The notes beneath the pieces are model-generated. The model did no database searches. It had not been told where the DNA came from and worked only from the letters and a program-made list of their open reading frames with translations. A program made the position numbers and the translations under genes. A DNA stretch of 63,185 nt, the filler included, from Octopus bimaculoides (taxonomy: Eukaryota), in assembly GCF_001194135.2 (NCBI RefSeq). It is 6 parts of 5 records of this genome, joined end to end, with 100 filler letters (N's around TTAATTAATTAA, not from the genome) between each part and the next. Parts side by side here need not be neighbours in the genome. Positions count along the whole stretch, not along the records: positions 1 to 27,950 come from NC_068986.1; 5 more parts are not named here. One strand, given 5' to 3'. Positions 1 through 63,185 of the stretch are shown here, one piece after another. Positions within the stretch are counted from its first letter, which is position 1. The number at the start of each line of letters is the position of its first letter.

Positions 1-9
1 TTGTCTTAC

Positions 10-134
10 TTTTTGGTCTCTCGCAGATATAGGCTTGAACTATAGAGCAAGATTTATCATTGAGGCCGTGCCCCCAGATTTCAGCACACCATTCAGCTCC
101 ACCCCAGTTATTGGGTTCATGGTCGTTCCACACT
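10..134 (-). CDS. C-type lectin domain gene, third exon seen (CTLD C-terminal part): (I)VWNDHEPNNWGGAEWCAEIWGHGLNDKSCSIVQAYICERPK
   Basis: Minus strand: ttctatttcAG acceptor (136-135), 125-nt exon (1+41 codons+1), GTaaga donor (9-8). Encodes W-x3-EPN, E-x-C, LND-x-x-C and terminal YIC-E motifs. Entry phase matches the exon at 1291-1430. Confidence 0.95.
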
Positions 135-227
135 CTGAAATAGAACAGAATAAAATTAATTGAAACTGTTTCAGACAGCTAAAAGAAATTAGTACGAATG
201 TGACTATGAAAACTATTGGACTGTAGG

Positions 228-277
<50 letters not shown>

Positions 278-290
278 TGAGTGAGAGAGG

Positions 291-323
<33 letters not shown>

Positions 324-444
324 TGAGTGATAAAATAAAGATAACGAGGAACACAAGATAAAAATTATTAGGTTAAAAGGTAAAAAAACAAATATACTAA
401 TTACTTCAGCATTGCAGACGTATATCGTGTGTGTGTGTGTGTGT

Positions 445-615
445 GATGACCGATGTTAGTTTGTTTACACCAGTGTAACCTAGCGGTTCGGCAAAAGAGA
501 CCAGTAGAATAAATACCAGACTTAAAAAGAAGAATAAATACTGAGGCCAATTTACTCGACTTTCAAGGTGATGCCCCAGTATGGCCGCAATTCAATACCT
601 GCATCAAGTAAAATA
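445..615 (+). mobile_element. SINE family B, 3' part (degenerate)
   Basis: taacctagcggttcggcaaaagagacc...gccccagtatggccgca matches the copies at 40605-40920 and 50406-50773. Confidence 0.7.
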
Positions 616-1290
616 CACTCCCATTCTTTCATTCTATTCTTCTCCATTTACTCCTTGATTGAATTTTTTATTCTGTTCTTTTTCAGTTACTTTGTATTCG
701 CTTTTATTTTTCCTTTTAAGTAACTCCTTTTTCTAATATTTCAGTCTTGTTATAGTTGCTCTACTTTTTGCATTCATATTGTTAATTTTCAATAATTTTC
801 TTTCTTTACTCCTTAATTTCGTTTCAGTTTGTTCATTTACATTTTGATGTATCAATTTTATTGAAGAATATTATTTTGATAATAAATTACTTGGAGTTTC
901 TCGTTCATTTGTGTTCGCTCTAGTGACAGACACACTTATAAGGAGAGACACTTCTTTCTCTACTTCTCTGCTCACACAAAATCAGCTGACCATTTGTGTG
1001 TAGCAGTATTTCCTCACCAAGTTATTTTTCAGCGTCACATGAGCAGTGACACTTGCGCAAAAAGCCTACAATATCAGTGTCATCTTGTGAGAGATATTTG
1101 AGCCATTGTGATGTATATTAGAAAACCCAGTGGGATTGAACCTGAAACCATGCAGTTTCAAAGTGAGCTTCTTAACCACACAGTCATGCATCTGGAAAAG
1201 TTCTTGAACGAAAATAGGGATTAAGTAAAAAAGAGAATAGCTATTTTATCTGTCATATATTGAAGATATTTGTATGAAACATTAACTTAC

Positions 1291-1430
1291 ATTGCTTTTT
1301 CAGCAATAGCAGAACCATCTGTCCATACCCATTTCAGTTCCTTCTTGCGGTCATTTAGACCAAGCCACCACTCACTCGTTCGTAGAGTATCGGTTGACTG
1401 AACTTTGCCAATCTGTGTTAAAATCCAGTT
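1291..1430 (-). CDS. C-type lectin domain gene, middle exon: NWILTQIGKVQSTDTLRTSEWWLGLNDRKKELKWVWTDGSAIAEKA(I)
   Basis: tttttttatttgtAG acceptor (1432-1431), 140-nt exon (46 codons+2), GTaagt donor (1290-1289). Carries the WLGLND (WIGL-type) and W-x-W-x-DGS motifs. Confidence 0.95.
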
Positions 1431-1560
1431 CTACAAATAAAAAAAAGGTTAAAAATAAGTTTAAAAAGGAACAATAAAGGTGATTATACTTTAATTAGAC
1501 GCTTCAGAAAAAAGAAAAACCGTTGGAAAACAGTTTATAGCAGAGACTCCAGCAAATTAA

Positions 1561-1596
1561 GATCTGAAGAAGGAATTCTAATTCCGAAATATCATC
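1561..1596 (+). ncRNA. Minimal hammerhead-ribozyme-like motif (Penelope-type remnant)
   Basis: gat-CTGAAGA-a-GGAAT(tcta)ATTCC-GAAA-ta-tc-atc: intact core, 5-bp stem II, ATAT palindromic stem III, 3-bp stem I. Confidence 0.5.
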
Positions 1597-1857
1597 GGAC
1601 TACAGTTTACCAAGTTACAACAGGTATACAGTCCATTTTTTGTTCTATATTGCATTGTTATACCTTCCTAAACTTTTTATTCTTTACATATAATTGTTTT
1701 GTTATTGTCAACCCTCCACTCAGGTAAAGACAGTCGTTTGGTAAGATCATTAGAGCATCGGGCAAATAACTTGTGATAATTGTTCCGGCTCTTTGCGTTT
1801 AACTTCTTCAGAGGATGACAAAGTACCTGTCAAGTACTAGAATCGATNNNNNNNNNN

Positions 1858-1898
<41 letters not shown>

Positions 1899-1907
1899 TC
1901 TCTCTCC

Positions 1908-1940
<33 letters not shown>

Positions 1941-2199
1941 AGAATCGGTTCCACTTTGATAAATAGGAAGACAAAGATATCTATGGATTTAATTGTGTGT
2001 ATTTCTAAAATAGGATCATTCTTCATGTTTTTGCAACATTTGCGATCTCTCATTCCTGTTTTCTTTTCTCCTATCATGTAATTTTGGTTACTCTGCCTAA
2101 ACCGTAGAGTCTTGATAATTTTTTGTTTACTGGTAGTGTTTCAATCATTAAAGTTTATCTTACTGGCACCGTAAGCATTCCTGCGAAATTGCATAGGTT

Positions 2200-2700
2200 T
2201 CTTGTGTCCAACTTCCTTTCTTTCATAGGAAGAAACTTTTAATCCCTTCCTGCATCACTTATATAAACGTCACCCACTTTTCAGTAGCACTTTTATCTCT
2301 TAAAATCTTATTTTGTCTGTATAAATTCCATGTTTTTTTATTTCCATTTCAATAACCGTAATATTCCACCTTCCAATTTTTTCCTCAAAATTTCAATAAG
2401 AATATCGAATTGAATCGCATTATGATCGGAGCTACAAAGGGAAGATTTACTTTCAAATTTTCTATGATCAAACGTTCTTTACTCAGAAATAAATCAAGTA
2501 TACTTACCCTTTAGTAAGTTCATTTATGTACCATATTGCAAAGCAATCCAATACTACATCTAAAACACTTTTGCGCTATGTTGTTTGAATTGAAAATGTT
2601 CTAGTCGATAGAACTATATTAAAATCATCTCATATATCTGTAAATCTATTACGATCTTCTATAATAATTCCATTTATTCTCTCTTTACTCACTTCACTAG
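2200..2700 (-). pseudogene. CR1/L2-type LINE apurinic endonuclease fragment, degenerate
   Basis: Broken minus-strand reading gives DDFN (GDFN-like), ILDLFLSKE and F(G)SSDHNAIQFDI motifs, with frameshifts and stops. Confidence 0.65.
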
Positions 2701-2934
2701 ATGTAGGTCTGTTATAATACAGTTCAACTGTTAATACTATGTTCCTTTGTCGTGACTTTCACCAAAATTTTTCTATTATTGGTTCACTACAAAGTTAGTT
2801 GAAATAACATTTTCCACTTGTTTGTATGACCTATCATTTCTAAATGTAATATATTTATTTAAGTTAATCTCCCAGCTACTGATTAATCTATGCCCTCGTT
2901 TAAGCTTCTGTTAATATTATAATATCTGGATGGG

Positions 2935-3062
2935 ACAACGAGCTGGCAGAACCCTTACCACGCCGGGCAAAATGCTTTGCGGCATTTCGTCCATCTTATG
3001 TTCTGCGTTCAATTTACTTCCTCCCCCGAAATTGCTGGCCTTGTGCCAAAATTTAACTCTGG
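2935..3062 (+). mobile_element. SINE family A (tRNA-like head), internally deleted copy
   Basis: gagctggcagaa...cacgccgggcaaaatgctt...gcgttcaa...aaattgctggccttgtgccaaaattt; shared with many copies in the window. Confidence 0.8.
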
Positions 3063-3824
3063 AATTATATTTACACTGCTTATCGCATTCAGTAACAAAC
3101 ACTTGAACTTCCTTGATTCAGTACGCTGTTTATAGTTACTTGGCGAACTATATCCATTATATGTTAAATCGTTTTCCATAATATTCTGTAGTAGCTTACT
3201 TGCACCGCTATTATTCTCTAACGTCTCTTTCACGATATATTTGTTTTCAAAAGGAGGCTCCTTCAAAATTCACCAGCTCTTCTTCGTTCGGATTCTTACC
3301 ACATATCTTGTTGTTTTTCTCATTATTTATTTGTCAGGTCATGTGCAAAATAAATTACATTCTTTTTCATTCAATGTGATCCTTTGCTTTGTTGAGGCTC
3401 TTTCCTGCACTCAAAATCTCCTTTTTCTTTCCCCTTCCTCTCCTTAAACCAGACACGGAAGTGATCATGGTATGACCTTTCCCTCTTCTGTATCTCATCT
3501 AATCTAACGCCATGAATTACATAATTTTCTGTAAAACATAAATAACCACTTATTCTTTCATATATTGACAAGACTATGTCTATGTCATACTTTTCTTATC
3601 CTTGTCTTAGGATCCTTCATCCTCAAGTTCCTAAATCATATTATCCTTCTACTTCTCTGTCCCGTTTTTTTTTTCAGTTATGTTCCCTTCTACAATTCTT
3701 CCTATCTTTTCTTCTTTTTTTTTTCAGTTCCTCAAATCTCTCATCAATTTTATCCAATTAACTACTGTCGTCAATTTGTTTTTACCTTAGTTCCTGAGAA
3801 CCAGTTAACTAACTGCTATGCACT

Positions 3825-3864
<40 letters not shown>

Positions 3865-4357
3865 CGCGTGTGTGACTGTAACATACAACTCTATTAGAAT
3901 ATATATTAAAACGGACGTGTTCAAATACATTTATTGTGCTATCAATTACTACAAACATGGCAACTCAAATCTTCTATCGTTAACTTATTTTTCACTACAT
4001 GTGCTACAATTACAGTTGTTAGTTATCTTTCGTAATTTCTGAAGCAGATACATGATATAGGGTGATATTTCCTCTTATTTATGCCTTTTTTCTACCTCTA
4101 ATTACCAATTTCTGCGAACTCGTACTTCCAGTAGTTTTTAAAACCATTTTTTATTTCTCTTCTCGTTTTCTTTCTTCTTTTTTTCTCTCTCTTCTTGAAT
4201 ATTCTAATAATTGTAACGGTACAAGAAAGTAGTTTCACCCCAAACGCAAAAAAAGAAACTTCGAATATCAAAGAATAAGATCCTTCATCTTTATTTTATT
4301 TATTTATTTATTTATTTATTTATTTGCGTTTGATGGCAATGAAGCGATCATTGTATT

Positions 4358-4702
4358 ATGTATGTATGTATGTATGTATGTATGTACATACGTATGTATG
4401 TATGTATGTCACTATTCAGTTTTAGTTCAAGTTTTCTTGCCAATAGAGAAAGAGCCGGTTTCAACAACATCAACTGGCCATGCTTGTTTGTACGTACGTA
4501 CGTACGTATGTATGTATGTATGTATGTATGTATGTATGTATGTATGTATGCATGTATGTATGTATGCATGTATGTATATGTGCGGATTTGTATGTATTCT
4601 CATGCATATAGTTGCATGCCTAGACATGCTCATATATACTTAAACGATTAAACTGGAAAGTTTTACAGATTTGTATGTATGTATGTATGTATGTATGTAT
4701 GA
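4358..4702. repeat. Interrupted (TATG)n/(TACG)n microsatellite
   Basis: Directly visible tetranucleotide runs with an ~80-bp non-repetitive insert at ~4410-4490. Confidence 0.9.
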
Positions 4703-6017
4703 GTGAATGTATGCATGTGTTTGTGTGTTCTAAAAAAAAGCTTGAAATAACAGTCAAATCTCCCTCAAATTACAACACACCGTTTTGAAAGTAAGAAAAA
4801 TGTGATGGTCTCGACTACATTGCCTTTCATTATAGGTCTGTTCGATGAGAAATGATCTGGGAACACAAAACAATTAAACATACAATTATGTACAAACTCT
4901 GTTGGATTTTATAATTGACTCATTTGAGCCCAGCATTTGCTAGGTATTGTACTCTGTCTATCCTTCACAATATACCATGAAAGATTTTATCCTCTGTTCT
5001 AATCACTTCTCACAATCATAATTACAGAAACATTATATTATAGGTAAAACATCAAATTGGAAGAATTTCAATTTTTTAGTGCTGTTTTTGTTTAGCTCCA
5101 GGTCAAACCTGATCAAGCAGACTAATGATCATAGGCATTCTAGCCGTAGCAATCCAATTCCACTCCACTGTTGAGGATCACGCTATTGAATGCATATTTT
5201 TCTAAGAGAGTACGGTGTGATTCGAGGGAGATATGATTGTTATTTCTATCTAGATAAATGTGAATATACAGTTTTATTCGATTGCTTGCTCAAGTAATAA
5301 TATTAGTAAACGTGCTAACGAGGAAGCCTCTAAGCGGTCGCTCAGCTTGCTTGAAATAGCTACCACTGTCCTAAAAATGGAAGAGCACATCATAAAAGAT
5401 AATTATAGATATGCTTTAAATTACGGTGTGTTCATGACTGGAATGTTTTTGATCATACGTTCTATTGTTTAGGCTTTACCTGGTACTAAACAATAACAAC
5501 AATGAAAACAACAACAATGGAGTTTTCAGGAAGTAAAAAACAAAATACTCAAGATGTGACGTCACGTCTTTTCTAAAAGGTTGTTATGAAGTGAAGTTAA
5601 TTGGCTTCACCTAGAAATAGCAGCTATATCTCCCCTCAAACCAAGCCCTAGATGTCAGAAATAAAAAAAAAAAAGATATTTGAGGTTGGCATGTCATTCA
5701 TCGCATGTCTGTTCCATGAAAGCTATTCGAACAAGATTCACAAAAGGCTAGACAACAAATCAAATGCCATTTGAAACCGCGTTGTTAATTTAATTTGTTC
5801 TTTAAGGGTTTTCATTTACTCATATCAACCCCAATACTTCGCCTGGTATTTATTTTATCAACAAGAGGAAAAGTTGATCTAGATATAATGGGATCAATAA
5901 GTGACAACGGACACCAAAAAGGATGTTAGCTCAACAAACCGATTTTTGTCCTACACCGATATAAATCCATCCATCCATACATATATATACGTAAATATAT
6001 CACTATGTGTTAGTATG

Positions 6018-6071
<54 letters not shown>

Positions 6072-6974
6072 NNNNNNNNNNNNNNNNNNNNNNNNNNNNN
6101 NNNNNNNNNNNNNNNNNNNNNNNNNNNNNNNNNNNNNNNNNNNNNNNNNNNNNNNNNNNNNNNNNNNNNNNNNNNNNNNNNNNNNNNNNNNNNNNNNNNN
6201 NNNNNNNNNNNNNNNNNNNNNNNNNNNNNNNNNNNNNNNNNNNNNNNNNNNNNNNNNNNNNNNNNNNNNNNNNNNNNNNNNNNNNNNNNNNNNNNNNNNN
6301 NNNNNNNNNNNNNNNNNNNNNNNNNNNNNNNNNNNNNNNNNNNNNNNNNNNNNNNNNNNNNNNNNNNNNNNNNNNNNNNNNNNNNNNNNNNNNNNNNNNN
6401 NNNNNNNNNNNNNNNNNNNNNNNNNNNNNNNNNNNNNNNNNNNNNNNNNNNNNNNNNNNNNNNNNNNNNNNNNNNNNNNNNNNNNNNNNNNNNNNNNNNN
6501 NNNNNNNNNNNNNNNNNNNNNNNNNNNNNNNNNNNNNNNNNNNNNNNNNNNNNNNNNNNNNNNNNNNNNNNNNNNNNNNNNNNNNNNNNNNNNNNNNNNN
6601 NNNNNNNNNNNNNNNNNNNNNNNNNNNNNNNNNNNNNNNNNNNNNNNNNNNNNNNNNNNNNNNNNNNNNNNNNNNNNNNNNNNNNNNNNNNNNNNNNNNN
6701 NNNNNNNNNNNNNNNNNNNNNNNNNNNNNNNNNNNNNNNNNNNNNNNNNNNNNNNNNNNNNNNNNNNNNNNNNNNNNNNNNNNNNNNNNNNNNNNNNNNN
6801 NNNNNNNNNNNNNNNNNNNNNNNNNNNNNNNNNNNNNNNNNNNNNNNNNNNNNNNNNNNNNNNNNNNNNNNNNNNNNNNNNNNNNNNNNNNNNNNNNNNN
6901 NNNNNNNNNNNNNNNNNNNNNNNNNNNNNNNNNNNNNNNNNNNNNNNNNNNNNNNNNNNNNNNNNNNNNNNNNN

Positions 6975-7009
<35 letters not shown>

Positions 7010-7011
<2 letters not shown>

Positions 7012-7439
7012 AATCAGACACACGTACACAAAGTGAGTGTTGTTAGTTCGTGGGTCGGCTGCGTTTTAGTCGTTAGAGAATATATCCTCAATGCGCTTAT
7101 TGAAAATACCTGAAAGCAAATCAAAGACAAGCGAGACAATTTACATCAGGTCCCTTTTCGGTGCAACGGACATCGATATTTCGTCATTGTTATGACTTTT
7201 TAATGCCACGTACCGATCAAGCTTGCTGCAAGCTATATCGCCAGCTATGAATATATGCTAAATGGTTTAAAACCATCCCCTGGCATGTCGCAACGTTTCA
7301 CGCCACAGAAAAAAATTCAAATATGAATTAGAAGTAACTCGAAGTATATAAACAAAATCGGACACACATAAGCAAAGTGTGTGTGTTGTTAGTTTGTAGG
7401 TCGGCTGCGTTTTAGGCATAAGAGAATATATTCTCGATG
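7010..7439. repeat. Pair of ~85-bp diverged direct repeats (7010-7093 and 7354-7439)
   Basis: Both read aaaatc(a/g)gacacac...caaagtg...tgttgttagtt(c/t)gt(g/a)ggtcggctgcgttttag...agagaatatat(c/t)ctc(a/g)atg. Confidence 0.85.
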
Positions 7440-8818
7440 ATGGAGGACGCAATGAAACGCGAGCTTGCATGCATATGCAGAAAGGATGTGAGAGTAAGAA
7501 AGAGAAGAAAAAAAAGCATAAGAAGCGAATGAGCCTGAAATGGAGGAAAAATTAAATTGCTGAAATATAAAAATGGGATCACTAAAAAGAGAGGTGGTAA
7601 AGAGTAGGAGAAAAAGACGTTCATTTAAGACTGTCGGTATCATAATTCCGAGTTTGAATATGAAACGTTCCTTTCGTCATTTATTTATCTTTTCATAAAT
7701 AAGGGGATGGAATCAAAACATTTCCCTAATAAGTTTTGGTGGGGAACAAGGTTGGTACTTATCATTGTGAGACCGATTGAGCAAGGGATTATTAAGTGCA
7801 TTTATTCAATTGTATAGACCTCATTATTGATTCTCAGTAGCTCATTATTGATTCTCAGTAGCTTGGGCATATCTATTTGAACAGAAACAGCTAGGTGATC
7901 AAGTGCTTACGAACAGCAGAGCAGCACTCTATTGAGCTAGCTAGTATGACAGGAAGGTGCAGGTGGAATTGCTGGAAGAGTTTGCGTTCGCAGCCAATTT
8001 GCAATAATGAGGCAATGCTCTGACCTTATGGTATGAAACAACTTCATTACTTATAAAACGTATAGTACTAATTGTAGAGAAAATAAAACAAAAAGGAAAA
8101 GGAAATGTGTATTCAATTGGGATTTCCTCTTCTGTCTATTGGTATACCCCTGATGATTTTATGTAGGTACTTATAAATTTATCATAAAAATGAGGTCATA
8201 TTTATTATTACTATCTTTGTGCAAAATACTATATAAAGAGAAAATAAAGAATTAAAATGAAAATGAGGTTTGTTCAATTGGAATTTCTTGTTACGCCTAT
8301 TGATATGTCATTAAAGTTTTTAAGTAGATACCAATGCCTATGACTGCATGAAGAGAAGGCTAATTCTACGAGCTTATTTGATATTTTGTTTTGATATTTC
8401 AAAATCAATAAATTCTCCAGCCATTTAATGATATAGGATAAATTATGTTTCATAAACCATATGTGCATAGATTTGTCTTTTTTGTCTTATTGCTTCTATA
8501 AAACTACTATTTCAATATATTTTTCCATAATTTAAATCAATAGGGCGCGATCTGAGGGAAGTTCGGTTGCTATTTCTCGCTGGGTGAACGAGCCTCCAAA
8601 GGCCCCCATCGCATTTATTGGATTTAAGTTGGTTGCATTTGCTTATTACTAGCTCTGCTCTGATCGAACATACCCATAACGAAAGGTCTTCGATTCATGA
8701 CCATTCGTCTTTTTGTATAGCATTGTCCAACATATTCTTCATCAAAGGCTGTAGTATATGAATTGTGATAGATTTTGTTACTATTTCCAACAGGTCGAGT
8801 GATCATATACATACTTAC

Positions 8819-8821
8819 ATG
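8819..8821 (-). other. Candidate 3-nt microexon (CAT) in the lectin phase-0 intron
   Basis: Minus strand: gattaacactatttccgtcttcAG|CAT|GTAAGTAT. Branch-like ttaac, pyrimidine tract and consensus donor. No transcript evidence. Confidence 0.25.
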
Positions 8822-9246
8822 CTGAAGACGGAAATAGTGTTAATCGGTGATACAACAGGGGAAAAACAATTTTCTTTCTTTCTCTTTCTCTTAGTCTGTC
8901 TGTCTACCTGCTCTTCTCTTTCTCTCTCTCTTTCTTTCTTTCTCTATTTCTTTCTCTCTCTCTCTCTCTTTCTTTCTTTCTCTCTTTCTCTATTTCTTTC
9001 TCTCTCTCTCCCTTTCACATACACACACGCATGCTCAGTCATTTTACTTTGTTCTTCCTGAGAAATTATTAGTGATGTGGTATCATTTAGAAGCTACTCT
9101 ATTTCATTAATTCAGCAAGGTGGTTGGTGTAAGAAGCAGGATGCGTTAGTTTAATTCATTACTTCATAGTGGTTGCTGGTGTAAGAGGTGTTGCAAAGTA
9201 TGCTTTACGGAAAGTATGACTGCAAGCAACACTGCAGTTACACAGT

Positions 9247-9710
9247 AAGGCGGTGAGTTGGCAGGATCTTAAGCACGCCGTGTAAAATGCTTACGATTCT
9301 GCCGTTTGTCTTCACGTTTTGAGCTCAAATTCTGTCACGGTCGACTTTGCCTTTTGTGCTTTCGATGTTGAGAAAATAAATACCTTTTGAGCACTGGATT
9401 CGATGTAATCGGTTTACCCCATCTCCAAAACTTGCTGGTCTGATGACAACATTTGAAACCAATATTTCGGTTACATAGTAAGACGGTAAGCTGACAGAGT
9501 CGTTAGCAAAATGAGCAAAATCCTTAGCGATTTTTCGTTCGTCTTGGACATCAGAATTCAAATGCCGCCGAGGTTGACTTTGCCAATTATTCTTTCGGGG
9601 CCAATAAAATAAGCATCACTTGAGTACTGGGGTCGAGGTAATCGATTTACCCCTCCTCCAAAATTGGTGGTCGTGTGCCAAAATTTGAAACCAATATTTC
9701 GGTTTCATAT
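9247..9710 (+). mobile_element. Head-to-tail tandem pair of SINE family A (~232-bp units)
   Basis: Two successive copies (9247-9478, 9479-9710), both ending atttgaaaccaatatttcggtt(a/t)cata. Confidence 0.85.
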
Positions 9711-9738
9711 ATAGATATATTTATGTGAACTCCATTAT

Positions 9739-9801
<63 letters not shown>

Positions 9802-11459
9802 NNNNNNNNNNNNNNNNNNNNNNNNNNNNNNNNNNNNNNNNNNNNNNNNNNNNNNNNNNNNNNNNNNNNNNNNNNNNNNNNNNNNNNNNNNNNNNNNNNN
9901 NNNNNNNNNNNNNNNNNNNNNNNNNNNNNNNNNNNNNNNNNNNNNNNNNNNNNNNNNNNNNNNNNNNNNNNNNNNNNNNNNNNNNNNNNNNNNNNNNNNN
10001 NNNNNNNNNNNNNNNNNNNNNNNNNNNNNNNNNNNNNNNNNNNNNNNNNNNNNNNNNNNNNNNNNNNNNNNNNNNNNNNNNNNNNNNNNNNNNNNNNNNN
10101 NNNNNNNNNNNNNNNNNNNNNNNNNNNNNNNNNNNNNNNNNNNNNNNNNNNNNNNNNNNNNNNNNNNNNNNNNNNNNNNNNNNNNNNNNNNNNNNNNNNN
10201 NNNNNNNNNNNNNNNNNNNNNNNNNNNNNNNNNNNNNNNNNNNNNNNNNNNNNNNNNNNNNNNNNNNNNNNNNNNNNNNNNNNNNNNNNNNNNNNNNNNN
10301 NNNNNNNNNNNNNNNNNNNNNNNNNNNNNNNNNNNNNNNNNNNNNNNNNNNNNNNNNNNNNNNNNNNNNNNNNNNNNNNNNNNNNNNNNNNNNNNNNNNN
10401 NNNNNNNNNNNNNNNNNNNNNNNNNNNNNNNNNNNNNNNNNNACATATTAGTTATGTGTGTGTGTATGTGTGTCTCTATATGTATAGAGGTATATGTGTA
10501 CATGCACAGGCACACGATTTTAAAACTGACAAAAAGTGTGAAGAGAAAAAAGCAACATTAATAATTATAAACAGAAAAGCAAAGCTTTAATATATTGCGA
10601 CATGTAACTCTAGAATCCTATATTTTTTTCTTTTAAATATCTAAGTGAAATATTCTCCCTGGTTCTTCCTCTCTATTTTTCCTCTTCCTCGTGTCTCCCA
10701 CACTTTCTCCTCTCACTCCCCCTCTCTCTCTCTCCTCTTCCCATCTTTCTCTCTCCTCTTCCCATCTTTCTCTCTCTTCTTCCCCTCTCTCTCTTGGTTT
10801 GTGTTTTGGCTTGAAAATTTGAAATCTAATTCAGTTGTGCTTTTGTTTTGAAAATCAATGTCTGCATGCTGCACACACACGCACACACATGCGCGCGCGC
10901 ATGTACACACATACACATATGTATGTGTGTGAGTGTCTATATATATAATATATATAACAAATATAATACAGATATATATATTATTTACAATATATAAATA
11001 ATATATGATATATATGTAATATACTGTAATGCATATACTATAATATATACATATATCACAAGTGTGTGTGAAAATATGCATGTATTTAGAGAGAAAAAGG
11101 TTCTATAATATGTTGTTTACTAAAATATTCTTTATTTATTTTATTTTTTTAATGTTAAACATTTCATTACGCTTTTCCTGTAGATAAAAAAAAGAAAAAA
11201 AATTCCTTATTTATTGAAGTTTCTATATAAATATATGATCGTATCACCACTAGTAACAACACTAGCATCGTCATTCATTCTATTCAGCACCATCGTTATC
11301 ATAACACTTCTTTCTTCTTTAGGTTTTCGTATTCATAGAACACGAATTGATTTCAGTTTCCAACTGCAACTAACTCACTTCATTTAAAGCCCTTAATATA
11401 CTTTGGAAAACAATACTTCTCTGATATCCCTGTTTTGAGTCAACCTATTGATATATCTG

Positions 11460-11800
11460 TAGGTGTATGAGGCATTTCGTCGCTGCCGGTTTGGCCCTAC
11501 CTATCTGGCGTCGCTGATTGGCCCCCGACTTATTTGATAGCTAATGTAATGTTTATCTCGTTTTGATGTTTCTCTCCCCCTTCTCTCCTTCTTTTTCCTC
11601 CTCTCTCTGTCTCTCAGACTCTGTCCGTATGCGTATATTCCTCCGCTGCGTAGATGTGTGTGTGTGTGAGCGCGTGTGTGTTTGCCTTCAGTGCCAAACA
11701 GTACTGTTACTAAAACAGGCTGAATGTCCAGTCAGCCGTGCCATATCGCCAGCGTCCAAACAACTGCGCTCAGTCGTCTCATCCCGATCTCTAGCGTCCT
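11460..11800 (+). promoter_or_regulatory. CpG-rich promoter- or enhancer-like patch inside the lectin intron
   Basis: Two cgtcgctg...ttggccc motifs (the second with gattgg, a reverse CCAAT box), local CpG enrichment, TCAGTC Inr-like at 11770-11775. Confidence 0.3.
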
Positions 11801-12203
11801 AAGAAGTCACGTATTATTTGTTTCGGAAGATAAAAGCAAAGTTCATCTTCATGATATTTAAACCAGAACGTAGAATAGTCTTTTTTTTTTTAAGTTTGAT
11901 CTTTTTGTCAGAATTTATTGAAAATTTCCTCACAGATTGGAATATTCAATGCCAAATACGAAAATTGTTATAACTTTTTTAGAGAAATTTATAAAAATCT
12001 TACGAACCTTTAAAGAATGATTTATAAAAAAAATTCAACCAATAAGGAGCCATTAATTTTTTTATACGTCGTGGCGATCCACGAATTTTTGTATTTTGTA
12101 TATAACAAAGTATCCTTTTTATTCAGCACACTAACAACTCTGCCACCTCACCGTCGTCATCATGAAACTAGTGTGCATGCAAATATGCATATATGTTACT
12201 TAC

Positions 12204-12364
12204 TCGTTCATCTTCATCATCAATCTTTAGTAAATATCCTTCGTTTGCTTCACATGCCAGCTGTGCTTCCAGCCATGGACGACGTACCATAGTAGTAATC
12301 AAATAACAGGAGTTGCTATCTGGTCTGTAGATCCAGTCCTTTGGGCAAAAATGTCCATGAGCAT
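12204..12364 (-). CDS. C-type lectin domain gene, first exon seen (CTLD N-terminal part): xAHGHFCPKDWIYRPDSNSCYLITTMVRRPWLEAQLACEANEGYLLKIDDEDER
   Basis: caatatcttttcAG acceptor (12366-12365), 161-nt exon (2+53 codons), GTaagt donor (12203-12202). C-P-x-x-W...CY...W-x-x-A-x-x-x-C...L-x-x-I-x-x-x-x-E pattern. Joins phase 0 to the exon at 1430. Confidence 0.95.
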
Positions 12365-15300
12365 CTGAAAAGATATTGAAGCAGGTCAGTTAAAAAGAAA
12401 AGAAAACGCGGCAATATTTGTTACTTATGATGAGGCTCAAACTCCATACTTTTGTGTATTTCGGTCTCGGGTTTTGTTTAAGTTTCTCCAGAGAGTAACG
12501 ACTCTGCTCGATATAAGATCTGGGCTCAGCTTGTTCATGCTGACTGCACCCAGTAAGGGCCTCATGCCAAGCGTTACGGACTGGTGTTGTAGACTAGGTA
12601 CTTTACAGTAGGTTTGGGATGTGACATTAGTGATTAATGACGGTCCGACAATTCCGTGATGTCATCAAAGATTGTAGGACACTAGGTAGTCCTCAGACTT
12701 AGGTTCTGATAATATATGTTCTGTAGAATATTTGCAATGAATAGAGGGTTGATCTGGGTTAAACAATAACAACAATAACAACAGCATATAGTTTTTGGCA
12801 AGACACAAAAAGCTCCAGAGTTGTGTGGCGCCTACCTTTCTGGCAAGCATTAGTGACTCTATTGAAGAGCAATAGCTCAAACCAGGATTTCCGATTCGAT
12901 TTAAGGAACACATAAATATACAACCCAAGACTTTAAAACGCATTCTTCTCCTTTTTTCACTGCACCTTATATGATTATGGAAGAAAAGAAGAATGCGGAA
13001 CGCGAAACCTTTCCAGGATAATCTGTAGTATAAATGAGGTGAAAACATAAAGATGTGTGAATCTCAAGTGGAAGCTGTTTCGCTTCACTTTCTTTACAGT
13101 GCTTGCAATAAAAGTACTGATATATTGATTTCCAGCACTGACACAAGGTGGCGGTATTGTCGATTAGAAGGATCTCAGTATTTTACTAGAATTTTACCAT
13201 AGCAATCTCTAAGGCCTCTGACGAACAGGATTGAATAAAATTAGCACCTGGAAACCGTATGGACATGATTTAAAGGTTTATGTGGAAAACTAGTACTTGT
13301 CCATCTAAATCATCCCTCTTCACGCTAACGATGCACTCCTTTGAGATGAAAGGTAACCAGTGTCATCGCAAGCGTGTTCAAAACGCAAAGAGTCAAAGCA
13401 ACTACAGCCAATTCTGCCAATTTATCTCTTTAGACAGACCCTATTTTATTCGCCCCAGAAAGCTGAATGATAAGATGGATCTCGGCAGGATTTCAATTTA
13501 GAATGTAAAGTACTGGATCAAATATACACAAAGTATTTTGTTTAATATTTCTAGTTATTCAGCTGTCTTACTCCCGAGCAATTATATATTAATAAAGGTA
13601 TGGTTGATTAATAAATGGAGTAATTAGATAAAGTTTGTCTCTCCTGCAAAGACATCGCAATGAGGAATTGTGGTGCAGAAGAGGATTACGGAAATAAATG
13701 CATAGAAAACAATTGCGTAAAAAACATTTAAGCTAAACCTTAGAGTTATTGAAACATTTGCAAAAGCACGTGGCTTAGTGACAAAGGAGTATTCAGTTCC
13801 GGATCATAAATCTGTGGGTTCAGTTCTTAAGTCGTACATCAAGCTGCGTCATTGAACAAGTTTCTTCATTTAACGTTTCTACAGTTTACTCAGCTTTAAT
13901 GCGTACCAGCTGGATGCTGATACATATTTTTTTGCTTTCTCTCTCTCTCCCTCACCCCCTCCCTCCCTCCCTCCCTCTCTCTCTCTCTCTCTCTCTTCTC
14001 TGTCACATTGTGGTTGTGCCACTGGATCAAGGCTAGGAAGCTGTCTATGCTTGATCAGAGCTACAGAGGCATCTAAAACAATTATCGAAAGCATGGTACA
14101 TGTTACTAATACAGAGTCGCATACGGAAACGGTTTAGGCGTCATGCACACACACACACACACACACATGTAAACGCACACCCGCATGTATACGCACAAAA
14201 CGCGTGTGCACGCGTACATACGCTTACACATGCACACACGCACTCCTACGCGCTGACATGCACTTCTGTTGTGCCTGTGCGCCATGCACACATACATATC
14301 ACACACACATCTGCATTCAAACGCACTCCCACGTGCACGCATACACACATTCGCACAAAACATACACACACACACACACACACATACACACGCTAACACA
14401 CATGCACACACACACACACACATTAATGTAAGATTAGCAACAGTGTGGATCACTTAAAGACTTGAAGTGAAAATGTTTGTCTTTAAAGTGATATAGTTTT
14501 GCCATGAAAAGAGAAGACAAAGTAACTTCATTTTGTCGTGGAAATGAAAAGTTCGTTTCGCATCTCGGGTTCGATCTCACTGTGCTGCATTTTGAACACA
14601 TTTCTTTTGGCATAACCTCGAGTTCTCCCCAGCTTGTGATTTAAATCGTGTTGATGTTAATTGCATAGAATCCCTTCCGGAGGGATAATATCAATTCTTG
14701 GGCGGCTTAATCCGTCGCCCGATTAAATATCATCTAGCCACTGGATACCTTTAGCGGAATTCATTCTTTTCCAAGTATTTAGACCAGGTCTCCGGTTTCA
14801 ATAAACTCTATGCCCTGGTGCATGACTTTAAATCACAGCAACCCTATAGTAATGATCTCCGAATCTTGAAGACCCTGCAAAAGTGTTATAGCCGTACGCG
14901 GTTTATGCTCTCACTAAAACATATTTAAAAGCTAAGGCCTCGAACCGATTTACAGAAAAGCATTTAATACTGCTGTTTTGCAAAATTGCAATTTGGTACA
15001 GTTTGTTGAACCGGATATATTTCCACCATCTCTTAACTGTATTGCAACAGTTAAAAAGTAATAACAATAAACGACATTGTCAAAAACAGAAAATTTTTTA
15101 AATGTAAGTTATCAATAAGAACAAAAATTACAATAGCTTTGTTTTGTTTGTTAGTGTATATATTTATTTTAAATTTTATATCAACAAAACAGCCGCAGAG
15201 AAACATTCTTTTGGTGGTTGGGGAGAGTAATTAAATCCGGTGTCACAATTTGGGTAACATGGAATATATTTAAGTAAGCAACTTTCTTAAACTAATGGAA

Positions 15301-16164
15301 ATGGATAATATTTCTATAACAAAGAGCAATAGATTGCTAGGAACGGTAAAGCGTCTGAGAATTTTAGGCAGGATAAGAGTTTGAGGTTTCTAGAAACAGA
15401 TGTCAAATCTCTCTCAAATTAAACCCTTCTGTTTAAAAAGCGAAATATATATTGGTTAGTTCTATTCCAGTTGCAAGGCGCCGAATTAGTAGGGTTATTA
15501 GAGCGTTAGTAATGTAATTTGCAGTATCTATTTCAGCTTTGCGTTCAAATCCTAGTAAAATCATCTTTAATTTTCACTATTTTGTGGCCTAAGAATAAAA
15601 TACCATTTAAGTACAGAAATCAAATTGTTTTTTATTTTATCTTCTCCCATTTTTAGAAATAGTCACAGATAACATGATGGTATCTACTGAAATGAACAGT
15701 CGAACGAAGGCAACAGGAAACCCCATTTTGTATTCTTCCATGAAAATTCCTTGAGAAGCACATACTTCTCAAAAAGAAGTGGTTCTAGAAACGTCCTCGA
15801 TATGCTCTGTCTGCATAAAAAAGGACAGAGGAAATAACTTTGATCACAAACAACTATGATCAAACACTTTCTAGTCATGAAACCGTCTTGTCTTCAATCA
15901 GTTCTAATCTGGTACTAGGCAAAAACAACGAATAATTTTCTTCAATATAGTTTCCGGAAAATCTTTGTGTGCAAACAGGAATTTCGTACTTCGATTTATA
16001 ATCTCTTTTATTTTGTTGTAGTAGGAGGATGGCTTAGCTTTTCTTGAATTTCTTTAGATTCGTCACTCACTCCTCAGGCGCACATTACATTTAGGTACTA
16101 CTCATGAATAATTATTATTTTTCAATTTATTTATTCATTTATTTATCTATTGTTGCAATAATAT

Positions 16165-16378
16165 TCCTTTCTACTATAGACACAAGGCCTCAAATTCTGC
16201 GGGAAGGGGTAGTCAATTACTTTGACCCCAGTGCACAACTTGTACTTATTTTATCGACCCCGCAAGGATGAAAGGCAAAGTCGACCTCGGCAGAATTTGA
16301 ACTTAGAACGTAAAGACGGACGAAATGCCGCTAAGCATTTTGCTCGGCACGATAACGATTCTGCCAGCTCACCGCCTT
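16165..16378 (-). mobile_element. SINE family A, near full length
   Basis: Reverse complement begins aaggcggtgagctggcagaatcgttatcgtgccgagcaaaatgcttagcggcatttcgtccgtctttacgttctaagttcaaattctgccgagg (A/B-box-like head). Confidence 0.9.
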
Positions 16379-17214
16379 TATTGTTGCAATTTGTAAAATT
16401 GGAACATAGGAAAATATTTTGAAGAAGAGGTATCATAATTTTATTTAATCTTCTTCTACCCAATCGGGAAATTAAACTTCGATAATTCAACTTCATTCAG
16501 ATTGGTGTTTAGAGTCTTGTTTGTGCCTGTCTCTCAGTTCAACTTCAACTGTTCTCCTTCAGAAATTATTTCACCATCCAGATTTTTGCTTTCCAGGTGT
16601 TAACCATCTTAATATTATTAAAATTATCCCCGCCTCTAGAGAATGTATCATAATTACCAAATGGTAATTAAAACCTCTCTGCTTGGTAAAGAATGATAAT
16701 CACAAGATTCAAGAACTATTCGAAGCTGACATGCCTTTAATTAAAAGAGATAATCTTAGTATTCGAAAGGAAAGCTTTTACGTAATTGTTCGAACTGCAG
16801 GAAATAATAGATAACCTCCCTCATATAACACCCTACCATCTTACAACAATCTTGTCTGTCGTAAATATTGGATAATGAAGTTCATGATATACAAAGTGAC
16901 GAGATGGTCATGACTAGAATGCCTTTCATCATTGTCTGATCTGGTTCGGTCACGTCTGATTTGGAATTAAGCACAACTTCGTTTACTACGAGCCAACATG
17001 AGAAGTCTTCGCTGCAGTTGCTCTAATTGATAGAAATTTTCCTGAAAACATATACATATGAAGGACTCTCCCATCGAGGACAACGTATGAGTATTCATCT
17101 CTTGCCGAACGAGCTGCACAAATGGTTTGTTTATAGTGGTTAAATATATGTGTCGCACATTAGATCACTCTTTCCATCAAATCGACGTTGTTTGAACTGG
17201 TGCACGGTCTACCA

Positions 17215-17355
17215 CGTGTCAGGTGTCGAAGAAATCGCAAAGCAACGAGAGATGAAGTGTTTTCCTCAAGAACACAACGCACCACCAGGTCTAGGAACTG
17301 AAACCACGCCCTTGCGATCGTAAGTGTAACACCTTAACCAGTAGGCCATGCATCC
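17215..17355 (-). mobile_element. tRNA-headed SINE family E
   Basis: Reverse complement gcatggcctactggttaaggtgttacac...ggtttcagttcctagacc...tgtgttcttgaggaaaacacttcat; same family as 18567-18690. Confidence 0.7.
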
Positions 17356-17369
17356 TTATATGTGTGTGA

Positions 17370-17424
<55 letters not shown>

Positions 17425-17783
17425 CAAGTGGACAGACGAAAGAAAAGGGCACTCAACAAATTTGGTAGGAGTTACATGTATTATTTAAAACAGTTTTATT
17501 NNNNNNNNNNNNNNNNNNNNNNNNNNNNNNNNNNNNNNNNNNNNNNNNNNNNNNNNNNNNNNNNNNNNNNNNNNNNNNNNNNNNNNNNNNNNNNNNNNNN
17601 NNNNNNNNNNNNNNNNNNNNNNNNNNNNNNNNNNNNNNNNNNNNNNNNNNNNNNNNNNNNNNNNNNNNNNNNNNNNNNNNNNNNNNNNNNNNNNNNNNNN
17701 NNNNNNNNNNNNNNNNNNNNNNNNNNNNNNNNNNNNNNNNNNNNNNNNNNNNNNNNNNNNNNNNNNNNAGAGTCTGTCATACC

Positions 17784-17823
17784 GGCCATGACGAAGGGAA
17801 ATAGCCCTGAAACTCGAGTCGCC
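17784..17823 (+). ncRNA. Minimal type I hammerhead-ribozyme-like motif with a 1-nt core insertion
   Basis: GGC-c(a)TGACGA-AGGG(aaatag)CCCT-GAAA-C(TCGA)G-TC-GCC: all three stems pair, palindromic TCGA loop III, GUC cleavage triplet. Confidence 0.6.
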
Positions 17824-17825
17824 TT

Positions 17826-17857
<32 letters not shown>

Positions 17858-18566
17858 TATATATTTGATCCTTTATATTGAACACTCAATATTTCATCTA
17901 CATTCAATACTTTCTTTCATGGTGCCATCCATTTTTATGTTATTTTATTTTATATTGTATATTGTATATCATATTATATATTGTATATTCCATATTCTAT
18001 ACCCCACATTAGTTCTGCAGGAATATAAATAAAACATAAAAAACAGACAGTGTTGGAACTCTTTTAAGCAAAATTATATATATATATATACATATATACA
18101 CTGGAGGCCGATTTGATCGCTGTCCCCTCTCCTTCCATCAAAATGCGTACGTGGAGACAACGCCTGGAGGGTGATATTCTTTCTAGTAATAATGTTTTCT
18201 GATATGGGTATCTGATTACTCAGTTTGATGTAAGGACAGGGGATATCGATTATACGCCCCCAGTATTTGACTAGTACTTATTTTTACCGAACCCAACAGT
18301 ATAATAAATAACGCAAGTCAGTTTCGGTGGGTATAACAGAAAATGCTTTGTACAACACACTGCCCTTGCAATGATAAATATTAGTACAAGTACTTGGTTG
18401 TTAATGTTGTTGTTGATTATGATGATGACGGTGGTGGTGGTGATGGTGTCAATGGTAGTACTACTGGTGTGACAGTGACGGTGCTGATGGTGATTATAAG
18501 TGAGGTTCGTGTTGTGGTAGTGGTGGTACTAGTAGAAGTTGTGGTAATATAGATGAAGATTGTGAA

Positions 18567-18990
18567 GGCGCCTGGCCTAGTGGTTAGAATGCTACACTCA
18601 ACTCACGAATGCTAGATCGTGAGTTCGGTTCCTGGACCGGACAGCTCGTTGTGCTCTTGAGCAAAACACTTCATTTCACGTTGCTCTTCGGCTGGGAGAG
18701 TGGCAGAATCGTTGGTGCATCGACAGAAATGCTTCTCGGTTCTCTACATTCTTAGTTGAAATTCCACCTGAATGGTGGTGAGCTGGCAGAATCGTTAGCA
18801 AGCTGGGAATACTACTTAGAGGCATTTCGTCCATCTTAACGTTCTGAATTCAAATTCCGCCGAGGTCGACGTTGCCTTTCATCTTTTCGATGTCGATGAA
18901 ATACGGACCAGCTGAGCTCTGAGGTCAATGTAATCGACTTAGCCCCTTCCCCCAGAATTGTTGATCCTGTGCCAAAATTTGAAATCAATA
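18567..18990 (+). mobile_element. SINE cluster: family E head (18567-18690) followed by a partial and a full family A copy
   Basis: ggcgcctggcctagtggttag...cttgagcaaaacacttcatttcacgttgc; then gagtggcagaatcgttgg...; then ggtggtgagctggcagaatcgttagc...gtgccaaaatttgaaa. Confidence 0.8.
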
Positions 18991-19216
18991 TAGATGAACA
19001 TTATGATGATGGGAGTGATGGTAGAGGAAAGGGTGGTGGTGCCATAGTACTGTGTAATGTTACGGGGTTGGTAGAGGCGATATTGTTTGATAGGAGCGGT
19101 GATATGGGCGAAAGTTGTAGTGTTAGTTTAAAATATGGATATACTGTAAGATGTGTTAGTAAATGGTGTTAGAGGTGATGTTGATAATAGTAGTGATGGT
19201 TGCGGAAGGATTGGTG

Positions 19217-19354
19217 GGGTGGCGTAGCTACAATGTGCGCTGCCCGATGCAAAAAGCATATATAGGCTTAAGCAGAAGACCCAAAATTGCAGCCCCATAA
19301 ATACGTTGCCTGGGGTTGATCGCTCCTTCGCTTCACTACCTAGCTATATTACTG
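19217..19354. mobile_element. Possible degenerate MITE with CAGTGGCGTAGC-type ends
   Basis: Left gtggcgtagcta; right tagctatattactg (reverse complement cagtaatatagcta). Imperfect, no TSD seen. Confidence 0.3.
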
Positions 19355-19395
19355 CTCATGGTGGTGAGAGTGAAAATGTTTGATAGATGTGATGA

Positions 19396-19445
<50 letters not shown>

Positions 19446-20027
19446 AACGTGGTGAGAGTATTTTGTAGGGAGGGGTGGCAACGAAAGAAGTGGTGTTAGT
19501 ACATTTTGCCATCGTCGTCGTCACCGCCGTCGCCGCCGTCGTCATCGTCGTCGAAGTCGTCGCCGTCATCATTGTTATCGCCGTCGTCTAGTACCAGTAT
19601 CAGTGATGTCACTGACACATATTAGGTAGTAGCTGTTCCTTAGTGATCACCATGGTGTTATAGTCCGTTGAGACGATGACGTCAATGATACCACGATACA
19701 TCTCAGGCAATATTCTGCTCAAAGTTTCTGCTAGGATGCATCATTGCTTAGTAAATCGGTTTTGATGTGGATTCTTATTAACTTGTTGATTAGGTTACGT
19801 TAGATTTACGGTGATCGATAAACTTCTTCAGGTGTCATACTTCATACGCAGAACTGACGACTACTTGTCTGTAACTATGCACTATACACATAGCCATACG
19901 TGTGTGTGTGTGTGTGTGTGTATGTAAGCATGTATGTATGTAATATATGTATGAATATGTAAATGTGAACGTGTATGCCACACACTCACATACTCTCCCT
20001 CTCTTTCTCACTCTGTGTATGTAAGTA

Positions 20028-20122
<95 letters not shown>

Positions 20123-21639
20123 TATGTACATATACACACATTTGATACTATTGTATTATATAAGTATAATACACATATATGTATATATGTGTGTGTGTGT
20201 ATATATACACACACACACGTACTAGCAATGCATCCCGGCGTTGCTTGGGTGTTATGACCTACAACCACATTATGTATTATTTCTTCCTTTCTTATGGGCA
20301 GAATCGGCACAGCTAATATATAGTGAACTGGATTATTGGCTTAATGGAAGTTATTGTTTGTTTAAAAGTGAAGCGGGGAAGGGTACAATTTGCATGAATT
20401 TGCATGAAAGTGCTTTTTGTTCTTCAGAAGGATCACAAAGTATGTATTGTTTTATCGTATAAAATGGACTTAATACGATTTTGCCCAGAAATCACGTTTT
20501 CAAATTTTTTATTTCCCCCCGTCTCCACCGCAATTTCTTAACTTGTAACATTTTTCGATTTTTTTTTATCCAGGTAAAAAAAAAAACAGAGAGATTACGA
20601 ATCTGGGAACTATATATATATATATATATATATNNNNNNNNNNNNNNNNNNNNNNNNNNNNNNNNNNNNNNNNNNNNNNNNNNNNNNNNNNNNNNNNNNN
20701 NNNNNNNNNNNNNNNNNNNNNNNNNNNNNNNNNNNNNNNNNNNNNNNNNNNNNNNNNNNNNNNNNNNNNNNNNNNNNNNNNNNNNNNNNNNNNNNNNNNN
20801 NNNNNNNNNNNNNNNNNNNNNNNNNNNNNNNNNNNNNNNNNNNNNNNNNNNNNNNNNNNNNNNNNNNNNNNNNNNNNNNNNNNNNNNNNNNNNNNNNNNN
20901 NNNNNNNNNNNNNNNNNNNNNNNNNNNNNNNNNNNNNNNNNNNNNNNNNNNNNNNNNNNNNNNNNNNNNGAAATTTGTAGTGTTTGTTGAAGAAAAAGAA
21001 GGAAGAAGAAAATTCTTAAAAAATCGTATTCTCTGTATTTTTTTGTTTTTTTTTTCTCCGTGGATTACCAAGAAAAACATTTGGAAAAAAGTAAAAATGA
21101 AGAAATTGAGGAGGGGAGGGAGAAAATTAAAATATTTTTGGGGCGAAATCCTAATCTCCTGAATCGAAAACACAGGAATCGGAAGAAATTTAGGAAAAAA
21201 ATAAGGGACGGCGCAAATGTCACCTTGGACATGCTAAAAACAACAGGTAAAGGACAGGATTTCTGGGAAAACTTCCTTTTAAGTTTATATCGAAGATCAG
21301 GTTTTTAAATACGCTCATCACAACACAAATACAAATATAGAATAGAAAAAGGTCATTTCAATCGGATTAAAATGGCATAGTTTATATATATATTACAATA
21401 ATGTTGAAACAGGGATACGGGAAAGTGCAGCATCGACGACAAAACATTTGTGGAATAAATAATGGGCTAATGCGACTAAGCGACATGTTATGAGTCCGTT
21501 TGGAGTATTCCAGGCCCTAACCTGTCATGGAAAATTGGGGCGTATGTTATTTTTTAACGCACCGTAAAACTCTTAGTGGATATACTCCCCTTTGTGGCGG
21601 TCCGCGCTGCGTCTAACATAACCCATCGTCTGAAGTTTT

Positions 21640-22177
21640 GAAACCTCCTTCGGGTTTGTTGACCTATATCACTCATAAAGTAAATTTGGAGGAACTGGTT
21701 GTTCATTTGTGGGTTACAGGGAAATAATGAGGTGATAGACTTGCCCTTGAACGTCCAGCGTCAGTGTCAATCCATGTTCAACTATCTCCTTAGATGCACC
21801 AAAGGGTGTCATTTGAAAGGCAGGGTTGTATTGTCTGATATTGTCCAGAATATCCTTTGACTGGATGGAAGTGTTTTCCAGAAGACCCATAAGACATTGA
21901 GAAAGAGCTAATAGTGCTGGCAATCTTACCTTACAGCCTGAGCAGTACATGCCATTAGCATCATTTGGAAATTATAAAGCTTTGCAGAAACGATAATTTG
22001 AATTTAGCACAACAATTTGGACAAAATTTTCAGTTTTATAAGAATGGGATGGATCACATCTGAAAGCAGCTTCAGGAGTTGTGAAGTACGAATTTGTACG
22101 AAGTCTGTTTCTGAGAGTTTTTCTATTGAACCTCTGTCTAATCAAGAAAAACGTTATTTTAATCTTTCAGCATTAAG
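21640..22177 (-). pseudogene. Helitron RepHel N-terminal region, degenerate
   Basis: Minus reading TPEAAFRCDPSHSY...VQI...FCKAL*FPNDANGMYCSGCKVRLP...DILDNIRQYNPAFQMTPFGA...LDVQGQVYHLI.SL...FLQIYFMSD matches the recalled Helitron N-terminal pattern (AF.YDP, C..C.A, MCC..GKV.LP, NIR.YNS.FQMTSFG, QGQVYH, FLQIYF). Confidence 0.9.
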
Positions 22178-23482
22178 TGCTGCAGCATACTTTTGCTGAT
22201 CTTGGGAAAGTTTCATCCCCCTCCTCTCTTGAGACTCCATTTGACATGTTGTATAATTCTTTTGCTGATCTTGCGAATGTCTCATCTCGCTTCAGTCTTG
22301 AGACTCCATTTAATGTGCTGCAGCATGCATTTGCTGATCTTGGGAAAGTCTTATCTCCTTTCTGTGTTGAGACTCCATCTGACTTGCTGCAGCATGCCTT
22401 TGCTCATTTGTGGAAAGTCTCATCTCGCCCCTGCCTTAAGACTCCATTTGACGTGCTGCAGCGTGCTTTTGATGATCTTCTGCAAGTCTCATCTCGCTCC
22501 TGCCTTCAGACTCCCTCTAACGTGCTGCAGCATGCATTTGCGGGTGTTAGGAATGTCTCATCTTCCTTCTATCATGAGACACCATTTGACTCGCTGCAGC
22601 ACGCCTTTGCTGATGTTAGGAATGTCTCATCTTCCTTTCTCTATTGAGACTCTATTTGACGTACTGCAGCATGCTTTTGCTGATTTGGAGAAAGTCTCAT
22701 CTCCCTTCTGTATTGAGACTCCATTTGACCAGCTGCTGCACGCCTTTTCTGATGTTGGGAATGTGTCATCTCCCTTCTGTATTGAGACTCCATTTGATGT
22801 GCTGCAACGTGCCTTTGCTGATCTTCTGAAAGTGTCATCTCGCTCTTGCCTTAAGACTCCATCTGACGTGCTGCAGCATGCATTTGCTGATGTTAGGAAT
22901 GTCTCATCTTCCTTCTATCATGAGACACCATTTGACGTGCTGCAGCACGCCTTTGCTGATCTGGAGGAAGTCTCATCTCGCTTCTGCCTTAAGACTCCAT
23001 CTGACGTGCTGCAGCATGCATTTGCTGATCTTGGGAAAGTGTCATCTGCCTTCTCTCTTGAGACTTTATATGGCGTGCTGTGGCATGCCTTTGCTGCTCT
23101 TGGGAAAGTCTCATCTTTCTCTCTTGAGTCTCCATTTGATGTGCTGCAGCATGCCTTTGCTGATCTTGGGAAAGTCTCATCTCGCTTCTGCCTTGAGACT
23201 CCATTTTTTGTGTTATTGCATGCCTTTGCTGATGTAGGGAATGCCTCATCTCCCTTCTGTCTTGAGACTCCATCTGACGTGCTGCAGCATACATTTGCTG
23301 ATCTCGGGAAAGTCTCATCTTCCTTTCTCACTTGAGATCCTATCTGATGTGCTGCAGCATGCCTTTGCTCATCTTGGAAAAGTCTCATCTCCCTTCTCCC
23401 TTGAGACTCCATTTGACGTGCTGCAGCATGCTTTTGCTGATCTCGGGAAAGTCTCATCTCTCTTCCCTATTGAGACTCCATT
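22178..23482 (-). repeat. 19 x 69-bp coding minisatellite; minus strand encodes 23-aa STPR-like repeats (ESQERREMRLSQDQQRHAAARQM)
   Basis: Units counted by eye from tgctgcagca; most are 69 bp, two are 70 bp and one is 66 bp. Minus-strand ORFs 22918-23457, 22989-23318 and 22641-22838 show the peptide. Directly upstream of the Helitron remnant on the same strand. Confidence 0.9.
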
Positions 23483-23821
23483 AGCTTAAGGGTAAATATA
23501 TAATTGTAAATACCTGGCAACCTTACAACTGTTGCTATAATTATGAACTGGTAATTGAACGGTGTGTGTTTTTATATGCATTGTACTTGTCACCTAATTG
23601 TTTTTTGTCAAGAGTTTCACCTCCAGTCGTTCCTTATGTCAGTCAATACACATACACTGACACACCATTCCGCTGTCATGGCGGTAAAGACGGAAAGTTC
23701 CCGATGCATAATGTTGTTCACATTACGATATGAATTATTTATTTATCACGGTAGAATTAAAAGTGAAAGAATAAAAGTGAAACAATATTATAGGCTTAGA
23801 ATGAAAATGGAACTTCATTCA

Positions 23822-24337
23822 AACTGAAGAAAGGATAGATGCGAATAGGCAGACATTACATTGAAAGACTTCAGACAAAAATCATGCCTCCTCATTGATA
23901 TAACTGCCCCAATCGATATAAATGTATCTGTCAAGACCTATCAAAAACCGAGCAAGTATAAAGAACTTGAAATAGAAATTGACAAAATGTCGAACCTCAA
24001 GTTTAAAACAATACCTGTTGTCATAGGTGCCCGAGGAATGATAGCAAAAGGGGTTGATTCCTGTCTAGCTCAGATACCAGGAAACCCCAAAGTGGCAGAA
24101 ATTCAAAAGATAATGCTCATGGGATCTGCTCCTATCCTACGTAAAATACTGTCTATGTAATCTCAAATTTTTAAACAAACTCATAATTTTCTTGTTTTCT
24201 CAAGAACAATACTATGTGCAAAACCAAATATATGACACCTTAGGCATAACACCAACATGAACTTCTAATTGTTTCCTGAGGTCTCTGGGTGAGACTTGGA
24301 GTCAACTTGTACAAATACAAAGTAAAAGTCAAATAAA
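23822..24337 (+). mobile_element. 5'-truncated R4/Dong-clade non-LTR retrotransposon: restriction-like endonuclease C-terminus and 3' UTR
   Basis: (frameshifted) ANR[P]DITLKDFRQKSCLLIDITAP.D....K....KY..LEIEI.KM...K.KTIPVVIGARG...ILRKILSM*, the PD-(D/E)xK RLE pattern. Stop at 24158-24160; 3' end runs into a TAA array. Confidence 0.85.
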
Positions 24338-24354
24338 TAATAATGATGATGATG

Positions 24355-24424
<70 letters not shown>

Positions 24425-24429
24425 TAATA

Positions 24430-24506
<77 letters not shown>

Positions 24507-24523
24507 AATAATAATAATAATAA
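24338..24523. repeat. Compound (TAA)n/(TGA)n microsatellite
   Basis: Directly visible. Confidence 0.95.
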
Positions 24524-25444
24524 ATGCCCGGATGCAGTACCAGGCAGTGGCTCTCATGGCTTCTGATCTTAATTGAATGGAAGTGCTATCATGTACATTG
24601 TTTTGTNNNNNNNNNNNNNNNNNNNNNNNNNNNNNNNNNNNNNNNNNNNNNNNNNNNNNNNNNNNNNNNNNNNNNNNNNNNNNNNNNNNNNNNNNNNNNN
24701 NNNNNNNNNNNNNNNNNNNNNNNNNNNNNNNNNNNNNNNNNNNNNNNNNNNNNNNNNNNNNNNNNNNNNNNNNNNNNNNNNNNNNNNNNNNNNNNNNNNN
24801 NNNNNNNNNNNNNNNNNNNNNNNNNNNNNNNNNNNNNNNNNNNNNNNNNNNNNNNNNNNNNNNNNNNNNNNNNNNNNNNNNNNNNNNNNNNNNNNNNNNN
24901 NNNNNNNNNNNNNNNNNNNNNNNNNNNNNNNNNNNNNNNNNNNNNNNNNNNNNNNNNNNNNNNNNNNNNNNNNNNNNNNNNNNNNNNNNNNNNNNNNNNN
25001 NNNNNNNNNNNNNNNNNNNNNNNNNNNNNNNNNNNNNNNNNNNNNNNNNNNNNNNNNNNNNNNNNNNNNNNNNNNNNNNNNNNNNNNNNNNNNNNNNNNN
25101 NNNNNNNNNNNNNNNNNNNNNNNNNNNNNNNNNNNNNNNNNNNNNNNNNNNNNNNNNNNNNNNNNNNNNNNNNNNNNNNNNNNNNNNNNNNNNNNNNNNN
25201 NNNNNNNNNNNNNNNNNNNNNNNNNNNNNNNNNNNNNNNNNNNNNNNNNTGGTGGTGGTGGTGGTGGTGGTGGTGGTGGTGGTGGTGATGGTGGTGGTGA
25301 TGGTGATGGAGTTGAAGGTGTTCGTGGGTAGTGCTGGTGATATTGATGGTGATTATGGGAACAGTGTTAAAGTGGCAGCGATGTGGTGTTTGGTGTGGTT
25401 ATGATGAAATGACAGTGAAAATGACACCGATGATGACGACGATA

Positions 25445-25481
<37 letters not shown>

Positions 25482-25639
25482 CGACGACGACGACACTGGT
25501 ATTGTCAATGATGGAGTCGACAGATATGGTGTTGATGATAACGGTAATGTTGAAGACGATGACAAGAGTAATGATGTAGGCAGTAAGGAATTAGCTGTGA
25601 TGGAGATGGTGCTGGTGTATGAGGGTGGAGGATAAAATG

Positions 25640-25900
25640 TTTTTAATGTTGCACAAAAGTTGTATCCCTCCCACATCTGGAATGGTGCTGATTCTGCGCA
25701 CGCAGATACCCCAGATAGTGTCCAGATAGATGCCACTCAACTGATTGGAATAAAACCATTCGCAGACACGCTCCAACCTTTGTCTCACAAATGTGTTGTC
25801 TCCTCTCTCTACTTTTTCTACAACAACTATAATGGTCTCTGTTCCTCGGAGCAAGTTGGTCTTCTTCTACCCCTACTCAGGTACTCCCGTGGTCATGATT
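25640..25900 (+). pseudogene. L2/CR1-group LINE reverse transcriptase C-terminal fragment
   Basis: LYPSHIWNGA...DSVQIDATQLIG...LQPLSHKCVVSSLYFFYNNYNGLCSSE resembles the L.Y.SHIW.GA / LD..Q.RA.RLI / L.PL..RR..ASL..FY.Y..G.CS.EL tail. Confidence 0.7.
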
Positions 25901-25962
25901 TGAAGAATAAGTGTATAATTGGTTAAATGTTGTCGACCCTGTCGTCTCTGAAGGACATAAAT

Positions 25963-26193
25963 CAGTGATTCTCAACCGAGGTCCATATAAAATTTTGTTA
26001 AAGTTTACTGCAATAAATTGGTTATACGTCTACAATACACAAAATATTTAAGCATTTTTATATGCAGTTCCTAATGATATTTAATTATAAAAATATAATG
26101 AGGTTTTTTTAAACATTGATTGATTATATGGATCCAGTAGAGTAAAATAGGAATCAAAGGGACTCACGTATAAAAAATGGCTGAGAACCACTG
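25963..26193. mobile_element. hAT/Charlie-type MITE
   Basis: TIRs cagtgattctcaacc ... ggctgagaaccactg; flanking 8-mers acataaat / agataaaa (6/8 match, degenerate TSD). Confidence 0.75.
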
Positions 26194-27750
26194 AGATAAA
26201 AGAAATTCAACTCTGGTGAGATTTAAACCTAAAAGGTGAAGGACAGAAACCAAATATATAAAACTGCATCGCTATCGTTTTCGTTAGCTTCACTGCCCTA
26301 CGTTCTGTAAATATTGGTAGACTCCTTAAAATAGTGATTTATCTGCAATTCCCACAAGCTAAACAGAAGAAAATGTAGATAACTCAGGATTTCTGCTTGA
26401 TGTGAGGGTGTAACTCAGCGGTTCTCCTACTTATCCCTAGATTTTTGTGTGACATTTCGATGCAGTTTTACTCAAAAGAGATGATCACACAACACTATAA
26501 AAGATAAAAGCATTATTGTGTTACAGGAAACCGTTTCTTCGATTTCCCTTCTACCACATTCAAAGAATTGAGCGAAATGCGTCAACTGCTTTAACTAGAG
26601 AAACAATCAGTGAGTGGTCCTTTATATGGTCGCTAGAAATAACAGCCAAATCACTCTTAAATCATTCTTAGATGCAGCCATCTCGTCTTTTTGAATAATT
26701 ATTAATACATTCTCCGAAGTGTCCTGCCTTTTCTTTTTCAGTACGTAGAGTAATGTGACGGATATTTTGCTGCTATTTCTAACAGACCCAGCGACCAGAA
26801 AGAGGCTTTTTCGTTGGATCACAACGATGGTATTGGTGGTTGTTATTTAATCCAAGGTCAGCTATGTAAAAAGGCATTGCAGTTATCATTTCATATCTAG
26901 AGCTACAATGTCCAACGTATCTTTTTCTTTGTCTTTTTTCAAAATGGTAGGTGAGATTCAAAGGTGTTAAACTGCTGTTTCTAGCAACACATTGAAAAAT
27001 GTGAAATCAGTTGACAGTTTATTTAAACACTGATGTATATAATTGCGTGTGCTACTGCATCTTTCAGGCTCAACTAACTTCAGAGTGGGTGAGAGAGAGA
27101 GGGGGAGAAAGAGAGAGAGGGAGAAAGAGAGAGAGGGAGAAAGAGAGAGTGGGAAAGAGAGATTAGGAGAGAGAGATCATGTGTCAGTAGGTCTCACGAG
27201 AAAAGATTAGATTCGCGGATGGAAGATCATTTTTAAGGTTTCCTTGTCTCTGAAGATTAATTAATTCTAATTGGACCAACACAATTAGTTCTAACTATTT
27301 ATATTTTAATTTTTGAAAGTTTATAATTATGTCATCAATTCAGTTTGAACAAAATCATATCAAGGATTATTTTTACATCAAATCATTTCCGATCAAAAGC
27401 GCTCAAGCTTTGACAATCCCGTTTTTGCGTGTATAAAGCTACATTTTTCAGTGTGTCCTTCCTGATTTAAGATACTATGACAACTGCAAGTTATGTTAAA
27501 CAACAACATATAAATTCAGTAAAAACATTCTGAGGTTAAAAATAATTTTCATCTTTAAATAAGTGTGAGAATTTCTTCTAGGCGAAACAGCATAGCTCAT
27601 CCAAGACACTACTATGATCACCCATCACTTTTGGAATAGGAAATTGATTATTCTTGAAATTCACTCAACATGTCTCGTAAACGTTAACTAAACTTTATTA
27701 GTTTCGAATGTATCCTACTGCGAATATCATTAAATAAATAAATAAGTAAA

Positions 27751-27832
<82 letters not shown>

Positions 27833-27844
27833 CGACGATAATAA

Positions 27845-27950
27845 TCCTTTCTACTACAGGAAAAAGGCCTGAAATTTTTGGGTTGGGGATAAGTTGATTA
27901 CATCGACCCCAGTGCTCAACTGGTACTTATTTTAGCAACCCCGAAAGGGT
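27845..27950 (-). mobile_element. SINE family A, 3' part (truncated by a gap)
   Basis: catcgaccccagtgctcaactggtacttattttagcaaccccgaaagg is the reverse of the family A body. Confidence 0.8.
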
Positions 27951-30877
27951 NNNNNNNNNNNNNNNNNNNNNNNNNNNNNNNNNNNNNNNNNNNNTTAATT
28001 AATTAANNNNNNNNNNNNNNNNNNNNNNNNNNNNNNNNNNNNNNNNNNNNAAATATAAAAAATATGTTAAAAAAACCTCATTTTAAAATATATTATAAAA
28101 TTATATAGACATATATATGTATGTGAGTATGTATATATGTATGTGAGTATGTATATATGTATGTATATTTTCATGTTGCTATACAAGACGGCTCTCCGAA
28201 TATTTCCGCCAAGCAAATTCATAAGTTACTGGCGAGTATTGAGATTGAAGGCAAAGCACTTGACAAAAAGGAAGCTTTCGCTTCTTCTAGTTATCATATG
28301 ATGCTTAAGTGGAATTAATGTGAGGATAATACTTAAATGCATGACAGTTGAAATATGTTACTTCCTGCACTCAAAAATGGCAACAAAGAATATAGGACTA
28401 TAATGTTAGTAGAACAATCGAATTTCGTTTGCGATGAAAAATGTAAAGGTGGTTAGCAGCAGGTCGAAACCCTTTCGTTATTGAATAAATATCAGTTAAC
28501 ATAAGGTCACTTTTTACAGAGAAACGCAGAAACGCTACGCGATTGAATCGATATTAATGTATAACTAGTTATTATTTTACCTACCGCACCGTGAATTTCC
28601 GTTAAGTATCAAGAGAAAGAAAGCTAAGTAATGTAAGGCACTTAATCCAACTTTCTACACTTTCTGACAAGCCGTCCTCTTTATCATACAACAAATATAG
28701 ATATCAAGAATTTGACAAAAAGAAATTGGGTAAGGTGGGAAATAATAGACATTAACACAGTCATAGTTTTTATCAATAGACAAATCGGTGGTCGTCTTTG
28801 AGAATGTAATTCATTTGCTTTTCTGTCTGGTTCATCAGATCTTGTGTAAATACCACTGGTGCACGAAAAAGTAGCAAATTTCAGAAAGCAAATATACAAA
28901 TATTGTTCAAGAAATGAAATTTTAATCCTCATAAGCTACAATGAAATATAAATAATTCTCTTACTAGGTTACCAAACAATTTCTTTCGAATTATAAATTC
29001 AAACGAGGCTGTAAGTATATAAAGAAATACATAGTATTGCTTTATCATTTCGATACTATTGATTCTGCAGAGAAAAATCTAACCGTATTCGTGATGCATG
29101 AATTTGAATTCTTCAAATATTGGTAGATTTCAGTATTACAACATTGAGAAATTGATAAGAAACTAAATCTTTCAATGTTCATCAATGCTAGCCATTTAGT
29201 TGATATTCTTCAGAAGTTCATTTCATCGGTTTTCTTACTTGTTATTCGGTGGTTCATATGACGGAGTATGCTGGTCTGTGGCCTATCGCCCGCATTTACA
29301 TCATCATGTTTCCAGTTAAACTATTTCATTCTTTTCACTAGGTGTATCAATGGTCCAATCACCTTTACTGCTAATATATGCCCGATATGTTTACATTATC
29401 CTTGACACACTAAATTTAATAAGATGTTCTCAGTAGGCGCTACAAAATCTACATTGATATTTTTATGAAAATATATATACACTTAGATTTATAGATCCTA
29501 CGCCACATACTTTCAAAATACATAGAGGGCTTAACTGCAAATGTTGCATCGGTTAGCACTACCACCTGTATTCACCAGGATTCATTTGCATCTCAGAAAC
29601 TCAGACAGAGAAATCAAAAAGAATAACATGTTAAAAAAGACAGCAATAAATTAGAGAGAGATAAACACATACAAGACTAGGTAACAAAAAGCCATATAAT
29701 TACTATCTGTCGAATCAGCAAATTTGCTAAAGTCTCAACAGTGATCAAAGACTGGAAACATATCAGTAGGAGTATTATAATTCACATATAGGTCTTTAAA
29801 GATTAAGTAACATATCATCAACATTGATTAGAGACAGAAGAAAAGCAAAACACTATCTAGTTCATTATTATGAGTTGGAAAACATATTAAGCATATTTTT
29901 ACGTGGCTTTCACAGTTTTCTATGGTAACAGACAAATTCACACAAACATACAGACACATTTTTGGATATTTTTGTACATATATTCACATACGTATATATA
30001 AATATATATGTGAGGGGTGTGTTTGAGTGTGTGTTCCTATATAAAGATATCTATATNNNNNNNNNNNNNNNNNNNNNNNNNNNNNNNNNNNNNNNNNNNN
30101 NNNNNNNNNNNNNNNNNNNNNNNNNNNNNNNNNNNNNNNNNNNNNNNNNNNNNNNNNNNNNNNNNNNNNNNNNNNNNNNNNNNNNNNNNNNNNNNNNNNN
30201 NNNNNNNNNNNNNNNNNNNNNNNNNNNNNNNNNNNNNNNNNNNNNNNNNNNNNNNNNNNNNNNNNNNNNNNNNNNNNNNNNNNNNNNNNNNNNNNNNNNN
30301 NNNNNNNNNNNNNNNNNNNNNNNNNNNNNNNNNNNNNNNNNNNNNNNNNNNNNNNNNNNNNNNNNNNNNNNNNNNNNNNNNNNNNNNNNNNNNNNNNNNN
30401 NNNNNNNNNNNNNNNNNNNNNNNNNNNNNNNNNNNNNNNNNNNNNNNNNNNNNNNNNNNNNNNNNNNNNNNNNNNNNNNNNNNNNNNNNNNNNNNNNNNN
30501 NNNNNNNNNNNNNNNNNNNNNNNNNNNNNNNNNNNNNNNNNNNNNNNNNNNNNNNNNNNNNNNNNNNNNNNNNNNNNNNNNNNNNNNNNNNNNNNNNNNN
30601 NNNNNNNNNNNNNNNNNNNNNNNNNNNNNNNNNNNNNNNNNNNNNNNNNNNNNNNNNNNNNNNNNNNNNNNNNNNNNNNNNNNNNNNNNNNNNNNNNNNN
30701 NNNNNNNNNNNNNNNNNNNNNNNNNNNNNNNNNNNNNNNNNNNNNNNNNNNNNNNNNNNNNNNNNNNNNNNNNNNNNNNNNNNNNNNNNNNNNNNNNNNN
30801 NNNNNNNNNNNNNNNNNNNNNNNNNNNNNNNNNNNNNNNNNNNNNNNNNNNNNNNNNNNNNNNNNNNNNNNNNNNNN

Positions 30878-31128
30878 ATATGACCAAGGAAACCATTCAA
30901 AAGCATCGCTGGGATGGGAAGTGCTGCCACACCCGCCGTACTCCTGATTTGGCACCAACGGATTTCCACCTCTTTCGATCTCTTTCAAATACTATGCGCG
31001 GAGTTTCGTTCAATAATGATGCACACCTGAGAGCTTGGTTGGATCAAGTTTTCGAGTCGAAATCGGGTGATTTCTAACAACGAGGTATTGAAAATCTTGT
31101 TGAACGTTGGGAAGAACTTGCAAAGAAC
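30878..31128 (+). pseudogene. Mariner transposase C-terminal fragment
   Basis: With one frameshift: LGWEVLPHPPY[S]PDLAPTDFHLFRSLSN...FNND...FESK...F*QRGIENLVERWEE (YSPDLAP-D motif). Confidence 0.9.
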
Positions 31129-31150
31129 ACACACACACATACATATACAT

Positions 31151-31190
<40 letters not shown>

Positions 31191-31192
<2 letters not shown>

Positions 31193-31335
31193 GCATATAT
31201 GAGTACAGGACATCGCCAACCGTAAACAGCATAAAGTACGAAAACAAGCGAATTAAATACGCAAACAACGAGAGAAAAATTTGCAAACAAGACAAGCAAC
31301 ACAAAGAACGACCCTTCATCAGTTGTCAGCTGTCT
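31191..31335 (-). mobile_element. Dispersed repeat family F (second copy at 35503-35610, + strand)
   Basis: Both copies start gaca(a/g)ctgatgaaggg, have a T-rich body and end gtcctgtactc..atatgcat next to a microsatellite. Confidence 0.6.
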
Positions 31336-31344
31336 ATCACACAC

Positions 31345-31386
<42 letters not shown>

Positions 31387-31913
31387 GTTTGTGTGTGTAC
31401 GTGTGTGCATTGTATATACATATACACACATATGCATAGATAGAGAGATTGAAAAGGAATCGGATATGCATCTGTCATGAGTTGCAATAGGATGATGACA
31501 GCTGTGAATGATAAAGCACACTCTAAATGCAAACACTATAATTTGTTCCAAATGTTCCAGCATCCCCTCAAAACTGCTGCAGTCCAAAATGCTTGAAATA
31601 TTTCGGCCATCAATGAGGTGGAAAGGGTTGAGATATAAAAAAGCTGTCATGTATATAACAGAATACGATGGTAATGTGTGTTGTGTTCTGGAAAAAACAC
31701 AATACATCTCACTTTGCTCTGGTATCACCAATTCTGACGTGTGGCAAATCGTGCACCTGTACAGGCAATGTCCATTTCTGCATAGAAATTTATCAATATA
31801 CAGCACAAACATTTGATTTAATCACTAGAAGTGAATCATCTGCGTAGGGTCGTCAACGAAAAAATCGCAGAGCACACAAATGAGGTCTACGACAGGAGAA
31901 CGCATGCATGTGC

Positions 31914-31948
<35 letters not shown>

Positions 31949-32749
31949 NNNNNNNNNNNNNNNNNNNNNNNNNNNNNNNNNNNNNNNNNNNNNNNNNNNN
32001 NNNNNNNNNNNNNNNNNNNNNNNNNNNNNNNNNNNNNNNNNNNNNNNNNNNNNNNNNNNNNNNNNNNNNNNNNNNNNNNNNNNNNNNNNNNNNNNNNNNN
32101 NNNNNNNNNNNNNNNNNNNNNNNNNNNNNNNNNNNNNNNNNNNNNNNNNNNNNNNNNNNNNNNNNNNNNNNNNNNNNNNNNNNNNNNNNNNNNNNNNNNN
32201 NNNNNNNNNNNNNNNNNNNNNNNNNNNNNNNNNNNNNNNNNNNNNNNNNNNNNNNNNNNNNNNNNNNNNNNNNNNNNNNNNNNNNNNNNNNNNNNNNNNN
32301 NNNNNNNNNNNNNNNNNNNNNNNNNNNNNNNNNNNNNNNNNNNNNNNNNNNNNNNNNNNNNNNNNNNNNNNNNNNNNNNNNNNNNNNNNNNNNNNNNNNN
32401 NNNNNNNNNNNNNNNNNNNNNNNNNNNNNNNNNNNNNNNNNNNNNNNNNNNNNNNNNNNNNNNNNNNNNNNNNNNNNNNNNNNNNNNNNNNNNNNNNNNN
32501 NNNNNNNNNNNNNNNNNNNNNNNNNNNNNNNNNNNNNNNNNNNNNNNNNNNNNNNNNNNNNNNNNNNNNNNNNNNNNNNNNNNNNNNNNNNNNNNNNNNN
32601 NNNNNNNNNNNNNNNNNNNNNNNNNNNNNNNNNNNNNNNNNNNNNNNNNNNNNNNNNNNNNNNNNNNNNNNNNNNNNNNNNNNNNNNNNNNNNNNNNNNN
32701 NNNNNNNNNNNNNNNNNNNNNNNNNNNNNNNNNNNNNNNNNNNNNNNNN

Positions 32750-32809
<60 letters not shown>

Positions 32810-34743
32810 GAATAAATCTCCGAATAAATGTTTTTAATATATATACATATGTGTGTGTTGCTATGTGTGTGGGTTTAGTTGTCTGTGTGTGTGTATCGGT
32901 GTGAAAGTGCATGCGCGTGTTTATGTGCTTCATATATTTTATTGCGATCATTTAGCGGAAACTAATGCATAGAATTTGTTTTTGAAAGATTGTATTCGAG
33001 AGAGCTGGCTAAGAAATTGCTTCAAGCGTAAAATTTAATCACATTTAATTACACGAATTCTTGCATAACTTTATGAAACCTACACCATGCTGAATGTATA
33101 TGTTCTCTTGGTTATATACACATTGTAACATACCAGAGTTGCTATCTTTTTGTACATAAAACATTTTGATACCTATTGTCAATTGTAGACAATCTATGCA
33201 AGAGTTTTCTTTCTTCTAGACATTCACATCACTATCGACATACTTTTCTCAATCTCACTTTCCTTCGCTTATTCATTCAATCTTCCAGTAAGTCACGACG
33301 AAGAATACATAAGTTTTGTTGTTTTGTTTACAAACTGTGCGTAGACTCCCTGCCACATACTTATATATATATATGTATATATATATANNNNNNNNNNNNN
33401 NNNNNNNNNNNNNNNNNNNNNNNNNNNNNNNNNNNNNNNNNNNNNNNNNNNNNNNNNNNNNNNNNNNNNNNNNNNNNNNNNNNNNNNNNNNNNNNNNNNN
33501 NNNNNNNNNNNNNNNNNNNNNNNNNNNNNNNNNNNNNNNNNNNNNNNNNNNNNNNNNNNNNNNNNNNNNNNNNNNNNNNNNNNNNNNNNNNNNNNNNNNN
33601 NNNNNNNNNNNNNNNNNNNNNNNNNNNNNNNNNNNNNNNNNNNNNNNNNNNNNNNNNNNNNNNNNNNNNNNNNNNNNNNNNNNNNNNNNNNNNNNNNNNN
33701 NNNNNNNNNNNNNNNNNNNNNNNNNNNNNNNNNNNNNNNNNNNNNNNNNNNNNNNNNNNNNNNNNNNNNNNNNNNNNNNNNNNNNNNNNNNNNNNNNNNN
33801 NNNNNNNNNNNNNNNNNNNNNNNNNNNNNNNNNNNNNNNNNNNNNNNNNNNNNNNNNNNNNNNNNNNNNNNNNNNNNNNNNNNNNNNNNNNNNNNNNNNN
33901 NNNNNNNNNNNNNNNNNNNNNNNNNNNNNNNNNNNNNNNNNNNNNNNNNNNNNNNNNNNNNNNNNNNNNNNNNNNCAATGTGGGATATAGAATATGGAAT
34001 ATACAATATATAATATAATATACAATATATAATATAAAATAAAAATGGATGGTACAATGAAATAAAGTATTGAATGTCTTATTGAATATATGGAATATGT
34101 CTTATTGAATAGATGAAATATTGAGTGTTCAATATAAAGGATTAAATATATAAAGGCGAATACGTATTTTCTATACCTTGTGTCTTTTCTGTCTTTTATA
34201 CCGATTCCTTTGGACAGCAGCAGTATGTGTTTGGCTATTTTTAGAATTGATGTCAAATTTATTTCTAAAAATATATAAAGGATTTTGAATAATGATATCC
34301 TCATTTACAACAACCTATATTTTTTATGGGATTGTCACAAGAATCTATTGATTTTTCTAAGCTTCTAACATCTTTCGTTCAACAAATCACTAGATGTTTA
34401 TCATCATCATCATCGTCGTCGTCGTCGTCATTATTATTATTATTATTATTATTATTGTTATTATCATTATCACGTGCTTTCACTGCACTGCCGAGCGATC
34501 CGTGTTTGGATCAGTGTAGCAACAACGTTATTGCGAGAAACGAACTGAGCAGATGATATAATTGATGTCGTGTTTTAGGGACTATTCAGTTATTCTATTA
34601 TAGAAATACATATTAATCTCATAAAATATATGTACAATGCCATAAAAATGGGTGTATATACATGAAAATATATAAAAACGATTTATTGTACAAAGCATCC
34701 AGCCTCATAAAGCATTATTTTTAGGCAAGGAAAGAATGAAAAC

Positions 34744-34783
<40 letters not shown>

Positions 34784-35438
34784 NNNNNNNNNNNNNNNNN
34801 NNNNNNNNNNNNNNNNNNNNNNNNNNNNNNNNNNNNNNNNNNNNNNNNNNNNNNNNNNNNNNNNNNNNNNNNNNNNNNNNNNNNNNNNNNNNNNNNNNNN
34901 NNNNNNNNNNNNNNNNNNNNNNNNNNNNNNNNNNNNNNNNNNNNNNNNNNNNNNNNNNNNNNNNNNNNNNNNNNNNNNNNNNNNNNNNNNNNNNNNNNNN
35001 NNNNNNNNNNNNNNNNNNNNNNNNNNNNNNNNNNNNNNNNNNNNNNNNNNNNNNNNNNNNNNNNNNNNNNNNNNNNNNNNNNNNNNNNNNNNNNNNNNNN
35101 NNNNNNNNNNNNNNNNNNNNNNNNNNNNNNNNNNNNNNNNNNNNNNNNNNNNNNNNNNNNNNNNNNNNNNNNNNNNNNNNNNNNNNNNNNNNNNNNNNNN
35201 NNNNNNNNNNNNNNNNNNNNNNNNNNNNNNNNNNNNNNNNNNNNNNNNNNNNNNNNNNNNNNNNNNNNNNNNNNNNNNNNNNNNNNNNNNNNNNNNNNNN
35301 NNNNNNNNNNNNNNNNNNNNNNNNNNNNNNNNNNNNNNNNNNNNNNNNNNNNNNNNNNNTGTTGTTTTCACTGTCCATTTTTTCCTGTCTTGGTTTGTGT
35401 TTGCCACCTTGGAATCCTCTGTGTAGTGGGTTGATCCA

Positions 35439-35610
35439 CTACTCAGGAAGAGACTATTCTAGAGTACGTTCTGTCTTGTCTTCGAAACGTCTAGATAGAA
35501 TAGAGACAGCTGATGAAGGGATATTCCAAGTGACTTTCCGTTTTCCTATGTGTTCGTTCCGTTGTCTGTAGTTTATTGTTCTAACGTCCTGTACTCTGAT
35601 ATGCATGTAT
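35439..35610 (+). mobile_element. Repeat family F copy preceded by a degenerate hammerhead-like motif
   Basis: cta-CTCAGGA-a-gagac...gtcttc-GAAAC-GTC-tag (core G5>C) at 35439-35494, then gacagctgatgaaggg...gtcctgtactc. Confidence 0.4.
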
Positions 35611-36113
35611 ATACACATGTAGATGTAAGTATGTACATATATGTGTGTATACATGTATATATATTCTTTGTATTATATTTATATATATATATATATTGAA
35701 AGAGAGAGTGAGAAAGAGAGAGAGTTGAAGAAGAACAGAGAGAGAACTAGATGGATACGCAAATCAAACACACTGCGTACAGTTATGAACGTGTGCTTCA
35801 GGCAAATACTGAGATATATGACATCCGCACATAGACACATGCTCACATATATATAATAACTACAGCTGGGTTGTGGTTCACTACAACTCTTTCAGACGTG
35901 TCTTTTGTTGATGAACAGAAGTGTTTCATCATGCAAATTACCGTTTGTATCAGGTGAATACAGGTAACAATTAACAATTCGAACTTCTCAAGTGTATACA
36001 CTTAGCGTCTCATGAATTGGCCGATATTTATGATTACTCTGCTGAGTAAGTCTTTTGTCGTTATATATCGTCTGTAGACAGAAGCACTATCACCGACTCT
36101 ACATTGATGCTTT

Positions 36114-36189
<76 letters not shown>

Positions 36190-36475
36190 NNNNNNNNNNN
36201 NNNNNNNNNNNNNNNNNNNNNNNNNNNNNNNNNNNNNNNNNNNNNNNNNNNNNNNNNNNNNNNNNNNNNNNNNNNNNNNNNNNNNNNNNNNNNNNNNNNN
36301 NNNNNNNNNNNNNNNNNNNNNNNNNNNNNNNNNNNNNNNNNNNNNNNNNNNNNNNNNNNNNNNNNNNNNNNNNNNNNNNNNNNNNNNNNNNNNNNNNNNN
36401 NNNNNNNNNNNNNNNNNNNNNNNNNNNNNNNNNNNNNNNNNNNATATATATATATATATATAAGCGTGTGTATAA

Positions 36476-36503
36476 CTAGTTGACGTACCCGGAAATTCCC
36501 GGG
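36476..36503 (-). mobile_element. Helitron 3' terminus (hairpin + CTAG)
   Basis: Minus strand: cccgg-gaattt-ccggg-tacgtcaa-CTAG|T. Confidence 0.65.
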
Positions 36504-36609
36504 ATAGCGGGGCTTATCCCTTGGTTCTGTTCTCATAATTGTTTTGCTAATCAAATAGCAACAATACAAAGTATGTAGCGCTTAAAACGGTTTTTATAAG
36601 CCTTAGAGA

Positions 36610-37263
36610 TATGGCATGACATATTTCTATGAAGTGAGACTTTGCCTCCCGCTCATAAGAACTTATGCCCACGTTTCATCCCGTCATCAGATCAGGAAAA
36701 AGCTGTCTGTATTGACTTTGAACGGTTTCAAGAGAACAGCGTAGACTATCAACATTCTTTCTTCCAAATAGTTTGCTAACGACCGATGTACCCGCTTTTC
36801 ATGCACTTTTGGTTACCACAGTTTTCCATCACCACTCCCAATGCATTCTGGGCTCAGTCCAGTTGTAGTTATTCTAAATGTTCAACATTTTGCATTCGTC
36901 TCTCTGCTCGAATTAATTCTTCTACTTGATGGTGATTCGTGTCATTTGTTGCAGCATGATTTGAATTTGTGTCTAGTGTTGGTTTCTCTGTCTTAAAACT
37001 TTTCCCTCCATCTGGGCATATTGCTGTTCTCACTAGTATCGTCTCTGAAAACAACCTATAGAGTGTTATGGGTGTTGAACCACCTGAACCCCGACTCATC
37101 GGGAACCCAACTATGGTACCTAGCTTCTGCTTAGAATCTATAATTTGCACGCAGTGAAGTAATAGAAGGGAGCACTAGTACAGAGGAAGTGCAACTTGAA
37201 AGACCGATGTAGTTAATAACAAATTATGCACATTTTTGCATTACTTTCAGTATATCTCTCGTA
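36610..37263 (-). mobile_element. Old mariner element, 5' half with TIR remnant
   Basis: TIR-like tacgagagatatactgaaagtaatg at 37263-37239; broken readings HQVEELIRAERR and (G)DETW..YE.E.K. Confidence 0.7.
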
Positions 37264-39417
37264 TGACAGAGAGCCAGTGACATAGTATCACGTGGTAACT
37301 AGAACAGTGAAAAATTGAGAAAGTAATGATAGAGAAACTGAAGAAAGAATACAGATAAAGAAATTTAAATTTAAGCATCACAATTATTCAAACTGTTTCC
37401 CTTAAGCAATACCATTTGAACCAGTATTTATGCATCCATTTGTAAAAGAAGATTCGCTTGTATATTTAATGCAAGTGTTTATCTCAATTCATAATTTTTA
37501 AAATGGAATGTTGAAAGTTTTGGAAAATCAAACAAAAAAAATGTAAAAAAGTGATTAATGTAAATAAGCCTATCTTAATTTAAAATTCCTATGAAGTGTT
37601 GAAATATAACCGCGTCCTACAGAGTTGTCGATTGGAAATCGATACTTGCTTGCTCTAAATCTACGTAAAGGAGAGAGAGAGATTTAGTTCACACCAAGCA
37701 AAACATTTCGTTCATGTTGCCACGCTGTGTTTATCAGAGAATTATGTTCTGAAGAAAGTACTGTCATGACGAGAATGAAAGTGAAATGCAACTTTGAATC
37801 AAAAAAGAAAAAGAGAGAAGGAAAATATTTAATCCAGCCTTGGAAGCGTTCAATCTTAATCCGGTTGTGAATGAAAACAGATTGTATCAAACATTTTTCT
37901 CTTTATCTAACCTATTTCATATAAAATTTCTTTGTTTATTTTAAATATTACTGGATTAAATTTTAGATTAAATTTATTTTTATCTGCAATTTATTATTTT
38001 CAGATTACAAAAGTAACGCTTGTATTCGGGCCAGTGTTTCGATATAGGAAGTAGTTTCCCAAAGGAAAACTTAATGTAGCAGCAGTTTGTTGGTATTTCT
38101 CGTAACACTGACCTTGAGAAATTAATCTCTGAATGCCTGAAAAGTTTAATAATTGAACCTTCTTATGTTATCTATTTATCTGTGATATTAAATAACATTT
38201 TCATTCCTTCATCACTTCTTCCACCAAAAACATGCATTTGATTAATAATTAGGTAATATGCATATTTTCTTGCGCGAAGCCTTTCAAGAAACAACATATA
38301 TTTGAACACGTTTTTCACCTGTGATCACCAAAGTTTCTTTTTTAACTTACTATTTTCTATCGCCTTATCGTAAAATAAAAATTCAAATCAACTAATATGA
38401 GCTCGGTCTGTTGGGAATGATAGTCAAAACTTCTTCATACCAATCTCTAAGTTTAAAAAAAAGACACTCGGTAATATAATCTGAAATCATATGAAAATCC
38501 TGGAAAGAAGGCCAAGATGCCTTTGATCACACATATTGAGTTACAGTATCGACCGAGAGCATATTAGTTCATATTGAGTTAGAGTGACGACCTGTATATC
38601 TGCCTCAGATCAGGATTGAAGTAATTGCTGGTGTATTCCTGATCGTCACGTGAGATTACTATGTTAATAAGAAACTATTTAAGTACAGTTTACTCAGTAT
38701 TCACTCATTTTGTTATGATAATCCAAGTGGTGACAAATCTGTCGTTGAGGAGTGAGACAGTTGTATATATATATATATATNNNNNNNNNNNNNNNNNNNN
38801 NNNNNNNNNNNNNNNNNNNNNNNNNNNNNNNNNNNNNNNNNNNNNNNNNNNNNNNNNNNNNNNNNNNNNNNNNNNNNNNNNNNNNNNNNNNNNNNNNNNN
38901 NNNNNNNNNNNNNNNNNNNNNNNNNNNNNNNNNNNNNNNNNNNNNNNNNNNNNNNNNNNNNNNNNNNNNNNNNNNNNNNNNNNNNNATATATATGAATGT
39001 ATAAATGTATATATGTATGCATACGTGTATATGAGTGTGTAAGCATTTATATATATATGGATGTGTCTGTGTATTTACATATATGTTTATATCAGTGTCT
39101 GAATAAGGATATTTAAAATTTATCGATTACTAATTCCATGAATGCAAATCCTGTTTTCACATAGAGGGGTTACGGTCATTGAACTCGCGGTCAATGACTC
39201 ATTGTCATATCAGTTATTATCACGTGAGCTGCATTTGATAGAAGAATGGGATGTCGGACAAAATGTTCTCTTACTATTTAATTTGTATTAACCTATGATG
39301 TATCAGTGCGTGTGATTGTATGTTCATGCACGCATACTTGTATGATTTTATGAGTAGCACAAACACACGCACACACACACAGATATATATACACATTCAT
39401 GTTTATATGTATGTGTG

Positions 39418-39454
<37 letters not shown>

Positions 39455-40604
39455 NNNNNNNNNNNNNNNNNNNNNNNNNNNNNNNNNNNNNNNNNNNNTT
39501 AATTAATTAANNNNNNNNNNNNNNNNNNNNNNNNNNNNNNNNNNNNNNNNNNNNTCAAAATTGGCCTCTTTCATATATATATATATATATATATAGTTCA
39601 AAAAAACAATAACAAAAAAACAAAAAAACAACAAAGTGAGGACGTGATATGGATAGTATTATTGGACGCTCAGGAAAGGAAAGAGAGAGTGTATTATATA
39701 TATATATATATATATACACATATATACACACATATATATATTATACCTCACATTTGTGTAAAATAGCATCCTTGGTTATAGGTTTGCAACAGACTAATCA
39801 CTGGCTCACTTAATTGAGTTCAAATTTTAATTTGTTTTTAAAGTTTATTTTATTTTTCCCTCAAATTTCAATTTAAATAAAAAAAACATCAATCTTAGCA
39901 GTTGGATAGTTCATTTCCCTGGAGTCAACAACAGTAATAATATATGTATATTTATTATCGGTAGCGGATGAAGAACGGTTAAAGAAAACTCAACGATGGA
40001 ATTTATAACAATAAAAGTGATGTATACGAATGAGCAAAACCTCCACCTTATTTGGGGCCAAACATGCAAACAACACACAATTCCTGGCAAATTATCATTC
40101 CAGCATTTCTGAAGTACAGACAGCCAGAAAGATGTATGGCATTCCTTTACACCAAACCTCTACCCCACCTCCAACACACTACACCTGTTTACGCATATGA
40201 ATTGTACACTCAATAATACTCATTTGGTTATATAAGGAGGATGATGATGATGATGAAAGATGCAGCTGTCATATATGATGATACATGTTATTAATTCCAG
40301 CTACTGAAGCGTCCAGTCTCCGAGATTATGAATGAATATTAAACCTGAATTTGTCCAGTCTTGTCTGCATACAGTGAGAAAGACCATGTATATTTTTAGT
40401 TTTTGTATTTCTTTCAAAAGATGCCATCAGCACTAACTGCTATCACCAGCTGATTGACAGAGAATAATGTTGAAACCCCTAACCACTACCACCACAATGG
40501 CTGAGTACAGATGGTGATAATCACTTAGCCTGGTTCCTCAAGAGACATTTAGCACCTTTGATTTTTCCTTATGATCATCATAAAAACAAAACAAAAAAAA
40601 ATGG

Positions 40605-40636
40605 ATTTGGTAGACGGAAACTGAAAGGAGCCCGTC

Positions 40637-40712
<76 letters not shown>

Positions 40713-40920
40713 TTGTGTATCTGTGTTTGTCCCCCCACCATCGCTTGACAACCGATGCTGGTGTGTTTACGTCCCCGTAACTTAGCGGTTCGGCAAAAAG
40801 AGGCCGATAGAATAAGTACTAGGCTTACAAAGAATAAGTCCTGGGGTCGATTTTCTCGACAAAAGGCGGTGCTCCAGCATGGCTGCAGTCAAATGACTGA
40901 AACAAGTAAAAGAGTAAAAG
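40605..40920 (+). mobile_element. SINE family B with internal (TA)n/(TG)n microsatellite, 5'-truncated
   Basis: ggatttggtagacggaaactgaaaggagcccgtcg(TA)n...gtaacttagcggttcggcaaaa...ggtgctccagcatggctgcagtcaaatgactgaaacaagtaaaag. Confidence 0.9.
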
Positions 40921-41817
40921 GAACCATTTGCTTTAAAAAAGAATTGTCCAGAATTTAAACTGATATAGCAAGATCACAAACAACATAGTTTTTGTTTTTT
41001 AATATTTGATAATAAAAAGTTACGCATATTAGAGTACAGCCCACACATTTAAAGTAATGCTTCTCAAACATTCTGGATCCTGTTCCTTCACCCAATGCTG
41101 TCACTGTCAATTTTCTTCCTCTTCTGACTCTACTACTACAACGGGTTCTTCTTTCTCTGCACTCATTGACTTACACACATTCACCAATCTTCTTGTCTTC
41201 CAACTCAAATACATTGGAGAGGGAGTCACTTCTGGAGCAGGCATGAAAAGGTGCATGTGTCCTTCCTCGCTCCACCCTTCTATATGCCTTTTAATTAAAG
41301 TGTGGCACTCGAAATCTCTTATGTCACTATTTCAACTGTTTCACCACAGTGAAGCTGGCTGATTTTTGCAGCACTGTGGAGAAGTCTTAGGCACAAGAAA
41401 GTAGTGAAACCACACAACAAAATCTCTAAATTTGTGATCTAAATGAAATGGAGACTGAAAAGACAAGATGCTGAACCATTAACCAAAACCATCCCAAAAT
41501 GAGAAGCATTATCATCTGTCATCTTGTAGACGAGGCACTTTTTTGTCTTTTCATGCCAGACTAACTAAAAGTATATATTTTAAAATGTACCAGAGAATCC
41601 TGCCAAGAATTTGTAAAAACCATACAACACAATATATATTATTAGACCATTTCGAAATAATCCACAATCAATAAAACACTGAGCAAAAGTAAAAACAATT
41701 TTTAACTTTTTTTTTACTTATATCCACCTTGAAAATTTTTATGGACAGTTTATTTCTGGCATGGAGAATCTTTTCACGAAGTGGGCCACATAAGACATGG
41801 CTCACTATCAGGCGGGC

Positions 41818-42003
41818 CATCATCATCATGTAACAACTGCTTTCTATGCTGGTATGGGTTGGATGGTTTGACTGAGGACTGGCAAGCCAGTGGGCTGCAC
41901 CAGGCTCTAATCTGATCTGGCAAAGTTTCTACAGCTGGATGCCCTTCCTAATGCTAACCACTCCAAGAGTGTAGTGGGTGCTTTTCACGTGCCACCAGCA
42001 CAC
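41818..42003 (-). mobile_element. Retroposon family C, (GAT)n-tailed with an RTE-like 3' end
   Basis: (cat)n...tttctatgctggtatgggttggatggtttgactgaggactggc...ctacagctggatgcccttcctaatgc; same as 44861 and 46101. Confidence 0.8.
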
Positions 42004-42812
42004 CAATGAAAAATAATTCAAGGTGATTTTTCGTTAGGTGTGTCATTCAGAAAGTCCTGTGGGCTGCAGTTTGCCCATGACTAGTATATTTGCAAGAATT
42101 GTTGTCCTACAATTAATTGGATGTCCTTACTGTTAACCATTCAAGCATGAAGTAGTGCTAGATCAGAACAAAAATATTATTTGCTCAGGCCAGCTGAAGT
42201 AAAACTGAGTTACATGTTTTTTTCAGGGCACCCCACAAGATTTGAATTAATTACCACATTGTTAGTTGAACGCCTTAACCTTAACCTCAAAGTCAATGTT
42301 CCATCACATGACAGTTTCCTTCCTAGCCCATATGTCTGAACACTCATGCATATAAAAGATACCAATATTGTTTAGAACAACTGACCACTGAAGTGAATTG
42401 TTGTATAGTGGAACTGTACACCCCTTCCAGTAAAAAGTGGTAGTAGCCAGTCAATATGAATAGACTAGTAGCTGGTTGACAAGAGAAGATCAGAAGTTCG
42501 AGAGTACATGTAGACTGTGTGGACAGTTGTGTTTGTGCTGATATAGTAATTATACTGTGATACTGAGTGGACATTATAACGATCCAAATTGCTGAGTACA
42601 ATAATACTGTACGACTGGGGGCCATACAATACCAGATAGAACATTTCTATCGACGATGTCGGAAATATAACAATATCTGCCAGAGTGACAACCGTTGTCA
42701 AAAAGACAGATACAACAGTGGCAAAAAACTGCTTCATAACATGAATATTAATTAATATATAACTAGTTCACTAATTAATTAGTTTACTAACTTGTTCTAA
42801 TTTCAAATACAG

Positions 42813-42876
42813 GTACAACACAGACTTTCTGGACACTGAAAGTCCAGGAGCTCTAATAATCAGCACCAATTTACAA
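42813..42876 (+). other. Candidate plus-strand exon (YNTDFLDTESPGALIISTNLQ if coding)
   Basis: TACTAAC branch point (42785-42791), ttgttctaatttcaaatacAG acceptor, one open frame, CAA|GTAACA donor. No partner exon found. Confidence 0.3.
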
Positions 42877-43112
42877 GTAACAACTTCAATTTCTCATAGC
42901 TGCCAGACTAGTTTACTGGTACCTTGCACAGCACAGCATTAAGAAACTTATATCATTTATACTAATGTGCAACTATCTGTATTTCAATCAATAATTCAAG
43001 TAAATCTAGTATTTCTTTTATTTTGAGTATGCTGACCAAGGTGACTGCCCTGGTTTGGAAGACAAAAATATCAGCATTCCAGGAAGACTTTGGAACCAAA
43101 GGTTCCAGAAAA

Positions 43113-43328
43113 TTAATTCTTTAGCATTCGGATTTCTCTATCAAATGTAATGCTTATTTATTCATGTTGTTTTGAATTAACCATACATTATCTTGCAGCT
43201 TCGAGATTTCGATGATGCGATCATTTATTTTTAGAATGACAATGTAGGGTATGTGTAAGATGTTGGATTTAGTCAATTTTAACATAAAATAAGCCAGATG
43301 TGTCTGCTTTAAATACTAAAGGGTTTAA
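43113..43328. mobile_element. piggyBac-type MITE (TTAA-flanked)
   Basis: ttaa-ttctttagcatt ... aatactaaaggg-t-ttaa; inverted ends (ccctttag(c/t)att). Confidence 0.65.
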
Positions 43329-44860
43329 TGTTGTACTTGTATTGAATATAAATGGCGTCAATAAAATAAGTATCAACAATGTAAGGACAACCATCCGTGT
43401 GGAGAATGTTTCACACACTGCTTCTGTACTACAATGTTCTTATAATTAAGACATTCAACTCTCAATAATCCGGTCTATAATGGTGTCACACAATGAACCA
43501 GCACACACTTCTAAGCAGTGACAATACTGTAAACTTGTTTCAATAGGCTTGCAATGTTGGATCAAATTCTTTCAAAGAGAAATTTGCCCAATACACAGGC
43601 AAGAATTTATCTTTCATCTACTTAGCATCACAGAAACTCAGCTAACTTCAGTTGCACAAATTATGAAACAACTAACTTCAACATGAGGAGGTTAATTAAA
43701 CAATTCAATAAAACATGTTCCTCACATCTCTCTTCAAACAAACAAAACACACTCATGCAATCACATATACACACAAATATATGCACTCATACACACACAC
43801 AATCAGACATATACATAAATACACACATACAATCAAGCACACATGCAATCAAATACACACACAAACACATACAAATGCAAATAGACATATACATAAACAC
43901 ACACATACTTGCAATCCCCCTCCACACACACATATGCAATCCCACATACACACAAGTACAGACAATCACACACACCTACACACACAGTTGACCTTATGAC
44001 CAGTCAAAGAAGAAGTCCATATGGTTTTCATATGAAAGAGAAATAAGTAGAATCTGAATAAAATCTTTCTTGTTCAAATGTAAATCCATCTTTTTTCTTA
44101 TACTAACAAAATGAAAATTGATAAATTAAATTACTATAGGAAAATCTGAAATACTCTGTCTGTCGATTAACAATTATGTAAAAAGAACATAAAAATAACG
44201 ATAAACACATGATAAAGCAACTATTGATAATCATGAAGACATCTGCCAAAACATTGAAAGACTCATTTGAAATGTTACATGAAGTCTTTACCACATCAAA
44301 TCAATAGTTTCCAATAAACATTTAATCAATCTAAAAAGATTAGAAATCCATTCAAGTTCTACACAAGCCATGATTTCTGGATCTTGTCTAACATATGTGT
44401 GTGTGTGTATGTGTGTGTGCGAAGAGCAGCCTGTTAATACAAATTATTATTATTGTAATAGAGTTTGATATCAGTGGGTGTGATTAAAACACAAAGATTT
44501 AATGTCTCCCCTTCAGCAAAATGAAAACTAAATGCAGATGTTCTCAAAAGTCCCAATAGAATGCTTCTTTATTAGAGGTGGCAGTTTAATCCGGTTTTGT
44601 TGTATCAAGTGGACATTACGTTGCTGTTGTCATCATCGTTATCATTTAATATCCATGTTCCATGCTAGCATGAGTTGGAGGTTTGACAAGGATTAAATGA
44701 GTCAAAGACTGTGCTGTATTTGATTGTCAGCTGGATGCCCTTCCAAATGCTAACAACATTACAGTGTGTACTGGGTGCATTTGTTTTGCACTTTTAAGGT
44801 CCCCATGTAGCTCACAAGTCAACAAATCCAGGGAGGGAGGATGCTGTCTCCATATGCTAG

Positions 44861-45440
44861 ATCATCATCATCATCGTTTAACGTCCGCTTTCCATGCTAG
44901 CATGGGTTGGATGGTTTGACTGAGGACTGGGGAAACCAGATGGCTACACCAGGCTCCAATCTGATTTGGCAGAGTTTCTACAGCTGGATGCCCTTCCTAA
45001 CGCCAACCACTCAAAGAGTGTAGTGGGTGCTTTTACGTGCCACCCGCACAAAGGCCAGTCAGGCAGTACTGGCAACGGCCACGCTCAAAATGGTGTATTT
45101 TATGTGCCACCCGCACAAAAGCCAGTCCAGGGGCACTAGCAACGATCTTACTCGAAAATCCTTACACATGTCACAGGCAGAAGTGCCAGAAAGGTGACGC
45201 TGGGAACAGGTGCCATCCCAATTTCGCTTTCATTTGCCCCAATAAGTCTTCGCAAGCTGAGTTTCGTGTCCAATGAAGGAGACGACGTTGGCATGGGTGC
45301 CAGTTGTCTAATTTAGTTCGATTTCGATTTCACTTGCCTCAACAAGTCTTCGCAAGCGAAGTTTAGTGTTCAATGAAGGAAAGGTACACATAAGTGGGCT
45401 GGCTACACCCCTGGCAAAAGCCTTGGATGGGGGTTAATAT
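44861..45440 (-). mobile_element. Retroposon family C, long copy with internal tandem modules
   Basis: (cat)n-cgtttaacgtccgctttccatgctagcatggg...; internal direct repeats ttta(c/t)gtgccacccgcacaaa(g/a)gccagtc x2 and tttc.ctttca(t/c)ttgcc...aagtcttcgcaagc...caatgaagga x2. Confidence 0.75.
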
Positions 45441-46100
45441 ACAAAGGAAGAAGTTGGAGTAGAGCAGGTTCTTGTTATAACAAGCCGCATGGCTACTTAC
45501 ATTCAGGAGAGAGAGAGAGAGAGCAAGAATGAATTAGAAATATCTCCAAGAGGATGGAAAGTGGTGATGAGGTGTCCAGGTAGCACCTCAAGAAGCAGAA
45601 GCAGGAAGGACGAATGGGGGTTTGCAAGAGTATGTAGGGAGGAAGAGATAACAGAAGTGGAAGAGGGTGGTAGGCAACATCCATAAGGATATGAGGAGAG
45701 GGAGTGTACGAATTGAGGAGGCTACAAGGATACTAGCAGTATGGTAGTAACATTACTGTTGACAGGGGGAGGAGGGAGAGTGAGAGAGAAAGTTATGATG
45801 CGTTTGGGTAGGTCTGCAGGAGCAGAGCAGAGAGATAAGACAGGTGTAATGCATGAGAAGAGATAATTTGGTGGTCCAAGGAAGGGGAAGGCCAGTGTAA
45901 CATGTGGTTATGGAGAAAAATATTAATGGATAAGGAATCACTAACAGGTGAGATGGTTCTACATAGCAAGAGAGGAAAGTGATAGAGGCAGGAGAGCTGC
46001 ATTGAATGACATGGTGTGTGTGTGTGTATGTGGGGGGGTGGAACGAGGGGAGAATTTGATTGATGTGGGTGCTCCTAAACACACACACACACACATATAT

Positions 46101-46233
46101 ATCATCATCATCATTTAACGTCTGTTTTCCATGCTAGCATGGATTGGACAGTTTGACAGGAGCCAACCAGCTGAAGGACTGTTCAGGATCACTGTCTGTT
46201 TTGATATGGTTTCTATAGCTGGATACCTTTCCT
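46101..46233 (-). mobile_element. Retroposon family C, 3' fragment
   Basis: atcatcatcatcatttaacgtctgttttccatgctagcatgg...ctatagctggatacctttcct. Confidence 0.75.
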
Positions 46234-46818
46234 ACACATACACGCACACAACTCACATACAAATGTATACACAAAAATAGATAACACATACACATATATA
46301 TGTATACACACATGCTCATATGCACATATATATATATATATATANNNNNNNNNNNNNNNNNNNNNNNNNNNNNNNNNNNNNNNNNNNNNNNNNNNNNNNN
46401 NNNNNNNNNNNNNNNNNNNNNNNNNNNNNNNNNNNNNNNNNNNNNNNNNNNNNNNNNNNNNNNNNNNNNNNNNNNNNNNNNNNNNNNNNNNNNNNNNNNN
46501 NNNNNNNNNNNNNNNNNNNNNNNNNNNNNNNNNNNNNNNNNNNNNNNNNNNNNNNNNNNNNNNNNNNNNNNNNNNNNNNNNNNNNNNNNNNNNNNNNNNN
46601 NNNNNNNNNNNNNNNNNNNNNNNNNNNNNNNAATGAAAATAATGTTTTTTTACTAAAATATAAAAAATATAATAAAAAAATCTATATACCAATACATTAT
46701 ATTGTCTTTGAGTTTTTAAAGTTCAATGGTAATCCATGTAGATAATTGTTAGATAGATTAGGATGCATGGAATTAAGAATCCTGTTGTGTTTAAAAAAAG
46801 GCTGAGAGTTTATGTGTT

Positions 46819-47060
46819 AAACAGGAAGTGTGTGTAAGGGAAGACAATTCTGTGGGTTTTATACTCTTTAGTTTGAGTTCTGGACTCTTTGACAACAGGA
46901 AGTTTATGTCCTTCTCTCACCTACCCATTGAAATACATATAAATTTACTTCTTGTTTCTCTAAGAACAGACATAAACTTCCTGTTGACAAAGAGTCCAGA
47001 ACTCAAACTAAAGAGTATAAAACCTACAGAATTGTCTTCCCTTACACACACTTCCTGTTT
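46819..47060. repeat. Inverted repeat: 92-bp arms (46819-46910, 46969-47060), 2 mismatches, 58-bp loop
   Basis: The left arm equals the reverse complement of the right arm except ctgtGgg/ctgtAgg and tttgAcaac/tttgTcaac. Confidence 0.95.
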
Positions 47061-47084
47061 GGAATATTGTGACTTTTGATTCAA

Positions 47085-48310
47085 CATTGCTTTGCTGCTA
47101 CGTCTGTGTGAGTTCTTCTCTGTGTGTTTATTATTGTATATTTTTGAACTGTAAATTCAGTAACTGGCTGTTTAACAGTTGTTTTCGCCCTACGGGGCTG
47201 AAAATTACCAACGCAATTTTTTGTCTTTGCGACAAGATTTTTTGTCTTTGTGACAAGAATGGCATCAGCTGAGAGCAACATTCCCATTCAGGGAGAAGGT
47301 ATTCCAAAAGAAAAGCAAAGTTTTTCTCAGGCTGTTGGTGGAAGCACCATAGAATTAAAAGTCATAAAGAAAAGTTTGTACGCTTTCAGAAAGTTCATCC
47401 AAAAAGTGGATGGTGAAACTAAATTGATTCCACCACCCGAGACTATCAATGCCCTGAAGGAAAAAATTGTAGTATACAAAGTCTACAACATAAGGGAAAA
47501 AAAAATTGCTGAAGTTCGTAATGAACTAGCTGAAATGTGTCTAGCACCAATATGGTCAAAGGTCCGCCACGTCAACCGCGGAGTACGAAGTGCAACGGTT
47601 GAGGTGCACTTCGACTCGGCTGAAGTGGCGAGAGAGGTATCAACGGAAACGTTGAAAAATGATACAATTATGTTGCTGCCCACTTACATGGGAAAAAGAA
47701 CAGCACGGGTAACTATAGAGGACATACCGTTCAGATACGACGTAATGTGGGCGGCAGCAGCGGTAATATACGATGTTGAAGAAAATATAAATATTCTGAG
47801 TATGAAGAGGAAGGATGTGACCAGCTGGAGAGGCCAGACCCTAGAAATTGTGGTCCAAGCTGAAAACAACATGTTCGAAAATTTGCCCGATAGGGTGTTT
47901 GTGGGGGGAGGGGCACACCATCCGCGTGTCGGTGGAGGGACGTCGACCCAGATGTTTCAAGTGTGGGCAGAAGGGTCACGTCCGCTCGGCCTGTATTAAA
48001 AAAAAGCCAAACACCGTTAAAGCGGGTGACGCCCCTCCTCCGAAAGCGGACGAGGAAGGAAAGGATACAGCAGTCACCGTTGAAGGGGAGAGTGGAAACA
48101 CNNNNNNNNNNNNNNNNNNNNNNNNNNNNNNNNNNNNNNNNNNNNTTAATTAATTAANNNNNNNNNNNNNNNNNNNNNNNNNNNNNNNNNNNNNNNNNNN
48201 NGGGGGGGGGAGAGACTGACAGAGAAAGAATGAGAGTTGAAAGAGTTAGAAAGACTAACAGAGAGATCGACTGGGGAAATTAAGGAGAGGGCGAGGGAAA
48301 GAAAGCATCG
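47085..48310 (+). mobile_element. L1/Tx1-clade non-LTR retrotransposon 5' portion (5' UTR + ORF1), apparently 3'-truncated
   Basis: 5' UTR-like sequence with a doubled ttttttgtctttg(c/t)gacaaga before the ATG; ORF1 follows; no ORF2 endonuclease seen after 48310. Boundaries approximate. Confidence 0.7.
47259..48101 (+). pseudogene. L1/Tx1-type ORF1 (RNA-binding/gag-like) with CCHC zinc knuckle; one +1 frameshift in the G-run at ~47903-47913
   Basis: MASAES...SFSQAV...~215 open codons, then in the next frame GEGHTIRVSVEGRRPRCFKCGQKGHVRSAC (CX2CX4HX4C); runs into a gap. Confidence 0.85.
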
Positions 48311-49311
48311 CTTCACAACACATTTCATGAAAACTGTATCGTTTCAAAATTCTTACAGTTCCCAGATGATAAAAACACGAAACCAAAAGTAGTTGGTTTT
48401 CGTATCGTTCAAACAGCCTCGGAGCTGTTTATAAAGTAAATTAAACTGTGGCATCAATAAACCGACAATGTATCAATGATATTTGAGTTGAGACAAACCA
48501 ATCTAAGGTATGCTTAGAGTTAGAAGTCGTACTTGAAGGCAGAGGGAAAGATCTACTTCAGTTCTGGCATTGTTCTCAGATGTGTTAAAGGAGATGATTT
48601 GTACAAAAGAAACGCAGTCAAGTTTAAAACCTTTACGATACTATTTCTGTTATTTAGCAACTAAAATATCTATAGTAATTGTGCATCTATTTTCCCCTGT
48701 AGAGCTATAAGAAAAGAATCTATTAGAACGTGTTTAATCACAACTTCCGATCAACATTAAGCTGTAATATTAAAATATCAATGTCGTGATGTAACATTAG
48801 AAGAACTTCATTAATTTAATATAATTCTTCTATAAATTATTTCCAAATTTTCCCCGTATTCATTCAGAGTAAATTCTGAGCGCTGACTGCGATAGAACGG
48901 ATGGTTGCTATCGATTACAACACTAAATTCTTACATTATCAATGAAAGGAATTCTACAACCAAATCAATGTTTTCCACCAGCACCACCACCACCACTGTT
49001 TGGTGCAACAACATATATATTAATTGCTGGTAGGGACACCGTATTTCGTTTCGTAAGCATAATGCACTGCCAAGTCAATACTGCATTCTATTTTGTGTGT
49101 TATCAGTGCGATTCAATTACTTTTAAGTTACCCCTACAGATTTTCTATAGAATTTAAAACTAACACTCAAAATTACCAGCAATTATTATTTACGTACCAG
49201 TTGCTAGAAATATGTTTAATATGTAAAATGGGTATATCCAATGATGTTACATCACTATATTTTGTGGTGATTCAAGCAATGAGTTCAAGGAGGGTTAATG
49301 GGTTGGATGTG

Positions 49312-49352
49312 GTACTGATGAAGGAGCAAGAATGCCTGAAATATGCATATAC
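49312..49352 (+). ncRNA. Minimal hammerhead-ribozyme-like motif (Penelope-type remnant)
   Basis: gta-CTGATGA-AGG(agcaagaatg)CCT-GAAA-t(atgc)a-TA-tac; intact core. The downstream ttttt...attgcattgtt resembles the flank of the 1561 motif. Confidence 0.5.
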
Positions 49353-50405
49353 ACCTATTACCTATTTTTCTTTCTTCGATTGCATTGTTTACACAGATGT
49401 ATTCGTATACGAAACGTCGTACCTTTCAGTGTTGACTCTAAATTCAACAGAAAATATTTAGAGATAAAAATGATATCTATGTTTGTGGCATTTCATGTTA
49501 TTGAAACATGCCCCAGTTATCGGATATTTGTTGTAAATGATGGTCCATAATTCCTTGTTTTTGGTAATTTACTATTCTACCAGAATCAATAAATTCCCAA
49601 AGTTCTTGAAAATCATGTTATCTGTAATAGCAGTTAAATCTTGCCCCACCTCCACTCACATATATAGACTAATATCCCATTTAAATGCTGGTTGGTCGAT
49701 CGATTTCTTAAATCACACTGTTGTATTCTTTAGAGAGATGGTGAGAGGAAATATGAAAGAGAGAGTGAGAGAGAGTTAGCATAATAGGAACAAGATGAGT
49801 GTACATACTAGGCTTTGTGGCAGTAAATGGATACTACACACACACACACAGAGTGAGAGTAACAATAGAGATAAAGATAGAGGAGAGGGAGTACGTGTGT
49901 GTATGTGGTTCTGTGCATATATGGTCCACAAATATAAAAGAACACAAAGTCAAGGTAAAAGAACGCATTTTTATTAGGGTTACGTTCAGGAAAATGGAAG
50001 AAGTATTTAACTTTTCGAGCCTACGCTTTTCTACACAAAGGATAAATGAGAAGAGAAAAAAAAAGGAGGGAGAGAAAAAATGGAGAGGAAAAAAAAAGTG
50101 TGTGAATATACGGTCAAAACGTGCTGGAATGAGCGGAAGAGGAAGTTGGCAAAGAAACAGCAGTGTCTGAGTACGCAGACACGTGTGTGTGTGTGTATGT
50201 GAAACTAATGTTTGCGTGTGTATATGTATGCCTGGGTGCGCACGAATGTGTGTGTTTATGAAGGTAGTGTGTGAATGTATATATATAAAGTACAGTGTTA
50301 ACTGTCGGAAAAAGAGAGTATCCTCAAGCGAAACTCAGAGTATCAGAGAATAACTCAAGAAAACTTTTATACGGGATACATATATATATATATATACATA
50401 TATAT

Positions 50406-50586
50406 TCTTTTACTTGTTTCAGTCATTTGATTGCAGCCATGCTGGAGCACCACCTTTAGCGGAACAAATCGACCCTCAGAACTTTTCTTTGTAAGTCTAG
50501 TACTTATCCTATCGGTAAATTTTACCGAACTGCTAAGTTACGGGGACACACACACACCAGCATCGGTTGCCAAGCGATGGCGGGGT

Positions 50587-50620
<34 letters not shown>

Positions 50621-50773
50621 CGACAGTGTCTGTCAGCCAAATCCACTCACAAGGCTTTAGTCGACCCGAGGCTATAGTAGAAGACACTTGCCCAAGGTGC
50701 CCTGCAGAGGGACTGAACCCAGAACCATGTGGTTGGTAAGCAAGCTACTTACCACACAGCCACTCCTGCACCT
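50406..50773 (-). mobile_element. SINE family B, full length (tRNA head, CORE-like segment, internal microsatellite)
   Basis: Reverse complement: taggtgcaggagtggctgtgtggtaagtagcttg...ctgggttcagtccc...ggcaccttgggcaagtgtcttctactatagcc...aaacaagtaaaaga. The accttgggcaagt segment resembles the CORE-SINE core. Confidence 0.9.
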
Positions 50774-51734
50774 AATATGTACATATTAACTTAATCGAAG
50801 GATTAAGAAGACGCTAATGTGCAGCAGCAGCACCAGCACCTTAGTTACGGGTCGACCCAAGGTTTCTGAGCAACACCCGACAGACAGACAAACAGAAACT
50901 GTGTGAAAAGTCACTGGGTAGATTCTACCTGTATTTTTTTTTTAAAAAAGCAACCATTGCCACACATTCTATTACACTACTTACAGATTACGTTAATGAT
51001 ACTATAAGAGCCTGCGGGATACTCAGTCACGCACAGTATTAAACCATGATTTGATGGTTCGGTTGATAAGATAACTAAAATACTCATCGTCGAAATTGAA
51101 GAAAGATCCTTGTATTTTTTTTCTTCTTTGATTTGTGTCTTAATCGTTTTTGCATACAGTTAGCGAAAATGTGTAGCGTTCAGTCCCTCTCTACCACGGT
51201 GTTAGATTTCAACACTAAACCAAGAGCAGAGCAACAGGGTAACAATTAGAAAATAATTTATTTCTTCCCCTTCATGTTTCTAATTTAAAATTAATTTGGT
51301 TGGAAATAAATCTATGTTACGCTGGTACGAAAATCCCGCCATCTCTTCTAAAAATTCCTTTGTTTCCAAAATGTCAAATCTACTCCTGTTGTTTGTTATA
51401 CTGGTAGAGTCGTTGAATCATTGGAGAGATTGATTCGTGGTAGTTGTAGCAACGCTCTACGCTCCGAGATCAAATCTCGCTAAGACCAACTTTGCCTTTA
51501 ATCCTTTCAGAGTTGATGGAAAATAAGCAACCAACATTAAGATGTGTTGTGGCGTCGGTCTAAAAAAAACTCTGTGTTCTGAAAGCAAAGCCTGTTACAG
51601 TACCTGATGCCAAGCTGCATCAGCCTAAGTCGAGGTCTGTCTCTTGGAGAAACATCAGTGGTGTACAGGAAGAAGAATTGCAAAAATGAACAATCGCCAG
51701 TCTTCTTAAAACATCTTGCTCAAGCATCTGTACA

Positions 51735-51953
51735 TAGGAAGAGGTGATGAGAAGTTCCTTGCTTTGGGTAAAAGAAAATACAGTAGAATCAATTAATTAT
51801 GATTTTATTCAACATATTCCCCTATCAGATTCACACACTTATTGCAGTGTTCCTACAGTTTTTCTAAGCCCAGTAAAAGAACTCAGAAATGTGGGCCTCT
51901 AACAAAGCCTTTTGTGATACCCTTGAAGCCAGTAACTTCAGTATCCCCTCGTG
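51735..51953 (-). mobile_element. Mariner-derived MITE retaining the transposase C-terminal codons
   Basis: Inverted ends gaggtgatgagaagttccttgcttt / aagccagtaacttcagtatcccctcg; minus reading FLLGLEKL*EHCNKCVNLIGEYVE*. Confidence 0.75.
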
Positions 51954-52042
51954 TGTGTGTATATATGATACTTTACTTCAACCCCTTTAATTCTCGATAT
52001 CATTTCTATTCTCTGTAGGTATTTGGTATAATTTTATATATA

Positions 52043-52161
52043 TTCTACTCTAGGCACAGGTCCCGAAATTTTTGGATAGGAGGCCAGTCGATTAGATCCA
52101 CCCCAGTAGGCAACTGGTACTTAATTTATCGACCCCAAAAGAATGAAAGGCAAAGTCGACT
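52043..52161 (-). mobile_element. SINE family A, 3' part
   Basis: aactggtacttaatttatcgaccccaaaagaatgaaaggcaaagtcgac. Confidence 0.8.
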
Positions 52162-52694
52162 TTATATATCAACCTGTCTAACTTGTTTATCCTTACATTT
52201 GCTTATGTGAGTGGATTTGGTAGACGGAAACTGAAAGAAGCCCGTCGTGTGTGTGGGGTGTATGTATATGTGTNNNNNNNNNNNNNNNNNNNNNNNNNNN
52301 NNNNNNNNNNNNNNNNNNNNNNNNNNNNNNNNNNNNNNNNNNNNNNNNNNNNNNNNNNNNNNNNNNNNNNNNNNNNNNNNNNNNNNNNNNNNNNNNNNNN
52401 NNNNNNNNNNNNNNNNNNNNNNNNNNNNNNNNNNNNNNNNNNNNNNNNNNATATATATATATATAGTGTATTGTTCCTTTAAATATAAGACCAACAAAAA
52501 AAAAAAGTATTCCATCCAAGGAGAGATAAGCATCGTTTAATATATACAGTATATTGTGTCTCTACGCGTTTGAGCCTGAAAGATTGCTTGTTGCTTGGAG
52601 ACACAAGACATGTTATGTAAATCTGCAGAATTATCGTGTTTCCATGGCATGAAATTATTAGCAGCTCTTACTTAAATACTGTGTATATATTAAA

Positions 52695-52729
<35 letters not shown>

Positions 52730-52739
52730 NNNNNNNNNN

Positions 52740-52777
<38 letters not shown>

Positions 52778-53604
52778 AATATGAAATATAATAAAACGGA
52801 AACACAGGCATGTGAATAGACGATACGATGTATAGAAGAATCCATTTAATAGTTTTCTGCTGCCAATTTCACCAGTCAGTTACCTTGAGAGATATTACAT
52901 GGCTCTGATATAAAATTGGGCCGGTTTGGATTTAGTGCAGTTTATTAACTGAATGTCATTTCGCCACGAAAATATATTCCAACAATTTATTTATGCGAAT
53001 AGCTGTGTGCTTTATAATAGCTGGTTATCCTTCATATATTTTATGAAATCGTACGTGAACGGAAGAATAGGTAAGTAACATGAGTAGGGAAACCAACATA
53101 ATCAGCTGCGGAAAGAGAAGCTAATAGGCATTTAGAGTAAAGAGAGGCTAACAAAAGCAATAAAGAAAGAGACAGAGAGAGAGAGAGGAAGTTGTGGTTA
53201 CTAGGAAGAGAGGTGAGGTATAGAATTTTGTATTGCTGATTTTCAGAATCGTCATTACGGCTATAATATTTGCATGACGTCCTTTTGAAAAGGATTTCCT
53301 AAACGTATATGGTATCTATAATATAGCCTTCATTGAAGTTAAATTACTCATGGGAGCAAAACACACGAAAAAACCAAGAGTTGGTATATTTAATGCAGTG
53401 AGAAACAAAATAAGCAACCAGGAAAAGATTATAACACACACACACACACACACACGTGCTTAACATTATATTAAATAAGTTAAGGGTTGAGAGATGTTCC
53501 GCATATTCTACAGTCGATAGACTGCGACCATGCTGGAGCACTGACTTGTAGGGCTGGTCGAACAAAATCGACTCCATTACTACTGCAACAACATTACTAT
53601 TATC

Positions 53605-53823
53605 AAGGGGGCAAGCTGGCTGAATGGCTAAGCACGCCGGGCAAAATGCTTGGCGGTATTTCGTCCGTCTTTACGTTCTGAGTTCAAATTCCACCGAGGT
53701 CGACTTTGCCTTTTATCCTTCGGGGTCGATGAAAAAAAAAGTACCAGCTGAGTTCTAGCGTCGATGTAATCGACTATCCCACCCCTACCAAATTTTAGGC
53801 CTTGTGCTTTTAGTAGAAATGAT
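53605..53823 (+). mobile_element. SINE family A, full length
   Basis: aagggggcaagctggctgaatggctaagcacgccgggcaaaatgcttggcggtatttcgtccgtctttacgttctgagttcaaattccaccgagg...ggccttgtgc. Confidence 0.9.
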
Positions 53824-55388
53824 TATCATCATCATAGCGTATAAATATGAATATAGGCGCAAGAGTGGCTGTGTGGTAAGTAGCTTGCTTGCNNNNNNNN
53901 NNNNNNNNNNNNNNNNNNNNNNNNNNNNNNNNNNNNNNNNNNNNNNNNNNNNNNNNNNNNNNNNNNNNNNNNNNNNNNNNNNNNNNNNNNNNNNNNNNNN
54001 NNNNNNNNNNNNNNNNNNNNNNNNNNNNNNNNNNNNNNNNNNNNNNNNNNNNNNNNNNNNNNNNNNNNNNNNNNNNNNNNNNNNNNNNNNNNNNNNNNNN
54101 NNNNNNNNNNNNNNNNNNNNNNNNNNNNNNNNNNNNNNNNNNNNNNNNNNNNNNNNNNNNNNNNNNNNNNNNNNNNNNNNNNNNNNNNNNNNNNNNNNNN
54201 NNNNNNNNNNNNNNNNNNNNNNNNNNNNNNNNNNNNNNNNNNNNNNNNNNNNNNNNNNNNNNNNNNNNNNNNNNNNNNNNNNNNNNNNNNNNNNNNNNNN
54301 NNNNNNNNNNNNNNNNNNNNNNNNNNNNNNNNNNNNNNNNNNNNNNNNNNNNNNNNNNNNNNNNNNNNNNNNNNNNNNNNNNNNNNNNNNNNNNNNNNNN
54401 NNNNNNNNNNNNNNNNNNNNNNNNNNNNNNNNNNNNNNNNNNNNNNNNNNNNNNNNNNNNNNNNNNNNNNNNNNNNNNNNNNNNNNNNNNNNNNNNNNNN
54501 NNNNNNNNNNNNNNNNNNNNNNNNNNNNNNNNNNNNNNNNNNNNNNNNNNNNNNNNNNNNNNNNNNNNNNNNNNNNNNNNNNNNNNCCAGAACTTTCACA
54601 AAATTACATTGTTTTAAACTTTATTAGAGCCTAGAGAATGTATATCTCAAAGTATCGTAGAAAACTATGCATTGAGGAAGTGGATCCCAAATAGATACTT
54701 TTCTTTCTTTTATTTAAATTCTTTTTCAAAATAATCGTATTTCTGTACCCTCGAAAACGTGGATGAGCAGAATTTCATTGAAAACATGTATCCTTAAAAA
54801 GACTTTTGAGGGAGGAGGTTGGTGAGGCATCAAAGTGTAGGTATGCCGCCAAATCTTTAAATCACACTGTACAGTCTTAAAAATAGAACGAAGCATTAGA
54901 TAATGTAGACTAAAGATAGGAGTGATGGTCACGAGTGAAATATTTGATAAGTTTTCTCTGTTATGGCAAACTTGGATGTAAAGAACAACTAAACAATTTT
55001 ATCAACGTAATATGAATATCCAGTTTAAACAATGAACAAAGCTGATTTAACTATTATTTTTGGAGGGAGACGGTGCCTATGAGTTTTATTTATTTATTTC
55101 CTAAACAATTCTTTTTCTGTGTGTGTGCTCCAACCAATGTACGGTCATACTCGTCTCCGTAGTGAGTATCTCATCAGTACTTCCAAAATACGATAAAGTT
55201 TATTTTTCGCCGATGACATCACAAGAGCTTAAATATGTTTGCAGTTGTCTTCCCCTGCTTGCTGAAATAATTGAAATTATATTTGTTTTAACCTAATTTT
55301 ATTTCTTTTTCCTCCTCCTCCTCCCTTTCATAATTGTTTATTCTTCATAACCCTTGCCCATTTAACTCCGCTTATATACCTTAACACC

Positions 55389-55757
55389 AAGGCAGCGAGC
55401 TGGCAGAAACGTTAGCACACCGGGTGAAAGGCTTAGCGGTATTTCAAATTCTGCCGAGGTCGACTTTGCCTTTCATCCTTTCGGGGTCGATAAATTAAGT
55501 ACCAGTTACGCACTGGGGTCGATGTAATCGACTTAATCCTTTTGTCTGTCCTTGTTTGTCCCCTCTATGTTTAGCCCCTTGTGGGCAATAAAGAAATAAG
55601 AAACGTTAGCACACCGGGCGAAATGCTGAGCGGTATTTCGTCTTTACGTTCTGAGTTCAAATTCCGCCGAGGTCGACTTTGCCTTTCATCCTTTCGGGGT
55701 CGATAAATTGAGTACCAGTTACGTACTGGGGTCGATCTAATCGACTGGCCCCCTCCC
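55389..55757 (+). mobile_element. Little-diverged dimeric SINE family A with a ~65-bp linker
   Basis: Two near-identical bodies (gaaacgttagcacaccggg...gccgaggtcgactttgcctttcatcctttcggggtcgataaatt.agtaccagttacg.actggggtcgat) separated by ttaatccttttgtctgtcc...aagaaataa. Confidence 0.85.
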
Positions 55758-56559
55758 NNNNNNNNNNNNNNNNNNNNNNNNNNNNNNNNNNNNNNNNNNN
55801 NNNNNNNNNNNNNNNNNNNNNNNNNNNNNNNNNNNNNNNNNNNNNNNNNNNNNNNNNNNNNNNNNNNNNNNNNNNNNNNNNNNNNNNNNNNNNNNNNNNN
55901 NNNNNNNNNNNNNNNNNNNNNNNNNNNNNNNNNNNNNNNNNNNNNNNNNNNNNNNNNNNNNNNNNNNNNNNNNNNNNNNNNNNNNNNNNNNNNNNNNNNN
56001 NNNNNNNNNNNNNNNNNNNNNNNNNNNNNNNNNNNNNNNNNNNNNNNNNNNNNNNNNNNNNNNNNNNNNNNNNNNNNNNNNNNNNNNNNNNNNNNNNNNN
56101 NNNNNNNNNNNNNNNNNNNNNNNNNNNNNNNNNNNNNNNNNNNNNNNNNNNNNNNNNNNNNNNNNNNNNNNNNNNNNNNNNNNNNNNNNNNNNNNNNNNN
56201 NNNNNNNNNNNNNNNNNTGTTTCAGAATCGTTTGTTTATGTAGTCGGCACTTAATGTATATCGGCTGAATGGACGTCAGTGATTGGTTGAAATTATAGAA
56301 ATACGACAACTTTAACATGGAATAATTTATGGATTTCTTTTTTTTTAAAGAAGACTAAGAGAAAAAGATGTTTTATATGACACATTCTACCAGTGTTCCA
56401 AGTTTCAAAGTGTTTCGTTAATGAAAAATGTGGCCCCCGTTTTAAAAAAGATCCGAAAAGTATATACCGTAACACCCACCGAGCTATATTCAACCTTAAA
56501 TGCAGTCTAACAATAAACAGTTTCTGATATTACTCCTAAATGACACATTTATATGGCTT

Positions 56560-56656
56560 TATCTTTTACTTGTTTCAGTCATTAGACTGTGGCCATGCTG
56601 GAGCACTGTCGTGAAGAAGTTTTAGTCGAATGAATTGAATCAAGTATGTATGAGTG

Positions 56657-56702
<46 letters not shown>

Positions 56703-56880
56703 CATACATACACACACATACAACGAGTTTCTTTCAGCTTCCGTCTACCAAACCCACTCCCAAAGCTTTGATCGGTTCGAGACTACAGCAGACGACACTT
56801 GCCCAAGGTGTCACGCAGTTGGACTGAGCCCGGAACCATGTGGTTAGGAAGCAAACTTCTTACCACACAGCCACGCCTGC
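56560..56880 (-). mobile_element. SINE family B with internal deletion
   Basis: cttttacttgtttcagtcattagactgtggccatgctggagc...gacacttgcccaaggtg...cttaccacacagccacgcctgc. Confidence 0.85.
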
Positions 56881-57318
56881 ATATAAATATAGTTATGTTC
56901 CTTTAATCACCTAAATTTATTCAAAGAAAAATGCGCTCACATACAGTATTAGTAACAAAGAGCTGAACCACAACGGAAAGAATATACACCACGACAATAT
57001 TGCCCCCCCCCCCAAAAAAAAAACTGGGTTGATTATTTATAAACAAAAGGATAGGTGGACTATTATTAAATCTAAACATCTAACTGTGTACGATATGTGA
57101 TTTATAAAGGAAGCGGGAGGAGACGAACAAGATGAGGAAGAGGACGAAGACGAGATTTGTGTGGGACGAAAAACACACGATTTAAATTACACTACTTATC
57201 CCCATTTATCTAGAACAGATATTCGGGGGGAAAAAAGGTGGGGGTGGGGGGGTGGACAAACAACAGCAAAATAAAGAAAGAGAAAAACACAGATTCTGTT
57301 TTGTTGCTTTGGCGCCGT

Positions 57319-57384
57319 GTTTCCATAGCAACGCTAAAGTAGCGACTTCTATAAAATAACAAACGTTTTATTGTGATATCAGTT
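57319..57384 (+). promoter_or_regulatory. Candidate core promoter: RFX X-box + TATA + Inr
   Basis: GTTTCCATAGCAAC (57319-57332), TATAAAA (57350-57356, -31), TCAGTT (57379-57384, +1 = A57381). Confidence 0.5.
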
Positions 57385-57679
57385 GGCACAGATCGACAGC
57401 GTTCTAGCCATGTACATCTACACTGACAGAAGGGAGAGCTAACGCCCAGAGCTACGGTTGTTGTCATTGTTGTGTTATTGTTGTTGTTTTTCTTTGTTTT
57501 TTGTTCTTGTTTAGTCCCAGATTAACCCCGATCGAGCAAGACGTATGATCCAACGCATTCCGTATTTGACCCCCACCCCTTTTCATTATTCAAAACAGAA
57601 TGTATCCAAGACAGTCGTTTACTTAAAGAAGATTTTCGCTAAATAAATTATCAAATATATCCATTTTATTTTTTTTCCG

Positions 57680-57990
57680 TTGAAGTGGTTGTGTGGTTGA
57701 GAACCTTGCTTTCGAGTCTTATAGTCTAGGGTTCAGTTCCACTGCGTGTCACCTCGGGCAAGTGTATTCTGCTGTAGCTTCGGGCGGACCAAAGCCTTGT
57801 GAGTGGATTTAGTAGACAGAAACTGAAAGAAACCCCACGTGTATGTGTGTGTTCTTTATGTTTGTTTTCTGCCACCACTTGACAAGCAGTGCTAGTCCAT
57901 TTACTCCCCGTAACTGAGCGATTCAGCAAAAGTGTGCGACATAATAAGTGCCAGATTTCAAAGTGCCAGGAGTTGATTTGTTCGACCAAA
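57680..57990 (+). mobile_element. SINE family B, older copy
   Basis: gtggttgtgtggttgagaacc...agggttcagttccactgcgtgtcacctcgggcaagtg...ccaaagccttgtgagtggattt. Confidence 0.8.
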
Positions 57991-59063
57991 CCTTGTGGGT
58001 GGCAACTCAGAATTAATCGTAGACTGAAACATGTAAAATATAAACGATGACCGTTTCCGTTTCATAGACGATAGGATGTGGTTTGAGAAAGAATCTGGTT
58101 GTTAATTCCAGCAGGTCGAGAAATCTACGTATAACCACCCACACTGAGATAACCTTTAACTCAACGATGAACTCCTTTAACGACAGAAACAACAATTAAA
58201 ACAGACATCCGTTTGCCATTCTCAAACACATATAGCAATAATTAAGTTAGAGATATGGTAGTACTTGCTAGAATCTGCATGAATCTTTGATATTTTAGAG
58301 TGAAGCGGAATGGTAAATTTCTTAAAAGTCTGCTACTACAACCTCTGTGTTGCTAATAAATAATCTTCAATGTTGGTAAATATGTCACACGGTTAGCAAT
58401 TCCAGATAACATCATACATATTTATATATAACACTGCGTTTCTGTACAGCTGTTGGCACGAGATTCAGTAAGTCTTCACGTGCATGTTTACACCACTCCT
58501 ATACTGCTTGTGTGTGTATATACACCCCCACTATATATATATNNNNNNNNNNNNNNNNNNNNNNNNNNNNNNNNNNNNNNNNNNNNTTAATTAATTAANN
58601 NNNNNNNNNNNNNNNNNNNNNNNNNNNNNNNNNNNNNNNNNNGTGTGTGTGTGTGTGTGTGTGTGTGCCTTACTTCTGTATAGAACCTTGGGATTGTATA
58701 TGTATGTCAGCTGATGCGATTTACATCTGAGATTTTCAAAACGTTGGTAAATTTCTCTCTGTTCATTCTAATTAACGAATCTTAACGCCATGGTGTTGAT
58801 CACCATTTAAAATACCTTGCAAACTTATCGTCACCGCAAAAACTTCTGAGTAGCTCCTGCAGATTCTCCGTGGGGGTAAAGCATCTCCCGTGTGAATTTC
58901 ACCTATATATATATAAAGATCATTACTTATAATTACTTTATTATAGCAGATATAAATATATACAGAGAGACAGTGAGGAAGAGAGAGATGTGTATGTACA
59001 TGTGTATATATATATGTGTGTGTGTATTCTAAATGGACACCTGTCTCTAACCTATATATATAC

Positions 59064-59116
<53 letters not shown>

Positions 59117-60072
59117 NNNNNNNNNNNNNNNNNNNNNNNNNNNNNNNNNNNNNNNNNNNNNNNNNNNNNNNNNNNNNNNNNNNNNNNNNNNNNNNNNNNN
59201 NNNNNNNNNNNNNNNNNNNNNNNNNNNNNNNNNNNNNNNNNNNNNNNNNNNNNNNNNNNNNNNNNNNNNNNNNNNNNNNNNNNNNNNNNNNNNNNNNNNN
59301 NNNNNNNNNNNNNNNNNNNNNNNNNNNNNNNNNNNNNNNNNNNNNNNNNNNNNNNNNNNNNNNNNNNNNNNNNNNNNNNNNNNNNNNNNNNNNNNNNNNN
59401 NNNNNNNNNNNNNNNNNNNNNNNNNNNNNNNNNNNNNNNNNNNNNNNNNNNNNNNNNNNNNNNNNNNNNNNNNNNNNNNNNNNNNNNNNNNNNNNNNNNN
59501 NNNNNNNNNNNNNNNNNNNNNNNNNNNNNNNNNNNNNNNNNNNNNNNNNNNNNNNNNNNNNNNNNNNNNNNNNNNNNNNNNNNNNNNNNNNNNNNNNNNN
59601 NNNNNNNNNNNNNNNNNNNNNNNNNNNNNNNNNNNNNNNNNNNNNNNNNNNNNNNNNNNNNNNNNNNNNNNNNNNNNNNNNNNNNNNNNNNNNNNNNNNN
59701 NNNNNNNNNNNNNNNNNNNNNNNNNNNNNNNNNNNNNNNNNNNNNNNNNNNNNNNNNNNNNNNNNNNNNNNNNNNNNNNNNNNNNNNNNNNNNNNNNNNN
59801 NNNNNNNNNNNNNNNNNNNNNNNNNNNNNNNNNNNNNNNNNNNNNNNNNNNNNNNNNNNNNNNNNNNNNNNNNNNNNNNNNNNNNNNNNNNNNNNNNNNN
59901 NNNNNNATATATTAGCGCTTTCGTTCGTCTTTCGAACTTGTCAAATATAATTCTGTGAAAATACAGAGATCTCTGTGAAAATACAGAGATCTCTATTTTC
60001 CAAAATTTTGACGACTTTTTTTTCAATATTTAAATCTGTACATCACACCTAACACTTTACACACACACACAC

Positions 60073-60170
<98 letters not shown>

Positions 60171-60758
60171 ATATACGCGCAATTGCGTGCTTAAATTCTT
60201 TCCCTTCCCTCACGCACGCACATTAACGCACATTTTATTCACAATTTACACCTAACGTCTTCTCAAATATCGTTACTTTCTCAACGAAACGAGACCATTT
60301 CACAGCCCTACCATTAGTTATCTATATGTTCAATATTTACAGACTTTTACTGTTTTCTTTCTAATATCTGTATCTGCCTGCAATGTGTTTACCTTGGATC
60401 AAACAAACCTAGGTGGACAAATATATCTAGGGGTAGAGGAATATTTTGTCAATTAATCTTACATTTCTCGAAACACAGCGAATATGAATTTATTACGATT
60501 ATTTCTACTGTAGGTCCGAACCCTACTTCCATTCGTTATTTACGAAGCATATATTGTACAATGATTTCTTCAATCTATTATATTTTGACTGGAGATAAAC
60601 GGATATAAAGGATTCGCGTACTTTCGCTGTATTTCTAGGAATGGGAACAAGTCAGGCCGGTTGTAAGGATGGTATATACGTTTCTGTCACCTGAGTACAT
60701 ACGTATTCGATCACCCAAAAAATATGCATATATATATATGTAGGTAGATAGATAGATC

Positions 60759-60789
<31 letters not shown>

Positions 60790-60889
60790 NNNNNNNNNNN
60801 NNNNNNNNNNNNNNNNNNNNNNNNNNNNNNNNNTTAATTAATTAANNNNNNNNNNNNNNNNNNNNNNNNNNNNNNNNNNNNNNNNNNNN

Positions 60890-60920
<31 letters not shown>

Positions 60921-61439
60921 ATATAAAAGGATGAAAAGTGCAATGGTAAAGTTGGAAATATATTTTATGGCTAGAATCTTACAGCTGTTTCTGGGAAGAT
61001 CCAGTACTTCCCTTAATCGGAGACAGAAATAGTAAAGGAATCGGTTATTATATCCATAGGCGGAGAGTTATAGTACGAAGTGAGAGTGAGTGTGATGCGA
61101 TGAAAAAAGAAAGAAAGAGAGAACAGTACTTGGTTTGTAGTTTCATTCCAGTAGTAAGTATCCGTGTAAAGTAATCCTTGTGGGAATTTTCCGGAAATAG
61201 TTGCTGCCATATTGTGTCCGACGTATATTGCTTGTGTTTACTTGAAAGGATGCCCCAAGTCAAGTCAATTTACCATTGCTCTCGTTATCCTTTTATATAT
61301 TTACACATACGCACGCTAATACACGACTTATAATCCCCAATCCTGTTCATACAACGACTGGGGCAAACTAATCGGTATACAGCACTTACTCGGTATTACC
61401 TGTGTCTTTGGGTTTCGTTGGATCCAATACCCTTCCTCA

Positions 61440-61479
<40 letters not shown>

Positions 61480-61796
61480 CATTCAAAAGTACGTTTGCAG
61501 GTAATATGAGCCTTTGACATTTTATGCAAAGTGGTTTTTAACCCACAATTCACATGTTCTCCTGCATAGCTTTATCTGCGGCCAGGTCCATCATTACAAA
61601 AATGACACACACACACACAATTACTCACAGGCACGCACACACGATACAATTTTCAGTAGCCGATAGAATCAAAATATGTAAAAGTGGTAACCAAGATGAG
61701 AGGGTGAATACAGATTACTTGCCAAGTATTTAGCCTCGTGTGCCGATACTGCCCATAAGAAAGAAACGAATAATACAATGTGGCTGAAAATTATAA

Positions 61797-61816
61797 GACC
61801 AGGGCAACGCCAGGAT
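61797..61816 (+). mobile_element. Possible Helitron 3' hairpin (terminus lost in a gap)
   Basis: gaccagggcaacgccaggat resembles the cccaagcaacgccgggat hairpin of the 20222 terminus; N gap follows. Confidence 0.35.
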
Positions 61817-63185
61817 NNNNNNNNNNNNNNNNNNNNNNNNNNNNNNNNNNNNNNNNNNNNNNNNNNNNNNNNNNNNNNNNNNNNNNNNNNNNNNNNNNNN
61901 NNNNNNNNNNNNNNNNNNNNNNNNNNNNNNNNNNNNNNNNNNNNNNNNNNNNNNNNNNNNNNNNNNNNNNNNNNNNNNNNNNNNNNNNNNNNNNNNNNNN
62001 NNNNNNNNNNNNNNNNNNNNNNNNNNNNNNNNNNNNNNNNNNNNNNNNNNNNNNNNNNNNNNNNNNNNNNNNNNNNNNNNNNNNNNNNNNNNNNNNNNNN
62101 NNNNNNNNNNNNNNNNNNNNNNNNNNNNNNNNNNNNNNNNNNNNNNNNNNNNNNNNNNNNNNNNNNNNNNNNNNNNNNNNNNNNNNNNNNNNNNNNNNNN
62201 NNNNNNNNNNNNNNNNNNNNNNNNNNNNNNNNNNNNNNNNNNNNNNNNNNNNNNNNNNNNNNNNNNNNNNNNNNNNNNNNNNNNNNNNNNNNNNNNNNNN
62301 NNNNNNNNNNNNNNNNNNNNNNNNNNNNNNNNNNNNNNNNTATATATATAAATACATACGTGTGTGTGTGTGAGTATATGTGCGTTTGCCTGTGTGTGTA
62401 TGTGTGAATATGCTTGGGCACGTGTATGATTAAATATATACGTATATATCTGTTCGTTTGTATATAGATATATTGCGCAAAATCACATAATTGTGTTATT
62501 TTGTAGAAATATATATAAGCCTGTTTGAATGTAACTGAGGTATCTAACAATGTGTCTACTTATGCGCGTATTTCTCTGCCTACTTGCTCGCTCTAACAAT
62601 TTAACTTCTCTTTATATTCATTAAATGCTATTGTATTTGTGTTTTTTTTTTATATACAGGTATATATTAAGGTATGTATATTAAACACTCACAGTCACTC
62701 ATACATACTTACACTTATTTGTCTTCTGTGATTGCGTGCTGTCAATAATGTATGTGATTTAAAAGAAACTAACCCTGAGACGGTGTGAATAAAATACGAA
62801 AACTATAAATTTCTTGAATAAATTCGGTTTAATGCCCTACCCTAATTATAAATTCCACCCTCAAAATAATAATGCATCGCTACTCATTACATAGTTCCTG
62901 CATGAATAATTACTAGGTTAGATTACAGCTAGAGGCAATGAGGTTTTAAATTTCTCTTCCAATTGAAAAGGAAAAATATGTGTTTGTGAATAGATTTGCA
63001 AGATTGGGATCGTATATGCCTACATACATATATTCATACATGCATGCATATATGCATATGTGCGTGTGTGAGAGAGAGAGAGGGAGAGAGAAAGAGGGGA
63101 GAGTGTGAATAGGTGTAGGCATGTGTGCGAGTGTTTGCCTGTTCGGGTACACATGCAGATATATATATATATATATATATATATA

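What the first reader, a model, noticed from the sequence alone, without database searches (positions are those of the whole stretch)
22178..23482. Nineteen-unit STPR-like (23-aa) repeat array fused to a Helitron protein
Seen: 19 tandem 69-bp units whose minus strand reads E-S-Q-(E/G)-R-R-E-M-R-L-S-Q-D-Q-Q-R-H-A-A-A-R-Q-M, running straight into the Helitron N-terminus. Established: the STPR domain of Bombyx FMBP-1 is four tandem 23-aa repeats (ETSEERAARL...) that bind DNA, with conserved E1 and R9. Here E1, R6, R9 and L10 and the 23-aa period all match, and similar E-T-x-E-x-R-x-x-R-L repeats occur at the N-termini of some animal Helitrons. Inference: this lineage carried a much expanded modular helical DNA-binding array with unit-to-unit variation at a few positions (TALE- or zinc-finger-like logic), possibly for target or terminus recognition. 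It could also be raw material for domesticated cephalopod transcription factors. This copy is inactivated by stops and frameshifts.
Basis: partly seen in the sequence, partly recalled or inferred. Interest (0 to 1): 0.75.

Follow-up and report, generated by a model that had tools for sequence, protein, structure and literature searches.

The report
Decayed Helitron fragment, expanded STPR repeats
This is a dead fragment of a rolling-circle transposon (Helitron) in an octopus-type genome whose own 23-amino-acid DNA-binding repeat has been amplified to 19 tandem copies; the repeat type and its link to Helitrons are real but already recorded, and nothing shows that this long array ever worked as a protein.

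Summary
Window 22177-23482 is a 69-bp tandem array of 18.9 copies. Its minus strand reads ESQDRREMRLSQDQQRHAAARQM and leads into a decayed Helitron N-terminal domain.

The STPR reading is supported only indirectly. The real units miss Pfam STPRs (PF21107), and an idealised consensus reaches 24.3 bits against a cut-off of 27. However, the array aligns in register with N-terminal arrays of Helitron proteins that do pass the cut-off (hhalign 96.8%, E 3e-10). Such arrays, 1-11 units long and in frame with the Helitron domain, occur in 49 of the 150 nearest relatives. HELIANO (2024) already lists STPRs in Helitrons.

The idea of a 19-unit working, TALE-like array is not supported:
- An 80%-identical paralogue in Octopus bimaculoides has one unit where this copy has 19. 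The closest intact proteins have 2-5.
- This copy has no start codon or leader, no Rep domain and no helicase.
- Differences between units are neutral (codon positions 50/51/49; 11 stops against 7.1 expected).
- Units that carry stop codons were themselves duplicated.

Most likely this is a copy-specific, minisatellite-like expansion of a native coding repeat in a dead element. Interest is modest.

The parts
22177..23482 (-). Nineteen tandem 69-bp units (the last is 61 bp). The minus strand reads the 23-residue STPR-type unit ESQDRREMRLSQDQQRHAAARQM. The frame is broken by 11 stops, two +1 frameshifts and one 3-bp deletion.
   Evidence: TRF; unit segmentation; unit HMM built from relatives only gives 23.3 bits against a maximum of 7.4 in 500 shuffles; BLASTP to the P0002 array 47% identity, E 3e-17; hhalign to Pfam-positive Helitron arrays 96.8%, E 3e-10
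22177..22306 (-). Units 18 and 19, the part of the array that still aligns with the single-unit paralogue. Unit 19 corresponds to the paralogue's only unit. The odd tail of unit 18 (KNYTTCQM) aligns with the end of the paralogue's MPPKK leader.
   Evidence: Local alignment of window 22266-21329 with L001 12727-13655; blastn 80% identity over 882 bp
22080..22176 (-). Linker between the array and the Helitron domain (LNAERLK*RFS*LDRGSIEKLSETDF...). It may be a degenerate further unit. It carries two stops and a 4-bp indel relative to the paralogue that shifts the frame.
   Evidence: Three-frame translation; alignment with L001
21489..22079 (-). Remnant of the Helitron transposase N-terminal (zinc-finger-like, DNA-binding) domain, with two stops and one frameshift. 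It ends before the Rep (HUH) domain.
   Evidence: P0001 (O. bimaculoides LOC106877661) 56% identity, E 2e-21; tblastn of 150 relatives hits only 21489-23478 on the minus strand; Helraiser 7LCC residues 166-249, E 0.0015
21329..21488 (-). Non-coding tail that is still homologous to the O. bimaculoides paralogue. Homology ends here in both copies, and no Rep or helicase follows.
   Evidence: alignment end; no Rep/Hel match anywhere in the window; only a TA microsatellite is shared beyond this point

Best explanation
The region is a truncated, decayed copy of the 5' coding part of a Helitron (HLE1-type) transposase gene in an octopus-type genome.

Animal Helitron transposases of this group normally begin with a basic leader (MPPKK...). 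This is followed by a short run of 23-residue STPR-type helical repeats, typically 1-5 and up to 11 in the proteins compared. Then come the zinc-finger-like N-terminal domain, Rep and the helicase. By analogy with Bombyx FMBP-1, the repeats would lie as successive helices in the DNA major groove. They would add DNA affinity to the N-terminal domain, which Helraiser needs in order to bind and cut its ends (inferred).

In this copy the native repeat was amplified at the DNA level into a 19-unit, 1.3-kb array. The likely mechanism is replication slippage or unequal exchange between the 69-bp units, largely or wholly in a copy that was no longer coding. The array has since drifted neutrally. It behaves as a minisatellite derived from a coding repeat, not as an expanded working DNA-binding domain.
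For: 1. Shown: the array is real, and its units are homologous to native Helitron N-terminal repeats. P0002 has 5 units, with 15/23 identity to the window consensus. Three relatives reach or nearly reach the Pfam STPRs cut-off of 27 bits: P0003 36, P0062 33.2, P0096 26.6. P0062 has 10-11 units and Helitron_like_N in one ORF.
2. Shown: a paralogue in O. bimaculoides (L001 12659-13655) is 80% identical over about 900 bp. It reads MPPKK leader, ONE unit, then the same linker and domain in one frame. P0001 has two units.
3. Shown: the window copy lacks the leader and start upstream of the array and lacks Rep and helicase anywhere.
4. Shown: differences between units fall equally on codon positions (50/51/49). 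There are 22 synonymous changes against 104 non-synonymous plus 11 stops, where the neutral expectation is 19% synonymous. The STPR frame has 11 stops against 7.1 +/- 2.6 in simulated neutral decay. Intact relatives show an excess at third positions (65/50/95 and 85/64/96).
5. Shown: units 9 and 14 are 94% identical (array mean about 80%) and share an in-frame TAA. Units 9, 13 and 14 share four non-consensus columns including that stop. Units 8, 10 and 16 share another TAA. Units 3 and 13 share the same +1 insertion. Copying therefore went on after the frame was broken.
6. Literature: PMC4856987 gives the STPR structure and conserved residues. PMC4778049 shows that the Helraiser N-terminal 489 aa are needed for ssDNA binding and cleavage. 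PMC11417382 reports STPRs in HLE1 Helitrons. PMC13282606 reports an octopus Helitron burst at JC distance 0.09, close to the roughly 11% divergence of the units from their consensus.
Against: - Unit divergence (about 11% from the consensus, about 20% pairwise) is as large as the divergence between the two paralogous copies. Most of the expansion is therefore old and could predate insertion. Neutral decay after insertion would erase any earlier coding signal, so points 4 and 5 do not exclude an array that was already long in the active element.
- Only one paralogue could be compared. Its single unit could be a contraction.
- Intact arrays of 10-11 units exist elsewhere (P0062), so long arrays are tolerated in Helitron proteins.
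- The statistical support for common descent of stop-bearing units is modest for two of the groups (fraction of random triples at least as similar: 0.06 and 0.19). The shared +1 insertion lies in a short A run and could have arisen twice.
- DNA binding by these repeats has not been tested for any Helitron.
Confidence: 0.65

Rival explanations
1. One reading: the active Helitron lineage that gave rise to this copy already encoded a very long (about 19-unit) STPR array in its transposase. This copy is simply a decayed and truncated relic of that protein.
For: The units are about as diverged from each other as the copy is from its paralogue, so the expansion is old. Arrays vary from 1 to 11 units in intact relatives, and P0062 carries 10-11 in one ORF with Helitron_like_N. 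The array and the Helitron domain were ancestrally in one frame.
Against: The only close paralogue has one unit, and the nearest intact proteins have 2-5. No leader or start codon lies upstream of the array. There is no trace of coding constraint between units. Stop-bearing units were duplicated. No protein with such an array was retrieved, although those searches were technically weak.
Confidence: 0.22
2. The array is an unrelated minisatellite that was captured by, or happens to lie next to, a Helitron fragment. Its STPR-like reading is a coincidence.
For: Four of the six frames of the consensus unit are stop-free, so open frames by themselves mean little. The real units give no Pfam hit.
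Against: The last unit is orthologous to the single in-frame unit of the paralogue. The array aligns in register with Helitron N-terminal arrays (47% identity, E 3e-17; hhalign E 3e-10). An HMM built only from relatives scores it far above shuffles.
Confidence: 0.02
3. The array belongs to a host gene: a stand-alone or domesticated STPR transcription factor exon, not a transposon remnant.
For: STPR domains occur in host transcription factors such as FMBP-1 and ZNF821 (PMC4856987).
Against: There are 11 stops and two frameshifts. The array is directly continuous with Helitron N-terminal sequence that is itself broken. No called gene with these products is on record. Substitution is neutral.
Confidence: 0.03
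4. The copy number is inflated or scrambled by assembly. The window comes from a gap-rich draft, and long tandem arrays are prone to mis-assembly.
For: There are seven runs of N in the window. Gaps lie at 20634-20969 and 24607-25249 on either side of the region.
Against: The array itself holds no N. Its units differ by about 20%, which makes each one nearly unique and assemblable. The order of variants is not periodic, apart from one weak signal at a lag of 5 units.
Confidence: 0.05

Closest known systems
STPR domain (Pfam PF21107) of Bombyx mori FMBP-1 and of ZNF821-type proteins
   Same: Strict 23-residue tandem period. Glu1, Ser/Thr2 and Arg9 are conserved. Arg6 and Leu10 are present. The unit is rich in Arg and predicted to be all-helical (PMC4856987).
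   Different: The C-terminal half of the unit differs: R16, H17, A20, R21 against Tyr16, Ala17, Arg20, Leu21. The Pfam score is below the cut-off for the consensus and absent for the real units. No sequence match to the solved BmSTPR chains was found. There are 19 units against the usual 4 (range 3-7). It sits on a transposase remnant rather than a transcription factor, and it is not an open frame.
STPR-bearing HLE1 Helitrons (HELIANO survey, PMC11417382), for example Leptopilina heterotoma XP_043468040.1 (P0062) and metagenome proteins P0002 and P0003
   Same: Same architecture: basic leader, 23-residue units, zinc-finger-like N-terminal domain, then Rep. The unit sequence is up to 15/23 identical (P0002), and the alignment is in register.
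   Different: Those relatives are open frames with 1-11 units and show an excess of third-position differences. The window copy has 19 units, neutral divergence and stops, and has lost its leader, Rep and helicase. HELIANO described STPRs as lying in a separate ORF from RepHel. Here P0062 shows both in one ORF.
Helraiser (reconstructed bat Helitron) N-terminal DNA-binding domain, PDB 7LCC
   Same: The sequence that follows the array is homologous to Helraiser residues 166-249 (P0062 matches 118-658). That N-terminal region is required for ssDNA binding and cleavage (PMC4778049).
   Different: The first roughly 100 residues of Helraiser do not score as STPR units. Helraiser is a full, active transposase.
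Minisatellites derived from coding repeats, and tandem arrays carried inside mollusc Helitron/Helentron relatives (from my own knowledge of oyster Helentron-associated satellites, not checked here)
   Same: The unit is tens of bp long. Copy number differs between paralogous copies. Units drift neutrally and show block duplications.
   Different: Here the unit is the transposase's own DNA-binding repeat, not a non-coding internal region of a non-autonomous element. Spread of this array as a genome-wide satellite was not tested.
TALE repeats and C2H2 zinc-finger arrays (modular one-repeat-one-site codes)
   Same: Tandem helical repeats that track the DNA major groove. In STPR each repeat covers a fixed number of base pairs (4 bp, PMC4856987).
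   Different: There are no hypervariable specificity positions. The variation here is neutral and includes stops. The solved STPR complex recognises AT-rich DNA mainly by shape.

Membership tests
STPR domain (PF21107; FMBP-1 type) | Tandem repeats of exactly 23 residues | tested here: met
   Period 69 bp, 18.9 copies. There are 19 units in register. Only one unit has a 3-bp deletion.
STPR domain (PF21107; FMBP-1 type) | Conserved Glu1, Thr/Ser2 and Arg9 in each repeat (PMC4856987) | tested here: met
   E1 in 15/19 units, S/T2 in 19/19, R9 in 15/19 (plus one K).
STPR domain (PF21107; FMBP-1 type) | DNA-contact set Arg6, Arg9, Leu10, Tyr16, Arg20 and hydrophobic Met13, Ser14, Ala17, Leu21 (PMC4856987) | tested here: inconclusive
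   R6 (11/19), R9 and L10 (13/19) are present. Positions 13, 14, 16, 17, 20 and 21 read D, Q, R, H, A, R instead. The N-terminal half fits and the C-terminal half does not.
STPR domain (PF21107; FMBP-1 type) | Match to the Pfam model at or above the gathering score (27 bits) | tested here: not met
   Real array and real 92-109-aa pieces: no hit. Idealised consensus x8: 24.3 bits, E 4e-5. Indirect link only: related Helitron arrays score 36, 33.2 and 26.6 bits, and the window profile aligns to them with hhalign probability 96.8%, E 3e-10.
STPR domain (PF21107; FMBP-1 type) | Each repeat forms an alpha-helix; the array binds the DNA major groove | not testable with these tools
   AlphaFold2 on the 109-aa open piece gives one continuous helix, pLDDT 94. 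This is compatible but unspecific. DNA binding needs an experiment.
Helitron (HLE1) RepHel transposase gene | N-terminal zinc-finger-like domain homologous to that of known Helitron transposases | tested here: met
   P0001 56% identity, E 2e-21. 4716 relatives of P0001, many of them carrying Helitron_like_N and PIF1. Helraiser 7LCC, E 0.0015.
Helitron (HLE1) RepHel transposase gene | Rep (HUH) nuclease domain, Pfam Helitron_like_N | tested here: not met
   tblastn with 150 relatives, including full-length ones, hits only 21489-23478 on the minus strand. There is no Rep segment in the window. This is a fragment, not a complete gene.
Helitron (HLE1) RepHel transposase gene | PIF1-type SF1 helicase domain | tested here: not met
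   No match in the window. For comparison, the neighbouring copy in L001 keeps a Pif1_2B piece.
Helitron (HLE1) RepHel transposase gene | Element ends: 5'-TC, 3'-CTRR with a subterminal hairpin, insertion between A and T | not tested
   Homology to the paralogue stops inside the coding region on both sides, so no element ends could be placed.
Modular base-reading repeat arrays (TALE-like or zinc-finger-like logic) | Variation between repeats concentrated at a few specificity positions and kept under selection in an open frame | tested here: not met
   Differences fall equally on codon positions 1/2/3 (50/51/49). The synonymous share is 16% against a neutral 19%. There are 11 stops against 7.1 expected. 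Variable columns are scattered.
Minisatellite (DNA-level tandem expansion) | Unit of 10-100 bp, copy number differing between homologous copies, neutral divergence, duplication of already mutated units | tested here: met
   69-bp unit. 19 units against 1 in the paralogue. Neutral pattern. Units 9 and 14 are 94% identical and share a stop, and there are further shared stops and a shared insertion.

The most novel reading that the evidence does not exclude
An octopus Helitron lineage once made a transposase with about 17-19 STPR helices. That would be the longest STPR array known. At 4 bp per helix it would give a footprint of about 70-76 bp along the major groove, perhaps used to grip AT-rich or microsatellite-like DNA at the element's ends or targets. 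This locus would be its decayed relic.
Probability: 0.2. Interest if true: 0.55.

Novelty: new member of a known kind. Interest (0 to 1): 0.3.

Why it matters
The main value is as a clean example of two processes:
- STPR repeats are a native, copy-number-variable N-terminal module of many animal Helitron transposases. This is under-appreciated, and here it is seen in frame with the zinc-finger-like domain.
- A protein-coding repeat can turn into a minisatellite once its gene dies.

It gives no evidence for a new DNA-recognition code or for a new cephalopod transcription factor. The broader question is what the STPR units do for Helitron transposition, and whether host STPR factors and Helitron arrays share an origin. 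That question is better addressed with the intact relatives than with this locus.

Tried and rejected
- The search for homologous proteins with the real 433-aa array and with an array profile: 8000 word-sharing candidates, none passing. Even P0002 and P0003, which are in that collection, were missed. I treat these as technical negatives (candidate cap and compositional correction), not as evidence of absence.
- PDB sequence searches for the solved BmSTPR chains with the consensus array and with a profile: nothing at E <= 10.
- Metagenome scan with the array profile: returned only the P0003 contig again.
- Exact look-ups of two window ORFs, to find this locus in other assemblies: not on record.
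- HELIANO supplementary table on STPRs: not held.
Replaced by tblastn with 150 relatives.
- Helraiser residues 9-104 against the unit HMM: not significant, 54 of 500 shuffles do as well.
- Foldseek on the predicted model: not run, because a single long helix would match anything.
- The first part of my stitched query (CPNCCAKF) came from the wrong frame. The true counterpart of the C-x2-C...CC-x2-GK motif is YRFCKAL*FPNDANGMYCSGCKV. The significant part of the match is not affected.
- The 380-aa + strand ORF through the array was considered as an alternative gene and rejected. Four of the six frames of the consensus are stop-free. Zero stops against 3.7 expected gives P = 0.02 before correcting for six frames. 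Its Pfam 'CdaS_N' score has no single passing stretch.

Full report
**1. Observation**

Tandem Repeats Finder finds one outstanding array in the window: 22177-23482, period 69, 18.9 copies, 78% matches, score 1475.

Aligning the minus strand to a tandem consensus splits it into 19 units in register, the last one 61 bp long. The consensus is GAGTCTCAAGACAGAAGGGAGATGAGACTTTCCCAAGATCAGCAAAGGCATGCTGCAGCACGTCAAATG, which reads ESQDRREMRLSQDQQRHAAARQM.

In that frame the array carries:
- 11 stop codons;
- two net +1 frameshifts, the same extra A in units 3 and 13;
- one 3-bp deletion.

**2. What follows the array**

On the minus strand, about 30 codons of linker lead into sequence typical of the N-terminal domain of Helitron transposases: TTPEAAFRCDPSHSY, YRFCKAL*FPNDANGMYCSGCKVRLP, IRQYNPAFQMTPFGA, GQVYHLI, FLQIYFMSD. 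This stretch has two stops and one frameshift.

- A stitched translation hits one protein in the 5.8-billion collection: Octopus bimaculoides LOC106877661 (P0001, 56% identity, E 2e-21).
- P0001 has 4716 relatives in the representative library. Several of them carry Pfam Helitron_like_N and PIF1.
- The window fragment also matches Helraiser (PDB 7LCC) residues 166-249 (E 0.0015).
- tblastn with all 150 retrieved relatives, including full-length transposases, hits only 21489-23478 on the minus strand. No Rep or helicase segment exists anywhere in the window.
- Upstream of the array there is no counterpart of the leader or start codon.

The copy is thus a fragment consisting of array, linker and about 200 codons of N-terminal domain.

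**3. Are the units STPR?**

Direct test:
- Pfam STPRs (PF21107, cut-off 27 bits) gives no hit on the real array or on real 92-109-residue pieces.
- It gives 24.3 bits (E 4e-5) on an idealised consensus repeated eight times.
- Sequence searches of the PDB did not reach the solved BmSTPR chains.

Indirect test:
- The nearest relatives of the Helitron domain carry arrays of 23-residue units in the same position. P0002 has five units (ESQEDRARRLTQDQARHATARQE), 15/23 identical to the window consensus. P0003 has five. P0062, a Leptopilina heterotoma protein, has ten or eleven.
- P0003 scores 36 bits and P0062 33.2 bits on Pfam STPRs. P0096 scores 26.6.
- The window's longest open piece aligns to the P0002 array at 47% identity, E 3e-17.
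- A unit HMM built only from relatives scores the window array at 23.3 bits, against a maximum of 7.4 in 500 shuffles.
- A profile of the window units aligns in register with a profile of the Pfam-positive arrays (hhalign 96.8%, E 3e-10).

Against the features given for STPR in the structural paper (PMC4856987):
- The period is exactly 23.
- Glu1 is kept in 15/19 units, Ser/Thr2 in 19/19 and Arg9 in 15/19.
- Arg6 and Leu10 are present.
- The C-terminal contact positions differ.

AlphaFold2 predicts a continuous helix for the open 109-residue piece (pLDDT 94). This is compatible but unspecific.

I conclude that the units are a divergent STPR-type repeat. Membership is supported through relatives but not by the curated threshold.

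**4. Is the array native to Helitrons?**

Yes.
- With the unit HMM, 49 of the 150 nearest representatives have at least one unit just upstream of the zinc-finger-like domain. Copy numbers run from 1 to 11, mostly 1-5.
- Many begin with the same basic MPPKK or MPRK leader.
- P0062 has the array and Helitron_like_N in one ORF.
- On the P0003 contig the next ORF is Helitron_like_N.

The association itself is not new. The HELIANO survey lists STPRs among the domains stably included in HLE1 Helitrons (PMC11417382). That paper places them in ORFs separate from RepHel, which P0062 contradicts in at least one case.

**5. Is the 19-unit array a working, expanded module?**

The evidence points the other way.

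- *(a) Paralogue.* The O. bimaculoides locus fetched for P0001 (L001) holds a second Helitron remnant. It is 80% identical to window 21365-22237 over 882 bp. It reads MPPKKRRNLSRKKYKAKRIVENRSR, then ONE unit (ESEERS*MRFSQDQLMHVAA), then the same linker and domain, all in one frame. Window unit 19 is the counterpart of that single unit. P0001 has two diverged units.
- *(b) Neutral differences.* Differences between the 19 units fall equally on codon positions (50/51/49). There are 22 synonymous, 104 non-synonymous and 11 stop changes, against a neutral synonymous share of 19%. Intact arrays of P0002 and P0003 show more third-position differences (65/50/95 and 85/64/96).
- *(c) Stop count.* Simulated neutral decay of a perfect array predicts 7.1 +/- 2.6 stops in the STPR frame. 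Eleven are seen.
- *(d) Copied stops.* Units 9 and 14 are 94% identical, against an array mean near 80%, and share an in-frame TAA. Units 9, 13 and 14 share four non-consensus columns including that stop. Units 8, 10 and 16 share another TAA. Units 3 and 13 share the same +1 insertion. Copying of units therefore continued after the frame was broken.
- *(e) Recognition mode.* The solved STPR complex recognises AT-rich DNA mainly by groove shape, 4 bp per helix (PMC4856987). This gives no basis for a TALE-like code. The variable columns here are scattered.

**6. Caveats**

- The units differ from their consensus by about 11% and from each other by about 20%. That is as much as the two paralogous copies differ, and it is close to the octopus Helitron burst at JC distance 0.09 (PMC13282606).
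- Most of the expansion is therefore old. It could have happened just before this copy was made as well as just after. Neutral decay since then would hide any earlier constraint.
- Only one paralogue was available.
- The statistical support for common descent of two of the stop-sharing groups is modest (0.06 and 0.19).

I therefore put about 0.65 on expansion in a non-functional copy and about 0.2 on an array that was already long in an active element.

**7. Mechanism proposed**

Shown:
- the architecture of leader, STPR units, zinc-finger-like domain and Rep-Hel in relatives;
- the homology of the window units to those arrays;
- the truncation and neutral decay of this copy.

Established for relatives:
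- STPR helices lie in the major groove (PMC4856987);
- the N-terminal region of Helraiser is needed for DNA binding and cleavage (PMC4778049).

Inferred:
- in active Helitrons the STPR units add DNA affinity to the N-terminal domain;
- in this copy the 69-bp coding repeat expanded by slippage or unequal exchange and now behaves as a minisatellite.

**8. Verdict**

The STPR-Helitron reading is right but already recorded. The 'expanded modular array' reading is not supported. The finding is a new, decayed member of a known kind, of modest interest.

Noticed in passing
window 22193-23335 (+): The longest ORF through the array (380 aa, TTG start) lies on the opposite strand and has no stop over about 16 units. 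Four of the six frames of the consensus unit are stop-free. Zero stops against 3.7 expected gives P = 0.02 before correcting for six frames. Its Pfam CdaS_N score has no single passing stretch and looks like a repeat-sum artefact.
   Followed up: partly
L001 9962-12300 and 12659-13655 (O. bimaculoides CM046601.1): Two Helitron remnants lie head to tail. The first has the N-terminal domain, Rep and a Pif1_2B piece, and holds P0001. The second has only the leader, one unit and the N-terminal domain.
   Followed up: partly
window about 21329; L001 about 13655: The window copy and the second L001 copy lose Helitron homology at the same point, before Rep, with a (TA)n run next to it in L001. They may belong to one truncated or non-autonomous subfamily.
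   Followed up: no
window 22583-22652, 23271-23339: Units 3 and 13 carry the same one-base insertion (AGAAGG to AGAAAGG). These are the only two net frameshifts of the array. The cause is either descent by duplication or repeated slippage in the short A run.
   Followed up: partly
window 23861-24160 (+): A 99-aa ORF lies about 400 bp beyond the 5' edge of the array (MKDFRQKSCLLIDITAPIDINV...IPVVIGARGMIAKG...). It has no Pfam hit at E <= 0.01. It might be a piece of another mobile element that cut off the Helitron's 5' part.
   Followed up: partly
window about 12100-12300 (-): The translation reads CPKDWIYRPDSNSCYLITTMVRRPWLEAQLACEANEGYLLKIDDEDE. By eye this looks like the start of a C-type lectin domain and could be a host exon. 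It has no Pfam hit at E <= 0.01.
   Followed up: partly
Helraiser (PDB 7LCC) residues 9-104, as printed: The extreme N-terminus of the experimentally studied bat Helitron looks repeat-like (SxEQR... about every 20 residues). It does not score against the STPR unit HMM (54 of 500 shuffles do as well).
   Followed up: yes
window 1848-1857, 6072-6974, 9802-10442, 17501-17768, 20634-20969, 24607-25249: The piece is a gap-rich draft with six internal runs of N and very many microsatellites. Distances and copy numbers near the gaps should be read with care.
   Followed up: no
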